From contig JBGCDS010000009.1 of assembly GCA_045105615.1 (NCBI GenBank), positions 19,783-83,782 of the forward strand: 64,000 bases of DNA, given 5' to 3'. Below are positions 1-64,000 of the stretch, one piece after another. Made by a program: the position numbers and the translations under genes. The notes beneath the pieces were generated by a model that saw nothing but the letters and a program-made list of their open reading frames with translations, ran no database searches and had not been told where the DNA came from. The number at the start of each line of letters is the position of its first letter. The first letter of the stretch is position 1. The DNA comes from Gammaproteobacteria bacterium (lineage in GTDB: Bacteria > Pseudomonadota > Gammaproteobacteria > UBA4575).

Positions 1-381
1 GGTGCAAAGCGTGCATTAAAGTTACCTGTATCAGTACCGGCACACTCTAGTTTGATGCAGCCAGCCGCGGAAGAGTTTGCCACTGCGTTAGCTGAGGTTG
101 ATTTTGAGCTGCCTGCGATTGAGATTATTCAAAATGCTACATTGGTTTCTCCGCAAAGCACAGATGAATTAAAATCTGCACTACAAGCACAGTTACATTC
201 GCCTGTGCGTTGGGTGGATACCATCACTGCGATTAAGCAAGCAGGTGCTGAATGCCTAATTGAAATGGGCCCGGGCAAAGTGCTTTCTGGCTTGCATAAA
301 CGTATTGATAAATCGCTTAAGTCAGTATGTGTTTGCGACAACCAATCTCTTGAAACTGCATTAAAGACTATCGAGGAATAA
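1..381 (+). CDS. fabD: Malonyl-CoA:ACP transacylase, 5'-truncated by the window edge
   Basis: Frame 1 is open from base 1 (GAKRALKLPVSVPAHSSLM...). It contains the VSVPAHS, QLHSPVRW and EMGPGKVL motifs and lies directly upstream of fabG. Confidence 0.95.
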   Translation, partial: GAKRALKLPVSVPAHSSLMQPAAEEFATALAEVDFELPAIEIIQNATLVSPQSTDELKSALQAQLHSPVRWVDTITAIKQAGAECLIEMGPGKVLSGLHKRIDKSLKSVCVCDNQSLETALKTIEE

Positions 382-383
382 CA

Positions 384-1124
384 GTGTTAGATAAAAAAGT
401 TACATTAGTTACTGGCGCTAGCCGTGGTATTGGTAAAGGCATCGCCATTGAATTAGGTAAAAATGGCGCGAAAGTGGTCGGCACAGCTACTTCAGAGAAG
501 GGCGCAAATAATATTACTGATTATTTGAAGCAGGAAGGTATAGATGGGGTCGGTATGGTATTGGATGTGTGTAATGTCGAATCCATAGACCAATGTATGT
601 CTGTTATTAATGAGCAATATGGAAATGTTGATATTTTGGTCAATAACGCTGGGATTACTCGGGATACCCTGTTGATGAGAATGAAATTAGAGCAGTGGGA
701 AGAAGTCTATGAAACTAATCTACGTTCAGTATTCTTGTTAAGTAAGGCCTGCTTGCGCGGCATGATGAAAAGCCGAGCTGGGCGGATTATTAATATTTCA
801 TCGGTGGTGGGCTCAACGGGTAATCCAGGGCAGGCTAATTACGCAAGTACAAAAGCTGGAATGGTCGGATTCACTAAATCATTAGCTCGTGAAGTGGCTA
901 ATCGAGGCGTCACTGTCAACTGTGTGGCGCCTGGATTTATTGCTACAGATATGACGAACGAGCTCACTGATGAGCAAAAACAACAGATTTTAACGGGTGT
1001 ACCTATGGGTAAATTGGGCGAAGTTGAGGATATCGCTAAGGCAGTGAAATTCTTGGCATCAGATGATTCTGCCTATGTTACCGGGCAAACTATGCATATA
1101 AATGGTGGTATGTATATGGAATAG
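384..1124 (+). CDS. fabG: 3-oxoacyl-ACP reductase
   Basis: SDR motifs TGASRGIG, NNAGITRD and YASTK; fab operon context; GTG start. Confidence 0.97.
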   Translation: MLDKKVTLVTGASRGIGKGIAIELGKNGAKVVGTATSEKGANNITDYLKQEGIDGVGMVLDVCNVESIDQCMSVINEQYGNVDILVNNAGITRDTLLMRMKLEQWEEVYETNLRSVFLLSKACLRGMMKSRAGRIINISSVVGSTGNPGQANYASTKAGMVGFTKSLAREVANRGVTVNCVAPGFIATDMTNELTDEQKQQILTGVPMGKLGEVEDIAKAVKFLASDDSAYVTGQTMHINGGMYME

Positions 1125-1321
1125 ACGCCAAGCATTTTTTCAAGTATTGAATTAAGTTTATCATTCAAGTGTATGTTTATATTGATAATTATTTTTAAAA
1201 TATACGGCTAAAATTAGCCGAAATATAAACATCATTAATGACTAGATTGCGCATAAACTTTTCACTACAATGGCGGCCCTTCTCCTCCCACACAAATTAT
1301 ATTTTTTGAGGATTTTATTAA

Positions 1322-1555
1322 ATGAGCAATATTGAAGAACGAGTGAAACAAATCGTTGTAGAACAACTTGGCGTAAGTGAAGAAGAAGTTAAAGAAGCAG
1401 CTTCATTTGTTGATGATCTTGGTGCTGATTCTCTAGATACTGTTGAGTTAGTAATGGCATTAGAAGAAGAATTCGAATGCGAGATTCCTGACGAAGAAGC
1501 AGAGAAAATCACTACAGTTAAGCAGGCGATTGATTACGTAAACGCACATAAGTAA
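1322..1555 (+). CDS. acpP: Acyl carrier protein
   Basis: [11 protein letters not shown] phosphopantetheine motif; 77-aa acidic protein; GAGGA RBS upstream. Confidence 0.98.
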
Positions 1556-1612
1556 ACGATTATAATATCTAACGCTATGACAATCCCCCATACTTTATAA
1601 ATATCGCCATCC

Positions 1613-2854
1613 GTGTCTTCTAGAAGAGTAGTTGTAACAGGTCTAGGTATTGTTTCTCCCGTAGGTTCTACGGTGGATACTGCCTGGCAGAATGTATGTG
1701 CTGGCAAAAGCGGCATTTCTAAAATTGATGTGTTTGATGCATCAGATTTTTCTGTGCAAATCTCAGGTGCAGTCCAAGGCTTTAATGCTGATGACTACAT
1801 TCCTAAGAAAGATCAGAAAAAAATGGACCCATTTATCCATTATGGAATTGGTGCAGGTGCGCAAGCAATCAAAGATGCTGGTCTTGAGATCACTGAGGAA
1901 AATGCTGATCGAATCGGTGTTTCAATCGGTTCAGGTATCGGCGGTTTGCCAGGTATTGAAAAAAGCTATGCAAGCTTTATGAAAAGCGGGCCTAAAAGGA
2001 TTTCTCCTTTCTTTGTGCCTTCAAATATCGTCAACATGGTGTCGGGTAATCTGTCAATTATGTACGGATTGCGTGGACCAAACTATTCTCTAGTATCTGC
2101 CTGTGCAACAGGTACCCATAGTATTGGAGATGCAGCACGTCTTATTCAGTATGGCGATGTTGATGTGATGATTGCTGGTGGTGCTGAAATGGCTACATGC
2201 CATCTTGGTATTGGTGGATTCGCTGCGGCAAGAGCACTGTGCTCATCTCATAATGATGATCCAGAAGGGGCGAGTCGTCCTTGGGATAAGAATCGTGATG
2301 GTTTTGTACTTGGAGATGGAGCAGGCGTGCTCGTTCTAGAAGAGTATGAAACGGCAAAAGCTCGTGGGGCAAAGATATATTGTGAGTTGGTTGGTTATGG
2401 AATGAGCAGTGATGCGCATCATATGACACAACCAGCAGCTGGCGGTGTAGGTGCAGCTAAATGTATGAGAAATGCATTTAAAGATGCGGGTATTAATTCT
2501 GAAGATGTGGGTTACGTGAATGCTCACGGTACTTCAACTCCTGCAGGCGATATCGCTGAAACAGATGGGTTAAAAGCCGCTTTAGGTGATCATGCTTATA
2601 AAGTTGCTATTAGCTCAACTAAATCAATGACAGGTCACTTACTGGGTGCAGCGGGTGGAGTAGAAGCCCTGTTTGCAGTAATGGCTCTGCATAAGCAGGT
2701 AGTACCGCCTACCATTAATTACACTACGCCAGATCCTGATTGTGATTTGGATTACGTGCCAAATCAGGCGCGTGATGTATCTATAGATGTCGCTATTTCG
2801 AATTCTTTCGGATTTGGTGGCACTAACGGCACGGTTGCATTCAAGAAAATCTAG
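1613..2854 (+). CDS. fabF: 3-oxoacyl-ACP synthase II
   Basis: [15 protein letters not shown] (catalytic Cys), [16 protein letters not shown] and NSFGFGGTN motifs. Confidence 0.97.
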
Positions 2855-2897
2855 CCGCTTTCAATTCAACACGGCAAATTTACCAATAAGATGAAGT

Positions 2898-2930
2898 ACG
2901 TATTGCAGACATCAATTGTCAGCAATACGT
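2898..2930. repeat. Inverted repeat (14-bp arms, 1 mismatch, 5-nt spacer) between fabF and pabC
   Basis: acgtattgcagaca-tcaat-tgtcagcaatacgt; no U-tract on either side. Confidence 0.7.
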
Positions 2931-2995
2931 CGACTCGCCTGCCTGATTACATTACCATCCTGTATCTATAAAGATATTAAGATAAATTAAAATAG

Positions 2996-3826
2996 GTGCA
3001 ATGTATGTTGGTTAATGGATTACCCAGTGATGTTCTTTCAGTTGCCGATAGAGGTCTTTTATATGGTGACGGTGTGTTTGAAACTATTTTATGTGAGGCG
3101 GGTAGGCCTGTCTTGTTAGCAGGGCATACTCAGCGTTTAGAGAATGGTTGCAAGCGTTTAGGTTTGGTCAAACAAGAACTGCCAACTATATTAGCTGATA
3201 TTCGAGAAGTCGCTAAACAAGATGACTGTGTAGTCAAGGTGATTATCACCCGAGGTGAACGTCAGCGTGGTTACGCTTACGATAATCAAGATAATGTGAG
3301 CACACGAATTGTTTGCCGCGACGATGTGCCAAATATTCCAGTGGATTATTATCGTCAGGGTATTGCGTTAACGAAATGTGAGTACACCCTGCCTGATAAT
3401 AAACGATTAGCGGGTATTAAACATTTGAATCGCCTTGATCAAGTAATGGCTCGCAGTGAGTGGGAAAAGGAATTTCAAGAAGGTGTCATGCTAGCTAACA
3501 ATGGCTGTGTTGTCGAAGGTACGATGACAAATATTTTCATTGAATCAAATCAACAATGGATAACGCCAAAGATAGAAAACTCTGGGATTCTAGGTGTTAT
3601 GCGACAGTGGGTCATGCGTAATAGTTATCACGCGGAAATTGAATGTGTTGAAAAAGATATTCAGTTGTCTGAATTGAAAAATGCACAGGCAATATTTGTA
3701 TGTAATAGCGTCGCGGGTATTTGGCCAGTGACTAAGTTTGAAGGTAAGGATTATCCAATTAGTTCAGCTGTCTCTGCTTTGATGAAAGAAGCTAATTCAA
3801 GCTTGACCAAGCTATATCCTGTCTGA
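2996..3826 (+). CDS. pabC: Aminodeoxychorismate lyase (class IV PLP enzyme)
   Basis: DRGLLYGDGVFET, GIKHLNRL, EGTMTN and GILGVMR motifs; canonical fabF-pabC-mltG order. Confidence 0.92.
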   Translation: MQCMLVNGLPSDVLSVADRGLLYGDGVFETILCEAGRPVLLAGHTQRLENGCKRLGLVKQELPTILADIREVAKQDDCVVKVIITRGERQRGYAYDNQDNVSTRIVCRDDVPNIPVDYYRQGIALTKCEYTLPDNKRLAGIKHLNRLDQVMARSEWEKEFQEGVMLANNGCVVEGTMTNIFIESNQQWITPKIENSGILGVMRQWVMRNSYHAEIECVEKDIQLSELKNAQAIFVCNSVAGIWPVTKFEGKDYPISSAVSALMKEANSSLTKLYPV

Positions 3827-3829
3827 TCT

Positions 3830-4819
3830 ATGTTAAAAGCATTTTCAATTTTATTAATAGTAGCAATTATTGCGGCGAGTGTGTTTGCACATAACATTGA
3901 TCGCTATGTGAATACTCCTATTAGTAATGAAAGTGATGTGGTTGAAATTGCTGTTGACCAAGGTGCTACTTTTAATCAAGTCAGTCAGCGGTTGGTTGAA
4001 GCAGGCTTTATAACATACCCATTGTATTTCAAGCTGCTGGCGATGTATGAAGAGAAAACCCAGAAAATAAAATCGGGTGAATACAAGTTCAGTAAGAAAC
4101 AATCACCTGCGCAGATACTGGATGATCTTGTGCAGGGTAATACTTTGCAATATAAGCTGACTATTATAGAAGGAAAGCGTTTCCAGGATTTTTATCAGCA
4201 ATTGCAAGATCATCCAAAGATTACTCGCGTCATCGATGATGTTGATGATATCAAGGCGCAGTTAAAGATTAAGCAAGATAGCTTAGAAGGTTTGTTCTTT
4301 CCAGATACCTACACCTTCACCGCTGGGACAAAAGACATTGATGTTATTCGTCAGAGTCATAAATTGTTACGCGATTTTCTTGATGAAGAGTGGCCTAGGC
4401 GTAGCGAAGAGTCTTTTGTGTCTAGCCCCTATGAAGCATTAATTTTGGCTTCAATTGTTGAAAAGGAAACGTCTGTAGAATCAGAGCGTCCCGTAATTGC
4501 TGGTGTGTTTATTTCGCGCCTTAATATAAATATGCCGCTACAAACAGATCCTACGGTTATCTATGGTTTGGGTGATTCATTTGATGGCAATATAACGCGT
4601 AAACATTTACGCACTGATAATCCTTACAACACATACACGCGTCGAGGTTTGCCGCCTTCTCCAATTGCGTTAGTAGGTAAGGCTGCGATTCTTGCTGTAT
4701 TGCATCCTGATATTACAGGTGACCTGTACTTTGTTTCAAAAAATGATGGGACACACTATTTTTCGAAAACTTATAAACAACACCTTGCAGCTGTACGCAA
4801 GTATCAATTAAAGAAATAA
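3830..4819 (+). CDS. mltG: Endolytic transglycosylase (YceG family)
   Basis: N-terminal TM; LEGLFFPDTY, LASIVEKET, LQTDPTVIY and YNTY...GLPP motifs. Confidence 0.95.
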   Translation: MLKAFSILLIVAIIAASVFAHNIDRYVNTPISNESDVVEIAVDQGATFNQVSQRLVEAGFITYPLYFKLLAMYEEKTQKIKSGEYKFSKKQSPAQILDDLVQGNTLQYKLTIIEGKRFQDFYQQLQDHPKITRVIDDVDDIKAQLKIKQDSLEGLFFPDTYTFTAGTKDIDVIRQSHKLLRDFLDEEWPRRSEESFVSSPYEALILASIVEKETSVESERPVIAGVFISRLNINMPLQTDPTVIYGLGDSFDGNITRKHLRTDNPYNTYTRRGLPPSPIALVGKAAILAVLHPDITGDLYFVSKNDGTHYFSKTYKQHLAAVRKYQLKK

Positions 4820-4821
4820 TT

Positions 4822-5445
4822 GTGAAAGGGCGGTTTATAACTCTAGAGGGAATTGAGGGTTCAGGCAAAAGTACCCAGTTAAATTTCGTTATTGATTATC
4901 TGCAAAATAATAAAATAGAAGTAGTTAGTACCAGGGAACCTGGTGGAACATTAGTGAGTGAAAAAATTCGTGATGTATTGTTGGATAACGAGTTGCCAGG
5001 TATGCACATGGATACTGAACTATTGCTAATGTTTGCAGCGCGCGTGGAGCATGTAAAAAAAGTCATTGAACCAGCATTAGATTCAGGTAAGTGGGTGGTG
5101 TGCGATCGTTTTTATGATGCTACCTATGCTTATCAAGGTTACGGGCGTGAAATTGACATAAAGCGCATTGACGCGCTTAAAGATTTCTCTATACGGGGGC
5201 TTGCACCAGATTTAACACTGTTATTGGATGTGACTTTAGAAGTGAGCATGGATCGAGTCACTAAGCGCGGGAATAAAGATCGATTTGAACATGAGAAAAT
5301 GGATTTTTATAAAAAGGTTAGAGATGGTTATCTTACTATTGCAAATAACAACCCGGCTAGAGTCGCTGCTATTGATGCGACTGGTTCGATTGAACAGGTG
5401 CAAGCTGCTATTCAAATAAAGCTTGATGAGTTGCTGAATGAATAA
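4822..5445 (+). CDS. tmk: Thymidylate kinase
   Basis: FITLEGIEGSGKST P-loop; REPGGT and CDRF...AYQG motifs. Confidence 0.97.
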   Translation: MKGRFITLEGIEGSGKSTQLNFVIDYLQNNKIEVVSTREPGGTLVSEKIRDVLLDNELPGMHMDTELLLMFAARVEHVKKVIEPALDSGKWVVCDRFYDATYAYQGYGREIDIKRIDALKDFSIRGLAPDLTLLLDVTLEVSMDRVTKRGNKDRFEHEKMDFYKKVRDGYLTIANNNPARVAAIDATGSIEQVQAAIQIKLDELLNE

Positions 5446-6430
5446 TCAATTATATCCATGGCAGCATGAGCAGTGGCATTCATTTGTTCGCATGATTGGT
5501 TCAAATTCTTTGCCGCACGCTATCTTATTAAGTGGTCCTGATGGCGTGGGTAAACATCACTTTGCTAGAAACTTAGTTAATACAATTTTATGTCTACAAG
5601 CCAATAATGATGGTACTGCATGTGGGCAATGCAAACATTGTCTATTGGTAGAAGCTAATACATATCCTGATTTTGTGCGCGTGGTGCCCGAGGAGGATAA
5701 AAACACTATCTCAATTGACGAGATTCGTGAATTAATTATCAAGCTGCATCTGACTCGTCATTTTGACACTAAAAAAGTGGCGCTGATTGAATATGCCGAT
5801 AATATGAATACCAATGCAGCCAATGCATTGTTAAAGACATTGGAAGAGCCGCCAGAAGAGACGATCATTATATTGGTAACAAGTGCGCCGCTAAATTTGC
5901 CGGCTACCATTCGTAGCAGATGTCAATTTGTACCTTTTTATTCGCCTACACAGGCTCAAGCCCTTGATTGGTTAAATAGCACCTCCAAGGATGTGGAATG
6001 GGAGCCATTGCTCAGAGTTGCTCAAGGTGCCCCGCTGCAAGCTATTCAATATCATGAGACTGAGCTGTTGGATCAGAGAATCTCGGTAATACAGGGATTT
6101 CTCGAGCTATTTGAAGCCAATTCCGACCCAATAGAAATTGCTGCAAGAATTGAAGCTATCCCATTCTTGCAATGTTTTCAGTGGATACAGGCAGTTATTG
6201 TCGATTTATTGAGAATAAAAGGTGCTGAAAACCCAATAACGCTCGAAAATCCTGACTTTTATCGGCCATTGCTTGCTTTGGCGCCACGTATGCAAGTACC
6301 TTTACTATTGGAGTTCTGGGAATTAGTGCTAGAACGTAAAAGGATTTTCGATAATAGTCTAAATCGACGCTTATTTGCTGAATCCTTATTGATACGTAGC
6401 CACAAATTAGCGATTAAACACTCAGTGTGA
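5438..6430 (+). CDS. holB: DNA polymerase III delta' subunit
   Basis: YPW start; HAILLSGPDGVGK; CGQCKHC Zn motif; ANALLKTLEEP; TIRSRC. Confidence 0.95.
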   Translation: MNNQLYPWQHEQWHSFVRMIGSNSLPHAILLSGPDGVGKHHFARNLVNTILCLQANNDGTACGQCKHCLLVEANTYPDFVRVVPEEDKNTISIDEIRELIIKLHLTRHFDTKKVALIEYADNMNTNAANALLKTLEEPPEETIIILVTSAPLNLPATIRSRCQFVPFYSPTQAQALDWLNSTSKDVEWEPLLRVAQGAPLQAIQYHETELLDQRISVIQGFLELFEANSDPIEIAARIEAIPFLQCFQWIQAVIVDLLRIKGAENPITLENPDFYRPLLALAPRMQVPLLLEFWELVLERKRIFDNSLNRRLFAESLLIRSHKLAIKHSV

Positions 6431-6466
6431 AATAAAGAAATAAAAAAATAAAAAGAGAATAGACTT

Positions 6467-6811
6467 ATGGCCAATGGTGGAAGAGGAATAATTTCGCTTG
6501 CGATTAAAGATAAAGGCTCGTTATATGCCTCGTATATTCCATTTGTGAAAAATGGTGGTTTATTTATACCCACCAGTAAGAATTTCAATTTGGGCGAAGA
6601 AGTATTTATGTTGCTGACTTTAATGGAAGAGACTGAAAGGATTCCAGTAGCAGGTCAGGTCATATGGATAACACCACAGGGTTCACAAGGGAACAGAACT
6701 ACCGGTGTTGGTGTCCAATTTAGTAGTCAAGATAGCGGCGAAACGCGTACAAAAATTGAAGCACTACTAGGTGGTGCGTTGCAGGCAGATAGACCTACGC
6801 ATACTATGTAA
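6467..6811 (+). CDS. pilZ: Type IV pilus assembly protein PilZ (PA2960-type)
   Basis: LYASYIPFVKNGGLFIPT and C-terminal RPTHTM; typical position after holB. Confidence 0.93.
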   Translation: MANGGRGIISLAIKDKGSLYASYIPFVKNGGLFIPTSKNFNLGEEVFMLLTLMEETERIPVAGQVIWITPQGSQGNRTTGVGVQFSSQDSGETRTKIEALLGGALQADRPTHTM

Positions 6812-6902
6812 CTAGTTTGCCTTAAATTTGTATAGCTTGCTTTCCGTCTGGCTAAAAATATAAAATTTAACTATACAAATCAAATGCAAAATAGACATAG
6901 TA

Positions 6903-9752
6903 ATGAGTCATAAAAACAACCAACATATTTATGGCCTTAATGCTGAATATATTGAATCACTATATAAACAATATAATCAAGACCCAAATTCGGTTAGTCA
7001 ATCTTGGCAACAATATTTTAGCCAGTTAGATATCGATAAAGACATTCAGTTACATGAGTTGCATCAAAATGTAAGAAATGAAATCACTGATGATCTGCGA
7101 AATAGAAACGCGCAAGCATATGTTCCGAATTATTCAAACAGTGAACACCACCATCTAGAGAAACAACGCTCGGTTTTACGTCTAATCCGTGCTTATCGAC
7201 GTCTGGGACATCGCCAAGCAGATATTGATCCGCTGTATGGTGATGATCGCATCCAAATTGATTTACTCAGCCCTGAGTATCACGGCTTAACATCCGCTGA
7301 TTTAGACGAAGAATTTTTTATCTGGGAAAACGATACTGAACATAAGCAATCGCTAAGTTCGATTATTAATCTTATGTCTACGACTTACTGCGGAAGTATA
7401 GGGTCTGAGACAGAGCATATTTCTGATCCTGAGCAGAAACGTTGGTTACGAGAATATTTAGAGTCTAACTATGCGAGCCTAAAATTAACTGCTGATAAAA
7501 AGAAACGCATCCTGAAAAGGTTGATTGAGGCTAATGCTTTAGAAGTTTATTTGCATCGTAAATATATTGGTCAAAAGCGATTCTCATTAGAAGGTGGCAC
7601 AGGATTAATTCCGTTGTTGGACACATTAATACAAAGTGCAGGCGATCATGATATTAGAGAAGCGATTATTGGTATGGCACATCGTGGTCGACTTAATGTC
7701 TTAGTTAATATTATGGGTAAAAATCCTCATGACCTGTTCGAAGAGTTTGAAGGCAATGTTGATTTAGAGTTTGGTTCCGGTGATGTTAAGTATCACAAGG
7801 GTTTTTCAATTGATTTGAAAACTAATAAAAAATCTATTCACACAGTCCTAGCATTTAATCCTTCACACCTGGAGATAATTAATCCGGTAGTGGAAGGTTC
7901 TGTGCGTGCGCGTCAAGAAAGACGCCAAGATAAACATCACAAGCAAGTGATTCCTGTATTAATCCATGGTGATGCAGCATTTGCCGGTCAAGGCGTGGTA
8001 ATGGAAACGCTTAATCTTTCTAGTACAAGAGGCTATACCACCGGTGGTACCGTCCATATTGTTATAAATAATCAAATTGGTTTTACCACCAGCGACCCTT
8101 TAGATTCTCGCTCGACATTATATTGCACTGATGTAGCGAAAATGGTGCAAGCACCAATTCTACATGTTAATGGTGATGATCCAGAGGCGGTAGTATTTGC
8201 AACACAACTCGCGATGGATTATCGCGTGAAGTATGCCTGCGATATTGTCATCGACATGATTTGTTATCGCCGTCATGGACATTCAGAAGCAGATGAGCCG
8301 GCGATTACTCAGCCATTAATGTATCAACGTATTCGTAATAAAGACCGTGTTGATCAGGTGTACTTTAATCAGCTGCTTGAAGAGCGCGTAGTAAGCCAGA
8401 GTGATTATGATGATATTGAAAAAAATTATATCAAAAAACTCAATATTGGGAAGCCAGTTTGTGCCGAAATAGCTAGACGTAGTCGCTCAAAGTACGTGGT
8501 AGATTACAAACCATTTAAAGATGTTCATTGGACACAGCCAGCTAATACAACAATCACAAATGATGTTATTCAACAGCTGGGAGAGGTGCTTACCTCTATT
8601 CCGAAAGATTTTTCTGTACATAAAAATGTTCAAAAAATTATAGATCAGCGTAAGCGCATGACAGCTGGTTCAGTTCCTGTCGATTGGGGTTTCGCTGAGA
8701 TGTTGGCTTACGGTTCATTGCTAGAGCAGGGTTATCCTGTTCGGTTGTCTGGACAAGATAGTGTGCGTGGAACGTTCTCACATCGACATTGCGCGTTTCA
8801 TGATCAGAATAATGGTGATGTATATATTCCATTAAGAAATATATCTAAAAATCAGTCGCAATTTTTACCAATTAATAGTCTGCTGTCAGAAGCAGCAGTG
8901 CTTGGCTATGAAGTAGGTTATGCCACCTCTGAGCCAAATTCGTTAGTGATATGGGAAGCCCAATTTGGTGATTTCGCTAATAACGCACAGGTAATTATCG
9001 ATCAATTCCTCAGTTCATCAGAAGCTAAATGGCAAAGATACTGTGGCTTGGTGTTATTTCTTCCGCATGGATACGATGGTCAAGGACCAGAACATTCATC
9101 TGCGCGAATGGAGCGGTATTTACAGCTATGTGCTGAAGAAAATATGCAAGTATGTATGCCGACGACTCCAGCACAACATTTTCATCTATTGCGGAGACAG
9201 ATGCTCAGGCTCTATAGAAAACCACTTGTAGTGCTAACACCAAAAAGTTTGTTGCGTCATGCGAAGTCGACATCATTGTTAGATGATTTTACTCAGGATG
9301 GCTTTAAACAGATTATTACTACTTATGATGATGCCAATATTGCGAATGTGACTAGGCTGCTGTTGTGTAGCGGTAAAGTGTATTATGACCTGCTGGAGCA
9401 AAAGCATAAAAGTGGATTGGATAATGTAGAAATTATTAGGATAGAACAGTTATATCCATTTCCGAGTGATGAGATAAAAGCACAGTTAACTAAATTTAAA
9501 CATGTATCGGACATTATCTGGGTTCAAGAAGAGCCTAGGAACCAAGGTGCTTGGTTCTATATGCAATCACGTAAGAATTTGTCAGATTGTATTTTTTCTA
9601 ATCAGTCACTACAGTATGCAGGAAGAGATTACTCTGCTTCACCAGCAGCTGGTTATATGCAATTGCATCGTCAGCAGCAAAGTCAGCTGGTAAGTGAAGC
9701 ATTGGGTATTGCTGCTGAATCTAACGATGTTGCACTTAAAAGTGTTAGTTAA
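6903..9752 (+). CDS. sucA: 2-oxoglutarate dehydrogenase E1
   Basis: KRFSLEG, GMAHRGRLN, HGDAAFAGQG (TPP-binding), WEAQFGDF and GQGPEHSS motifs. Confidence 0.96.
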   Translation: MSHKNNQHIYGLNAEYIESLYKQYNQDPNSVSQSWQQYFSQLDIDKDIQLHELHQNVRNEITDDLRNRNAQAYVPNYSNSEHHHLEKQRSVLRLIRAYRRLGHRQADIDPLYGDDRIQIDLLSPEYHGLTSADLDEEFFIWENDTEHKQSLSSIINLMSTTYCGSIGSETEHISDPEQKRWLREYLESNYASLKLTADKKKRILKRLIEANALEVYLHRKYIGQKRFSLEGGTGLIPLLDTLIQSAGDHDIREAIIGMAHRGRLNVLVNIMGKNPHDLFEEFEGNVDLEFGSGDVKYHKGFSIDLKTNKKSIHTVLAFNPSHLEIINPVVEGSVRARQERRQDKHHKQVIPVLIHGDAAFAGQGVVMETLNLSSTRGYTTGGTVHIVINNQIGFTTSDPLDSRSTLYCTDVAKMVQAPILHVNGDDPEAVVFATQLAMDYRVKYACDIVIDMICYRRHGHSEADEPAITQPLMYQRIRNKDRVDQVYFNQLLEERVVSQSDYDDIEKNYIKKLNIGKPVCAEIARRSRSKYVVDYKPFKDVHWTQPANTTITNDVIQQLGEVLTSIPKDFSVHKNVQKIIDQRKRMTAGSVPVDWGFAEMLAYGSLLEQGYPVRLSGQDSVRGTFSHRHCAFHDQNNGDVYIPLRNISKNQSQFLPINSLLSEAAVLGYEVGYATSEPNSLVIWEAQFGDFANNAQVIIDQFLSSSEAKWQRYCGLVLFLPHGYDGQGPEHSSARMERYLQLCAEENMQVCMPTTPAQHFHLLRRQMLRLYRKPLVVLTPKSLLRHAKSTSLLDDFTQDGFKQIITTYDDANIANVTRLLLCSGKVYYDLLEQKHKSGLDNVEIIRIEQLYPFPSDEIKAQLTKFKHVSDIIWVQEEPRNQGAWFYMQSRKNLSDCIFSNQSLQYAGRDYSASPAAGYMQLHRQQQSQLVSEALGIAAESNDVALKSVS

Positions 9753-9776
9753 GATATATTAATCTAAGGAATTACA

Positions 9777-10991
9777 TTGGCTATAGAGATAAAAATACCT
9801 GAGTTTTCTGAATCAATCAGTGAGGGCACCATTAGCACTTGGTTAAAAAAAGTTGGTGATCCGATTGATGAAGGTGAAACGTTAGTCGAAATCGAGACTG
9901 ACAAAGTGGTTCTGGAGATTCCATCGCCAGCGACAGGTGTGCTAGAAAAAATTATCAAGGATGAAAATGAAGTTGTTAATAGTCATGAGGTCATAGGGCA
10001 GTTAACTGAGTCTGCTCAAGTTGAACCTAAAAATAGCAAAGGTGATTCTGATCATGAGGTACCTGCTAAGACAGAAGAAGTGGTTACTAAGAATAATAAA
10101 GATGATTCTGAAGGCTATAAAAAAACTAGTCCTGCGGTTAGAAAAGTCATCGCTGAAAAAAATATTGATATAGAGGATATTCAACCTACAGGAAAAAATA
10201 ACCGTATCACCAAACAGGATGTTTCAGCGGCAAGTTCAAAGCAGCCATCATCTGATGCAGTTAAAGCATCTATAAGTACGTCTAATATTAGTAATGAGAT
10301 TGAGCGTGTTCCTATGAGTAGTCTGAGGAGGAAAATCTCAGACCGATTAGTCTCTGCTCAGCAAGAATATGCCATGTTGACTACCTTTAATGAGGTAAAC
10401 ATGAGTGAAATTCTTTCAATTAGATCAAAGCACAAAGATAAATTTCTTGAGCAACATGGCGTGAAACTCGGATTTATGTCATTTTTTGTATTGGCAGCAA
10501 TAGAAGCTTTAAAAGAATACCCAGTGCTTAATGCATCGATTGATGAGAGTGATATTGTCTATCACCGATACGTAGATGTCGGTATTGCTGTTAGTGCTGA
10601 ACGAGGATTAGTTGTGCCCGTCGTGCGAAATGCTGATACTAAATCTTTGTCCTCGATAGAATTAGAGATAAACCAACTTGCAGTAAAAGCACGCGAGAAT
10701 AAGCTATCCATTGATGAGCTTATTGGTGGAACTTTTACAATTACTAATGGTGGTGTATTTGGATCAATGTTATCCACGCCCATTATAAACCCACCACAAA
10801 GCGCAATTTTGGGGATGCATTCAATAGAAAAGCGGCCCATTGCCAAAGATGATGAAGTGACAATTGCACCTATGATGTATATGGCATTGTCGTATGATCA
10901 CCGCATTATTGATGGTCGAGAAGCTGTACTATTTTTGAGTCATATTAAACGCATTATCGAAGATCCTATTCAACTACTATTACACTTATAA
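9777..10991 (+). CDS. sucB: Dihydrolipoamide succinyltransferase E2
   Basis: Lipoyl motif ETDKV; E3-binding domain; catalytic YDHRIIDG; TTG start with AAGGA RBS. Confidence 0.95.
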
Positions 10992-10993
10992 AC

Positions 10994-12412
10994 ATGGATA
11001 AATCTAATTTTGATGTTGTTGTGATTGGTGCTGGTCCTGCAGGTTATGTGTGTGCAATACGTTGTGCGCAGTTAGGGTTGACTGTTGCCTGTGTCGATGC
11101 TTGGTCAGATAAAAATAAAAAGCCAAGTCCAGGAGGGACCTGTCTTAATGTTGGATGTATTCCATCGAAGGCTTTACTAGATTCTAGCCATCACTATTCA
11201 TTTTTAGTTGATCATGCTGCAGATCATGGAATTGCTACCGGACAGTGCGACATTGATGTGGCTAAAATGCTGCAAAGAAAGAACAAGATTGTTAAGACAT
11301 TAACAACAGGTGTGAAAGGGTTGTTAAAAAAGAACAAAGTAACTTTTGTGCATGGTAATGCTGCAATTAAATCAGCTAAAGAAGTGCATGTCGTAAATGG
11401 TGATGTTGATCAGATACTTATTGCTGAATCAATTGTCATCGCCACAGGTTCGAAACCATTTGAATTGGATTTCTTACCAATTGATCAAAAGCAGATAATG
11501 GACTCAACGGGTGCTTTAGAGCTTGCGCAGGTGCCGAAGCATTTAGGTGTCATAGGTGCAGGTGTAATCGGATTAGAAATGGCAAGTGTTTGGAGTCGGC
11601 TAGGGGCTAAGGTCACAATATGGGAAGCTGCGGAACAGTTTCTACCTACGGTAGATAAAGATATTGCAAAGCAGGCAGGTAAAATTATTTCATCCCAAGG
11701 AATCGATATACAACTCAATAGTAAAGTACAAGCAGCAGCGAAGAGTAAACAGTCTGTATCTGTCGCAGTATTAAATGCTGAGGGCGAGTCACAGGTAGAG
11801 GTGGATTGTTTATTAGTGGCGATCGGTCGTGTGGCAAATACTGAAAATCTAGGGCTCAATGATTTAGGTATTGCTCAGGATTCGCGAGGTTTTATAGAGG
11901 TTGATGCAAGGTGGAAAACAAGCATCGATGGCATATATGCTATTGGTGATGTGATTGGCGGTGCAATGTTGGCACACAAGGGTTCGGAAGAAGGTGTTGC
12001 GCTAGCTGAACAATTAGTCAATCAACATGGACATGTTAATTATGCCGCAATACCTTGGGTTATTTATACCTGGCCAGAAATTGCCTGGGTAGGAGAAACA
12101 GAACAGGCACTGCAATCTGATAATGTAGAATATAAAACTGGATCATTTCCATTTATGGCATTAGGACGTGCACGTGCCATGAGTGAAACTGAGGGAATGA
12201 TAAAATTCATTGCTGATGCAAAGACCGATAGACTTCTCAGTGTTCATATTATCGGTCCAAATGCTTCTGAATTGATTGCTGAAGGGGTGGTTGCTATTGA
12301 ATCTGAGTTAACTGCAGAAGATTTGGCGAGAACAATCCATGGGCATCCAACTTTATCTGAAGGAATGCATGAAGCTGCACTTGATGTAGATGGAAGAGCG
12401 ATACATTTCTAA
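10994..12412 (+). CDS. lpdA: Dihydrolipoamide dehydrogenase E3
   Basis: GAGPAG, GGTCLNVGCIPSK redox disulfide and HPTLSE motifs. Confidence 0.96.
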   Translation: MDKSNFDVVVIGAGPAGYVCAIRCAQLGLTVACVDAWSDKNKKPSPGGTCLNVGCIPSKALLDSSHHYSFLVDHAADHGIATGQCDIDVAKMLQRKNKIVKTLTTGVKGLLKKNKVTFVHGNAAIKSAKEVHVVNGDVDQILIAESIVIATGSKPFELDFLPIDQKQIMDSTGALELAQVPKHLGVIGAGVIGLEMASVWSRLGAKVTIWEAAEQFLPTVDKDIAKQAGKIISSQGIDIQLNSKVQAAAKSKQSVSVAVLNAEGESQVEVDCLLVAIGRVANTENLGLNDLGIAQDSRGFIEVDARWKTSIDGIYAIGDVIGGAMLAHKGSEEGVALAEQLVNQHGHVNYAAIPWVIYTWPEIAWVGETEQALQSDNVEYKTGSFPFMALGRARAMSETEGMIKFIADAKTDRLLSVHIIGPNASELIAEGVVAIESELTAEDLARTIHGHPTLSEGMHEAALDVDGRAIHF

Positions 12413-12458
12413 TCGTGCCTTTCTCTTGTTCAATCATGTTATTGATAAACAATTCATA

Positions 12459-13058
12459 ATGACTCTCAATCTGCACTTTGAAAGCAACTTTATTAAGTTG
12501 CCTTTGTTACTTATTTTTCTATCGCCTTTAATGATTGCTATTTGGCAATTTTATAACAATACATTAAGTGCAAATCCCATTGAAGAAATTACTCATATTA
12601 CTGGTGAGTGGGCATTACGGTTATTATTGATTACACTTGCCATAAGCCCAGCCCGAAAATTATTTAGAATGAATGGGCTAATCCATTTGCGCCGGCTATT
12701 CGGAGTTCTTAGCTTTTTCTATGTACTTTGTCATTTATTAATTTATGCTATTTTAGATCAATGGTTTGAGCTGTCAGCGATTATAGATGACATTAAAGAT
12801 CGCCCTTATATTTCGGTAGGTTTTGCTGCCTTTGTGCTTCTTGTGCCATTAGCTATTACCTCTACGGATGCAATGCAGAGAAAACTCCAGAGCAACTGGG
12901 TGAAACTGCATAAATTGATCTATGTGATTTCAATTCTTGCTATACTGCATTTCTGGTGGTTGGTGAAAGCAGACTTATTCGAGCCAATTATCTATGCTTC
13001 AATTCTTGCAATATTGCTCGGTTATCGTGTGTTTGCACGCGTCAACCCTGTTCAATAA
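12459..13058 (+). CDS. msrQ: Heme b membrane subunit of methionine sulfoxide reductase (YedZ/ferric reductase-like)
   Basis: ANPIE..TH.TG.WAL, RR.FG, LAITS and W.KLHKLIY...ILHF motifs. Start moved to ATG 12459 because the ORF-track start overlaps lpdA. Confidence 0.85.
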   Translation: MTLNLHFESNFIKLPLLLIFLSPLMIAIWQFYNNTLSANPIEEITHITGEWALRLLLITLAISPARKLFRMNGLIHLRRLFGVLSFFYVLCHLLIYAILDQWFELSAIIDDIKDRPYISVGFAAFVLLVPLAITSTDAMQRKLQSNWVKLHKLIYVISILAILHFWWLVKADLFEPIIYASILAILLGYRVFARVNPVQ

Positions 13059-13138
13059 TTAGTTATCACAAGGACCTGAGCATAGGTCTGCAATCATAAC
13101 TTTTTTATTCTTTATTTATCGTGAGACGAGTATTTCCT

Positions 13139-14503
13139 ATGAAGGAAAATTCTTTAGTATCTAATGATTTGGTGGAAAGAGATTTTGCACATGTATGGCA
13201 TCCATGCACGCAGATGAAAGATCATGAGCAATTCCCGATTATTCCTGTTGCCAGTGGCCAGGGAGTTTGGCTGGAAGATTTTGACGGCAATAAATATATC
13301 GATGCGATTAGTTCTTGGTGGGTGAATATTTTTGGTCATGCGAATAAGACTATTAGTGATGCAATATCACAGCAAGCGCAACAATTAGAACATGTATTAT
13401 TGGCTGGCTTTTCTCATCAGCCTATTATTCATCTGTCAGAACAACTTGTTGAGCTCACACCTGAGCCACTGCAAAAATGTTTTTATGCGGACAATGGGTC
13501 TTCAGCCGTCGAAGTATCCTTGAAGATGAGTTTTCATTATTGGAAAAATATTGGTAAGCCAAATAAAAAGAAATTTGTTACTTTGCAGAATTCTTATCAT
13601 GGTGAAACATTAGGTGCCATGTCTGTGAGTGATGTTGAGTTATATATAGATACTTATAAACCATTGCTATTGGATTCGTTCACAGTGCCCGTGGCAGATA
13701 GTTATAACATGGAGCCGGGCGAACAGACTGATGAATATGTGTTGCGCATGTTTGCACATATGGAAAAGACATTAAGAGAACATCATGAGGAAATTAGTGC
13801 CGTTATAGTTGAACCATTAGTACAATGTGCTGGTTCCATGCGTATGTATGATGCTAGATATTTAACTCTGCTACGAGCGGCCTGTGATAAATATGATGTT
13901 CATCTGATCGCTGATGAAATTGCAGTTGGTTTTGGTCGTACTGGAACTATGTTTGCTTGTGAGCAGGCTGATATATCGCCAGATTTCATGTGTTTGTCTA
14001 AAGGTTTGACAGGTGGTTATTTGCCATTATCGGCAGTGCTAACAACTAACAAGGTATACGATGCTTTTTATGATGATTATGAGTCAATGCGAGCCTTTCT
14101 ACACTCGCATTCATATACGGGTAACCCGCTAGCCTGTGCTGCAGCTTTAGCAACGTTAAGTATTTTTCATAACAACGATACTATTCAAAGAAATCAAGGA
14201 TTGATTCAGCGCATCAAAGAAAATGGACAGCGCTTTGATGACCATCCTAATATAGCGCAGGTGCGCCAAACAGGAATGATTTTTGCGATAGAAATGGTGA
14301 AGGACAAAGTTACGAAAACTCCTTATCCATGGCAGCAACGTCGAGGCTTGAAAGCTTATAAACACGCGCTTAAAAACCATATACTGCTGAGACCATTAGG
14401 GAACGTTTTGTATTTTATGCCGCCTTATGTAATAGATTATGAGCAGATTGATTTAGTGATGGAAGTAATGGAAGAAGCTGTCAATGTCGCTGTAGAAGAT
14501 TAA
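13139..14503 (+). CDS. bioA: Adenosylmethionine-8-amino-7-oxononanoate aminotransferase
   Basis: WHPCTQM, DAISSWW, DEIAVGFGRTG, SKGLTGGY and HSHSYTGNP motifs. ATG 13139 preferred over GTG 13121. Confidence 0.95.
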   Translation: MKENSLVSNDLVERDFAHVWHPCTQMKDHEQFPIIPVASGQGVWLEDFDGNKYIDAISSWWVNIFGHANKTISDAISQQAQQLEHVLLAGFSHQPIIHLSEQLVELTPEPLQKCFYADNGSSAVEVSLKMSFHYWKNIGKPNKKKFVTLQNSYHGETLGAMSVSDVELYIDTYKPLLLDSFTVPVADSYNMEPGEQTDEYVLRMFAHMEKTLREHHEEISAVIVEPLVQCAGSMRMYDARYLTLLRAACDKYDVHLIADEIAVGFGRTGTMFACEQADISPDFMCLSKGLTGGYLPLSAVLTTNKVYDAFYDDYESMRAFLHSHSYTGNPLACAAALATLSIFHNNDTIQRNQGLIQRIKENGQRFDDHPNIAQVRQTGMIFAIEMVKDKVTKTPYPWQQRRGLKAYKHALKNHILLRPLGNVLYFMPPYVIDYEQIDLVMEVMEEAVNVAVED

Positions 14504-14522
14504 ATATATAGAGAACAAAAAA

Positions 14523-15449
14523 ATGCGAATATCACAAATATTATGCCTTGTTTTAGTGCTGTTAATAGAGGCAGCAGCTGCCGAGACCTATTACTATCAT
14601 TCAGGTGAAGATGTGATTGGCAATATTGCAATTCATACGATCCAAGATGGAGATAATTTTTTACAATTGGCGCAAACATTTCGCGTTGGATTTAATGAGC
14701 TAGTAGATGCAAACCCTGATGTTGATCCATGGATTCCTGCGCAGGATGCACAAATTATTATTCCTACACAATATGTTTTGCCAAATGTCGATAGGGAGGG
14801 TGTGGTGATCAATCTTGCAGAATTGAGATTGTATCAATTCCATGGAACTGAAAATAACATTTCAAGTGTCTCTACTTATCCAGTCAGTGTCGGTAAAGAT
14901 GATGAATGGGAAACACCGCTTAGCTTTACTCGTATCACTTCAAAAACAGCTAAACCAAACTGGTATCCTCCTGCATCAATACGAAAAGAACATGAAGAAA
15001 ATAATGACCCACTTCCTGAAGTCGTGCCTCCTGGCCCAGATAATCCGTTAGGGGATTATAAGATTGGGTTAGCGTTATCTGGTTATCTTATACATGGTAC
15101 TAATGTCCCCGAAGGTATTGGTATGCGTGTGACTCATGGTTGTATTCGTTTGCACCCCACAGGAATCGAAAAACTATTTAAAAGTGTTGAAGTAAATACC
15201 CCCGTGACTATTGTTAACCAACCTTACAAAGTTGGTTGGCGTGATAATAAACTTTATGTTGAAACTCATTCAGAAATTGAAGAGCAAGAAAAAGCGTCTT
15301 CTAGAAATCTGACCGAGTTTGTTCAATTAGTCGTTGCGCAGACTAAGGAAAAAGAAAAGGAAAACTATAAGATATTGTGGGAGAGGGGATATCAGGAGGC
15401 GAGACAAAAGCGTGGTGTGCCTTTTTTAATGTCTCTTAGAGGGGAATGA
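14523..15449 (+). CDS. L,D-transpeptidase (ErfK/YbiS/YcfS/YnhG family) with LysM-like N-terminus
   Basis: Signal peptide; ANPDVDPWIP, INLAELRLY, PGPDNPLG; catalytic IHGT...GMRVTHGCIR. Confidence 0.93.
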   Translation: MRISQILCLVLVLLIEAAAAETYYYHSGEDVIGNIAIHTIQDGDNFLQLAQTFRVGFNELVDANPDVDPWIPAQDAQIIIPTQYVLPNVDREGVVINLAELRLYQFHGTENNISSVSTYPVSVGKDDEWETPLSFTRITSKTAKPNWYPPASIRKEHEENNDPLPEVVPPGPDNPLGDYKIGLALSGYLIHGTNVPEGIGMRVTHGCIRLHPTGIEKLFKSVEVNTPVTIVNQPYKVGWRDNKLYVETHSEIEEQEKASSRNLTEFVQLVVAQTKEKEKENYKILWERGYQEARQKRGVPFLMSLRGE

Positions 15450-15473
15450 TTGAGGTTGAAAAAATTTAGTTAA

Positions 15474-15502
15474 AAAAAAGCCCCTTTGAGAGGGGCTTTT
15501 TT
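15474..15502. terminator. Bidirectional rho-independent terminator
   Basis: aaaaaagcccct-ttgag-aggggctttttt, between the convergent LD-transpeptidase and lipoprotein genes. Confidence 0.9.
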
Positions 15503-15523
15503 ATTGTTATATCGATTCTGAAA

Positions 15524-15844
15524 TTACTTGCCTTTCATTGAATCGTGAAACATAACGTTCATGCGACGTGAGTTTGCATCACAGCATGCTTGTGCAGCAG
15601 TAGAAGCTTCTAAAGCAGCGTCAGCTGATTCTTGAGCAGCTAGTGCCATGTCTTTAGCAGTTGCAGCATTGAACGCAGCAGTGTTAGCTGTGCGAAGAGC
15701 TTCATTTGCAATTTCACGCACTTCTGCTAATGGATCTACAGCAGCTGCTTCTTCTTGTGGACTTGATAAAGTACAGCCAGCAGAGAATGCTACAGTACCA
15801 GCGATAGCGAGAGCTTGAAGAGATTTCAATAACTTGTCTTGCAT
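15524..15844 (-). CDS. Lpp/OprI-like alanine-zipper outer-membrane lipoprotein
   Basis: Lipobox SAGC; Ala-rich coiled coil; ends in ...MFHDSMKGK with a C-terminal Lys. Confidence 0.8.
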   Translation of the reverse strand: MQDKLLKSLQALAIAGTVAFSAGCTLSSPQEEAAAVDPLAEVREIANEALRTANTAAFNAATAKDMALAAQESADAALEASTAAQACCDANSRRMNVMFHDSMKGK

Positions 15845-16256
15845 TTTTTATAACTCCGAAGTTTTTTAAATAAATATATATATAGTATTTTAGTTGTTAC
15901 AACAAAATATCAAAGGTAGGTTCAAGTTCGCGTAAGCTAATGTTTATGCGTAAATTCTGCTACTTCGATACATCCTGCCTATTTTAAGTAAAAATGTCAC
16001 AGATACCAAGGTTTAATCTCAATCGAGTACTTTCTTCCGATGATCGTGATAATTAACCGCTTGTTTGTTGGTTATTTGTGCAATATTGTCTGGAATATAT
16101 ACTATTTAACATAATCTCCAGTTGAGAATCGAAGGTGTGGCTACTGGATACGTGAAGTGGTCGAATATTATTACAATTCATCCTGTAAACACTTCTGTTT
16201 GCTGTATATTTTGATAAAGTATCTCAAATTAAATTTCAAACATATTCGAATCAGCT

Positions 16257-16589
16257 ATGTCAGCAAGAAAAAATATGGAGCGACGTCTTAGTGTTAGGCG
16301 TCCAACATCAGAAAACGTCTACTTATATTGTAAGCAGCTCGAATTAGAACGTTGCAAACCAAGTAATATTAGTTCTCGTGGTGTGTTTATAGATTTTGTT
16401 CCAAAACGTGCCTATGTTGGTAGACGTATACAATTGGTGTTTGTCATTGATCGTGGTCGTACAGCTAAAATGATCCGTGTATTTGCAGTCATTGCCCATA
16501 TTTCTTCTGGTGGGATGGGATTTGGGTTTATCGGTAAACATATACCAAGTAAACGAGGGGACGGGCTTCCTAAAAGATTGTCACCATAG
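16257..16589 (+). CDS. Stand-alone PilZ-domain protein (likely c-di-GMP receptor)
   Basis: ERRLSVR (RxxxR) and NISSRG (D/NxSxxG) motifs; C-terminal GMGFGF strand. Confidence 0.8.
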   Translation: MSARKNMERRLSVRRPTSENVYLYCKQLELERCKPSNISSRGVFIDFVPKRAYVGRRIQLVFVIDRGRTAKMIRVFAVIAHISSGGMGFGFIGKHIPSKRGDGLPKRLSP

Positions 16590-16668
16590 TTTAGGCCGAG
16601 CAAAGCTCGACAGCAGTTAGCGCTGTTATCTAGAAAATTGTTTAAAGTTAGCTTCTATCTTCTTGGTT

Positions 16669-16746
16669 TTAATGCCAGCGTAAAAATACGCCAACACTAA
16701 TGACAAGCACTAACAATGCAATAATTAGGTTGATGGTTATGGGCAT
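16669..16746 (-). CDS. Candidate 25-aa single-TM peptide (not in ORF track)
   Basis: MPITINLIIALLVLVISVGVFLRWH*; a hydrophobic run fills the ORF; no clear RBS. Confidence 0.3.
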   Translation of the reverse strand: MPITINLIIALLVLVISVGVFLRWH

Positions 16747-17029
16747 AATGAATCGCTTTTATTATTATTGTTTTTCCTGCAACTTTATTTACTTTATGCG
16801 CTAATTTTTGTTAACGCAAGTAATCATCTATTATTTTTTTATTAGTTTTATCGTGTTTTTATGACGCTTTAATGGCAGTGATAATATTATAGTTATGATG
16901 TTGTATTTATTTTTAATAAAGCTATAAGTGACGTCAATTACTTTGTTTTATGTGTTGGAGTTTATCGCTAATAACATGCATAGTATTATTGCTTGCGTAT
17001 GATGATATTTATAGCTGTTAAGGAATGAG

Positions 17030-17455
17030 ATGGGACGATTTGTGTCAGTGCATAAAGCTGCTACCTTAGTGGGAATACCAGCGCGTGATTTACAGTTAGA
17101 AATCGATGCTGGACAGTTACCCTGTGTAAGAGGGATGGTGCATATTGATGACTTAACTGAATTACATCCTAATGTTAGCTCTGATGATGCAGATATGGTG
17201 AGATGGGTTAATAAAATTAAAGATAGCTCTCTCCAACATGCGACGGAAAAACTTCCTCATGAGTTAACAAAAAGTGAGTTGCGGCAAATGTTAACTAAAG
17301 CAAATAAGCAATTGTCTTATCAGCGCGATAAAATAGAAGGTTATGAACATTTGATTCATGAACTTCGTTATAGCTTACAAATGTTGAAAGAGAAATCACA
17401 AGAACCTAACAAGATACAAAGCCTAATTGCTTGGCTGGATAAGAAATCACACTAA
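17030..17455 (+). CDS. Hypothetical protein with N-terminal excisionase/MerR-like HTH and C-terminal coiled coil
   Basis: VSVHKAATLVGIP..DLQ..ID.G.L pattern resembles a Xis-type HTH; AAGGA RBS. Confidence 0.6.
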   Translation: MGRFVSVHKAATLVGIPARDLQLEIDAGQLPCVRGMVHIDDLTELHPNVSSDDADMVRWVNKIKDSSLQHATEKLPHELTKSELRQMLTKANKQLSYQRDKIEGYEHLIHELRYSLQMLKEKSQEPNKIQSLIAWLDKKSH

Positions 17456-17528
17456 AATTCTTGATTTTGGATGAGCGCGATGGTTTTCTCGTAGTATCGT
17501 TAGAGCTTCTAATTTTATATTACATAAT

Positions 17529-17876
17529 TTAACCGGGTGGCCAGTTTAAATCTCGTCCAGCAATAATATGTATGTGTAAGTGAAATACTGTTTGTCCTGC
17601 TGCTTCTCCATTGTTGATAACAATTCTAAATGCATCTGCATAACCCTGTTGCTCGGCTATTAGTGGTGCGGTCAACATTAAATGACCTAGCAATAATTGC
17701 TCTTGTTTAGAGCCGTCAGAGAGTTTGCCAAGAACCTGCTTTGGAACTAGTAGAGCATGTAATGGGGCTTGCGGGTTAATGTCTCTGAATGCAATACACA
17801 GGTCATCTTCGTAGATGATTTCAGCAGGGATTTCCCGATTAATGATTTTTGTAAAAAGAGTGTTTTTATTGTCCAT
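17529..17876 (-). CDS. hinT: Histidine triad nucleotide-binding protein (HINT)
   Basis: FTKIINREIPA, AFRDINPQAP, HLHIH triad and WPPG C-terminus. Confidence 0.93.
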   Translation of the reverse strand: MDNKNTLFTKIINREIPAEIIYEDDLCIAFRDINPQAPLHALLVPKQVLGKLSDGSKQEQLLLGHLMLTAPLIAEQQGYADAFRIVINNGEAAGQTVFHLHIHIIAGRDLNWPPG

Positions 17877-17912
17877 GCTTTATATCTTTTTCGCTAATAA
17901 GATATAAAGCAT
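17875..17912. repeat. Perfect 14-bp inverted repeat overlapping the hinT start region
   Basis: atgctttatatctt (17875-17888) and aagatataaagcat (17899-17912), 10-nt spacer. Confidence 0.85.
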
Positions 17913-17971
17913 AGCAATTCCTAGCTGCTACTGAATAGAACTTTTATGATATTTAACTAGGGGTAGTTGTA

Positions 17972-18490
17972 TTAATCAAGTTTGATTCTTAATGCGAAAC
18001 CAAATGCATCGTCTTCTACTTCACCGATTTCTGGAAGGTAATGTATTTTTAAAGTGTATCTATCTTTAGTGAAAAATAGATATGGAATTAATGCGGGTCT
18101 AGGTTCTTGACCGTCATCATACCCGGTGATTAATCCACCAATTGCGCCTAAACCTACCCATTCTACATCGCCAAAAGTAAATTCTTTGCCTGCACCAGCA
18201 TAGAAGCTATCTCTATATAAACTGTTCCAAAAGTAACCACCTGCAATGAAGAAAGAATCATAATGATATTCTAAACCGATACCGCGATTAAATTGATTGT
18301 ATTCACTCGCATTTCCAGGGTGGTATGACGCAAGATTAATCTGAACAGCGAAATTATCTAGTCTGCCGTCAAATAAGCCTTCTTGTTTGGTTTTGTATTG
18401 ATCTTTTTCTTTGGCTACGTAGATATCATCATCAGCGAATAACGATGTGGTTGTGAGTAACAATAGAGAGACTAATGCATGACGTAGCAT
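17972..18490 (-). CDS. Exported small beta-barrel protein, PagP-like pattern
   Basis: Signal peptide; N.GIGLEY, GYFWNS...SFYAG and GLITGY amphipathic strands. Confidence 0.6.
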   Translation of the reverse strand: MLRHALVSLLLLTTTSLFADDDIYVAKEKDQYKTKQEGLFDGRLDNFAVQINLASYHPGNASEYNQFNRGIGLEYHYDSFFIAGGYFWNSLYRDSFYAGAGKEFTFGDVEWVGLGAIGGLITGYDDGQEPRPALIPYLFFTKDRYTLKIHYLPEIGEVEDDAFGFALRIKLD

Positions 18491-18759
18491 GATTGGGTAA
18501 TCCTTTTTTGGTTATATGGCTGACTTTAGTGAAGATGTATAAATTGTGTATGTATTTGTACATAAATCTTAATGAAATTAAATTTAACTCCGATGACTGG
18601 TGTGGGAATTAAGACAAATTCATTGGCCAGAATATTGGCATTATTTTAAACAATTTAGTGAGTTAGTAGTATTGCTATGAGCGGTGACTTTGAGACTTAA
18701 AGAAGCATTTTGTTTGTTTTTTGTCCAACTCTAATGGTAAGAAGCTCAACTGTTAGGCC

Positions 18760-19020
18760 TTAGAGAACATGTGAATTGAGTTTAATCAGCTTTTCTTTTA
18801 ACGCGATGCGTAATCTTTCTTGATAAGTATCTTTAAAAGAAGGAATTTGAGTAATAGTATTTACTGCCCAATCAACGCCACCTATCGAAACTAAATCTGA
18901 AACGATTTTTGTTGTTTCACGTTCAATTCTTGCTTGTTCAAAGTTTGTATATACTGTGCCCATATATAGAATCCAAGTGTTAGTGCGGTTACTTATAGTT
19001 ATCGGTAGAACTGAATACAC
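18760..19020 (-). CDS. Hypothetical protein (start uncertain, possibly ATG 18963)
   Basis: ORF fills an intergenic gap; no motif recognised. Confidence 0.35.
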   Translation of the reverse strand: MYSVLPITISNRTNTWILYMGTVYTNFEQARIERETTKIVSDLVSIGGVDWAVNTITQIPSFKDTYQERLRIALKEKLIKLNSHVL

Positions 19021-19109
19021 TATTAGGCTGATCTATTCGTTTAGTCGTTATTTTTTACCATTGATCGTGTTAGCTAGTGGATATTTAAAGAGATTAAGGA
19101 AATTTTCTA

Positions 19110-20681
19110 ATGTCAGACATAGTCGTTAAATATCGGGTCATTTCAGATAAAGATGGGGTATCTGATCTCGCAAGAAAAATTGCAATTGAACAGAGCGTTG
19201 AAACGCCAGAATCAATAATTACACCTGAAATAGAAGAAAGATTCGTTGGTAGAGTGATTGAAATTAATCGAGTTGAGAATCAAACTGATCAATATACGGT
19301 TGCATTAAGTTATCCTGAAGAAATATTAAGTCAACAATACAATCAACTTGTCAATTTGTGCTTTGGTAATGTCTCGATGTACAAGAATGTTAAGTGCATT
19401 GATATTGATTTGCCTAATAAGCTACTTTCATATTTTTCTGGTCCTAGATTTGGCATTGATGGGATACGGGAGTGCTTGGGTGTTCATGGAAGACCGTTAC
19501 TAGCAACAGCATTAAAACCACGTGGTTATAGCAATGAGAAATTTGCAAATCTTGCCTATGAATTTGCTTTAGGCGGTGGTGATATTATTAAAGATGATCA
19601 AAACTTAATTGGCGACTTTGAAGAATTTAAACGCAGAGTCACTCTATGCTTGAATGCAGTTAAAAAAGCAGAAAATAAAACAGGTAAGCGCTGTGTTTAT
19701 TTTCCATTTATATCTGCTCCTTATGAGCATATTGAAATGTATTTTGAATGGGTGAAGCGGCAAGGTGTGCAGGGTGTATTGTTAGCGCCATTGATTATTG
19801 GGCTTGATACAGCTAGAGGGCTTGCTGCTAAATATGATTTGATTTATATGGCACATCCTTCATTTACCGGCAGTTATTGTGTCGCGCCTAATGATGGTAT
19901 GAGCTATCACTTGTTGTATGGACTTTTGTTCAGATTAGCGGGTGTTGATATTTCAGTATTCCCAAATACGGGTGGTAGATTTCAGTTTGGAGAACAAGAC
20001 TGTAAAAAAATAGCAGATGAGCTACGTCGACCATTAGCAAATATAAAGTCAGCTTTTCCCTGTCCAGCTGGGGGCATGCAATATGCACATTTAAACGAAA
20101 TGTGTCGCTGGTATCAGCAGGATTCAGTATTTCTTCTTGGAGGTTCCTTGCTCGAGCACTCTGAAAAGCTGTCAGAATCGACATTAGCATTCAAATCTAA
20201 AATACAGGAAGAATTTTCTGAAACACTGACAAAACCAAAAGAAATGAATGAAATTTCATCCTGTGAATATCCGTCATCAAAAATAGATCCAATATTGGAA
20301 TTTATGGAATTTGATGATTTTAATTGGATGGGCAGAGAGAGTATTAAATATAAAGATGGTGACAATGCTTCATTTGATGCAGTGCGCCGTGTTGAGTTGA
20401 TTGGAAAAAATGGTGAAGCATCAGCATTTGATCTGCGTTATTTCGAAGTAGCCCAGGGTGGTTTTTCCAGTAAAGAGATGCATCAACATACACATGTAAT
20501 TATCGTGGCGCGTGGGGAAGGTGAGATTATTGTTGACGATAAGAAGTATGTAGCAAAGAAAAATGATGTTCTATATATAAAACCAATGACAATTCATCAA
20601 TTGATGAACCCGAACAGTGAACAATTTGGGTTTTACTGCATTGTAGATAGAGATCGAGATAAACCAATAACGGTCGATTAG
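19110..20681 (+). CDS. RuBisCO-like protein (form IV) fused to a C-terminal cupin
   Basis: RLP part: EQSVE, FSGPRFGIDGIR, ATALKPRG, GGGDIIKDDQ, MAHPSFTG, PAGGM, LGGSL. Cupin part: FDLRYFEVAQGGFSSKEMHQHTH...IHQL...FGFYCIVDRDRDKP. Confidence 0.9.
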   Translation: MSDIVVKYRVISDKDGVSDLARKIAIEQSVETPESIITPEIEERFVGRVIEINRVENQTDQYTVALSYPEEILSQQYNQLVNLCFGNVSMYKNVKCIDIDLPNKLLSYFSGPRFGIDGIRECLGVHGRPLLATALKPRGYSNEKFANLAYEFALGGGDIIKDDQNLIGDFEEFKRRVTLCLNAVKKAENKTGKRCVYFPFISAPYEHIEMYFEWVKRQGVQGVLLAPLIIGLDTARGLAAKYDLIYMAHPSFTGSYCVAPNDGMSYHLLYGLLFRLAGVDISVFPNTGGRFQFGEQDCKKIADELRRPLANIKSAFPCPAGGMQYAHLNEMCRWYQQDSVFLLGGSLLEHSEKLSESTLAFKSKIQEEFSETLTKPKEMNEISSCEYPSSKIDPILEFMEFDDFNWMGRESIKYKDGDNASFDAVRRVELIGKNGEASAFDLRYFEVAQGGFSSKEMHQHTHVIIVARGEGEIIVDDKKYVAKKNDVLYIKPMTIHQLMNPNSEQFGFYCIVDRDRDKPITVD

Positions 20682-21073
20682 CTTGCAGTGCTTATAACGA
20701 GTATGTATTGACCACTACGTGATGCATTAATGCCATTGATGATGGTGTCACCAAGAAAGCTATACCCTAAAACAGAATGTGTGCTGACTATTTCGTTGTT
20801 ATCAATGATGTGAGCTGTGTGTGAGCTATTTATGTATTCATAAGATAATTGTGCGTCAATTTCTAATTCAGTGCCATTGCAGTGAATATCACAGGGTAGA
20901 GCTGGAGAGGTATTGCCTGCGCGGTCTAGTAGTACAACGCTATATGACATGTCGAAATTACTTTGATTAATATGAAAGTTTGTAAAATATAATTGAAATA
21001 ATAACTGCGCACTTTGACCGCTGTCAAAAAAATATCTAAAAAGTTTAGTTTTGATACTATTATTTTTCAACAC
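20678..21073 (-). CDS. Hypothetical protein
   Basis: 131-aa ORF convergent with the RLP; true start may be internal; no motif. Confidence 0.35.
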   Translation of the reverse strand: MLKNNSIKTKLFRYFFDSGQSAQLLFQLYFTNFHINQSNFDMSYSVVLLDRAGNTSPALPCDIHCNGTELEIDAQLSYEYINSSHTAHIIDNNEIVSTHSVLGYSFLGDTIINGINASRSGQYILVISTAS

Positions 21074-21136
21074 ATAATTTTAAAAATTAATTCGCTTAAT
21101 GTTTTAGTTTGGAATAAACAATTATATTGCAATAGG

Positions 21137-21589
21137 TTACTTAAGATTTGGGTAACTTAGTAAAAGCATATTTTGAATGCTAGCCCAATTGCTAAAATAT
21201 ACTTCAGCTAAGCATGGGCGCTCATTTTTTATGATTTTTTTAGAAAGGTTGTTATCTGGAGGTGATTGATTTGTTATTCGCTCATATCCAGTCTTATTCG
21301 ATTTGTAACTACTGTTATCGCTAAGATCACATTCCTCCAGAGATATTTTGTGCCACGTGTATGCAATTGAAGTAAAGGCATCCTTGTTATTTTTTTGCAT
21401 GCTAGAGAAGCTGTCTGAGTAATTAATTTCTATCGCCATGTTGGTTGCAACGTAGCGATAAGTTAATTCAAATTCTAGATTAATATTTTCAGCAATCTGT
21501 TGATCGTGGTTATTGCTGCATGAACTTATTGCTAAATAAGAGAAAAATAAAGCACCAATAAACATTTTTTGGCTTTGCATGTTAGTCAT
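21137..21589 (-). CDS. Hypothetical lipoprotein
   Basis: Hydrophobic N-terminus ending LAISSC (lipobox-like); AT-rich. Confidence 0.5.
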   Translation of the reverse strand: MTNMQSQKMFIGALFFSYLAISSCSNNHDQQIAENINLEFELTYRYVATNMAIEINYSDSFSSMQKNNKDAFTSIAYTWHKISLEECDLSDNSSYKSNKTGYERITNQSPPDNNLSKKIIKNERPCLAEVYFSNWASIQNMLLLSYPNLK

Positions 21590-21792
21590 ATTTTAAATAT
21601 TTTGCTTGGGCTGCTGATAGCTTAAAAGCCTACATTTGTATGGAATTATAGACCAGTTATTAGGCATTCCTTCTTCACCTGAAAAACTTACATATTTATC
21701 CTCCCTTTCGGAGGGAAATATTGACCGCTTGTCGCGGATCAAAATCAGAACCAGCTCACAGAGTTATACATACACCCACACCAGAAGGTGTG

Positions 21793-21876
21793 ATCAGGAG
21801 TTTACGTTCCTGATATGTAAATCAGTCCATGGATGTGGCTGGAGGGGAACGTCTTAGAGTTTAATTATAAGACGTT
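21793..21876 (+). promoter_or_regulatory. Structured leader with three tandem hairpins, one carrying a CsrA/RsmA-type CANGGANG motif
   Basis: atcagga/tcctgat (21793-21814); cagtccat-ggat-gtggctg, containing catggatg at 21828-21835; aacgtctta/taagacgtt (21848-21876). Confidence 0.45.
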
Positions 21877-21909
21877 AAAAATATAAAGTAACGCTGAAAA
21901 GGTGCCACT

Positions 21910-23088
21910 ATGCGCTCACGCAATAAACTTGCATATAGTTTAGTTATTACGTTGATGTCAGTTATGTTTACGATCTCTGCAGCACATGCAGGACCACGTG
22001 AACAGGCGAAAAGGATGCATGACCGATTGGTGGGGGTTCCACCATCATCTGCAGTTCTCGATTCGATGACAACAAAGATTCAAAATGGAGATACTGTTGG
22101 AGCCGCTTATGAAGCGATGGAAAATCCAGCTTTTTATAATACGACTTTAAAAGACTTTTCTACTCCGTGGACGAATCGTGAAGGCTCAGTATATTCAGAC
22201 TTGAATGATTTCTCTGCCACAGTCATAGGTATGATTCGTGATGAGGTTCCATTCACAGAAGTGTTATCGGGAAATATTGTTTATGTGGGTTCAGCGGATG
22301 CTTCTAATAATGTCGCTTATTCGCAAACTGATAATGAACATTACGAGGAATTACAACAGCGTAATGTGAACCTGGGTGATCCGAATAATCTAGTTCAAAC
22401 ACAACAGACATCTCTACCAGGAAATATATTACCAGCATCTGCAACGGCAGGAGTAATGACTACACGTGGATTTGCTGAGTCATTTTTGGTCGCTGGGACT
22501 AATCGTGCCGCAGTTAGAAACGCTATGTTTAATTTCTTATGCGAAGACCAAGAAGACTTACGTGACATTACTGCACGTCCAGATTTTATTCGTCAAGATG
22601 TGACGCGTTCACCGGGGGGAGACAGTAAGATTTTCTTAACCGATTGTTTAACTTGCCACGCGGGCCTTGATGGTCTTGCAGGCGCATTTGCTTATTATGA
22701 CTTTGATGAAGAGAACTTGCAGATTGCTTATACAGCGGGTGCAGTTCAGCCTAAATACCTGCGTGATGCTGGAGTATTTCGCTTTGGCCATGAAACACAA
22801 AATGATGGTTGGGTTAACTATTGGCGTAATGGTCCAAATGCTTACATAGGTTGGAATGGTCCGGCAGGTTCGGGTCTTGGAGCTAAATCATTAGGTGTTG
22901 AGCTTGCATCAACGCGTCAATTTGCTGTGTGTCAATCTAAGAAAGCATTCGAGAAAGTTTGTTATCGACCACCTAATGGTGAAGCTGATCATACATTGGT
23001 CGACAATGTTGCAACTGTATTCCAAAACAATAATTACAGCATGAAGCGAGTATTCGCTGAAACTGCTGCTTATTGTATGGGTAACTAA
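21910..23088 (+). CDS. Sec-exported protein with one CxxCH heme-c motif, DUF1588/DUF1585-like C-terminal half
   Basis: Signal peptide ending AHA; AGVMTTRGF; CLTCHAGLDGL (22645-22659); C-terminal FAVC...F.NNNYSMKRVF pattern. Confidence 0.75.
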   Translation: MRSRNKLAYSLVITLMSVMFTISAAHAGPREQAKRMHDRLVGVPPSSAVLDSMTTKIQNGDTVGAAYEAMENPAFYNTTLKDFSTPWTNREGSVYSDLNDFSATVIGMIRDEVPFTEVLSGNIVYVGSADASNNVAYSQTDNEHYEELQQRNVNLGDPNNLVQTQQTSLPGNILPASATAGVMTTRGFAESFLVAGTNRAAVRNAMFNFLCEDQEDLRDITARPDFIRQDVTRSPGGDSKIFLTDCLTCHAGLDGLAGAFAYYDFDEENLQIAYTAGAVQPKYLRDAGVFRFGHETQNDGWVNYWRNGPNAYIGWNGPAGSGLGAKSLGVELASTRQFAVCQSKKAFEKVCYRPPNGEADHTLVDNVATVFQNNNYSMKRVFAETAAYCMGN

Positions 23089-23091
23089 GCG

Positions 23092-25311
23092 ATGCTACCG
23101 AGGAGAATAGTAATGACTCAGGAAAATTTAATTGTATCGCGGAATATGGACATCCGACGAATTCGTAAATCGCTACAATGGATTGGCATCATTTTGGTAA
23201 TGATTGCTTTGACAGCTTGTGGCGGTGGTAGTGGAGGAGGCACTTCAGAAGAAGATGCTTCGCCAAATACATCAGGAAATGGCGGTGGTACTGTGGTTAA
23301 TACACCGCCACCAGCAGTGCCGCCAGTAGCGCCACCAGCGCCACCTGCGCCGGCACCAACTATGCCGCCTGTTAATGACCAACAGTTATTTGCAGCGAAT
23401 GTTTATCCGCTAATGACATCAAATAGCTGTGTACAGTGTCATAGTGACCCTACACCATTGGGACTTCCATCAATTTTGCCATACATGGCTGATGAGACGG
23501 TTGAAACTGCTTATAACGAGGTAGTGAATAACCAAAAAGTTAGTTTCTCTAATCCTGCTAATTCACGCCTAGTTGATAAGCCTAGAGCAACTAATCACAA
23601 CTGCGGTGGAGCAGTTGCATGTGAAGAATTTGCTACAGCAATGCAAGCAGCTATTCAAACATGGGCTGATGCACGAAGTGCTGCAAATCCTCCAGTTAAC
23701 AATCTTCCACGTGTAGCGAGTGCTATGGCTAGCTTTGCTGATGGTCAAGATGGTGGAGCTGCAAGGGTTGATGCAAACGTTATTGCAAAATATGACTTTT
23801 CTGAAGGCGCTGGGGATATCGTTAGAGATTCTAGCGGAGTTGGTACCCCCATGGATCTACTCATTGAAGGTGATATGCAATGGGTTGAAGGCGGTGGACT
23901 GCGTAATATTGATGGAAAAGCTAAAGCTGCTATGGCGGATAGCGCAAAGATGTTCAATATGATCTCACAAGATCAAGATGAATTTACTATTGAGGCATGG
24001 GTCATTCCTGACGCGGAAGATCAAGACGTTGGTGGGATTTCTGTGATAGCAGGTTATCAACGTAACGATGCGTCAATTGGTAATAATAACTTTATCTTTG
24101 GTCAGGTAAATACTAATTTCGAACTTCGTACTAGAAGTGAAACAACCGGTAATAATGGGTTGCCTGCATTAACTGCGAATGGAAATACTGTTCGTACTGA
24201 CTTAATGCATGTTGTATTTACTATTGATGCAACTTCAGGGCGTAAAGTCTATGTTGATGGTCAATTTGTTGGTGACATGGATGGCGCACCATTAGGTCAA
24301 CTAGACTGGGATGCAGCATTTGGATTTGTACTTGGTAATGAATACGAAGATCAAAGTGGGAATTTATGGTTAGGCACATTTAAGATGGTAGCTATCCATA
24401 ATCGCGCATTGACAGATGTACAGGTTCAACAAAACTTTGATGCTGGCTTAGGTAACTTTGTTACACTTGCATTTGACGTTAGTAACATCATTGGTGCACC
24501 TGCATCAGTACAACTGCAAGCTACTGATATGGATGACAATGCATATTTATTTGCATCTCCAAGACTCATTACTGATGTGTCAGGAGTGCAAGTTCAAAAC
24601 ATTAGAGTGGCTGTTAATAACAATATTCCAGTCGCTACTCAAGCATTCCGTTCAGTGAACATGATGGTGACTGAAAGTGGCCAAGAGTTGTCACCATTAG
24701 GTGCAGTGATTCCTAAAGACTTAGGTCTTGATTTGGATATGTTCCATCTGGAGTTTGAGATGTTAGGTTCCCAAGTAGGATCAGGCGACTCTTATATTCC
24801 TCCATTGGAACCAGGTATCGCTGACTTTGGTGTTTTGCCTGAGTTTGGGGTGCGTTCATTCTCAAGTGTGAATGACACTATGTCAGTATTGACTACTATT
24901 CCAGTAACTCAAAATACTGTACGAAATCGTTACGAAGAATTAAGGGATTCATTACCTGCAACAGCAGATATTCTAGCCTTTAATTCAGCATCACAGATTG
25001 CAATTCAGCGATTAGCAGTGACTTACTGTGATCGCGTTAGAAGGTCTAATAATGCATGTAATGTGGTATTTGGTAATAGTTGTAACAATATTGCTAATGC
25101 TGCTGATAAACAAAATCGAGTCAATGCACTATTCGATAGATTTGTCGGTGACTTGGAGAATCAACCTGACCGTGCAGAAGCTACTGCCGCAGTAAATAGT
25201 CTTATGGACGATTTAGGCTGCGCTAATGGCTGCACAAATGCTACTAAAGATATTGCTCTGCAAGCGAGTTGTGCAGCAGTACTTTCTAGTGGCGCCATGA
25301 CAATTAACTGA
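23092..25311 (+). CDS. Lipoprotein with Pro-rich linker, CxxCH cytochrome-c domain and LamG/concanavalin-like domain
   Basis: Lipobox LTAC-GGG; PPPAVPPVAPPAPPAP linker; CVQCH (23428-23442); LamG patterns YDFSEGAG, FTIEAWV, HVVFT, VYVDG and IHNRALT; Cys-rich C-terminus. Start could be 23113 or later. Confidence 0.85.
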   Translation: MLPRRIVMTQENLIVSRNMDIRRIRKSLQWIGIILVMIALTACGGGSGGGTSEEDASPNTSGNGGGTVVNTPPPAVPPVAPPAPPAPAPTMPPVNDQQLFAANVYPLMTSNSCVQCHSDPTPLGLPSILPYMADETVETAYNEVVNNQKVSFSNPANSRLVDKPRATNHNCGGAVACEEFATAMQAAIQTWADARSAANPPVNNLPRVASAMASFADGQDGGAARVDANVIAKYDFSEGAGDIVRDSSGVGTPMDLLIEGDMQWVEGGGLRNIDGKAKAAMADSAKMFNMISQDQDEFTIEAWVIPDAEDQDVGGISVIAGYQRNDASIGNNNFIFGQVNTNFELRTRSETTGNNGLPALTANGNTVRTDLMHVVFTIDATSGRKVYVDGQFVGDMDGAPLGQLDWDAAFGFVLGNEYEDQSGNLWLGTFKMVAIHNRALTDVQVQQNFDAGLGNFVTLAFDVSNIIGAPASVQLQATDMDDNAYLFASPRLITDVSGVQVQNIRVAVNNNIPVATQAFRSVNMMVTESGQELSPLGAVIPKDLGLDLDMFHLEFEMLGSQVGSGDSYIPPLEPGIADFGVLPEFGVRSFSSVNDTMSVLTTIPVTQNTVRNRYEELRDSLPATADILAFNSASQIAIQRLAVTYCDRVRRSNNACNVVFGNSCNNIANAADKQNRVNALFDRFVGDLENQPDRAEATAAVNSLMDDLGCANGCTNATKDIALQASCAAVLSSGAMTIN

Positions 25312-25332
25312 TCTATAAGCGAGGATATAACG

Positions 25333-26847
25333 ATGGGTAAATATGTAGAGCAATGTCGACGTAGAGAAGAGCAAAATCGTCGTTTGCAACAACGTATCGA
25401 AGATGATTGTCGCCAATCAGGTCATGGTCGTCCGGTGACACGTAGAGACTTCTTAGGTAGAGGCTTTATCTCAGGAATGGGCATGGTGTTTGCGCCAACG
25501 CTTTCAACATTCTTGGCGCGTGAAGCACATGCTGAGTGTGATCTAACAACACTGGTTCAAGGTGCTGGTAAGATTCCATTCATTAGTATTGACCAGGGTG
25601 GTGGTGCCAATATCGCGGGTTCAAATGTAATGGTAGGTTCTTTAGGGCAGGAAAACTTTTTAAGTCCTGAAGGATATGCCAGATTAGGCTTACCAGAAGC
25701 TATCATTCCAGATAATGTTGGGGTAGACCGAACATTTGGAATTGCCATGCATCCTAATAGTGCGATGCTTAGAGGGATGCTGGATAAAACAAGTGTAGCT
25801 GCAAGAGCAGGCACTAACGGTGTAGTCATTCCGGCACGTTCAGAAAACGATACTGGGAACAATCCACATAACCCTGTCTATGGTATTGCTCAGTCAGGTG
25901 CTAACGGCCAATTTGTAGCAGCTGTCGGAACGAGAAATTCTGATACTGGTGGTCGTTCTGATGCGCCTAGTTACATGATTGATCCTGCTGTCAGGCCGAC
26001 TAAAGTCAGTAACTCCAACGAAGCGATTGGTCTTGGTGGTGGAGATGATGATGGTTTTCCGACGGGTAGAGTGGCGGAAGCAGCTGCAATCATTAGTCAG
26101 TTGAAACTGGGTAAAATTACTGCTGAAGAAGCGACTAAAGAGCTTGTGCAATGTGGTTATGATAAAAGTTCTGCGACATTCAACACAGCTATTACAGCTG
26201 CTGAGTTGGATCCTAATCAGGATACTGACTTGCAAGCAATTTTCCCTAATGGCGAGTTAAATGATGGTGATTTCCGTAAAGCGGCTGCGGTCATGAAAAC
26301 AGTAATCAAAGGCTTTGCGGGTGCTGGAACCATTGAGTATGGCGGTCGTGACTATCATCAGAACCCTCGTCCTGAAACGGATGAAAAAGACTTTATTGTT
26401 GGTCAAGTTATTGGTGCAACTTTAGAGTACGCGCAACGCGCTAATCAACCCGTTATGATCTATGTCTTTAGTGATGGTTCAGTCTCTGCTGATACAAATA
26501 ATCCTGAAGATGATGGCAATGGAACGACTAAATTCCGTTGGCGTTCAGATAATTCACAAACGGCTGCTAGCGCAATCTTTGTTTATCAACCTGGTGGTGT
26601 AAGACCAGTGCTGCGAGGTAATGCTGCAGGTACTAATCAGTTAGGTAGATTTAGAATGGATGGTAATGTTGATACTGCTTCAAGCCCATTCGCTAATAGT
26701 GTTACATCGTTAGCAGAGGTGGTAGTGCTAAATTATTTAGGGCTGCATGGTCAGCAGGCTAGATTTGGTGCGGATGTGTTAGCTAATAATGGTTTGGGAA
26801 CAGGCGCAGTGGTTGATCCATATGTGGCATTCAATCCTATTGTCTAA
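25333..26847 (+). CDS. Tat-exported DUF1501-like protein
   Basis: Twin-arginine TRRDFLG followed by an AHA cleavage site; GGRDYH and IYVFSDG resemble the DUF1501 GGWDTH and xxxSEFG motifs; GAGGA RBS. Confidence 0.75.
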   Translation: MGKYVEQCRRREEQNRRLQQRIEDDCRQSGHGRPVTRRDFLGRGFISGMGMVFAPTLSTFLAREAHAECDLTTLVQGAGKIPFISIDQGGGANIAGSNVMVGSLGQENFLSPEGYARLGLPEAIIPDNVGVDRTFGIAMHPNSAMLRGMLDKTSVAARAGTNGVVIPARSENDTGNNPHNPVYGIAQSGANGQFVAAVGTRNSDTGGRSDAPSYMIDPAVRPTKVSNSNEAIGLGGGDDDGFPTGRVAEAAAIISQLKLGKITAEEATKELVQCGYDKSSATFNTAITAAELDPNQDTDLQAIFPNGELNDGDFRKAAAVMKTVIKGFAGAGTIEYGGRDYHQNPRPETDEKDFIVGQVIGATLEYAQRANQPVMIYVFSDGSVSADTNNPEDDGNGTTKFRWRSDNSQTAASAIFVYQPGGVRPVLRGNAAGTNQLGRFRMDGNVDTASSPFANSVTSLAEVVVLNYLGLHGQQARFGADVLANNGLGTGAVVDPYVAFNPIV

Positions 26848-26869
26848 GTAACAGAGCTTAAATTTAGTT

Positions 26870-26903
26870 AAAAGCAGAGTGACTAGTATCACTCTGCTTT
26901 TTT
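26870..26903 (+). terminator. Rho-independent terminator closing the three-gene operon
   Basis: aaaagcagagtga-ctagta-tcactctgctttttt. Confidence 0.9.
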
Positions 26904-26997
26904 AATGATGAAAGGTCTAAATTTAGCGACCAAATTCATTTCTTATCTTTTCAATAAACCCAGAATAGTGCTGTCTAAAAACACTTAATTTTTTATT

Positions 26998-28374
26998 TTG
27001 GGAAATTCTGTCGACCAAGCAACTAAAGTATTACATTCCTCGCTGCAGTCTTACTTGCAGTGTCCAAAGTGTGGTTGTGAACAGTTAAATAAAAATTCGA
27101 CTTCTTTTGACTGTGATCAATGTAATCAGTCCTATCCACAGCTAGAATTTAATAATGTTGCTATACCATTTGTATTTGAAGATGTTGATGCCGCAATTCA
27201 TGCGTGGTGTGCAAGAATTAATGGTTTTAAGAAAACTATTGGAGAAGAGATTGATCATATAAATGATCAATTAACAGATAAAAATATTAGCAAATTAACA
27301 AGAGGACGACTGAAGTCTTTATTGAAATTAAAAAAACAATACTGCCAACAAATAACAGATCATCTCAAGTGTTTTGATCAGTATACGGTAGAACAATATT
27401 TGTATAGCGGCAATAAGGTTGCCAAAAATCAAGGTGTTGATAGCTATGTTAATAATATATTCCGAGACTGGTGTTGGAATAATGGTGAGAACGAAGAGTT
27501 ATTAGAAAGTGTCAGTGATGTAATGAAGCCTGATTATTGTGCAGGCGAAACTTTAACACTAGGATCAGGCGCATCAAGATTTTCTTATGATTTTCATCAG
27601 CGTTATAAGTCTAAGCATTCAGTACTACTTGATATTAATCCAGTATTACTTGGCTGTGCAGCTAAGATTATTAACGGTGAAACGATAACGCTGAATGAGT
27701 TTCCTTTGGCTCCTTTGGAAATACAAGATTTTTCAGTTGAGCAGCAATGTAAAATTGATGATGAAAAGAAACATGAATTCAGCTTTTTGTTAGCAGACGC
27801 ATTAAATGCACCATTAGTTAAAAAAACATTCGATACAGTTCTCACGCCATGGGTGATAGATATAATCCCTATGGATTTTAGAGACTTTATTCCACAGGTG
27901 AATCGTTTGCTCAGAGTAGGCGGGCTATGGGTGAACTCAGGGTCATTAGCGTTTCTTCATCACAAACAGCAATGGAATTACTGTCAAGACGAAGTAGTGG
28001 ATCTGTTGAAGAAGTATGGTTTTGATGACATTCAAGTTAGCCGAAGTAAAATTAATTACTTGAATTCACCTCATAGTGCTCATGGACGTATTGAGAATAT
28101 ATTCAACTTTTCAGCAAAAAAGAAATTTGATTCTTTACCCTCGAAAGAATTTAATTATCTTCCTGATTGGATTAATAATCAAAATCTTAGTATTCCAAAT
28201 CAATCTGAATTAGTAGCAGCTTCCTCCACACATCTTTTGCAAGCACAGGTGCTTTCAGCCATTGATGGTGACCGTAGTATCATAAAAATTGCTGCCTTAT
28301 TAGCCAAACAGTATGACATGTCTGAAGACAGCGCAGTTGCAGCTGTTCGTCAAATTTTAATAGATAATTCTTAG
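26998..28374 (+). CDS. Class I SAM-dependent methyltransferase, carnosine N-methyltransferase (N2227)-like, with N-terminal Zn ribbon and C-terminal PqqD-like helical domain
   Basis: CPKC...CDQC; NIFRDW; LGSGASR; DTVLTPWVID; GGLWVNSGSLAF; C-terminal LSAIDGDRSI..IA..LA.QY. Confidence 0.75.
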   Translation: MGNSVDQATKVLHSSLQSYLQCPKCGCEQLNKNSTSFDCDQCNQSYPQLEFNNVAIPFVFEDVDAAIHAWCARINGFKKTIGEEIDHINDQLTDKNISKLTRGRLKSLLKLKKQYCQQITDHLKCFDQYTVEQYLYSGNKVAKNQGVDSYVNNIFRDWCWNNGENEELLESVSDVMKPDYCAGETLTLGSGASRFSYDFHQRYKSKHSVLLDINPVLLGCAAKIINGETITLNEFPLAPLEIQDFSVEQQCKIDDEKKHEFSFLLADALNAPLVKKTFDTVLTPWVIDIIPMDFRDFIPQVNRLLRVGGLWVNSGSLAFLHHKQQWNYCQDEVVDLLKKYGFDDIQVSRSKINYLNSPHSAHGRIENIFNFSAKKKFDSLPSKEFNYLPDWINNQNLSIPNQSELVAASSTHLLQAQVLSAIDGDRSIIKIAALLAKQYDMSEDSAVAAVRQILIDNS

Positions 28375-28463
28375 CTGAAAATCATTAATTACAGCTAACT
28401 TTTTTGCTTATAAAATAAGCTATAATGAAGTTAGTTATATGACTTTTTTCTCTAGATATTACT

Positions 28464-29912
28464 ATGAAGAATTCTATTCTATATATAGCTCTTGCATTAG
28501 TTTTTATCATTGTGGGTAGTGGTTATTATTTTAATACGCCACCACATAAAGATATTTTCGGCAGAGCATTAGTGTTGATGTTCGTTGATGACAGTATTAA
28601 TCAAGCCGATCTCATTGCTGAGTGGGAAAGATTAGATTTATCGGTCGATGTTGTTGACGATTGTATGGCTGGCAGCAGTGCTAAACGCATTGCCTGTCAG
28701 GATAAATATATACAAAGTGCTTTATTGAGGGCTGAGGGTGCTCGTAAACCTCTACTCTTGTTAGCAGAGAAAGAGTCTTCACTAACACTATTTTCCGCCA
28801 TAAATAAGAATGATGTAAGTAGAATAACAGCATTAATACTTTTGCAAGCTAGAGCCAGCGGAAATCATGTTGCATACAATGCAACTAAAAAGACGCTTGT
28901 TATTAGTGATGTAAATGATTTGTCTGAAAATGTATTAGCTGCACGAATACTAGCATCAACTATCAGAAATCATAATCACTGGGTATGGTCAACTATGTTG
29001 ATTGATGATGGCAAAGGTTTGTTATCTCATCATGTGTTACCTCATATGGTGTCTTATCTGATTGGTGGAAAAATAAATCCAGCATATCAAATCGAATTTA
29101 ATGCCGAATCCCGCTGGCAAAATCCGCTAGTTAATAATGATAAGTTTTTCGAATTGATCGAATTAGTTGAAGAGCATGAGGTTGATAACGATATACATCG
29201 AATTTTGAGAGCTTTTTATGCCTATGATCTTAACCTTTTAAAACAATGGCCTTTTAAAAAATATAAAGCGTTTAATTTAATAAAATATCGGGATTATTTG
29301 CCCGAAAATCAGAGGGGTCGATTTGCAGTCTTCTCAAACAGGAAGGGGCATAAATTCTACTTGGATTTACAACGTTATGAAAAGTATCAACCCGAATTTG
29401 TCATTGCTCTTGATGATGAAGAAAATCTTTATCGGATGACGTCATTTTATAAAACTAAAAGATATTACAGCTGGGAGCAAGGAGGACCAAGTAACGATAT
29501 GCTCTATTCACAATCTTTGGGGGCTTTTATTCATTTTCAAAATCCACCGCCAGCGCATATGGAACTACCTTATTTGCAATACTCATCTATCTTATTTGAG
29601 AGCATACAGTTTACAGATCAAGATCCTTATCTAGAATTCACTGATCTGAGTGGTTCAGCATTCGAAGTGCTTACTTTAAATTGTATTCCTTGCCATAGTG
29701 TTAATAAGATTGGTGGGGCTGCGCACCATTTAGATTATTTAACCGTTATGCCTCAGCCTGGTTTTGCTCAGCCATTGTTAAGCTATTCTAAAGATGTGCT
29801 AGAGAATTTCTTTTTTAATCAAACTGCAACTGCTCAATTGATTGGAGTGAATCCTAATTATGTCGAAGAGAAAACTGGTAAAGAGCTCATGACTTGGTTG
29901 CTAGCAAAATAA
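28464..29912 (+). CDS. Membrane-anchored hypothetical protein with a C-terminal CxxCH cytochrome-c motif
   Basis: N-terminal TM; CIPCHSVNKIGG at 29682-29696. Confidence 0.65.
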   Translation: MKNSILYIALALVFIIVGSGYYFNTPPHKDIFGRALVLMFVDDSINQADLIAEWERLDLSVDVVDDCMAGSSAKRIACQDKYIQSALLRAEGARKPLLLLAEKESSLTLFSAINKNDVSRITALILLQARASGNHVAYNATKKTLVISDVNDLSENVLAARILASTIRNHNHWVWSTMLIDDGKGLLSHHVLPHMVSYLIGGKINPAYQIEFNAESRWQNPLVNNDKFFELIELVEEHEVDNDIHRILRAFYAYDLNLLKQWPFKKYKAFNLIKYRDYLPENQRGRFAVFSNRKGHKFYLDLQRYEKYQPEFVIALDDEENLYRMTSFYKTKRYYSWEQGGPSNDMLYSQSLGAFIHFQNPPPAHMELPYLQYSSILFESIQFTDQDPYLEFTDLSGSAFEVLTLNCIPCHSVNKIGGAAHHLDYLTVMPQPGFAQPLLSYSKDVLENFFFNQTATAQLIGVNPNYVEEKTGKELMTWLLAK

Positions 29913-29915
29913 CTA

Positions 29916-30383
29916 TTATTTTATTTTGCCTGGCATGTTGACGTAAACTAGTCTTGCATTAGCAATCCTGTGTACGCTAACTGGCGAATATTGCTCATAT
30001 AGATATCTTTCTACGCCATCTCGATATTGCTCTTGTACTGAGGCCCAAGTTACCAATAGGTCATCACCAAATTTATTAAGTAACGAGCTATTTCTGAGCA
30101 TCTGTAGTTCATTGGCAATACGTCCATGGCCAATTCTAATCACATTATTCTTGTTCTGAGGTTTCCATACAATATAGTTGCCACTAGCTTTCACCTGTTC
30201 CAAATTTAAAGTGTTTAATTTGCACCAACCTTGTTTTTTATACTTTGCCCATTTCACGGAAAGTTTTAAAGGCTTCTGAGTGCTAAATATTCCTGATTGT
30301 GACTGATAGCGTCTATTCACCTTGGGTGAACTGGCAAAAAGCTGTAGTGCTGAGTAAATTCTTGGGCTGTCTGCTAGGCTCAT
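29916..30383 (-). CDS. Hypothetical protein, degenerate GIY-YIG-like fold
   Basis: SGNYIVW...VIRIGHG.IANEL...VTWA...RDGVERYL...YSP spacing follows the GIY-YIG layout. Confidence 0.5.
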   Translation of the reverse strand: MSLADSPRIYSALQLFASSPKVNRRYQSQSGIFSTQKPLKLSVKWAKYKKQGWCKLNTLNLEQVKASGNYIVWKPQNKNNVIRIGHGRIANELQMLRNSSLLNKFGDDLLVTWASVQEQYRDGVERYLYEQYSPVSVHRIANARLVYVNMPGKIK

Positions 30384-30449
30384 ATTCTGATTAATAATTA
30401 TACAATTGATTAGTAATCATGCTTGTATTTGTAAAATTTATCTAGATAT

Positions 30450-30465
30450 TGTGATCTAAGTAACA
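30450..30465. promoter_or_regulatory. CRP/FNR-family (CRP/Vfr-like) binding site candidate
   Basis: tgtga-tctaag-taaca matches 9/10 of TGTGA-N6-TCACA; lies 67 bp upstream of the 30383 start. Confidence 0.45.
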
Positions 30466-30683
30466 AAATAATAGCATATATTGTGATAAAGGCAAGCTTA
30501 TGAGCACTAGTTAAAATAATTATTAAGTAGGACGGATAATTGACTCTTATATGACGTGAAATATGAGCGCTGATTGTATTTTGTACTTTTGGTGGGAAAG
30601 ACTATTTTGCTTAGAGAAAATTAACGTCAACCAATGTCAAAGTGGCGTTTATAAAAGCTTTGATGACGCTGATGTGAAGTTGA

Positions 30684-31655
30684 TTATTTTATAAGATGTG
30701 CTGTTGGAAACTCAGCGAGTAATTTTGACCAGCTACTTTTTTCAACGCTAGGGTTGAATAAATAACGGCGAGATTTACATTGTTGAATTAAAGTTTGATA
30801 AAACTTAATGTCAGACTCGCAACGCAATAACAATTTTTTTATTTGTTTTGTGTTTTCAACCTCGAAGTATCCAGAGTATTTTTTTCCAAGTAAACCAACA
30901 GAGCCTTCTATGTCAGATGAGATAATTGGAAGTCCAGCTACAATAGCTTCTGAAATAACATTCGCGCCACCTTCCATACGTGATGGAAGTATCAGTAAAT
31001 CTGCTTGAGAAAATTTCAACTGTAGTAATGACTGAGAAATTTCTCCATGCCATTGATAGCGTCTATTCTTAGCCATTTCTAATTTAGCGTTATGTTCCCA
31101 TTCTTGTGTATGAGCTTTGCCAAAATGAGAAATCTGTATCCGACTACTCGAAGGTAAGGAGCGAATAGCATAGGCAGGACGTAGTGAATCTTTCTCATCA
31201 CGTAAGTGCCCAGCAATACATACATCGAAAACATGATTGTGACGCGTTTTTCTTATAGGTTTTGTTTCCGTTGATTGGTAAATAATACGTGCTTTGTGGT
31301 GATATTGTTGTGGCAAAGAATGTGTGATGTGGGCGTGCAAACCAATGAGTCGATCAGCATACGAAATTGACTTGAGAGTCTGTTGCTTATGTGTATGTAG
31401 AAAGCGATAAACATCAGTGCCAGTTAATGCAATTAATAATGGTCGAGTAGGGTGCCTCTCGGCAAATAGTTGTATTGAATCTGCGCTACGCCATGCATGT
31501 AATGCCAGCATAAGATCAACATTTTCATCAGAATACTGCTGCGCGACCGATACTCTGTGGCCTAGCGATTGTAAAATATTTCTCCAGCGGACTGCGGTTG
31601 TACGATTACCATTACGTGAATCAATTTTTGCCGGACTTATTAGCTGGATATGCAT
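30684..31655 (-). CDS. senB: Selenosugar synthase, GT4 glycosyltransferase (TIGR04348-type)
   Basis: ISPA...NGNRTTA.RW, ALHA.RS, LTGTD, GHLR.EK and SRMEGGANVI motifs; neighbours are senA and selD. ATG 31655 preferred over 31685. Confidence 0.9.
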   Translation of the reverse strand: MHIQLISPAKIDSRNGNRTTAVRWRNILQSLGHRVSVAQQYSDENVDLMLALHAWRSADSIQLFAERHPTRPLLIALTGTDVYRFLHTHKQQTLKSISYADRLIGLHAHITHSLPQQYHHKARIIYQSTETKPIRKTRHNHVFDVCIAGHLRDEKDSLRPAYAIRSLPSSSRIQISHFGKAHTQEWEHNAKLEMAKNRRYQWHGEISQSLLQLKFSQADLLILPSRMEGGANVISEAIVAGLPIISSDIEGSVGLLGKKYSGYFEVENTKQIKKLLLRCESDIKFYQTLIQQCKSRRYLFNPSVEKSSWSKLLAEFPTAHLIK

Positions 31656-31717
31656 CTTACGATTAGTATAGTGGTAAAAACGCAAGCACGTCTGTGCTAT
31701 CGTGACGATACATCAAG

Positions 31718-33052
31718 TTGTCTAAGAATATAACTGAGTTGAGAATGACGTTAGCAAGCTCTGAGGACCTAATAAAGCAGTTAACTGATGCACGTGCTCG
31801 AACATGTGCATTAATTGACCAGTTGAGTGAGGAGCAGTTAACAGGTCCTAGACTCCCGACAGTAAATCCATTGCGTTGGGAAATTGGGCATGCAGCTTAT
31901 TTTTACGAATTTTGGATTTTACGCCATCACTATCAAGAACCTTCCTTAATAACCGGAATAGATGAATTATTTGACTCAATTCATATACCACATGAATCGC
32001 GCTGGGATTTAAAGCTTCCTACTCTTTCTGACACTATAAATTATATGCAACAGGTGAAAGATAGGGTTGTTCATCATTTATCTAGTGGTCAACAAGACAG
32101 TATTAGGAATTACTTAACTCAATATGCAATTTTCCATGAAGATATGCATTGTGAAGCGTTTACATACACTCGCCAAACTTTGAAATATCCAGAGCCAAAA
32201 ATTTCTTTAGATATTAAGCCTATTAAAAACCTTGATCCAATTATGGGAGATGCCTTTATTCCCGGTGGCTCTTTTATGCTAGGTGCAGAATCTAATGATA
32301 ATTTCATTTTTGATAATGAAAAATGGGCGCATGATAAAACAGTTGTACCATTTAAGATTTCTAAAACTGCAGTCAGTAATGAAGAGTATGAAAAATTCGT
32401 TAATGCAGGAGGCTATCTTCAACGTGAATATTGGTGTGCTCAAGGTTGGTTATGGTTAAGCGAGAATAATATCAAACACCCTGTTTATTGGAGATTTGAT
32501 AAGAAAACTAATTATTGGAAAGTACGGTTGTTTGATAAATGGCAAAATCTACAAGCAAAATCAGCGATGGTGAATGTTAACTGGTATGAAGCGAGTGCAT
32601 ATTGCCAGTGGGCTGGACGTCGTTTGCCGACAGAGCTTGAGTGGGAAGTTGCAGCATCAGCTGTCCCAACAAATAGTAATGTCTGTTTAAGTAATGAAAA
32701 AAGATATTACCCTTGGGGCGATGATGCAGCTAATTCTGAATATGCCAATTTCAACGGTGAAACACTAGGGCCGATTGATGTTAACGCTAAGCCTGCTGGT
32801 GACAGTGCCTTTGGTTGTCGGCAAATGTTAGGGAATGTTTGGGAGTGGACAGATACAATTTTTTCTCCATACCCGGGTTTTACTCCAGATATGTATGAAG
32901 ATTATTCGCAACCTTTATTTGGCAAGGCTCGTGTCTTGCGCGGTGGTTGCTGGGCAACTCGAGCTAGGTTACTGCGAAACACTTGGCGTAATTATTATGC
33001 AGCAGAGCGCAATGATGTTTTTGCAGGATTTAGGACCTGCGCAATCACTTGA
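31718..33052 (+). CDS. senA: Selenoneine synthase (EgtB-like DinB + FGE-sulfatase domains)
   Basis: VNPLRWEIGH; iron motif HEDMHCE; RLPTELEWE, GNVWEW, VLRGG and FAGFRTC motifs; clustered with senB and selD. Start probably ATG 31745. Confidence 0.88.
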   Translation: MSKNITELRMTLASSEDLIKQLTDARARTCALIDQLSEEQLTGPRLPTVNPLRWEIGHAAYFYEFWILRHHYQEPSLITGIDELFDSIHIPHESRWDLKLPTLSDTINYMQQVKDRVVHHLSSGQQDSIRNYLTQYAIFHEDMHCEAFTYTRQTLKYPEPKISLDIKPIKNLDPIMGDAFIPGGSFMLGAESNDNFIFDNEKWAHDKTVVPFKISKTAVSNEEYEKFVNAGGYLQREYWCAQGWLWLSENNIKHPVYWRFDKKTNYWKVRLFDKWQNLQAKSAMVNVNWYEASAYCQWAGRRLPTELEWEVAASAVPTNSNVCLSNEKRYYPWGDDAANSEYANFNGETLGPIDVNAKPAGDSAFGCRQMLGNVWEWTDTIFSPYPGFTPDMYEDYSQPLFGKARVLRGGCWATRARLLRNTWRNYYAAERNDVFAGFRTCAIT

Positions 33053-33068
33053 ATAAGAAACTACGATT

Positions 33069-34034
33069 ATGCCTGATAAGAAAATTCATTTTCATGATAT
33101 GCATCCTACAGTCAGCAATATGCTCGAAGATGTGGTCATTGGATTGCAACAAAGTCCTCGCTCTATATCTTCAAAATATTTTTATGATGAAAAAGGCTCG
33201 CAGCTATTTGATCAAATAACTGATACAGAAGATTACTATCCCACTAGAACTGAAATAAGCATTCTTCAGAAGTATAAGCAAGAGATTGTTGGCTTATTAA
33301 ATAAAAATTGTTTGTTAATTGAGCCAGGTGGAGGCAGTTGTTCAAAAGTGCGTATTTTTGTGAATGATTTAAGACCTAGCATATATGTGCCAATGGACAT
33401 TTCTAAGCAACACTTGTTGGCATCAGCAGAACAAATGTCTAAAGAAATTCCATGGTTAGATATACATACTGTATGTAATGACTTTACGTTTAAATTAATG
33501 TTGCCAGATGGGTTGCCTGATGATGCTCGAGTAGTATTTTTCCCTGGCTCTAGTATTGGTAATTTTAAGCGCTCTGCGGCGGTCCAATGCTTATCTGATA
33601 TTGCAAATCTACTTAGAGAATCAGGGCAGTTGTTAATTGGTGTTGATTTGAAGAAAAATAAAATCATTCTTGAGAGTGCCTACAATGATTCTGAAGGTGT
33701 TACTGCAGAATTTAATATGAATCTGTTGTCGCGCTTAAACAATGAATTGTCTGCGGATTTTGATCTTCAAGCGTGGAACCATTATGCATTTTATAACTCT
33801 GAAGAGGGGCGCATTGAAATGCATTTGAAGAGCATGTGTGAGCAGGTAGTAAGTATTGATGATCACGAATTTTATTTCGCCGAAAATGAAACAATACATA
33901 CAGAGAATTCCTGTAAATATACGATTGAGGAATTTCAGTCGCTAGGTTTAGAGGCTGGTTTATACCCTGAAAAAGTGTGGGTGGATGATAATAGTCTTTT
34001 CAGTGTTCATTTGTTTTCAGTGAAGCCTAAATAA
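33069..34034 (+). CDS. egtD: L-histidine N-alpha-methyltransferase (hercynine synthesis)
   Basis: KYFYDEKGS.LF, YYPTRTE, FPGSSIGN, AYND..GVT..FN, RIEMHL and HTENS.KY motifs. Confidence 0.95.
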   Translation: MPDKKIHFHDMHPTVSNMLEDVVIGLQQSPRSISSKYFYDEKGSQLFDQITDTEDYYPTRTEISILQKYKQEIVGLLNKNCLLIEPGGGSCSKVRIFVNDLRPSIYVPMDISKQHLLASAEQMSKEIPWLDIHTVCNDFTFKLMLPDGLPDDARVVFFPGSSIGNFKRSAAVQCLSDIANLLRESGQLLIGVDLKKNKIILESAYNDSEGVTAEFNMNLLSRLNNELSADFDLQAWNHYAFYNSEEGRIEMHLKSMCEQVVSIDDHEFYFAENETIHTENSCKYTIEEFQSLGLEAGLYPEKVWVDDNSLFSVHLFSVKPK

Positions 34035-34043
34035 AAAATAATT

Positions 34044-36308
34044 ATGCAAAATTCTGGAGCTTCAGTTGTCAAGGATTTGATTCTCGTAGGAGGTGGGCAT
34101 GCCCATGTCTCAGTACTACGTAAATTTGGTATGCAACCGATTCCTGGTTTGCGTATTACACTAATTACACGTGATATCCATACGCCGTATTCAGGCATGT
34201 TGCCTGGGTACATTGCAGGACATTATAACTATGATGAATGTCATATAGATTTAGGGCCGTTAGCGCGGTTTGCTAATGCGCGTTTATATCATGATGAAGT
34301 CACTCAGCTAGATCTGGAGAATAGATTAGTACATGTTCAAAATAGACCGCCTGTATCTTACGATCTAATATCGATTAATTCAGGTTCACGTCCAAGTGTT
34401 ATGGATGTACCTGGCGCCGATGAGTTCGCGTTAGTGGCTAAACCAATTGATGTTTTTTTACAACGCTGGGAAAAGCTACAACGCCAAGTAGAAGAGAGTA
34501 GTGGTGAATTTAAAGTCGTTATTGTTGGCGGAGGAGCAGGTGGAGTAGAGCTTGCTTTATCAGCTCAATTACGACTAAAAGCATTACTTTCATCTAAGCA
34601 AGATAATCCAAATAGACTGAAATTTAGTTTATTAACGCAGGGTTCAGGTATTCTCTTTACACATAATGAGGGTGTGCAAAAGCGATTTATAAAAGTGTTA
34701 GCAGAGCGAAATATTGATTTACTGCTTAACCATTCAGTAACAGAGATAACTCATGATAGTGTGATTGTTAAGGGTGATAAAAAAATTCATGCAAACGCAT
34801 GTATTTTTGTCACTAATGCTTCAGCACCTGAATGGCCTAAACAATCCGGGTTAAATGTTGATGATGGAGGTTTTATTAGTGTTAACCACTATCTACAATC
34901 TACCTCACACTCTGAAGTCTTTGCAGTAGGTGATGTAGCCTCTTTGCCGGATCCTCGTCCTAAGTCAGGTGTTTTTGCGGTAAGACAGGGACCAGTATTA
35001 ACAAAAAATTTAATATCAGCTGCGACTAATCAATCTTTAACAAAATATCGTGCACAAAAGAATTTTCTTGGTTTGATTAGTACTGGCGACAAGTATGCCG
35101 TAGCCTCTCGTGGTTCATGGTCATGGCAGGGCGAATGGCTATGGAAAGCTAAAGATTGGATTGATCGTCAATTCATGGGTAAATTTAATGTGCTTCCCGA
35201 AATGGATGATGATGGCTCTCCAAATTTTGCCACAGGCCTGGCTGATGAAGATGCAATAAAAGAGCTATCTACTTTAGCAATGCGTTGTGGTGGCTGTGGC
35301 GCAAAGGTAGGTAGTGGAATTCTTTCAAGAGTCATGCAGCGTTTGCCTGTGAATCAGAGGGATGATGTGTTGATAGGTAGGGATTCTCCAGATGATTCTG
35401 CTATGTTAGCAGTACCTGCAGGCAAAGTGATGGTGCAGAGTATTGATTATTTTAGAGCCTTTATTGATGATCCTTATTTGTTTGGTGCCATTGCAGCTAA
35501 TCATGCATTAGGTGATCTGTACGCAATGGGAGCTGAACCGCAGTCTGTATTGGCCTTGGCAACGGTCCCTTATGGGCGTGAAAAAATAGTCGAAGAATCG
35601 TTATATGAATTATTAGCGGGAGCGTTGAAAACACTTGAGTCCACAGGTGCCGTATTGGTGGGTGGTCATTCAGCTGAAGGTGCTGAGTTGGCATTTGGTT
35701 TAACCGTGAACGGTATTGTTGATCCGGATAAAGTCTGGCGTAAACAAGGCTTGAAAACTGGCGATAAATTAATATTAACGAAACCGATTGGTACGGGAAC
35801 ATTGTTTGCTGCAGATATGCGGCGCAAAGCTAAAGGCCGTTGGGTGGATAATGCTATTAATACCATGTTGCTTTCAAATCAGCAGGCAGCTCACTGCTTA
35901 CAGAAGTATCATGCTTCTTCATGTACCGATGTGACAGGCTTTGGCTTGGTGGGACATCTAATGGAAATGACAAGAGCCTCTAATGTTGATGCAGAAATTT
36001 TTATTGATGCTGTACCAATCTTGGATGGTGCAAAGCAAACCGTCGCAGCAGGGATATTGTCATCATTACAACCGCAAAATTTAAGATTGCGTCGAGCAAT
36101 AGAAAATATACAACTAGCCTCGAAACATTCAGATTACCCATTATTATTTGATCCACAAACAGCAGGTGGTTTGCTTGCTGGTGTGCCTGCTGAATATGCA
36201 CAACAATGCGTTGAAGAGCTAAATGCTAATGGTTATGCAGATGCCTGTGTTATAGGTGTGATTAAGCATGCTGCCGATGCAGATGCGCCAATTAAAATTA
36301 TTGTCTAA
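34044..36308 (+). CDS. selD: Selenophosphate synthetase (SenC role) fused to an N-terminal FAD-dependent pyridine nucleotide-disulfide oxidoreductase domain
   Basis: N-terminal LVGGGHAH, YSGMLPG, GGGAGGVE and FAVGD. C-terminal MRCGGCGAK, DDSA, GGHS, LTKPIGTG, DVTGFGL.GH and DPQTAGGLL. Confidence 0.93.
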   Translation: MQNSGASVVKDLILVGGGHAHVSVLRKFGMQPIPGLRITLITRDIHTPYSGMLPGYIAGHYNYDECHIDLGPLARFANARLYHDEVTQLDLENRLVHVQNRPPVSYDLISINSGSRPSVMDVPGADEFALVAKPIDVFLQRWEKLQRQVEESSGEFKVVIVGGGAGGVELALSAQLRLKALLSSKQDNPNRLKFSLLTQGSGILFTHNEGVQKRFIKVLAERNIDLLLNHSVTEITHDSVIVKGDKKIHANACIFVTNASAPEWPKQSGLNVDDGGFISVNHYLQSTSHSEVFAVGDVASLPDPRPKSGVFAVRQGPVLTKNLISAATNQSLTKYRAQKNFLGLISTGDKYAVASRGSWSWQGEWLWKAKDWIDRQFMGKFNVLPEMDDDGSPNFATGLADEDAIKELSTLAMRCGGCGAKVGSGILSRVMQRLPVNQRDDVLIGRDSPDDSAMLAVPAGKVMVQSIDYFRAFIDDPYLFGAIAANHALGDLYAMGAEPQSVLALATVPYGREKIVEESLYELLAGALKTLESTGAVLVGGHSAEGAELAFGLTVNGIVDPDKVWRKQGLKTGDKLILTKPIGTGTLFAADMRRKAKGRWVDNAINTMLLSNQQAAHCLQKYHASSCTDVTGFGLVGHLMEMTRASNVDAEIFIDAVPILDGAKQTVAAGILSSLQPQNLRLRRAIENIQLASKHSDYPLLFDPQTAGGLLAGVPAEYAQQCVEELNANGYADACVIGVIKHAADADAPIKIIV

Positions 36309-36310
36309 AT

Positions 36311-36547
36311 ATGAAAATGAAAAATCAATCGTTACTTCTTAATCCAATATTCTGGTTGCTTGCAAGCTTAACACTAGGTCTTGCTCCATTCTCTCCTGAG
36401 CCACATGTGTGGGAGAAACTTAAATGGGTGTTTTCAGGGGCGCAAGGAATGAAACTTATTGACTGGTTTGATTTGGTCATGCATGGAACCCCTTGGGCAA
36501 TGCTGCTGATAAGTCTTGCAAATAAATTTAAAAAACAAACAGGTTGA
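36311..36547 (+). CDS. Small conserved membrane protein
   Basis: LGLAPF.PEPH..EK and D.FDL..HG.PW motifs; two hydrophobic segments; starts 2 bp after the selD stop. Confidence 0.75.
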   Translation: MKMKNQSLLLNPIFWLLASLTLGLAPFSPEPHVWEKLKWVFSGAQGMKLIDWFDLVMHGTPWAMLLISLANKFKKQTG

Positions 36548-36560
36548 CTAGATTGTCCAG

Positions 36561-38567
36561 ATGAAACTATTTTCAAAGCTACTCTTCTTATTAGTTATAT
36601 TATTTGCTTCGAGCATATCTGCCACAGAAAATTTTCCTAAGCCTGCCGGATTAGACGCCGATGTCAATTTTTGGGTGCGTGTCTATACGGAGATTGATAC
36701 CAGAAGTGGGTTTATTCATGATTCGAGAAATCTCTCGGTGGTTTATTCCGCAATAAGAATTAAAGGTAGCCCACGTGCAAATAAAAAACATATCAAAAAG
36801 GTTAAAGCAAAGTATGTTTCTATCTTAAAGGCCTTAGCAAAAGGTAAGCGAACTAATCTGTCGAATGATGAGCGACAGGTGTTGGCAATGTGGGGAGGTG
36901 AAAATGCTTCTAATAAACGACTTGCTGCAGCGGTAAACGATATTAGATTCCAGCGTGGACAGTCAGATCGATTCCATAGTGGTTTAGAGCGTTCTGGAGA
37001 GTGGCGGGCTTACATCAATCAAACTTTTTTGGATCTTAATATGCCTATTGAGTTGGCTGTATTACCACATGTGGAATCATCGTTTAACCCAAAAGCGTAC
37101 TCTCATGTTGGTGCCGCAGGGTTGTGGCAGTTTATTCGTGCGACGGGTAAACGTTATATGCAAATTGATTACTTGATTGACCAACGAATGGATCCATTTG
37201 CTTCAACTAAAGCAGCGGCAAAGTTACTTGGACATAACTATCAGTTAACAAAAAGTTGGCCATTAGCTTTGACTGCGTATAACCATGGTGTTTCAAGTAT
37301 GCGTCGAGCAATTAATAAGCTTGGCACGAGAGATATTGAAATTATTGTTAGAAATTATAAAGGTCGCTCGTTTGGCTTTGCATCTCGAAATTTCTATGTT
37401 GCATTTCTTGCCGCATTAGAAGTGGACAGTCATCCACAAAAATATTTTGGGGCGATAAACTATGCTAAACCCATTGAATACGAAACTGTGAAAATGCGCA
37501 GCTATGTCTACGCCAAAGATCTTGCTAAGTACTTGAAGGTAAGTAAATCGCAATTAGAAAGACATAATAGGGCGTTGAGAGCAACTATCTGGAGTGATAC
37601 AAAGCGTATTCCTAAAAATTATCCATTGCGAATTCCTAAGTTATTGTTGGATCAATCAGCTGAAAAATTAATTGCAAATATCCCACTTGAGCATCAGTAC
37701 AAAGTGCAAACGGCAGATTTATTTCACCATGTGGTGCGTGGAGATACTATTTCAGAAATTGCAAAACAGTATGGTTTTAGTATCAATGAAGTGATGGCGG
37801 CAAATGGATTGAGTAGTGGTCACTTTATCCGTGCTGGGCAGAAGCTTCGTTTGCCAGTTAAAGATAAGTCTGGTGCTATAGTGGTTGCGAAAACACAAAT
37901 CAAGCAACTGCCTGTGTCGGATCAAGCTATACCTAAAGTGATTGTTGCTGATATTGAAAAACAAAAACCGCCTGCGGTGACCAAAGCAGAAAAAACTGCA
38001 ACTATCAAGCAAGATCAATTGTTGCTACCTGTGCCTGCCGATGAAGAATTGGTGGAGCTAGATGTTAGTGTTGTTGCTGAAGCAGATACTGATGTCGTGG
38101 AAGAAGTCTCATTGCTATCCGATCCAGCTGATTACACGGTTGATGATGATTTAACTATTGAAGTTCAAGCGTCTGAGACATTGGGTCACTATGCAGATTG
38201 GTTAGACTTAAGAGCTAGCCGGCTGCGTGAGATTAATCAGCTAAAATTTGGTAAGCCAGTGGTGGTCGGTAATCGAGTGCTGTTAGACTTTGGTGTGATA
38301 TCTATTAAGCAGTTTGAAACTAGGCGTGTTGCCTTCCAAAAGAATTTGCAAGAAGATTTTTTCGCTCAATATCGTATTGAATCGACTTATCAGCATACGA
38401 TTAAAGAGGGTGAATCATTATGGGTGCTCGCACTACGTAAGTTTAAGGTGCCTACATGGCTGCTTCGTCAGCATAATCCTGATGTTGATTTCAATCGTAT
38501 TCGTGCAGGAGTAGTCATCATTGTGCCTAAGCTAGTTGAAGTTGAGCGCGCTTTAAATACTCCTTAA
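36561..38567 (+). CDS. Lytic murein transglycosylase (MltD-like SLT domain + LysM domains)
   Basis: LPHVESSF, AAGLWQF and AYNHG motifs; LysM HHVVRGDTISEIA and HTIKEGESLW. Confidence 0.9.
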   Translation: MKLFSKLLFLLVILFASSISATENFPKPAGLDADVNFWVRVYTEIDTRSGFIHDSRNLSVVYSAIRIKGSPRANKKHIKKVKAKYVSILKALAKGKRTNLSNDERQVLAMWGGENASNKRLAAAVNDIRFQRGQSDRFHSGLERSGEWRAYINQTFLDLNMPIELAVLPHVESSFNPKAYSHVGAAGLWQFIRATGKRYMQIDYLIDQRMDPFASTKAAAKLLGHNYQLTKSWPLALTAYNHGVSSMRRAINKLGTRDIEIIVRNYKGRSFGFASRNFYVAFLAALEVDSHPQKYFGAINYAKPIEYETVKMRSYVYAKDLAKYLKVSKSQLERHNRALRATIWSDTKRIPKNYPLRIPKLLLDQSAEKLIANIPLEHQYKVQTADLFHHVVRGDTISEIAKQYGFSINEVMAANGLSSGHFIRAGQKLRLPVKDKSGAIVVAKTQIKQLPVSDQAIPKVIVADIEKQKPPAVTKAEKTATIKQDQLLLPVPADEELVELDVSVVAEADTDVVEEVSLLSDPADYTVDDDLTIEVQASETLGHYADWLDLRASRLREINQLKFGKPVVVGNRVLLDFGVISIKQFETRRVAFQKNLQEDFFAQYRIESTYQHTIKEGESLWVLALRKFKVPTWLLRQHNPDVDFNRIRAGVVIIVPKLVEVERALNTP

Positions 38568-38725
38568 AAGGCCAGTTAGTGTCATTTACAGCGAATAAAC
38601 GGTATAAAAATACTGATGATGGGTCATATTCTTGACCTATCCCTCAATCTGCCAAGTGATTCTTGTTCATACTGTGTTCATAGTAAACCAACACAAGTAT
38701 TAATCACGGCTCAATAAATAGCATT

Positions 38726-38992
38726 ATGAAATATATTCTTGCCACTATCGCTGGTCTTCTTTTGTGCACGCAAGCAATAGCTTGGCAGGGCTATAATTTG
38801 GATACAGGAACTATCATCCTGGTTAATACCGAAGGAAGAAATGACATCACAATGGGCAATGTTGTGTATTTTGATTATGACACTGGGCTAGAGAAAATCG
38901 GTTATCTGAATATGTATGAACATAACGTGGGCTTGATCGTTGATCTGGATTCAGGTGAGTTAATGCGTGTAAAAATGGAACAACGCAAATAG
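38726..38992 (+). CDS. Small secreted protein (DUF5334-like)
   Basis: Signal peptide ending AIA, then W.GY..DTG and FDYDTG patterns. Confidence 0.6.
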   Translation: MKYILATIAGLLLCTQAIAWQGYNLDTGTIILVNTEGRNDITMGNVVYFDYDTGLEKIGYLNMYEHNVGLIVDLDSGELMRVKMEQRK

Positions 38993-39029
38993 ATTTATAT
39001 AATAATAAAGTACTCGAGAAGCTACATTT

Positions 39030-39065
39030 AAGCCACTGATATATAAATAAATCAGTGGCTTTTTT
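39030..39065. terminator. Rho-independent terminator between convergent genes
   Basis: aagccactgat-N10-atcagtggctttttt. Confidence 0.8.
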
Positions 39066-39069
39066 ATGT

Positions 39070-41007
39070 CTAGGTATTTAATCGTTTTGCAATAATATCT
39101 TCAACGACTGATGGATCGGCAAGAGTTGAGGTATCGCCAAGTTCTGTGATTTCATTGGCTGCGACCTTTCGTAAAATACGTCGCATAATTTTTCCTGATC
39201 GGGTTTTGGGTAATCCTGGTGCCCACTGAATAAAGTCTGGCTTAGCAAATGGCCCAATTTCTTTTCTGACTAATTCTACTAAGATTTGTTTTAAGTCATC
39301 ACTTGGTTCTACTCCTGCCATGGTGGTGACATAGCAGTATATGGCTTGACCTTTTATGTCGTGAGAGCATCCAACGACAGCCGCTTCTGCGACTGATTCA
39401 TGCAGCACTAATGCGCTTTCGATTTCAGCCGTACCTAAGCGGTGGCCTGATATGTTCAATACATCATCGACGCGTCCAGTAATCCAGTAATAGCCATCCT
39501 TATCACGTCGACAACCATCCCCGCTAAAATAATACCCTGGGAATTGTGAGAAATAGGTATCGATGAATCGTTTATGGTCGCCGTATACAGATCTCATTTG
39601 CCCTGGCCACGGAAATTTCATAGCTAAATTGCCTTGGCATTCTCCGCTTAGCTCATTTCCTTCGTCATCAAGAATGACGGGTTGTACGCCAAAGAAAGGT
39701 AATGCTGCAGAGCCTGGTTTAAGTCCTGTTGCTCCCGGTATTGGAGTAATGAGGTGGCCGCCGGTTTCAGTTTGCCACCAGGTATCAACAATTGGGCAGT
39801 TGCCGTTACCGACTTTATGGTAGTACCACTCCCATGCTTCTGGGTTGATTGGTTCTCCGACTGTGCCGAGGAGCCGTAAGCTACTGCGTTTTGTTTTTTC
39901 TACAAATTCATCGCCCAGTGCCATGAGTGCACGAATTGCAGTGGGTGCCGTATAAAAAGTTTTTACTTGATGCTTGTCGATGACTTGCCAGAAGCGACTT
40001 CCATCTGGGTAATTTGGCACACCCTCAAACATAAGAGTTTGTGCGCCATTGCATAATGGTCCGTACAGAATGTAGGTATGGCCTGTCACCCAGCCGACAT
40101 CCGCACTACACCAATAGACTTCATTGTCTTGATAATCGAATACATATTTATGCGTGATCGCGGCATAGAGTAGGTAGCCCCCGGTGGTATGAAGAACACC
40201 TTTAGGTTTGCCAGTAGAGCCAGACGTATAAAGAATAAATAAGGGGTCTTCTGCGCTCATTGGTTCTGGGACACATTCACTACTTTCAGCAGCAGTCATT
40301 TCGTGATACCAGCAATCTCTATCTTTGCTCCATGAGATTTCGTTACCGGTACGTTTAACCACGACAACAGTGTTAACGTTAGGGCATTCTTGTAATGCTT
40401 GATCAGTATTTGCTTTTAGAGGAATAGTTTTACCACCACGTACACCTTGGTCTGCGGTAATAACAACACGGCAATCTGAGTCTAATATTCTATCGCGAAG
40501 TGCATCTGGAGAGAATCCACCAAACACCACAGAATGCACTGCACCTATGCGCGTACATGCGAGCATGGCAATAGCAGCTTCAGGAACCATCGGCATATAA
40601 ATACAAATGCGATCGCCTTTTTTTACACCACGAGACTTTAATGCATTGGAGAATTTACATACTTCTGTGTGCAACTCTGCGTAAGTAATGTGTTTATCAT
40701 CTTTAGGGTCATCACCTTCCCAAATGATAGCGGTTTGGTTTGCACGTGTTTCTAGATGCCGGTCAATGCAATTATGTGACACGTTAAGTGTGGCACCTTC
40801 AAACCAACGAATATGTCCTTGCTGATAATCCCAATCTAATACCTTATCCCATTTTGTGAACCAGCTAACAAACTCATCTGCTTGTGAAGCCCAAAAACTT
40901 TCTGGATCAGAAACAGACTGCTGGTACATGGATTGATATTGACTTGAGTCAATATGTGCCGAAGAGCTAAAAGAAGGGTTAACCGGATATAGTTTATCTT
41001 CAGGCAT
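39070..41007 (-). CDS. acs: Acetyl-CoA synthetase
   Basis: [25 protein letters not shown] and [11 protein letters not shown] motifs. Confidence 0.97.
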
Positions 41008-41277
41008 GATTCTATTTCTCCACGTGTTTTCTAACGTATTGCATGATTGTGATTACATTAGCGAATATACTTAAAATAGTCACAAATTTTTTTATCTCGG
41101 TCATAGAATACTGGTTTTATTATGAATAATATCTGTAATGTTATCACCGCGCAGCATCTATTATCTAGGAAATCACACTAGCAGAATTGAAGCTAATGCT
41201 GCCCACAAAAAGTATATTATTCTTGTCTGTTGTGCTCAGAAATTTGAATTTGGTTTATTTCTTCAGAAAAGATGATT

Positions 41278-41745
41278 TTATAAGCTTTTCACCGCGATAA
41301 GAACTTCTTCCACGTGGCCATCAACTTTAACTTTGCGCCATTCTTGTCTCAATACACCTTTATCGTCAATGAGAAAAGTGCTTCTTTCTATCCCCATGAC
41401 TTTTTTACCATACATATTTTTTTCTTTTATTACATCAAACTGCTGGCATAATTTTTCTTCACTATCAGATAGTAAGTCAAAACTAAAATCTAATTTTGAT
41501 TTAAAATTCTCATGTGATTTTATGCTATCTCTAGATACGCCTAGTATGATGGTATTTAGCCGGGTGAATTTCTTCATTGCGTCTCGAAATCCTTCGGACT
41601 CTTTTGTGCAGCCAGGTGTGTTATCTTTTGGATAGAAATAAACAACGATATTATTTCCTTTAAGTTCATTCAGGCTGATTATTTTGCCACCAGTAGAGGG
41701 TAGTTTGAAATTTTTCACTTTGTTTCCGATTTTTAGTTTAGTCAA
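41278..41745 (-). CDS. bcp: Peroxiredoxin, BCP/PrxQ family
   Basis: YFYPKDNTPGCT and RSTFLID motifs. Confidence 0.92.
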   Translation of the reverse strand: MTKLKIGNKVKNFKLPSTGGKIISLNELKGNNIVVYFYPKDNTPGCTKESEGFRDAMKKFTRLNTIILGVSRDSIKSHENFKSKLDFSFDLLSDSEEKLCQQFDVIKEKNMYGKKVMGIERSTFLIDDKGVLRQEWRKVKVDGHVEEVLIAVKSL

Positions 41746-41832
41746 AGTAGGGTTGCTCCTGCATTTAGTAGGTGGGTATTGAAGGTCAAATCGTTGTGTC
41801 TAATGCTGAATTTTATATAAGTATATTAAGTA

Positions 41833-42831
41833 ATGAAGTTGCATAAAAGTATAATAATTTTTGTTTTTCTAGTTTGTGGTTGTTCAGCGCCTATTAAGAA
41901 CTATACAAATAGTCTGTACGTTAATAGCACTAGCTATAAATTTATTGATGAATTACTCAAGCCAGATAATGAACAGGATAGTTCTGTTGAGCTGCTCGTT
42001 TGGGTTAGTCTTCCTGATCCGGTTAAATTTCAAGCGCCTTATCCTGCTGTAGTTCTGTTGCATAGTTCATGGGGGCTTAGTTCACAAGAAAGTTTTTATT
42101 CTAAGGTGTTTGCAGATATGGGAATCGCCGTATATGTGATTGATAGCTTTTCGCCGCGAGGAGTAGGGAAAACATCCTTAGATCAATCATTAGTTTCGAG
42201 TGCCTCAATGATTCAAGATGCATATCAAGTGCTAAATTATTTACAAAATTTGCCAGAAATAAATAATAAGAAAATTGCTGTAATGGGGTTTTCTAAGGGT
42301 GGTATTGCTGCATTTTATTCTGCATTTGACGAGATAAAAAGTGCAGTGAGTGAAAATAAAGACGCAATGTTTGCCGCACATGTTGCGTACTATCCTTGGT
42401 GTGGCATACGATTACAAAATATGAAAACTACATCTAAGCCAATTTTGATACAAGGAGGAGGTAAAGACACAATCACTCCTGTGGAAAAATGTGTTCAATT
42501 GGCCGAGGAAGAGCTAAGTGTTGAAGAGAAATATTTTGTTGCTATTAAAACGCATATTAATGCAAGACATGCGTTTGATCATCCTTTGTTGTCTAAAATT
42601 CCAATTCCCATCTCTTTAAATGCGCAGGTGCCAGGTTTGTGTGAAATCCAACAAAATGAAAATGGCAGTTTCATTGAAACGTATAAAGAGATTGAAGTAA
42701 CAAGTAGAAATATTAAAACTGTGCTAGAAAACTGCAGTACTTTTAATGGAGTGGCTGGTTATAATGATGATGCGTCTCAAGCAGCGCTTATTATTACGCA
42801 ACAGTTTCTTAGTCGGTATCTTTTGCAATAG
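41833..42831 (+). CDS. Dienelactone-hydrolase-family alpha/beta hydrolase, probably a lipoprotein
   Basis: VCGC lipobox-like sequence; GFSKGG nucleophile elbow; D (KDTITP) and H (RHAFD). Confidence 0.8.
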   Translation: MKLHKSIIIFVFLVCGCSAPIKNYTNSLYVNSTSYKFIDELLKPDNEQDSSVELLVWVSLPDPVKFQAPYPAVVLLHSSWGLSSQESFYSKVFADMGIAVYVIDSFSPRGVGKTSLDQSLVSSASMIQDAYQVLNYLQNLPEINNKKIAVMGFSKGGIAAFYSAFDEIKSAVSENKDAMFAAHVAYYPWCGIRLQNMKTTSKPILIQGGGKDTITPVEKCVQLAEEELSVEEKYFVAIKTHINARHAFDHPLLSKIPIPISLNAQVPGLCEIQQNENGSFIETYKEIEVTSRNIKTVLENCSTFNGVAGYNDDASQAALIITQQFLSRYLLQ

Positions 42832-42834
42832 GTC

Positions 42835-43476
42835 ATGAATAATTTTGGAAATCAGGCGATAATTTTTACTTTGCTCATTTCTTTCTGTTCATTTTCTTCG
42901 GCTCAGAATCCACAAAATGCTCGGAAGCACATTGAAAGTGTTGCAATGGATGAAATTGATTTTTCTCTAGAAAAAATTTCAGTTTGTTCTCAATACGGGT
43001 GCCAAAAAATTGCTGAAGTGTCAATTGATGACATGACTTGGGCAAAAATAACTGAGAGATTTGAAATAGCTGTCATGACTCCTGTGAATGAAAGGATATT
43101 ATTAGCTGAATATATTGCTGATATTGAGCAATATATTGGAAGAAAAACTAATACCAGATTTGATGTTGGTGGGACCTTTAACGTATACCTAAAATCAAGT
43201 TATGCGAAGAGCGATCAGATGGATTGTATTGATGAATCTACAAATACACTAAGTTATCTAAAGCTTCTTAAAATTAAAGATAAATTAAAATCCCATGTAA
43301 TTGTTGGGTTAGTGACTCGTGGTGGGTTGCTAGCGGGATATCCGCATACCGCAGTATTATTAATGGATGTTACTAATAATGAGAAATATGTGGTTGATTC
43401 ATGGTTTTTTAATAATGGCAGACCTGCCGTAGTGCTTCCATACAACACTTGGAAGATTGGATGGAAGCCCGATTAA
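42835..43476 (+). CDS. Exported hypothetical protein with a putative Cys-His-Asp (transglutaminase/papain-like) triad
   Basis: Signal peptide; CSQYGC, QMDCIDESTN, PHTAV and VVDSWF motifs. Confidence 0.65.
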   Translation: MNNFGNQAIIFTLLISFCSFSSAQNPQNARKHIESVAMDEIDFSLEKISVCSQYGCQKIAEVSIDDMTWAKITERFEIAVMTPVNERILLAEYIADIEQYIGRKTNTRFDVGGTFNVYLKSSYAKSDQMDCIDESTNTLSYLKLLKIKDKLKSHVIVGLVTRGGLLAGYPHTAVLLMDVTNNEKYVVDSWFFNNGRPAVVLPYNTWKIGWKPD

Positions 43477-43862
43477 GGGATTTTTGCAAGAGTATCACGA
43501 AGTATATAAGATAATTCAGGGTCGAATAAGATGCGTCTCCTTTCATCCATGACTTGAGTAACATTTCCACAGTGGTAACGATTTTGCTGAAATTTTTTAA
43601 TGAATAATTTTTTTTCTTTAGATGACAATGCGTTGAACTGATCAGCGCCAGACTGATGGTTCTGATTTAGGTATTGGATTTCATCTTCGATAGCTTGTTT
43701 GTATAGTAAAGCACTGTCTTTATCTTTTACTTTCAATAATAAGGTGCGCAGACCTTTATATTCTTCAGCAAAGCTTTTATCGGCGTCTAGAAAAGAGGAT
43801 GCAAATAAGTTTGATATGCTTGCGAGGCATATAAGTAAAATACAAAATAAAGATGTTTTCAT
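43473..43862 (-). CDS. Hypothetical secreted protein
   Basis: Signal-peptide-like MKTSLFCILLICLASISNLFA from ATG 43862. Confidence 0.55.
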   Translation of the reverse strand: MKTSLFCILLICLASISNLFASSFLDADKSFAEEYKGLRTLLLKVKDKDSALLYKQAIEDEIQYLNQNHQSGADQFNALSSKEKKLFIKKFQQNRYHCGNVTQVMDERRRILFDPELSYILRDTLAKIP

Positions 43863-43954
43863 GGCTGATCTAGCGATTATTACTGGATAATAATAAGTTA
43901 GTGTAGATTGTGTCTTCAAAGGTTCAAATTATTAATAATAAATTTTGTATAGGT

Positions 43955-44695
43955 TTAGGGCTGGTTAAGCCAGTGATAGATATCTATATTTGCAGATTGC
44001 CATGCCGTACTAGCGCATGATTGGGATGTAAATATCGGCAACAGCGATAAGTACCTGTCACGAGTTATCTCGCTGCCACCCAGAGACTTTAAATGGGCTG
44101 AGGGTAATTGTGTGTCAATGATATTGTAGCCCCATGAATCCAAATATGCAGATAAATAAAGTAACGCAACTTTGGAAGCGTTGTTGACTCTGCTAAACAT
44201 TGATTCTCCAAAAAAGATTGTTCCAATCGAAATTCCATAGACACCGCCAATCAATTCTCCAGCTTCATCACATACTTCTAATGAATGCGCATGATTTAAT
44301 CGATGTAAATTCACATAGGCTTCAACCATGTCGTCAGTTATCCAGGTGCCGCGAGAATTATTGCGCGGCTCTGCACAGGCTTTCATGACTTCTAAAAATG
44401 ATTGGTCATAAGAGATTTGCCAACGATTTTTTTTGATGGTGCGTAATAGGCTTTTATGTGCAATAAAGTCTTTGGGATATAGAACGCCGCGTGGATTGGG
44501 TGACCACCACAATATCGGTTGATCTTCCTCATACCATGGGAATAAGCCTTCATGGTAAGCGCGTAATATTCTATCGGGTTTTAAATCACCGCCAGCGGCA
44601 ACGAGGCCTTCTGGGTCTTTTAATGCAGATTCAGCGGGCGGGAAGGGAGATTCAGAATTGTTAGAGTCTAGCCAGGGTAAGTTTATTTCACTCAT
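43955..44695 (-). CDS. aat: Leucyl/phenylalanyl-tRNA-protein transferase
   Basis: GLVAAGGDL, AY..G.FPW, WWSP.PR, TWI, F.GESMFS and ASKVAL motifs. Confidence 0.95.
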   Translation of the reverse strand: MSEINLPWLDSNNSESPFPPAESALKDPEGLVAAGGDLKPDRILRAYHEGLFPWYEEDQPILWWSPNPRGVLYPKDFIAHKSLLRTIKKNRWQISYDQSFLEVMKACAEPRNNSRGTWITDDMVEAYVNLHRLNHAHSLEVCDEAGELIGGVYGISIGTIFFGESMFSRVNNASKVALLYLSAYLDSWGYNIIDTQLPSAHLKSLGGSEITRDRYLSLLPIFTSQSCASTAWQSANIDIYHWLNQP

Positions 44696-45843
44696 GTTTC
44701 TAACCGATAAGGAGATAGACTTAACAGCTCTTTACACTGTTCGCGCATCGCTTCTTGCTCGCGTTGGCAGAAGGTATAGATTGGCTGTTGGAAATCAGAA
44801 TTATTTATCCAGTGAGCTGACCATGTTTTAGTTGGTAAAAAACCTCGGGTAATTTTATGTTCGCCTTGAGCGCCAGGCTCAAACTTCAGCAATTTGTGAT
44901 CAATGCAATATTCAATGCCCTGATAAAAACAAGTTTCAAAATGCAGGCTGTTAAACTCTTCTTTACAACCCCAAAAGCGTCCATATAAAGTATCGTCTCC
45001 GCGCAATGTGATGGCGCAGGCAACAGTTTCGTTTTCTAATAAAGCAAACATAAACACCACTTGATGTCCCATGGTGTGACAGATCTCTTTAAAGAAATTG
45101 ACATTTAATGTCGGCACTCCCGATTTTCTATCAAATGTATCTTGATAAAATTGCTGGGCTATTTCTATCTGTTGTTCGTTAGCTTCATTTCCATGGACAA
45201 TATCAATAACAATGTTTTGTTCTTTTACCATGCGTCGCTCACGTTTTACTTTTTTGCGTTTACGCGAAACAAAGGTAGATAAGAAATCATCAAAGTTTGT
45301 GTAATCTTGATTTTTCCAATGATACTGGCAACCTAGGCGTAATTGTAAGTCATTATGACTACAAATTTGAGTGTCTTCGACAGAGGTGAATAACCAATGC
45401 ATGCCACTCATGTCTAATTTTTTGGCGACGTTGATAATTTGCCTCACCATCATCGATTTGATGTTGGAGTCATTCGCCAATAGGCGTGCACCAGTGACAG
45501 GATTGTATGGAATTGAACACACCATTTTTGGATAATACTTCAGGCCTGCCTGTTCGTAAGCTGATGCCCATGACCAGTCGAAGACAAACTCCCCATAAGA
45601 ATTTGTCTTAATATATAAAGGGCATAGACCGACCAACTGCTTGTTATTATCTCGAACAGAAAGATGATAAGGAAACCAGCCAAACTGCTCTCCCACACAC
45701 TGATGACTTTCTAACGCAGCTAAAAATTCATAGCGAATGAATGGGTCAGATGTACCAGAGAGGTCATTCCATTCCTGTGCAGAAATTTCAGATATAGAAG
45801 TGTGGAAGCAAAGCTCTAGTGCTTCACTATTTTCTTCACTCAT
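44692..45843 (-). CDS. GNAT/FemAB-like protein (DUF482 family)
   Basis: SYGEFVFDW.WA, YYPK, LYGR.WG, LHFE.C.YQ and GAQGEHK..RGF motifs. Confidence 0.9.
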   Translation of the reverse strand: MSEENSEALELCFHTSISEISAQEWNDLSGTSDPFIRYEFLAALESHQCVGEQFGWFPYHLSVRDNNKQLVGLCPLYIKTNSYGEFVFDWSWASAYEQAGLKYYPKMVCSIPYNPVTGARLLANDSNIKSMMVRQIINVAKKLDMSGMHWLFTSVEDTQICSHNDLQLRLGCQYHWKNQDYTNFDDFLSTFVSRKRKKVKRERRMVKEQNIVIDIVHGNEANEQQIEIAQQFYQDTFDRKSGVPTLNVNFFKEICHTMGHQVVFMFALLENETVACAITLRGDDTLYGRFWGCKEEFNSLHFETCFYQGIEYCIDHKLLKFEPGAQGEHKITRGFLPTKTWSAHWINNSDFQQPIYTFCQREQEAMREQCKELLSLSPYRLET

Positions 45844-45876
45844 GTGGCACGAAAGACTTAAGCGAACTTATTTGGT

Positions 45877-46911
<1,035 letters not shown>

Positions 46912-47055
46912 TTAAAGTGGGGGCAAATATTAGTGAAACCAAATTATTTTCATAAAAGCCGGCTATATTTACTGAATTGCTTTAAATTTGTACTTGACAA
47001 GAAAGAATAAAAAATCAATGATTTAGCTACTATTGTTGACCTATATACTTAGAAA

Positions 47056-49380
47056 GTGGCCCAAGCAACCGTAAAAAGAGCAAAACGCACGTCAGAGTAC
47101 CGACTGAATCTAACTCACGGCCTTCGTGAAAGCGCCTTGGTAGTGCTAGTAGCGGTGGGTGTTTACTTATTGATGGCACTAGTCAGCTTCGATCGTACCG
47201 ATCCAGGTTGGTCTGTGAGTGGTTCTGGTGGAGATATCGCGAATATGGGTGGGTCAGCCGGCGCATTTTTTGCTGATTTATTCTTATTCTTGTTTGGTTA
47301 TTTAGCTTACCTAGCCCCATTGATGGTGGCCTATAGCGGATGGCTGTTATATCGCGAGGTCAACGAAAAAGGTCAAGCGGATTATCATATTTTAGGCATA
47401 CGTTGGGGTGGGTTCATTCTTACGTTGATTGCGGGCTGCGGCTTGTCGTCTTTACATTTTGATCAAGGTTTTCTTCCTTCAGATGCCGGTGGTGTTCTAG
47501 GTAACTTAGTCGCTAGCGCATTTGTATTAGCATTTAGTTACGTGGGTACTACGTTATTACTGTTAGCGTTGTTCTTTGCTGGCATTACTATATTCACCAG
47601 TCTGTCCTGGTTAAAAGTGATTGATAGTACTGGCAAGATCACGGTGCTCGCTTATGAGTACTTATATCGTCAAGTAAACATTTTGATAGAGACATATCAG
47701 GCGCGTCGTGCGAACCCAGATGTTGATGAACTGTTACGTCCAGTTAAGAAAAAGATTACAGAAGTTAAGATTAATAAGCCACGCAGAAAGCCACGTATTG
47801 AACCGACGATAGGGCAAGCACCGGTTAGTCAGCGTGTTCAAAGAGAGAAACAGATTCCATTATTTGAAGGCAAGTCTTCAGGCGAATTACCGCCATTAGC
47901 CATGCTAGACCCTGCGCAAGAACAAACCACAGGTTATTCAGATAAAGCATTAGAAGCATTATCCCGCCAAGTTGAGTTGAAGTTATTGGACTTCGGTATT
48001 GAAGCAGAAGTGAGTGATGTGCATCCGGGACCAATCGTGACGCGTTTTGAATTGCTGCTTGCTCCAGGATTGAAAGTTAGCAAAGTGACCGCGTTAGCAA
48101 AAGATCTTGCACGAGCCTTATCTGTCGTCAGCGTGCGTATTGTTGAAGTGATTCCAGGAAAACCTTCGGTAGGATTAGAAATTCCTAACGAACAAAGAGA
48201 AATGATTAGCCTTAGTGAGATTTTGCAATCGAGTGAGTACGATGAAGCACAGTCTCCATTAACATTAGGCTTAGGTAAAGATATTAGTGGCAATCCTATT
48301 GTCGTGAATTTAGCTGCAATGCCACACCTATTAGTTGCGGGCACTACAGGTTCAGGTAAATCTGTTGGTGTTAACGCCATGTTGTTAAGTCTTTTATATA
48401 AAGCTTCTCCCGCTGATGTTCGCATGATCTTGATCGATCCTAAAATGCTAGAGTTAAGTGTTTATGAGGGTATTCCACATCTGTTAACACCTGTTGTTAC
48501 AGACATGAAAGAAGCATCTAACGCATTGCGTTGGTGTGTTGCTGAGATGGAACGTCGTTATAAGCTTATGTCGGCTTTGGGTGTACGAAATCTTGCGGGC
48601 TATAACACTAAAGTTGAAGAGGCTATGAGTAATGGTGAGCCGATTTTAGATCCTTTATTTGATCCTAAAGATCAGCTGTCAGAAAATGTCACCGCAGATG
48701 AGTTAGGTAAATTACCAGTGATTGTCATTGTGGTTGATGAGTTTGCTGACATGATGATGGTCGTGGGCAAGAAAGTAGAAGAATTAATTGCACGTTTAGC
48801 GCAAAAAGCTCGAGCGGCAGGCATTCATTTGATTCTTGCTACTCAGCGTCCATCGGTAGATGTGATTACTGGATTGATTAAAGCGAATATTCCAACGCGT
48901 ATAGCATTCCAGGTATCTTCAAAAGTAGATTCAAGAACTATCTTAGATCAGATGGGTGCAGAACAGTTATTGGGTCATGGTGATATGTTGTATTTGCCGC
49001 CAGGGACTTCTATCCCAGAACGTGTGCATGGTGCATTTGTTTCTGATCAAGAAGTGCATAAAGTCTGCGATTATCTGCGCGAAAAAAGCGAACCAAATTA
49101 TCTAGAAGAAATTATTCAAGATCCGAGTGCGGGTGCAGATGCTATTCCAGGGTTAGAACCACTTAATAGTGGGGATGACGACTATGATCCACTCTATGAT
49201 CAAGCGGTAGCCATTGTGACCGAAACGCGTAAAGCTTCAATTTCTTATGTGCAAAGACGTTTAAAGGTTGGCTACAACCGGGCAGCACGTATGATTGAAG
49301 AGATGGAAAACAGCGGGGTAGTCTCTCAGGTTCAATCAAATGGCTCGCGAGAAGTATTAGCGCCACCTGCGCCGAACTAA
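47056..49380 (+). CDS. ftsK: DNA translocase FtsK
   Basis: N-terminal TMs; [13 protein letters not shown] and ATQRPS motifs; gamma domain [13 protein letters not shown]. Confidence 0.97.
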
Positions 49381-49428
49381 ATAGTGCTATAACGCTCTAA
49401 ATTAAACACTTTCCTTTGGTTAAATCTT

Positions 49429-50058
49429 ATGCGCACTAGTAGCATTATTGTTCTATTTGTTTCGATCTTTTTTTCCTCTATGCAGAGTTTTGCTCAGACG
49501 ACTGAGGAAAAGCTATATCAATCGATACATACGCTAACAAGTTTAAGTGCGAATTTTTTTCAACAGGTTGTTGATGCTGAAGGTGAAATCATTCAAGAAG
49601 CAAAAGGCACTTTTGAGTTAAAGAAACCGGGAAGATTTCGTTGGCACTATGATCCACCATTTTCTCAGCAAATCATTGCCGATGGTAAAAATCTATGGCT
49701 GTTTGATTTGGAGCTAGCACAGGCGACTGTTCAACCCATTGAACAGGCCTTAGGTAGCGCACCCATTATTTTATTGACCGACTTGAAGCCACTGTCGGAT
49801 GACTTTGATATTCGTGAAATGCCTGAATCTTTCGGTCTAAATTGGGTAGCGTTAGTACCAAAAGTACAAGATACGGAGTTTTACCGAATTGAAATTGGTA
49901 TGGATGGAAATGTCATTCGTGAGATGAAATTACATGATCATTTTGATCAAAAAACTATAATCCGCTTTTCTGAGGTTAACACCTCTGCAAATTTGCCCGA
50001 CACACGATTTAACTTTTCTATTCCTGAAGGTGTTGATGTCATTGGATCGCCGCGCTAA
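49429..50058 (+). CDS. lolA: Outer-membrane lipoprotein chaperone
   Basis: A.F.Q, KPGRFRW, ADGKNLW and F.IPEGVDV motifs; ftsK-lolA-rarA synteny. Confidence 0.93.
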   Translation: MRTSSIIVLFVSIFFSSMQSFAQTTEEKLYQSIHTLTSLSANFFQQVVDAEGEIIQEAKGTFELKKPGRFRWHYDPPFSQQIIADGKNLWLFDLELAQATVQPIEQALGSAPIILLTDLKPLSDDFDIREMPESFGLNWVALVPKVQDTEFYRIEIGMDGNVIREMKLHDHFDQKTIIRFSEVNTSANLPDTRFNFSIPEGVDVIGSPR

Positions 50059-50067
50059 CGTAGCGGC

Positions 50068-51390
50068 ATGTCATCGACAAACGATTTATTCTCAAATTCA
50101 GAACAGCAGTATCGTCCACTAGCTGACCGCATGCGTCCGCTGACTGTGGATGAGTTCGTCGGTCAGTCACATTTACTCAAAGATAAGTCTCCTTTACGCG
50201 CTGCAATAAACTCAGGTCGACCACACTCCATGGTGTTGTGGGGTCCGCCAGGCACAGGTAAAACGACGATTGCTCATCTTATTTCCATCCATTGCAAGGT
50301 CCCGTTTATATCCCTCTCTGCAGTACTCAGCGGAGTTAAAGAGATTAGAGCGGCCATCGAACAGGCCAAACAATATCAAGCAGAGCAATATCCTACGACG
50401 GTATTGTTTGTCGACGAGGTTCACCGCTTTAACAAATCGCAACAAGATGCATTTTTGCCGCATATAGAAAATGGCACTATTTGCTTTATCGGAGCGACGA
50501 CTGAAAATCCATCGTTTGAATTGAACAATGCTTTACTCTCGCGAGTGCGTACTTACGTGCTAAAGCGTTTGGAGATCAAAGATATCAGTGAGTGTTTACA
50601 TGAAGCGCTTAATAATGCTGAGCGCGGCTTAGCTGATGAGAAAATAGATATTGATGCTGAGCTAATCGATACCTTAGCGACGGCAGCCGATGGTGATGCT
50701 AGACGCGCATTAACATTATTGGAAGTTGCAAGTGATCTAGCCAAAGAACATGAGAATGGAAAAACTATCGATCAAGAAGTGATCGAACAGGTCACGCAGA
50801 CAAGTCTTAGGCGTTTCGATAATAAAGGTGAATATTTTTACGACCTAATTTCAGCGCTACATAAATCAGTGCGAGGAACGGACCCAGATGCCGCGCTTTA
50901 TTGGTATTGCCGAATGCTTGATGGTGGTTGTGATCCAATCTATATCGCGCGCAGAGTAGTGCGTATTGCTTCTGAAGATATTGGTAACGCCGATCCTCGA
51001 GGTCTGCAAATTGCATTAAATGCCTGGGATACCTTTACTCGACTAGGTAGTCCTGAGGGAGAGTTGGCTATTGCTCATGCGATTGTGTTTTTGGCCTGTG
51101 CGCCGAAAAGTAATGCAGTTTATATGGCCTATAACCAGGCAATGAGAGATGCTAAAGACAAAGGTACCTTAGAGGTGCCGATGCATCTGCGTAATGCGCC
51201 AACCAAGTTAATGGAAGAATTAGATTACGGTAAAGATTACCGCTATGCTCATAACGAAGAAGATGGCTTCGCTAGCGGAGAAAACTACTTTCCCGATGAG
51301 CTTTATGGTACAAGATATTATGCACCCGTAGAGCGGGGATTAGAGATTAAAATCAAAGAAATGTTGCAGAGATTGCGCAGTAAAAACTAA
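50068..51390 (+). CDS. rarA: Replication-associated recombination protein A
   Basis: PLADRMRP, GPPGTGKT, DEVHRF, ATTENP, SALHKS.RG and EDIG.AD motifs. Confidence 0.96.
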   Translation: MSSTNDLFSNSEQQYRPLADRMRPLTVDEFVGQSHLLKDKSPLRAAINSGRPHSMVLWGPPGTGKTTIAHLISIHCKVPFISLSAVLSGVKEIRAAIEQAKQYQAEQYPTTVLFVDEVHRFNKSQQDAFLPHIENGTICFIGATTENPSFELNNALLSRVRTYVLKRLEIKDISECLHEALNNAERGLADEKIDIDAELIDTLATAADGDARRALTLLEVASDLAKEHENGKTIDQEVIEQVTQTSLRRFDNKGEYFYDLISALHKSVRGTDPDAALYWYCRMLDGGCDPIYIARRVVRIASEDIGNADPRGLQIALNAWDTFTRLGSPEGELAIAHAIVFLACAPKSNAVYMAYNQAMRDAKDKGTLEVPMHLRNAPTKLMEELDYGKDYRYAHNEEDGFASGENYFPDELYGTRYYAPVERGLEIKIKEMLQRLRSKN

Positions 51391-51409
51391 GGGAACCAAA
51401 GGTAAACAT

Positions 51410-51724
51410 ATGTCAGACGAGCTTAAGCTTTCAAAGGAATTAATCGATAATGTCATGAACACAGTCGTGGCGATAGATGGTCGTGCTAAAGACCCATTCG
51501 TAGGTAGCCAATACCTAGCTGCAATAGTAGGTTATGTCGTCGGTACTTCGTCGATACCAAGTGAAGAGAAGAAAGAGATCATGGATGAGTTAGGTTCATT
51601 TATGCATCATGTTTACCAGGATGTATCGCAACAGTCTCAACCACAGCAAGCACAACAACCTCAATCTGCACCTGTAGCACCTCCAGGCAGTGCCTTTGGT
51701 ATCTGGAAGCCAGGTGACTCATAA
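51410..51724 (+). CDS. Hypothetical protein
   Basis: 104 aa; QYLAA..G pattern; Q/P-rich linker; C-terminal AFGIWKP; co-oriented 19 bp after rarA. Confidence 0.75.
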   Translation: MSDELKLSKELIDNVMNTVVAIDGRAKDPFVGSQYLAAIVGYVVGTSSIPSEEKKEIMDELGSFMHHVYQDVSQQSQPQQAQQPQSAPVAPPGSAFGIWKPGDS

Positions 51725-51803
51725 TTTCTAGATTGATCTTATCGATTCAGTCAGTATAATTTTCAAATAGAATCTCCATAAACAAACAGATAAGGGCATT
51801 AAG

Positions 51804-51902
51804 ATGGATGAAGAAGCGATCAAAACAATTATCACAGTAGTCATTATGTCGATTCCTATTGTGATTATTTCAGTAGCAGTACTGGATAGATTTATATTCT
51901 GA
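51804..51902 (+). CDS. Unannotated 32-aa single-pass membrane peptide
   Basis: MDEEAIKTIITVVIMSIPIVIISVAVLDRFIF*; AAGGG RBS at 51792-51796; terminator follows. Confidence 0.55.
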   Translation: MDEEAIKTIITVVIMSIPIVIISVAVLDRFIF

Positions 51903-51922
51903 GCCTGCTATATGAAGTCATA

Positions 51923-51950
51923 AAAAAAGCCGCATTTATGCGGCTTTTTT
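51923..51950. terminator. Bidirectional rho-independent terminator
   Basis: aaaaaagccgcat-tt-atgcggctttttt. Confidence 0.9.
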
Positions 51951-51992
51951 GTTTTTAAAACATTAAGTTACTGATGTATGTTAATGTTAAGT

Positions 51993-53171
51993 CTAATCCC
52001 TTCTTAAACGGTCAGAGACAGCAATAGGTGTGGGGAATCTTAGTACGACTAGGTACGATGAAAGCACAAAAGTGATAATTGTCGAGACATGAATTAAGTA
52101 GGCGGCTTTCTCGCCAATCACGCTCACATTCAATGCTAGTGCGCCGAGCAATATTGAAAACTCACTCAACTGTCCAATCCTATAGCCAATCTCGTTAGCG
52201 ACTTTAGGGTCCTCTCGTCCTAACTTGGTAAGCAAAAACTTGAAAGTAATCGGCTTAATCAGCATCGCCAAACCTGCGATAACGATGGCTGGCAGTATCA
52301 CTTGAGAGAGAATATCGAGTTGGAAGCTGGCACCTATTGCAAAAAAGAAAATGATTAAAAAGAAATCACGTAGCGGTTTCAAGCTTTCAGCAATAAATAA
52401 AGCAATAGGGCTGGTTGCAATCGACACCCCAGCAATGAAGGCACCAATTTCGTGCGACAAGCCTACCGAAGCAGCAAGCTGAGAAATGCCTAAACACCAA
52501 CCAATGGCAACCAAGAAAACATATTCTAATATTTTATCGAATTTGCGAAACAAATAAGACAGTACAAATTTAGAAAAATAGAAAGTGAAGGCAATCAGTA
52601 TAGGCAATGAAATAATCAATTTAAGCAAATCATTTGCACCTGCCTGGCTAGTGTCTGCACGAGAGTGAAGTAACAACAGCATGATGATGGCGATTAAGTC
52701 TTGGAGTAGTAAAATACTCACAATCACCTCTCCAGTATGCTTGTGATGTAAGACTGTAGTGGGTAATAATTTGAGGCCAATAATGGTACTAGAAAAAACC
52801 ATGCTACCAGCGATCACTATGCATTCGATGGGCTCAAAACCCATTGCGTAAGCAGCGACATAGCCGACTAAGGCAAACACTGCTGAGGACGCCAGAGTTA
52901 ATAACGTAGCATCCTTGAGCAGACTGACTAATTTGTTTGGGTTTAAGCTTAAGCCTAAAAGAAATAATAAAAACATAATGCCGATGTCGGCGACCTGTTG
53001 AATAAAGTCATGATTTTCAACAATGCCAAATCCAGATGGCCCGAGCAAAACGCCTAATGCGATATAGGCAATCAATAATGTTTGACGTGCATACAGTGCA
53101 AGGGTAGCTAAAATAGCCGCCCCTGAAAATATCACAAAGATAGTGAATATAATTTCGTCAGAATGATTCAT
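51993..53171 (-). CDS. Cation:proton antiporter (CPA2, Kef-like, no TrkA-N domain)
   Basis: Many TM helices; G..FLLF.LGL, SST.I..K, LL.QD, GAF.AG and Q.SEF motifs. Confidence 0.9.
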   Translation of the reverse strand: MNHSDEIIFTIFVIFSGAAILATLALYARQTLLIAYIALGVLLGPSGFGIVENHDFIQQVADIGIMFLLFLLGLSLNPNKLVSLLKDATLLTLASSAVFALVGYVAAYAMGFEPIECIVIAGSMVFSSTIIGLKLLPTTVLHHKHTGEVIVSILLLQDLIAIIMLLLLHSRADTSQAGANDLLKLIISLPILIAFTFYFSKFVLSYLFRKFDKILEYVFLVAIGWCLGISQLAASVGLSHEIGAFIAGVSIATSPIALFIAESLKPLRDFFLIIFFFAIGASFQLDILSQVILPAIVIAGLAMLIKPITFKFLLTKLGREDPKVANEIGYRIGQLSEFSILLGALALNVSVIGEKAAYLIHVSTIITFVLSSYLVVLRFPTPIAVSDRLRRD

Positions 53172-53183
53172 AAAAACGATTCT

Positions 53184-54380
53184 TTAATCAGTAACTTCTA
53201 CCAAATCTAACCAATGTATGACAGGAACAGAAGAAGCTTTTTGTAAATGAAGAATACAACCGATATTGGCAGTGGCAATGATGTCCGGTTGTGACATTTC
53301 AATAGCAGATATTTTATTGCTGCGTAATTGAGAAGCAAGTTCGGGTTGTAATATAGAGTAAGTGCCAGCAGAACCGCAACATAGATGTTTATCTTTGAAT
53401 TCTGTTAATTGATAACCGGCGTGATGCAATATTGATTCAACCACATTAACAACTTTTTGATTATGTTGCAGTGTGCAGGGTGGATGAAATGCTATCGTTG
53501 GCTGAGTGCTTAATTTAGCTGAAAAATTTTGTTTAGAAAGAAACTCGCTGGCATCTTTAGTTAAGTTAGAAATAACCATGGCTTTATGTGAATACTCATG
53601 ATCATTTTTTAGCAGTCGATAGTAATCTTTTACCATGCTGCCGCATCCACTGGCGCTCATGATAATTGCCTCACATCCACTTTCTACTTCGGGCCACCAG
53701 TTGTCTATGTTTGCTTTTATAACATCTAATGCTCTGCCTGCTTGGCCATTATGATGCTGGATTGCGCCGCAACAAGATACGCTAGTAAGCGAGACTGGTT
53801 GAATGTTTAAAGAGATTAAGATTTTGCTTAAGGCATGATTAATTTCAGGGGAAGTGATTGATTGCACGCAACCATCTAATAAAATCACTTTATTTGAACG
53901 CTTGTGCTTGAGATTAATATTTTCTAATGACGTTTTCGTTAAGGGTGCTGCACCAATTAATTTGGCTAACAAATAGAAGGGTCTGAAACGTGCTGGATAA
54001 GGAAATATATTGCATATCATCCAGCGTTTGAATGTCGAGGATAAACTACGTAGTTTTTTAGTGTCGATTGTCTCTCTACCAATCTCAACTAATTCACCAT
54101 AATTAACGCCTGAAGGGCAGGTGGTTTCGCAGTTTAAACAAGTTAAGCAATTGTCTAAATGGTCTAAAGTGCTTTTAGTAGTTTCATTGCCTTCAAGCAT
54201 TTCTTTAATTAAATAAATGCGTCCGCGTGGGCCATCTAATTCATCACCAGTTATTTGATGTGTAGGACAGGTGGCATTACAAAATCCACAATGGACACAT
54301 TTGCGTAGAATTTCATCGGCGCGTTTGCCAGTGGGTGTGGATAGTAATTCTTGAGGTAGGTTGGTTTGCACTGCTAACAC
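53184..54380 (-). CDS. glcF: Glycolate oxidase Fe-S subunit
   Basis: CVHCGFC...CP and CLTCLNC...CP ferredoxin motifs; two CCG domains; TANIGC. Confidence 0.93.
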   Translation of the reverse strand: MLAVQTNLPQELLSTPTGKRADEILRKCVHCGFCNATCPTHQITGDELDGPRGRIYLIKEMLEGNETTKSTLDHLDNCLTCLNCETTCPSGVNYGELVEIGRETIDTKKLRSLSSTFKRWMICNIFPYPARFRPFYLLAKLIGAAPLTKTSLENINLKHKRSNKVILLDGCVQSITSPEINHALSKILISLNIQPVSLTSVSCCGAIQHHNGQAGRALDVIKANIDNWWPEVESGCEAIIMSASGCGSMVKDYYRLLKNDHEYSHKAMVISNLTKDASEFLSKQNFSAKLSTQPTIAFHPPCTLQHNQKVVNVVESILHHAGYQLTEFKDKHLCCGSAGTYSILQPELASQLRSNKISAIEMSQPDIIATANIGCILHLQKASSVPVIHWLDLVEVTD

Positions 54381-55438
54381 CAGGAATACATGCGGCCGGG
54401 ATTTAAAATCCGCTTAGGATCAAATGCAGCTTTTAGGTTTAAATGTAACTTCTTTAGGTTTGGATTAATTTCGGCTAAACAATCATTCGGTTTAGAGTTT
54501 CCTTTAAATAAGCTCACATAACCTTTGAAGGCTTGGCATTGGTTGGAAATGTGTTGTGCTTCTTCAGTCGATTTTATCCAGCGTAATCCGCCATTCCACT
54601 CGATACATGTTTCACCTTCGAGAGACAGTGGTGGTGTTTTGTTGGCTATTACTATTCGCCATAAAGACTGTTCTGTCTGAAAGAAATCTGATTGGTGATT
54701 TTTTATCGATGCCCAAAATTTTTGGCTAGAAGATATTTTCTCTCCACCGATTTGTTTATGAATTTTTTCAACGCTACTCTCCAATCCGGCAATACGGATA
54801 TGCAGTGTATTATTATGAAAATAAGTTGCACTGATTGGGAGTTGTGTCTGCGACCAGGTATTCATTTTATTGATTGCTTCATCTTGATCCATGTCCAAAG
54901 CCAGGGTGATTTCTGTCTGTGGTTTCGGTATTACTTTGATGGAAATCTGTGTTAACACACCTAAAGTGCCAAATGCGCCACACATTAACCTTGAGGCATC
55001 ATACCCAGCAACGTTCTTCATGACTTTGCCACCAAATTCTAGATATTCGCCTTTACCATTAACGATGTTTGCTCCCAGCATACAATCTCGTAGTGAACTA
55101 GCAAAGGGTCTGCGTGGTCCCGATAAACCACAGGCAACGGTGCCACCTAATGTTGCACTAGAGCTGAAATGTGGTGGCTCGAAAGGCAGCATCTGATTGT
55201 TAGCCTCTAAGGTTGCTTCAATTTCTGTGAGTAATGTGCCATTACGTGCTGTAATAAATAGTTCAGATGGTTCGTAATCGACGATACCAGTGTTGTTGGA
55301 AACATTTAAGCTGTTCGCAGATATTTGATTACCATAAAAGCTTTTGCTCCCGCCGCCCTGTATGTGTAATGCTTGCTGCGTAGCATTGGCCTGTTCTATC
55401 GAGGTGCATAACATTTGTATGTGATCAGATTCAGACAT
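54374..55438 (-). CDS. glcE: Glycolate oxidase FAD-binding subunit
   Basis: GGGSK.FYG, LPFEPP, GLSGPRR, GG.VMKNVAGYD and FDP..ILNPG motifs. Confidence 0.93.
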   Translation of the reverse strand: MSESDHIQMLCTSIEQANATQQALHIQGGGSKSFYGNQISANSLNVSNNTGIVDYEPSELFITARNGTLLTEIEATLEANNQMLPFEPPHFSSSATLGGTVACGLSGPRRPFASSLRDCMLGANIVNGKGEYLEFGGKVMKNVAGYDASRLMCGAFGTLGVLTQISIKVIPKPQTEITLALDMDQDEAINKMNTWSQTQLPISATYFHNNTLHIRIAGLESSVEKIHKQIGGEKISSSQKFWASIKNHQSDFFQTEQSLWRIVIANKTPPLSLEGETCIEWNGGLRWIKSTEEAQHISNQCQAFKGYVSLFKGNSKPNDCLAEINPNLKKLHLNLKAAFDPKRILNPGRMYSWC

Positions 55439-55440
55439 GA

Positions 55441-56898
55441 TTAAAAACGTGGTAAGTCTTTGAAGGGCATTTCGCCGCGATGGACATGCATCGCGCCAAA
55501 TTCTGCGCAGCGTTGTAATGTGGGAATGACTTTTCCAGGATTGAGTAAATGTGTAGGGTCGAATGCTTCTTTAATTCGTTCGAATTGATTAAGTTCTTCG
55601 CGTTTGAATTGTACGCACATCTGGTTTAGTTTTTCGATGCCAACTCCATGTTCACCTGTAATAGTGCCACCAACACTGACGCAGAGCTCCAGAATTTTTC
55701 CACCAATTTCCTCAGCTTTTTCTAACTCACCAGGATTGTTAGCATCGTACATGATCAGTGGGTGTAGATTGCCATCACCGGCATGAAAAACATTGGCGAC
55801 AGCTAAGCCAATTTGTTTTGAGTAATTTGAAATTTCACCGAGCACGTGCGCCAGGTGCTTGCGTGGAATAGTGCCATCCATGCATAAGTAATCAGGTGAA
55901 AGTTGGCCAATTGCTGGGAATGCAGACTTACGACCTTTCCAAAATAATTCTTGTTCACTAGCATTCTGTGCTTTTTGTACTGTCACTGCATTGGATTGTT
56001 TGCACTGTTGTGTGACTTGTTCGATTTCCCACTGTAGTGAATCATCATATCCATCAAGCTCACATAATAATATGGCGGCAGCATCCGTCGGGTAGCCCGC
56101 ATGACAAAAATTCTCTGTCGCGTTAATCACTGCGTTATCCATCATTTCTAAGCCTGCGGGAATTACGCCACTGGCGATAATGTTGGCCACCGCGCTTCCT
56201 GCTTCTTCCACGCAATTAAAGGCAGCGAGGATAACTTCTTTGTGTAATGGTTTAGGTAACAGTTTAACTTTTGCCTCGACCATTACTGCTAGCATGCCTT
56301 CGGAGCCAGCTAACAAGGCGAGCATGTCATAACCTGGATTTTCGTAGCACTCACTGCCTATGGTGATCAATTCGCCATCAATGGTGACGAAAGTGACTTC
56401 TAGTAAATTATGGACAGTCAGTCCGTATTTTAAACAATGCACACCACCAGAATTTTCCGCAATATTGCCACCAATGGTACAGGCAATCTGTGAAGAAGGG
56501 TCAGGTGCATAGTAGAGGCCAAATTCTGAAGCTGCTTCTGAAATGGCTAAATTGCGTACACCTGGACCAACGTGAGCATATTGAAGTTGGTGATTGATTT
56601 CTAATATCTGATTGAGTTTAGATAAGTTCAGCAGTATTCCGTTGGAAATAGGATGAGCACCGCCAGATAAACCTGTACCTGCGCCGCGTGTGACAATGGG
56701 AATAGTTTCTCTCTGGCAAATTTTTATAATATCGATTACTTGCTGAGTCGTTTCAGGCAATAATACTGCCAGCGGTAATGATTTGTAGGCTGTGTATCCA
56801 TCACACTCATACGGACGTAAAGTTTCCGTAGTGGTTAGGATATTATTTTTTGCTAAACAGCTGGAAAATAGGGCAGGAATTTCGCTTCTATTAGGCAT
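55441..56898 (-). CDS. glcD: Glycolate oxidase subunit GlcD
   Basis: YECDG, RGAGTGLSGG, PDPSSQ, HAGDGNLHP and GEHGVG.EK motifs. Confidence 0.94.
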   Translation of the reverse strand: MPNRSEIPALFSSCLAKNNILTTTETLRPYECDGYTAYKSLPLAVLLPETTQQVIDIIKICQRETIPIVTRGAGTGLSGGAHPISNGILLNLSKLNQILEINHQLQYAHVGPGVRNLAISEAASEFGLYYAPDPSSQIACTIGGNIAENSGGVHCLKYGLTVHNLLEVTFVTIDGELITIGSECYENPGYDMLALLAGSEGMLAVMVEAKVKLLPKPLHKEVILAAFNCVEEAGSAVANIIASGVIPAGLEMMDNAVINATENFCHAGYPTDAAAILLCELDGYDDSLQWEIEQVTQQCKQSNAVTVQKAQNASEQELFWKGRKSAFPAIGQLSPDYLCMDGTIPRKHLAHVLGEISNYSKQIGLAVANVFHAGDGNLHPLIMYDANNPGELEKAEEIGGKILELCVSVGGTITGEHGVGIEKLNQMCVQFKREELNQFERIKEAFDPTHLLNPGKVIPTLQRCAEFGAMHVHRGEMPFKDLPRF

Positions 56899-56972
56899 AT
56901 GCTTATAGTTTGTTACATCCTGTATGAATTGTTGTTTGAGAATACCTTAATTAACCTCAACGTGGCTATACA

Positions 56973-58645
<1,673 letters not shown>

Positions 58646-58654
58646 TTCGCGGGA

Positions 58655-58770
58655 ATAAAAAAAGCCTGCACGGGTTGGGGCGCGCAGGCTTTAAACTCAT
58701 ACTAGGTACGAGTTTTGGGGACTCGGTATTATTGATACCTTTCGGTGCAAACTTGATATCGGTTTATACG
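58655..58770 (-). ncRNA. Candidate ~115-nt small RNA with C-rich stem-loops
   Basis: Minus-strand promoter; acc-GAAA-ggt hairpin; cgagt-CCCCAAA-actcg hairpin; terminal aaagcctgc-gcgCCCCaaCCCgt-gcaggcttt hairpin followed by a U-tract. No ORF. Confidence 0.55.
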
Positions 58771-58776
58771 TAGATG

Positions 58777-58804
58777 ATTTTAGCTATATTAGACAATAAA
58801 GCAA
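58777..58804 (-). promoter_or_regulatory. Sigma-70-type promoter for the candidate sRNA
   Basis: TTGCTT (58804-58799) - 16 nt - TAAAAT (58782-58777) on the minus strand. Confidence 0.45.
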
Positions 58805-58944
58805 GATCATACATGTATAAACAAGTGTAAAACACTGTTATATATAGATATGATTGTTTTATTGAACTAATTAATTATCTTTTGTCTATGCTTTGTCTAA
58901 TACATTCAATGATCTATATATAATTTTCCTAATACAACACTACT

Positions 58945-59433
58945 ATGCAAAAAGTCGCAGAACTCAAACAGCATTTTCCTTATCTTGGCAAAGTCGAGTG
59001 GATCGGTGTGCGCTTATATAAAGGGTCGGACATTGAGCAGAAATCTTACATTCAAGCGATTACTGATCATGGTCTAGAAGGTGATAAGGCTGGGCAAAGG
59101 CCAGGCGGTAAACGCCAAGTGACTCTGATTCAAGCAGAATATGTCGATGTTATTCGTTCACTGATGCCAGAGGCAGACATTAGTTTGGCAGACCTGCGTC
59201 GTAATATTGCTATATCAGGACTTAATCTCAATGCGCTGAAAGACTGCACAATACAGATAGGCCAATCGATATTAGAAATCACAGGGTTTTGTCATCCTTG
59301 CGGTAAATTAGAAAAGCAATTAGGTGAGGGTGTGTTTAATGCTTTACGTGGTCACGGAGGACTGACTGCGAAAGTGATTGAGGGTGGATTAATCCGTGTC
59401 GATGACGAAATTAAAGTGTTAAAAGTCGGTTAA
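58945..59433 (+). CDS. MOSC-domain protein
   Basis: GLEGD, RQVTLIQ.E, LRRNI.ISG, C.PC and RGHGG.TA motifs. Confidence 0.9.
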   Translation: MQKVAELKQHFPYLGKVEWIGVRLYKGSDIEQKSYIQAITDHGLEGDKAGQRPGGKRQVTLIQAEYVDVIRSLMPEADISLADLRRNIAISGLNLNALKDCTIQIGQSILEITGFCHPCGKLEKQLGEGVFNALRGHGGLTAKVIEGGLIRVDDEIKVLKVG

Positions 59434-59807
59434 TCGTTACTGCGTAGGCTTTTCCAAGCTAGCCACGACCAAGCAATAATAAAGGAAGTGCCGCCAATAG
59501 GGGTGATCATGCCTAACCAGGTCGTTCCTGTAGTACTTAATACATATAAGCTTCCGCAAAATAATATAATGCCAAGATTCATCAAACCGGCAATGGCTGA
59601 ATAATTTGTATGAGAATTGTTTTTTGCAATCACGCCGACAAGAATTAACCCTAATGCATGCCAAAAATGAAAATCAGCCGCGGTGTTAAATACTTGTATG
59701 CTGCGCTCATCTAAATGTTTCTCAAGGCCATGTGCGGCAAATGCACCGAGCGCAATAGCTAATGCAGCATTGAAACTACCGATAGAAATTATTACATTGT
59801 GTCTCAT
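59430..59807 (-). CDS. DUF423 (YgdD/TMEM256) membrane protein
   Basis: LGAFAAHGL, F.TA..FH..HAL, FCGSLY and ITP.GG motifs. Start moved to ATG 59807. Confidence 0.9.
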   Translation of the reverse strand: MRHNVIISIGSFNAALAIALGAFAAHGLEKHLDERSIQVFNTAADFHFWHALGLILVGVIAKNNSHTNYSAIAGLMNLGIILFCGSLYVLSTTGTTWLGMITPIGGTSFIIAWSWLAWKSLRSND

Positions 59808-59840
59808 AGAATTCTTATTCGTTATAAACAGGAGAGTATA

Positions 59841-60323
59841 GTGCCTACATTCGATATTGTCTCTGAAGTCGACACCCACGAGTTATCTAATGCTATCGAT
59901 CAAGCTAATCGAGAGATAGGGAATCGTTTCGATTTTAAAGGGAGTAATGCCAAGATCACACTTAAAGATAATGTGGTTTCATTAGAAGCCGAGGTGGAAT
60001 TTCAGATTAAACAAATCTACGATGTGGTGACGCAAAAAATGGCTAAACGAGGCATTGATCTTGATTGTGTCACGAAAGGAAAACTGGTCGAAGCGAATAA
60101 GCGTGCAACACAGGATGTGATTATTAATCAGGGCATCAACTCAGAAATTGCTAAGAAGATTACTAAGTTAATCAAAGAAAGTAAAATGAAAGTACAGTCT
60201 CAAATTCAAGGCGAAAAAGTACGTGTGACAGGTAAGAAGAGAGATGACTTGCAACAGGCGATGCAGCTACTTCGCGAGCAGGATTTAGGTGTACCTCTGC
60301 AGTTTGATAACTTTAGAGATTAG
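59841..60323 (+). CDS. yajQ: YajQ family nucleotide/c-di-GMP-binding protein
   Basis: PTFDIVS, RFDFKG, RVTGKKRDDLQ and QF.NFRD motifs; GTG 59841 with AGGAG RBS. Confidence 0.95.
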   Translation: MPTFDIVSEVDTHELSNAIDQANREIGNRFDFKGSNAKITLKDNVVSLEAEVEFQIKQIYDVVTQKMAKRGIDLDCVTKGKLVEANKRATQDVIINQGINSEIAKKITKLIKESKMKVQSQIQGEKVRVTGKKRDDLQQAMQLLREQDLGVPLQFDNFRD

Positions 60324-60336
60324 TCTATTTATAAGT

Positions 60337-60522
60337 CTACTGGCCGACTAACCAAATAAGCAGCATGACAAATCCAACTACACCGATTAATGGCAGTAGT
60401 ACTGCACTCCAGTCGCCAGACTCGGCTTTTGGGCTATTAAAAAACATCTGCTTAGCACGCGGAAATAGAAACACTAGCATTAATACTAAAAATACTGCGC
60501 TGGCAATTTGCATTCCATCCAT
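60337..60522 (-). CDS. Small two-TM hypothetical protein
   Basis: GAGGA RBS; SPK....DW....LP...V..FV pattern. Confidence 0.75.
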   Translation of the reverse strand: MDGMQIASAVFLVLMLVFLFPRAKQMFFNSPKAESGDWSAVLLPLIGVVGFVMLLIWLVGQ

Positions 60523-60542
60523 ATATGTTTTCCTCGCGAAAT

Positions 60543-60572
60543 AAAAAAGCCCACGGATAACTCAGTGGGCTT
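60543..60572 (-). terminator. Rho-independent terminator of yccA
   Basis: Minus strand reads aagcccac-N11-gtgggctttttt. Confidence 0.75.
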
Positions 60573-60597
60573 GTGTTTGTTTGATAATTAATTGTGA

Positions 60598-61263
60598 TTA
60601 ATCATCGCCACCAAATATGCCTAGAATATGTAGCAAGCTAACAAAGATATTGTATAAGCTTAAATATAAGGAAACTGTAGCATTAACGTAATTTGTTTCT
60701 CCACCATTAATGATGCGGCTAGTATCAAACAGAATAAAGCCACTCATAATTAATATGATTGCAGATGATAGAGCTAATGATAATGCTGGAATCTGTAAAA
60801 ATATATTGGCCACCATTGCTAATACGGCAATGATTAGTCCTACCATTAAGAAACCACCCATGAAGCTAAAGTCACGTTTGGTTGTTAACACGTAACCTGA
60901 TAGCGCAAGGAAGATTATTCCTGTGCCGCCTAATGAGGTAGCGATCAATTCAGGACCATTTGATAATGCAAGGTAATGGTTCAGAATTGGGCCAAGGCCA
61001 AAACCTAAAAGGCCGGTAATAGCAAATACCACGCCTATGCCTGCTGAAGAGTTTGCAGTGCGAGGTAATACAAACCAAATCAACCCCATTGCACCGAATG
61101 AGCAGGCTATGGATATCATGTGACTAACATGAAGCATCATAGAAATACCTGCAGTCAAAGCACTAAACAATAGGGTAAATGAAAGTAGCAGATAAGTATT
61201 TCTAAGTACCTTATTGATACTTACTGCTGATGTTGTCGAAATCGACGGATTAAAATTGTTCAT
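60598..61263 (-). CDS. yccA: Bax inhibitor-1/YccA family membrane protein
   Basis: NKVLRNTY.LL, G..LGPIL..Y, DFSF.G.FL and GGETNY..AT.SLY motifs. Confidence 0.93.
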   Translation of the reverse strand: MNNFNPSISTTSAVSINKVLRNTYLLLSFTLLFSALTAGISMMLHVSHMISIACSFGAMGLIWFVLPRTANSSAGIGVVFAITGLLGFGLGPILNHYLALSNGPELIATSLGGTGIIFLALSGYVLTTKRDFSFMGGFLMVGLIIAVLAMVANIFLQIPALSLALSSAIILIMSGFILFDTSRIINGGETNYVNATVSLYLSLYNIFVSLLHILGIFGGDD

Positions 61264-61549
61264 GCAAAAGCCTCAATCGTGAGAATTAATTAATAAGTTA
61301 AAGTATATAAAACAAGTGCCTAGTTTACTACATGTGCAAACACTTTATCGGCAGTTGTTGAGTTATATACACTAATATTGTGACAAAAATTCTAATTTCA
61401 AGTTGCTGCTAATCCTCATATTTTTAATGCATTAATAGCGTTATTAGCGTATTCAGCGGTTTTTGCCATTTAAATTTAGAATGGTCAACTTTAAGCTTCT
61501 TTATCGTCAGGAATAACCGAATTCTAAAAGAGGTTCAGACACGAAGAGG

Positions 61550-61891
61550 CTATTTTTTACATGGCAGCGTCTGTGCGCATAAGTTTGATTCGCAATGTGG
61601 GCAGGTAAGTGGAAAGTGTAGTACTCCCCAGTAATATGTCGAAGATTTAATCCCTCGTTCAAATACGTTTGTATTGCAATATCTGCAATATTGTTTTTTT
61701 GTAAATAATAAATGTGCTAGTACGGCGAGAGGTAATGTGAAAACGACTAGAAATTGATTAACAGAAAGTAGGCATACACATAGATAGCATATGAATATGA
61801 GGTTACCAATAATCATGCGCATTAAGTAAGGGCGTTGATCCATAAGCGAATTACAACATATGAACGGTGTAATTTCGGTGACGAATGTCAC
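61550..61891 (-). CDS. Hypothetical membrane protein with a C-terminal Zn ribbon
   Basis: Two hydrophobic segments, then CRYC...CPHC; AAGGA RBS upstream. Confidence 0.5.
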   Translation of the reverse strand: MTFVTEITPFICCNSLMDQRPYLMRMIIGNLIFICYLCVCLLSVNQFLVVFTLPLAVLAHLLFTKKQYCRYCNTNVFERGIKSSTYYWGVLHFPLTCPHCESNLCAQTLPCKK

Positions 61892-62075
61892 TTAGTTATT
61901 CCTTATGGCCCAGAGGTAGCACGTAAAAATTTGGAATTTATATGCGTAATATCCATTGAGTTTGTGCAGTGATGTCATCCATTCATCTTGATTTTTTCTA
62001 AAAAAGGTAAAGTTATTCGTCTTTCAATCGATAAGTATATCCAAGTTACACATCGATATTTCTTAAGAGGCATTT

Positions 62076-62594
62076 ATGAACTTGATTAAAAAATCATCTC
62101 AAGGATTTACCCTGGTAGAGCTACTTATTGTAGTGATAATTCTGGCTGTGCTTGCAGCTATCGTATTTCCACAGTTCTCAGCTAGTACAAATGATGCGAA
62201 AGCCGCGGCATTGCAATCAAATCTTACTAATATTCGATCAGCCATCGAGTTCTACTATCAAGAGCACGGTGAATATCCCGGCGCAAATATTGCCACAGGT
62301 GCTACTTGTGCATCTGGTGGAGCAGGAACAGCCGCAGCCAGTGGTGCTGCAGGTAGTGAAGATGCATTAATTGCTCAATTGACGCGTTATACCAATGATG
62401 ATGGTTTGGCATGTACGGGTAAAGGGGCAACATTTAAATATGGTCCATATATCAAAGGTGACATTCCAGTGAATCCTGAAGGTACGAGTAATACGGTGAC
62501 TGTTGTCTCTGCTGGAGTACTTGGTTTGTCTTCATCAGCTACTGGTGGATGGCGTTACGACACTGTGACAGGTGAATTCATTAGTGATCAATAA
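62076..62594 (+). CDS. Prepilin/pseudopilin (GspG-like) with N-methyl-Phe cleavage motif
   Basis: QG|FTLVELLIVVIILAVLAAI; L.SNL..IRSAIE.Y....G.YP; GPYI...IP.NP. Confidence 0.9.
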   Translation: MNLIKKSSQGFTLVELLIVVIILAVLAAIVFPQFSASTNDAKAAALQSNLTNIRSAIEFYYQEHGEYPGANIATGATCASGGAGTAAASGAAGSEDALIAQLTRYTNDDGLACTGKGATFKYGPYIKGDIPVNPEGTSNTVTVVSAGVLGLSSSATGGWRYDTVTGEFISDQ

Positions 62595-62638
62595 TGATTA
62601 CTTGAGACTGAAGATGAAGCATATAAGAGCAATAACAA

Positions 62639-63763
62639 ATGATAGCTATAAGTCCATTTCCACATCTTTTCTCAAGCAAATCTTTATTCAATAAAGTTGG
62701 AGCGATAGGTCTTGATTTCGCAATTGAGAAAATTAATTTAGTCCAACTTGGTGAGCTCACCAATGGTGAGCTTGCTTTAAAGTCAGTCAGTACCCATCTC
62801 TATGAGAACTCGCGTGAGGCAATGCTTGATTCACCAAAGTTGTTGCGTCGTAGTATTCGAGAAGCATTCAAAAAAAGTAATTTTTCAGGGAAAAAAGTTA
62901 TCTCTTCAATTCCTCCTGATGAAGTGCGAGTTATCTCAGTGGATTATCAGCACTCAAGTAATGATGTTAATAATCATTCGTTAATTCAAGCGATTAAACA
63001 AAGAATAGATGATGACTTGGATAGTTATGTTATAGATTATATGTCTGTCCGAGCAAATGAGAATGATAGTGATCAGTTAGCAATTGTGGCGTTAGTCAAA
63101 AATGATGTCGTTACAAAATATTTAGAAGCGATGCGCTATGCAGGATTAACTATTGATGCGTTAGAAATTCGACCTGCAGCAATTAATCGATATGTTTACT
63201 CAATACTGGAAGATAAAAGTTATCAAAACATCTTGTCTATCAATTTTGGTGACAATAAAAGTTATTTGACAATCACTTCAGGAAGAAGATTGTTGTTTGA
63301 TCAGCAAGTTGATTTTGGTGTTACGCAATTACTAGATGAAATATCTAATGCATTAGATATTTCTAATGACTCTGCAAATCAAATGGTTGAAAAGTACGGA
63401 GTAGGTGAGGCTGAAGCAGAGACGCATATTAAATTAGTTTATGACGAAGATTATGCCAAAACATTGTTAGGTATTTGTAAGCCAAGATTAGAGAAATTAT
63501 TAGAGGAAGTGAATAGAGCATTATTATTCTCAGCATCTGAAAATCAAGGGCAGTTGATTAGTAAGATATATCTGTTCGGTAGCATGACGCATTGGAAAGG
63601 ATTGACTGGCTATTTGAAAGAAAAGTTAAACCTAGATGTAGAAACAATAAAACAACCTCTAGATAAAATAACAAACCCCCATGGATCAGATGTGGGTAAT
63701 AAAGATATATATACGCCAGAATTATCTATCGCCATAGGTCATGCATTAAGGGGCTTGGTGTAG
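62639..63763 (+). CDS. PilM-like actin-fold assembly protein
   Basis: AIGLD, INFG, KIYLFG and C-terminal AIG.ALRG motifs. Confidence 0.8.
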   Translation: MIAISPFPHLFSSKSLFNKVGAIGLDFAIEKINLVQLGELTNGELALKSVSTHLYENSREAMLDSPKLLRRSIREAFKKSNFSGKKVISSIPPDEVRVISVDYQHSSNDVNNHSLIQAIKQRIDDDLDSYVIDYMSVRANENDSDQLAIVALVKNDVVTKYLEAMRYAGLTIDALEIRPAAINRYVYSILEDKSYQNILSINFGDNKSYLTITSGRRLLFDQQVDFGVTQLLDEISNALDISNDSANQMVEKYGVGEAEAETHIKLVYDEDYAKTLLGICKPRLEKLLEEVNRALLFSASENQGQLISKIYLFGSMTHWKGLTGYLKEKLNLDVETIKQPLDKITNPHGSDVGNKDIYTPELSIAIGHALRGLV

Positions 63764-64000
63764 ATGAAAGAATTTGATTTAATTCCTGAGAGCTATCGTT
63801 TATACCTCTCTAAAGTGAAAGTCTTTAAGGTATCACTTTTTGTGCTGATTATTTCTATTGCGGCTTCTAGCATTGCTTTCGGTGCGATTGAAATAGTCAA
63901 GCAGTCAGCCAATAAAAAAATAAGTCAATTAAAATCAGCTAACGATGTGGCTCAGCAACAGCAGAAAACTCTTAATGATCTTCAGCGGGTTAAAAATGAT
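63764..64000 (+). CDS. PilN-like protein, 3'-truncated by the window edge (not in ORF track)
   Basis: ATG directly after the pilM stop; MKEFDLIP matches the PilN INLLP-type motif, followed by a TM helix and coiled coil. Confidence 0.75.
   Translation, partial: MKEFDLIPESYRLYLSKVKVFKVSLFVLIISIAASSIAFGAIEIVKQSANKKISQLKSANDVAQQQQKTLNDLQRVKND

Follow-up and report, generated by a model that had tools for sequence, protein, structure and literature searches.

Closest described systems

The RuBisCO-like proteins (RLPs) and cupins of the MTA-isoprenoid shunt have been described as separate enzymes. In Rhodospirillum rubrum, Rru_A1998 is the isomerase and Rru_A2000 is the methylsulfurylase, according to two papers (PMC4334135, PMC4958253), the first of which names 1-methylthioxylulose-5-P (MTXu-5-P) as the substrate of Rru_A2000. 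In Rhodopseudomonas palustris, RLP1 (RPA2169) is presented in PMC5893883 as an isomerase of 5-methylthioribulose-1-P (MTRu-1-P) belonging to the DeepYkr clade; for R. rubrum that paper gives a 3:1 ratio of MTXu-5-P to its dead-end epimer MTRu-5-P. Within the literature searched, the shunt has been demonstrated only in these two species. Successive methionine-salvage enzymes joined in one polypeptide have been reported as MtnBD and MtnAK of Tetrahymena (PMC3698126 and PMC6302742), which are different enzymes, on another branch of the pathway, in a eukaryote. A search for an RLP-cupin fusion found no description in the literature covered, where "fusion" referred to MtnBD, MtnAK or IspDF. The fusion therefore appears to be undescribed within that literature, while its component enzymes are already known.

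The gene discussed here lies in a 64,000-nucleotide stretch of gammaproteobacterial DNA, the whole of which is called the window. It is a single uninterrupted ORF with an ATG start and no internal stops that encodes 523 residues, and the opposite strand over the same interval is stop-rich. The following features are referred to below.

19096..19102, + strand: Shine-Dalgarno-like AAGGAAA, 7 nt 5' of the ATG, read directly from the sequence
19110..20681, + strand: whole RLP-linker-cupin gene, stop codon included (ORF, Pfam, related loci)
19110..20207, + strand: RLP domain, form IV DeepYkr-type, aa 1-366; predicted MTRu-1-P 1,3-isomerase (PDB, Foldseek, pLDDT mostly >90)
19515..19517, + strand: Lys136, within the motif GRPLLATALKPRG; shared by all 138 fused sequences
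19590..19601, + strand: K161-D162-D163-Q164, carbamate-lysine and metal-ligand motif, with Gln in place of the Glu of RuBisCO and the His of most clade members
20208..20309, + strand: linker between the domains, aa 367-400, of low conservation; pLDDT <50 at aa 380-391
20310..20678, + strand: cupin, aa 401-523 (start approximate); predicted MTXu-5-P methylsulfurylase (PDB and Pfam Cupin_2)
20475..20495, + strand: E456-x-H458-x-H460-x-H462, His-rich cupin motif 1, facing ERHQHAH in the alignment with Rru_A2000; with H496 it probably forms the metal site
20637..20639, + strand: Cys510 in GFYCIVD, candidate catalytic thiol, invariant in 138 fusions; its counterpart in the Rru_A2000 alignment is the Cys of GFLCMVN

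An earlier note on this DNA had read the ORF as an RLP barrel, a linker and a cupin, and the ORF, Pfam and AlphaFold2 all bear this out. The model of the whole protein (mean pLDDT 92.3, pTM 0.78) has two confident domains and a linker that is predicted to be disordered. The sequence strings quoted in that note are present: GGGDIIKDDQNL, with KDDQ at aa 161-164, and DLRYFEVAQGGFSSKEMHQHTHVII, which spans aa 441-465.

R. rubrum and R. palustris encode the two enzymes as separate adjacent genes, which raises the possibility that two neighbours were merged here by an assembly error or a frameshift. Contigs from three sequencing runs cover at least positions 18935-20900 and cross the junction with no differences, indels or joints; the runs belong to one study, possibly the source of the assembly, and their contigs were assembled separately. 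Of 80 related genome loci in other species, 66 carry the same uninterrupted two-domain fusion, in at least nine phyla, and all but one of the 120 best protein clusters hold a two-domain ORF of about 520 aa. The check across the junction that the earlier note had proposed thus came out against an artefact, the probability of which is negligible; to the extent that sequence data allow, that reading is refuted.

The RuBisCO-like domain

The N-terminal domain was assigned by several comparisons. Pfam RuBisCO_large matches aa 115-351 (E 1.1e-23, 84.4 bits, cut-off 30.1). The best match in the PDB is 3qfw_A, an R. palustris RLP (E 4.3e-68, 233.6 bits, aa 4-367), and other solved RuBisCO or RLP chains score at most 135.6 bits (MtnW enolases 118, the C. 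tepidum RLP 107, R. palustris rlp2 87.9). Foldseek likewise ranked 3qfw_B first (TM(target) 0.92, rmsd 2.0), under the title "Rubisco-like protein from Rhodopseudomonas palustris". We infer that 3qfw is RLP1, given that 2qyg is titled rlp2 and that two RLPs are listed in PMC5893883. By these scores the nearest kin of the domain among RuBisCO and RLP clades appears to be the RLP1 type of R. rubrum and R. palustris. The label DeepYkr follows from the nearest solved structure, as ranked by PDB scores and Foldseek titles, and from the naming in the literature. The assignment to the MTRu-1-P isomerase type made in the earlier note thus holds at the level of sequence and fold, through the nearest structure 3QFW.

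Compared with Rru_A1998 and RLP1, the domain is alike in length (about 370 aa), in the K, D, H and R positions, in fold and in sequence, and the upstream genes mtnP and mtnA are likewise present in the genome. It differs in being covalently joined to the next enzyme, which the other two have encoded beside them, in carrying KDDQ with co-varying Arg138 and Asn165 where theirs is KDDH, and in not being clustered with other genes of the pathway.

Active-site-equivalent residues are kept across 133 clade members: E27, N87, K136, K161, D163, H249, R290, G321/G322 and G344/G345. Lys136 is presumably the equivalent of RuBisCO K175, and Arg290 is taken by us to stand at the loop-6 position of RuBisCO.

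Two other assignments were considered and rejected. For a carboxylating RuBisCO (forms I-III), the NCBIfam models gave 164.3 bits (cut-off 438), 160.5 (cut-off 497) and 56.9 (cut-off 489), and in place of the catalytic set (KDDE, an H-R pair, a loop-6 Lys) the protein has KDDQ and Pro250 after His249. For an MtnW/YkrW enolase, the two NCBIfam MtnW models gave 197 bits (cut-off 409) and 138.5 bits (cut-off 513.6). The YkrW-clade MtnW of B. subtilis and G. kaustophilus, a DK-MTP-1-P enolase, shares with this protein the superfamily, the fold (Foldseek TM 0.81-0.86) and a place in methionine salvage; MtnB, the step that feeds it, was not found in this genome.

The KDDQ motif had been singled out in the earlier note as an active-site variant. 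Its presence stands; it is not peculiar to this gene or to fusions, since it marks a whole subclade that includes unfused members. Among the 133 clade members, position 164 is His in 110, Gln in 20 and another residue in 3, and KDDH is the majority state in fused and in unfused members alike. The Gln members fall in a clade of 24 rows (SH-like support 99) that holds both fused and unfused proteins. Position 164 is Gln in 20/20 Q-type rows versus His in 110/110 H-type rows; position 138 is mostly Arg versus mostly Met, Leu or Val, and position 165 mostly Asn versus mostly Gly. The protein thus lacks the KDDH hallmark of DeepYkr and retains K161 and D163, and KDDQ is a variant within the clade, not grounds to exclude the protein from it.

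Because Q164 is neither His nor Glu and co-varies with R138 and N165, the preference for substrate or metal could differ. It is unlikely, yet worth weighing, that the Q164/R138/N165 subclade has kept the fold and the two-step logic but differs in what it accepts, be it another 1-phospho-ketose (such as the 5-deoxyribulose-1-P that arises from 5'-deoxyadenosine), a wider range of substrates or another thiol, in which case the physiological product would not be, or not only be, 1-deoxyxylulose-5-P (DXP) and methanethiol from MTA. The three positions lie at or beside the metal site and differ systematically from the H-type majority. RLPs of the clade are also not always tied to a cupin: for 12 close relatives that are unfused, no cupin of the Rru_A2000 type lies within 8 kb, and in four of the unfused relatives, from Elusimicrobiota, a TauE/SafE permease gene precedes the RLP gene. 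However, the remaining active-site-equivalent residues are unchanged, both Q-type and H-type domains are fused to the same cupin (53 and 14 of 67 fused genome loci, respectively), and the genome holds the genes that would supply MTRu-1-P.

The cupin domain

Pfam Cupin_2 matches aa 444-511 (E 7.2e-11, 42.1 bits, cut-off 27.2). Against the PDB, the domain scores 96.3 bits with 3ibm, 72.2 with 3jzv (Rru_A2000) and 67.6 with 3kgz, and the next cupin reaches 33.9. The cupin thus appears specifically akin to Rru_A2000, well above generic cupins, and its reading as a methylsulfurylase type in the earlier note agrees with a lead of about 34 bits or more for Rru_A2000 and two sister cupins over all others. 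The 72.2-bit alignment with Rru_A2000 covers the whole domain, and ExHxHxH, the motif-2 His and the cysteine of GF.C all align. Here the cupin stands at the C-terminus of a longer chain (523 aa), after a linker of about 35 residues, whereas the stand-alone proteins have about 160 aa. In 138 fused sequences H460 and H496 never vary, and conservation of E456, H458 and H462 reaches 90% or more. The cysteine aligned with Cys510 is reportedly catalytic in the R. rubrum enzyme (work of Warlick and colleagues, 2012).

A different reading is that only one half of the protein is catalytic: either the cupin serves to sense a ligand or to regulate, or the RLP is a scaffold that has no activity of its own. 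Domains of the Cupin_2 and AraC_binding types are often sensors, and Pfam also reported a weaker AraC_binding match on this protein. This reading is very unlikely given the His motif and Cys that align with Rru_A2000 and are invariant or nearly so in the fusions, the conserved residues at the catalytic positions of the RLP, and the absence of any DNA-binding domain from the Pfam results.

Pathway genes, neighbourhood and distribution

As the earlier note had stated, mtnP and mtnA are absent from the window. The genome search that it suggested found both elsewhere, on C7 and C17, whereas the contig that carries the window is C9. MtnA scores 439 bits (cut-off 279) and MtnP 271.7 bits, about 3 below its curated cut-off of 274.85. 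Supply of the substrate requires mtnP (or mtnN with mtnK) plus mtnA and is thus accounted for in the genome. Profile matches were also found for O-acetylhomoserine sulfhydrylase (667 bits), GshB (434), spermidine synthase (181.9) and Dxs (875); with Dxs present, the shunt is not needed for the supply of DXP. MtnB, MtnC, MtnD (ARD) and Aldolase_II had no match in this genome, which is 91% complete, so that such absences are not proven; no other known consumer of MTRu-1-P was thus found.

The genes flanking the fusion in the window encode a HIT protein, a YkuD transpeptidase, a class III aminotransferase and several unknowns, among which no link to the pathway was seen. Positions 18300-19300, which take in the 620-nt upstream region and the start of the gene, had no match in Rfam at E values of up to 1, so neither a SAM riboswitch nor one of another class was detected. 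A consensus scan for promoters and terminators was uninformative, with 5 promoter-like sites where 13.1 were expected. When the 1,095 ORFs that flank 67 fused loci were clustered, no conserved neighbour emerged; the largest family was present at 11 of the 67, and the largest families reflect synteny among close kin. When the genome's own MtnA, MtnP and MetY were used as tblastn queries, mtnA was adjacent at 1 of 80 loci, mtnP at none and a weak MetY-like match at 2.

Proteins with this fusion make up a large family that is common in uncultured bacteria and whose members are already in sequence databases. It occurs in Gammaproteobacteria, Planctomycetota, Nitrospirota, Acidobacteriota, Bacteroidota and several candidate phyla, among others, and its database annotation goes no further than "RuBisCO large chain" or "cupin domain-containing protein". 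Of the 56 genomes of the order, 14 have the fusion, 36 have a short class II aldolase and none has both; this aldolase of about 190 aa is present in 36 of the 42 fusion-less genomes versus 0 of the 14 that bear the fusion. A full mtnA accompanies the fusion in 14/14 genomes of the order, and within the genus five of six fusion-less genomes are also without an intact mtnA. The split between fusion and aldolase follows genera (3 versus 8) and thus represents few independent events.

Proposed function and significance

From the domain identities, the conserved residues, the pathway gene complement and the genome distribution, the protein is probably the bifunctional core of the MTA-isoprenoid shunt (probability about 0.8), with both activities predicted. 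MtnP and MtnA would convert 5'-methylthioadenosine, for example from spermidine synthase, into MTRu-1-P. The N-terminal RLP would isomerize this to MTXu-5-P through the K161/D163 metal site, with Q164 replacing His. At the C-terminus, the cupin would next take off the methylthio group with a thiol, possibly glutathione (gshB is present), by means of its His-rich metal site and Cys510. The expected products would be DXP for the MEP pathway and a methylthio-thiol adduct or methanethiol, and methanethiol could be returned to methionine by O-acetylhomoserine sulfhydrylase. The thiol used and substrate channelling between the domains are part of this proposal at the level of inference.

A bolder extension, quite unlikely, is that the fused Q164/R138/N165 subclade is a functionally shifted channelling enzyme for both SAM by-product sugars that MtnP and MtnA would make, MTRu-1-P and 5-deoxyribulose-1-P (the second of them from 5'-deoxyadenosine), the latter being isomerized to DXP without the cupin. 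All SAM waste would then be directed to isoprenoids by one stand-alone gene, replacing the aldolase (DHAP-shunt-like) branch across at least nine phyla. If this were true, those lineages would be unrecognised sources of methanethiol.

The conserved natural fusion provides independent support, of the Rosetta-stone type, that the two steps belong together. It also offers a single-gene marker of the pathway, and by this marker the route appears in several phyla. Since databases call the gene "RuBisCO large chain", it could be counted by mistake as carbon fixation in metagenome surveys. For pathway engineers, a single polypeptide that leads from MTRu-1-P to DXP could be of interest. In small-genome gammaproteobacteria, the finding points to oxygen-independent methionine salvage with possible release of methanethiol, in which the fusion alternates with the class II aldolase branch between sister genera.

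The fused gene and its two domains

The fusion gene was read as a single 523-aa frame encoding a RuBisCO-like protein (RLP) domain, a linker and a cupin, and this was borne out: the frame is open throughout and both Pfam domains were found.

Features of the fusion gene and its product
19110-20681, + strand: RLP-cupin fusion gene; ATG start, 523 codons, no internal stop
aa 115-351, + strand: RuBisCO_large (Pfam, E 1.1e-23)
aa 444-511, + strand: Cupin_2 (Pfam, E 7.2e-11)

The strings quoted in the earlier note lie at aa 161-164 (KDDQ) and aa 442-462 (LRYFEV...E.HQHTH). A ribosome-binding-like AAGGAAA is found 7 nt 5' of the start codon, the opposite strand of 19110-20681 carries many stops, and no Rfam element was detected upstream of the gene. 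An AlphaFold2 model based on an alignment of 138 fused homologues (mean pLDDT 92.3, pTM 0.78) is confident for the RLP body (aa 1-366) and for a beta-barrel at aa ~401-520; pLDDT falls below 50 at residues 380-391 of the linker between them.

Compared with all solved structures, the RLP part matched 3qfw first (233.6 bits, E 4.3e-68, aa 4-367), followed by form III RuBisCOs (135.6 and 132.5 bits). Scores against Geobacillus kaustophilus MtnW, Chlorobium tepidum RLP and R. palustris rlp2 were 118, 107 and 87.9 bits. A Foldseek search with the query model also ranked 3qfw first (target-normalised TM 0.92, rmsd 2.0); its titles name 3qfw as 'Rubisco-like protein from Rhodopseudomonas palustris' and 2qyg as rlp2 of the same organism. 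In the available parts of one study, R. palustris RLP1 (RPA2169) is described as a DeepYkr-clade RLP that shares 53% identity with the R. rubrum enzyme and acts in vivo as a 5-methylthioribulose-1-P (MTRu-1-P) 1,3-isomerase; the adjoining cupin RPA2170 is the 1-methylthioxylulose-5-P (MTXu-5-P) methylsulfurylase (PMC5893883). No NCBIfam model matched the query at its cut-off. MtnW enolase (197 against a cut-off of 409, and 138.5 against 513.6) and form III RuBisCO (160.5 against 497) were rejected as identities. Since all of these models score under their cut-offs, the RLP domain is not a carboxylase, nor is it an MtnW enolase.

Searched by itself, the cupin part matched 3ibm (96.3 bits), 3jzv (72.2 bits) and 3kgz (67.6 bits); the next cupin, DddK, scored 33.9 bits. 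The title of 3jzv is 'uncharacterized protein Rru_A2000'. Two papers identify Rru_A2000 as the R. rubrum MTXu-5-P methylsulfurylase; the RLP isomerase is named there as Rru_A1998 (PMC4334135, PMC4958253). The query cupin and Rru_A2000 align at the ExHxHxH motif, at the His of the second motif (H496) and at the cysteine in GF.C (C510). Across the 138 fused sequences there is no variation at H460, H496 or C510, and conservation of E456, H458 and H462 is 90% or higher. Warlick and colleagues reportedly assigned a catalytic role to the GF.C cysteine in 2012.

The earlier note had allowed that the fusion might be an assembly artefact. Contigs assembled separately from three public runs each span the gene completely and show no substitutions, indels or joints; the runs belong to one study, perhaps the source of this assembly, and are weak as independent support. 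The comparative data are the stronger evidence for a genuine fusion. Scanning a single genome per species gave 223 relatives; in 67 of the best 80 loci the two domains share strand and frame, and in 66 of these the frame is unbroken. Nearly all of the best 120 protein clusters measure 515-563 aa, and 119 hold both domains. The artefact is contradicted by the run contigs and by these 66 unbroken loci. The exception, a Nitrospiraceae MAG locus (L072:1959-3584), has RLP and cupin in one frame with two stop codons between them; either the gene split in two recently, or it is a pseudogene, or the sequence is in error.

Pathway genes in the genome and the order

The pathway logic is visible at the level of the genome, not in the gene neighbourhood. 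The fusion gene stands alone; the genes around it encode a HIT protein, a YkuD transpeptidase, an aminotransferase and unknowns. Among the 67 fused loci the most frequent neighbour family reaches 11. Of the 80 loci, one has mtnA next to the RLP, and none has mtnP there. Downstream, at 21910-26847 (+), are three consecutive large ORFs of 392, 739 and 504 aa. The first has a signal-peptide-like start, the second the only Pfam match of the three (Laminin_G_3/concanavalin-like) and the third a twin-arginine-like start (RRDFLGRG); the trio may be an uncharacterised secreted or periplasmic module.

Genes found in the organism's own assembly (2.05 Mb, 46 contigs, 91% complete)
MtnP: 271.7 bits, 3 under the cut-off
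MtnA: 439 bits
O-acetylhomoserine sulfhydrylase: 667 bits
Glutathione synthetase (GshB): 434 bits
Spermidine synthase: 181.9 bits
Dxs: 875 bits

Both genes that the earlier note proposed to search for, mtnP (just under its cut-off) and mtnA, were thus located. In the same 91% complete assembly no second RuBisCO-family gene, no MtnB, MtnC or ARD/MtnD and no class II aldolase of any kind was found. Because mtnP and mtnA are present and MtnB, MtnC, ARD and class II aldolase were not found, MTRu-1-P would be made and the fusion would be its sole recognisable consumer.

The order was surveyed in 56 species genomes of 11 genera. Full-length fusions occur in 14 genomes, all with intact mtnA: the window's genus contributes 10 of its 16 genomes, a second genus its only one and a third all 3. 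The six fusion-less genomes of the window's genus comprise one with intact mtnA (an 83% complete assembly), two with fragments (one with stops) and three with none. MtnP is present in all 56, and MtnB or ARD exceeds the cut-off in none. A weak match to the MtnB model (41-63 bits) in an ORF of 184-219 aa was found in 36 genomes, all without the fusion; two of these short proteins were checked and are Aldolase_II, with NF006413 'aldolase' best but under its cut-off. Two fusion-bearing genomes match the MtnB model through longer proteins of other Aldolase_II subfamilies (NF005451, 342 bits; NF005484, 460 bits). Fusion and short aldolase are mutually exclusive (14 and 36 genomes; 6 have neither), as would be expected of alternative MTRu-1-P sinks, by analogy the isoprenoid shunt and a DHAP-shunt-like aldolase. 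A study of R. rubrum and R. palustris describes both routes (PMC5893883). The alternation tracks genera and so reflects few independent events, and the substrate of the aldolase is putative.

Nine fusion-less relatives (G001, G019, G043, G045-G047, G049, G050 and G052) carry an ORF of ~500 aa, 27-28% identical to the query RLP part, that by its sequence is probably genuine RuBisCO. Autotrophic and non-autotrophic members would therefore probably coexist in one family.

The KDDQ signature and the history of the fusion

In the structure alignment the query motif is KDDQ, whereas that of 3qfw is KDDH. The query was aligned with 132 full-length RLP domains from the best 150 50%-identity representatives (1,721 hits, E <= 1e-3). 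Position 164 is His in 110 (22 fused, 88 unfused), Gln in 20 (7 fused, 13 unfused) and Asp or Asn in 3. On a FastTree phylogeny of 144 RLP domains the query falls in a 7-row clade, all fused and all Q (support 100), nested in a 24-row all-Q clade of fused and unfused members (support 99); just four changes explain the H/Q character. The variant is thus real but, from the tree and the 20 Q rows, is peculiar neither to this gene nor to fusions; it is a subclade signature. Two nearby positions co-vary with it: Q-type members mostly have Arg at position 138 and Asn at 165, where H-type members mostly have Met, Leu or Val and Gly. E27, N87, K136, K161, D163, H249, R290, G321/G322 and G344/G345 are kept in every group; judging from the alignment, KDDQ members otherwise retain the same catalytic framework. 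Query positions were mapped to RuBisCO K175, K201, D203, E204, H294 and K334. Metal ligation by the Gln carbonyl could still be possible.

The fused/unfused label requires at least 24 changes on the same tree, and well-supported branches force 11 of these. Most fusions lie in one half of the tree, where they make up 33 of 56 rows; the other half has 7 in 88. Truncated gene calls may account for some of the 'unfused' metagenome proteins. Genuine stand-alone RLPs (ORFs of 365-438 aa), with no such cupin within 8 kb, are present at twelve genome loci; the end of a contig truncates a thirteenth, L025.

Taxonomic placement of the 67 fused loci
Gammaproteobacteria: 49
Nitrospirota: 5
Planctomycetota: 4, including a cultured strain (L070)
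Taxonomically unplaced: 3; titles of 2 say KSB1
Other Pseudomonadota: 1
Bacteroidota, Acidobacteriota, Firestonebacteria, FCPU426, Hydrogenedentota: 1 each

Other arrangements were observed. Two Lysobacterales MAGs have a stand-alone KDDQ-type RLP (L055:7953-9119, L060:1500-2648) with no cupin within 8 kb and a convergent full-length dxs (L055:9150-11057(-), L060:3200-5107(-); DXP_synthase_N E about 1e-113). A PrmC-like methyltransferase precedes the RLP in both, and also lies upstream of it in L065 and L069. In all four Elusimicrobiota loci checked, a stand-alone RLP starts directly 3' of a TauE/SafE-family (sulfite-exporter-like) permease gene (L080:7158-7925, L085:7278-7988, L086:2618-3385, L087:7209-7976; E 1e-41 to 1e-45), a pairing that suggests a sulfur-linked, cupin-free role for this RLP clade. 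Cluster representative P0220 (730 aa) joins a clade RLP to Transketolase_N/DXP_synthase_N with no cupin; this domain may be an alternative partner, or gene calling may have merged two genes of a metagenome contig. Gene-call merges are also possible for P0123 (726 aa; inositol-monophosphatase-family domain and RLP), P0265 (781 aa; RLP and two cupin stretches) and P0189, P0193 and P0208 (705-785 aa; RLP-cupin with long extra C-terminal regions).

A proposed one-polypeptide core for the route from MTA to DXP

The earlier note's interpretation, a one-polypeptide core of the methylthioadenosine (MTA)-isoprenoid shunt, is supported by domain kinship and genome complement, both read from sequence; the weight it placed on KDDQ is not. 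The component enzymes and the pathway are already known, the latter from two alphaproteobacteria. Adjacent but separate genes encode the two enzymes in R. rubrum and R. palustris, whereas here one polypeptide holds both domains. Neither the fusion nor its breadth nor the Q/R/N subclade is mentioned in the portions available of the literature searched, including PMC5893883, PMC4958253, PMC6302742, PMC10663253 and PMC4334135; a remark in the primary papers is possible (Tabita 2007; Imker 2008; Erb 2012; Warlick 2012). Public names are 'ribulose-bisphosphate carboxylase large chain', 'RuBisCO large subunit C-terminal-like domain-containing protein' and 'cupin domain-containing protein'.

In the proposed route, SAM-dependent polyamine synthesis would yield MTA, which MtnP and MtnA would convert to MTRu-1-P. 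The N-terminal RLP domain would catalyse its 1,3-isomerisation to MTXu-5-P. The tethered cupin would then transfer the methylthio group to a thiol, leaving 1-deoxyxylulose-5-P (DXP) for the MEP pathway. In R. rubrum this thiol is glutathione, according to the available text of (PMC5893883). The methylthio unit would return to methionine via O-acetylhomoserine sulfhydrylase or be lost as methanethiol. Substrate channelling between the domains is a conjecture, and the linker is long and predicted to be disordered. The fusion would hold both activities equimolar, and may curb the loss of MTXu-5-P or the formation of MTRu-5-P as a side product.
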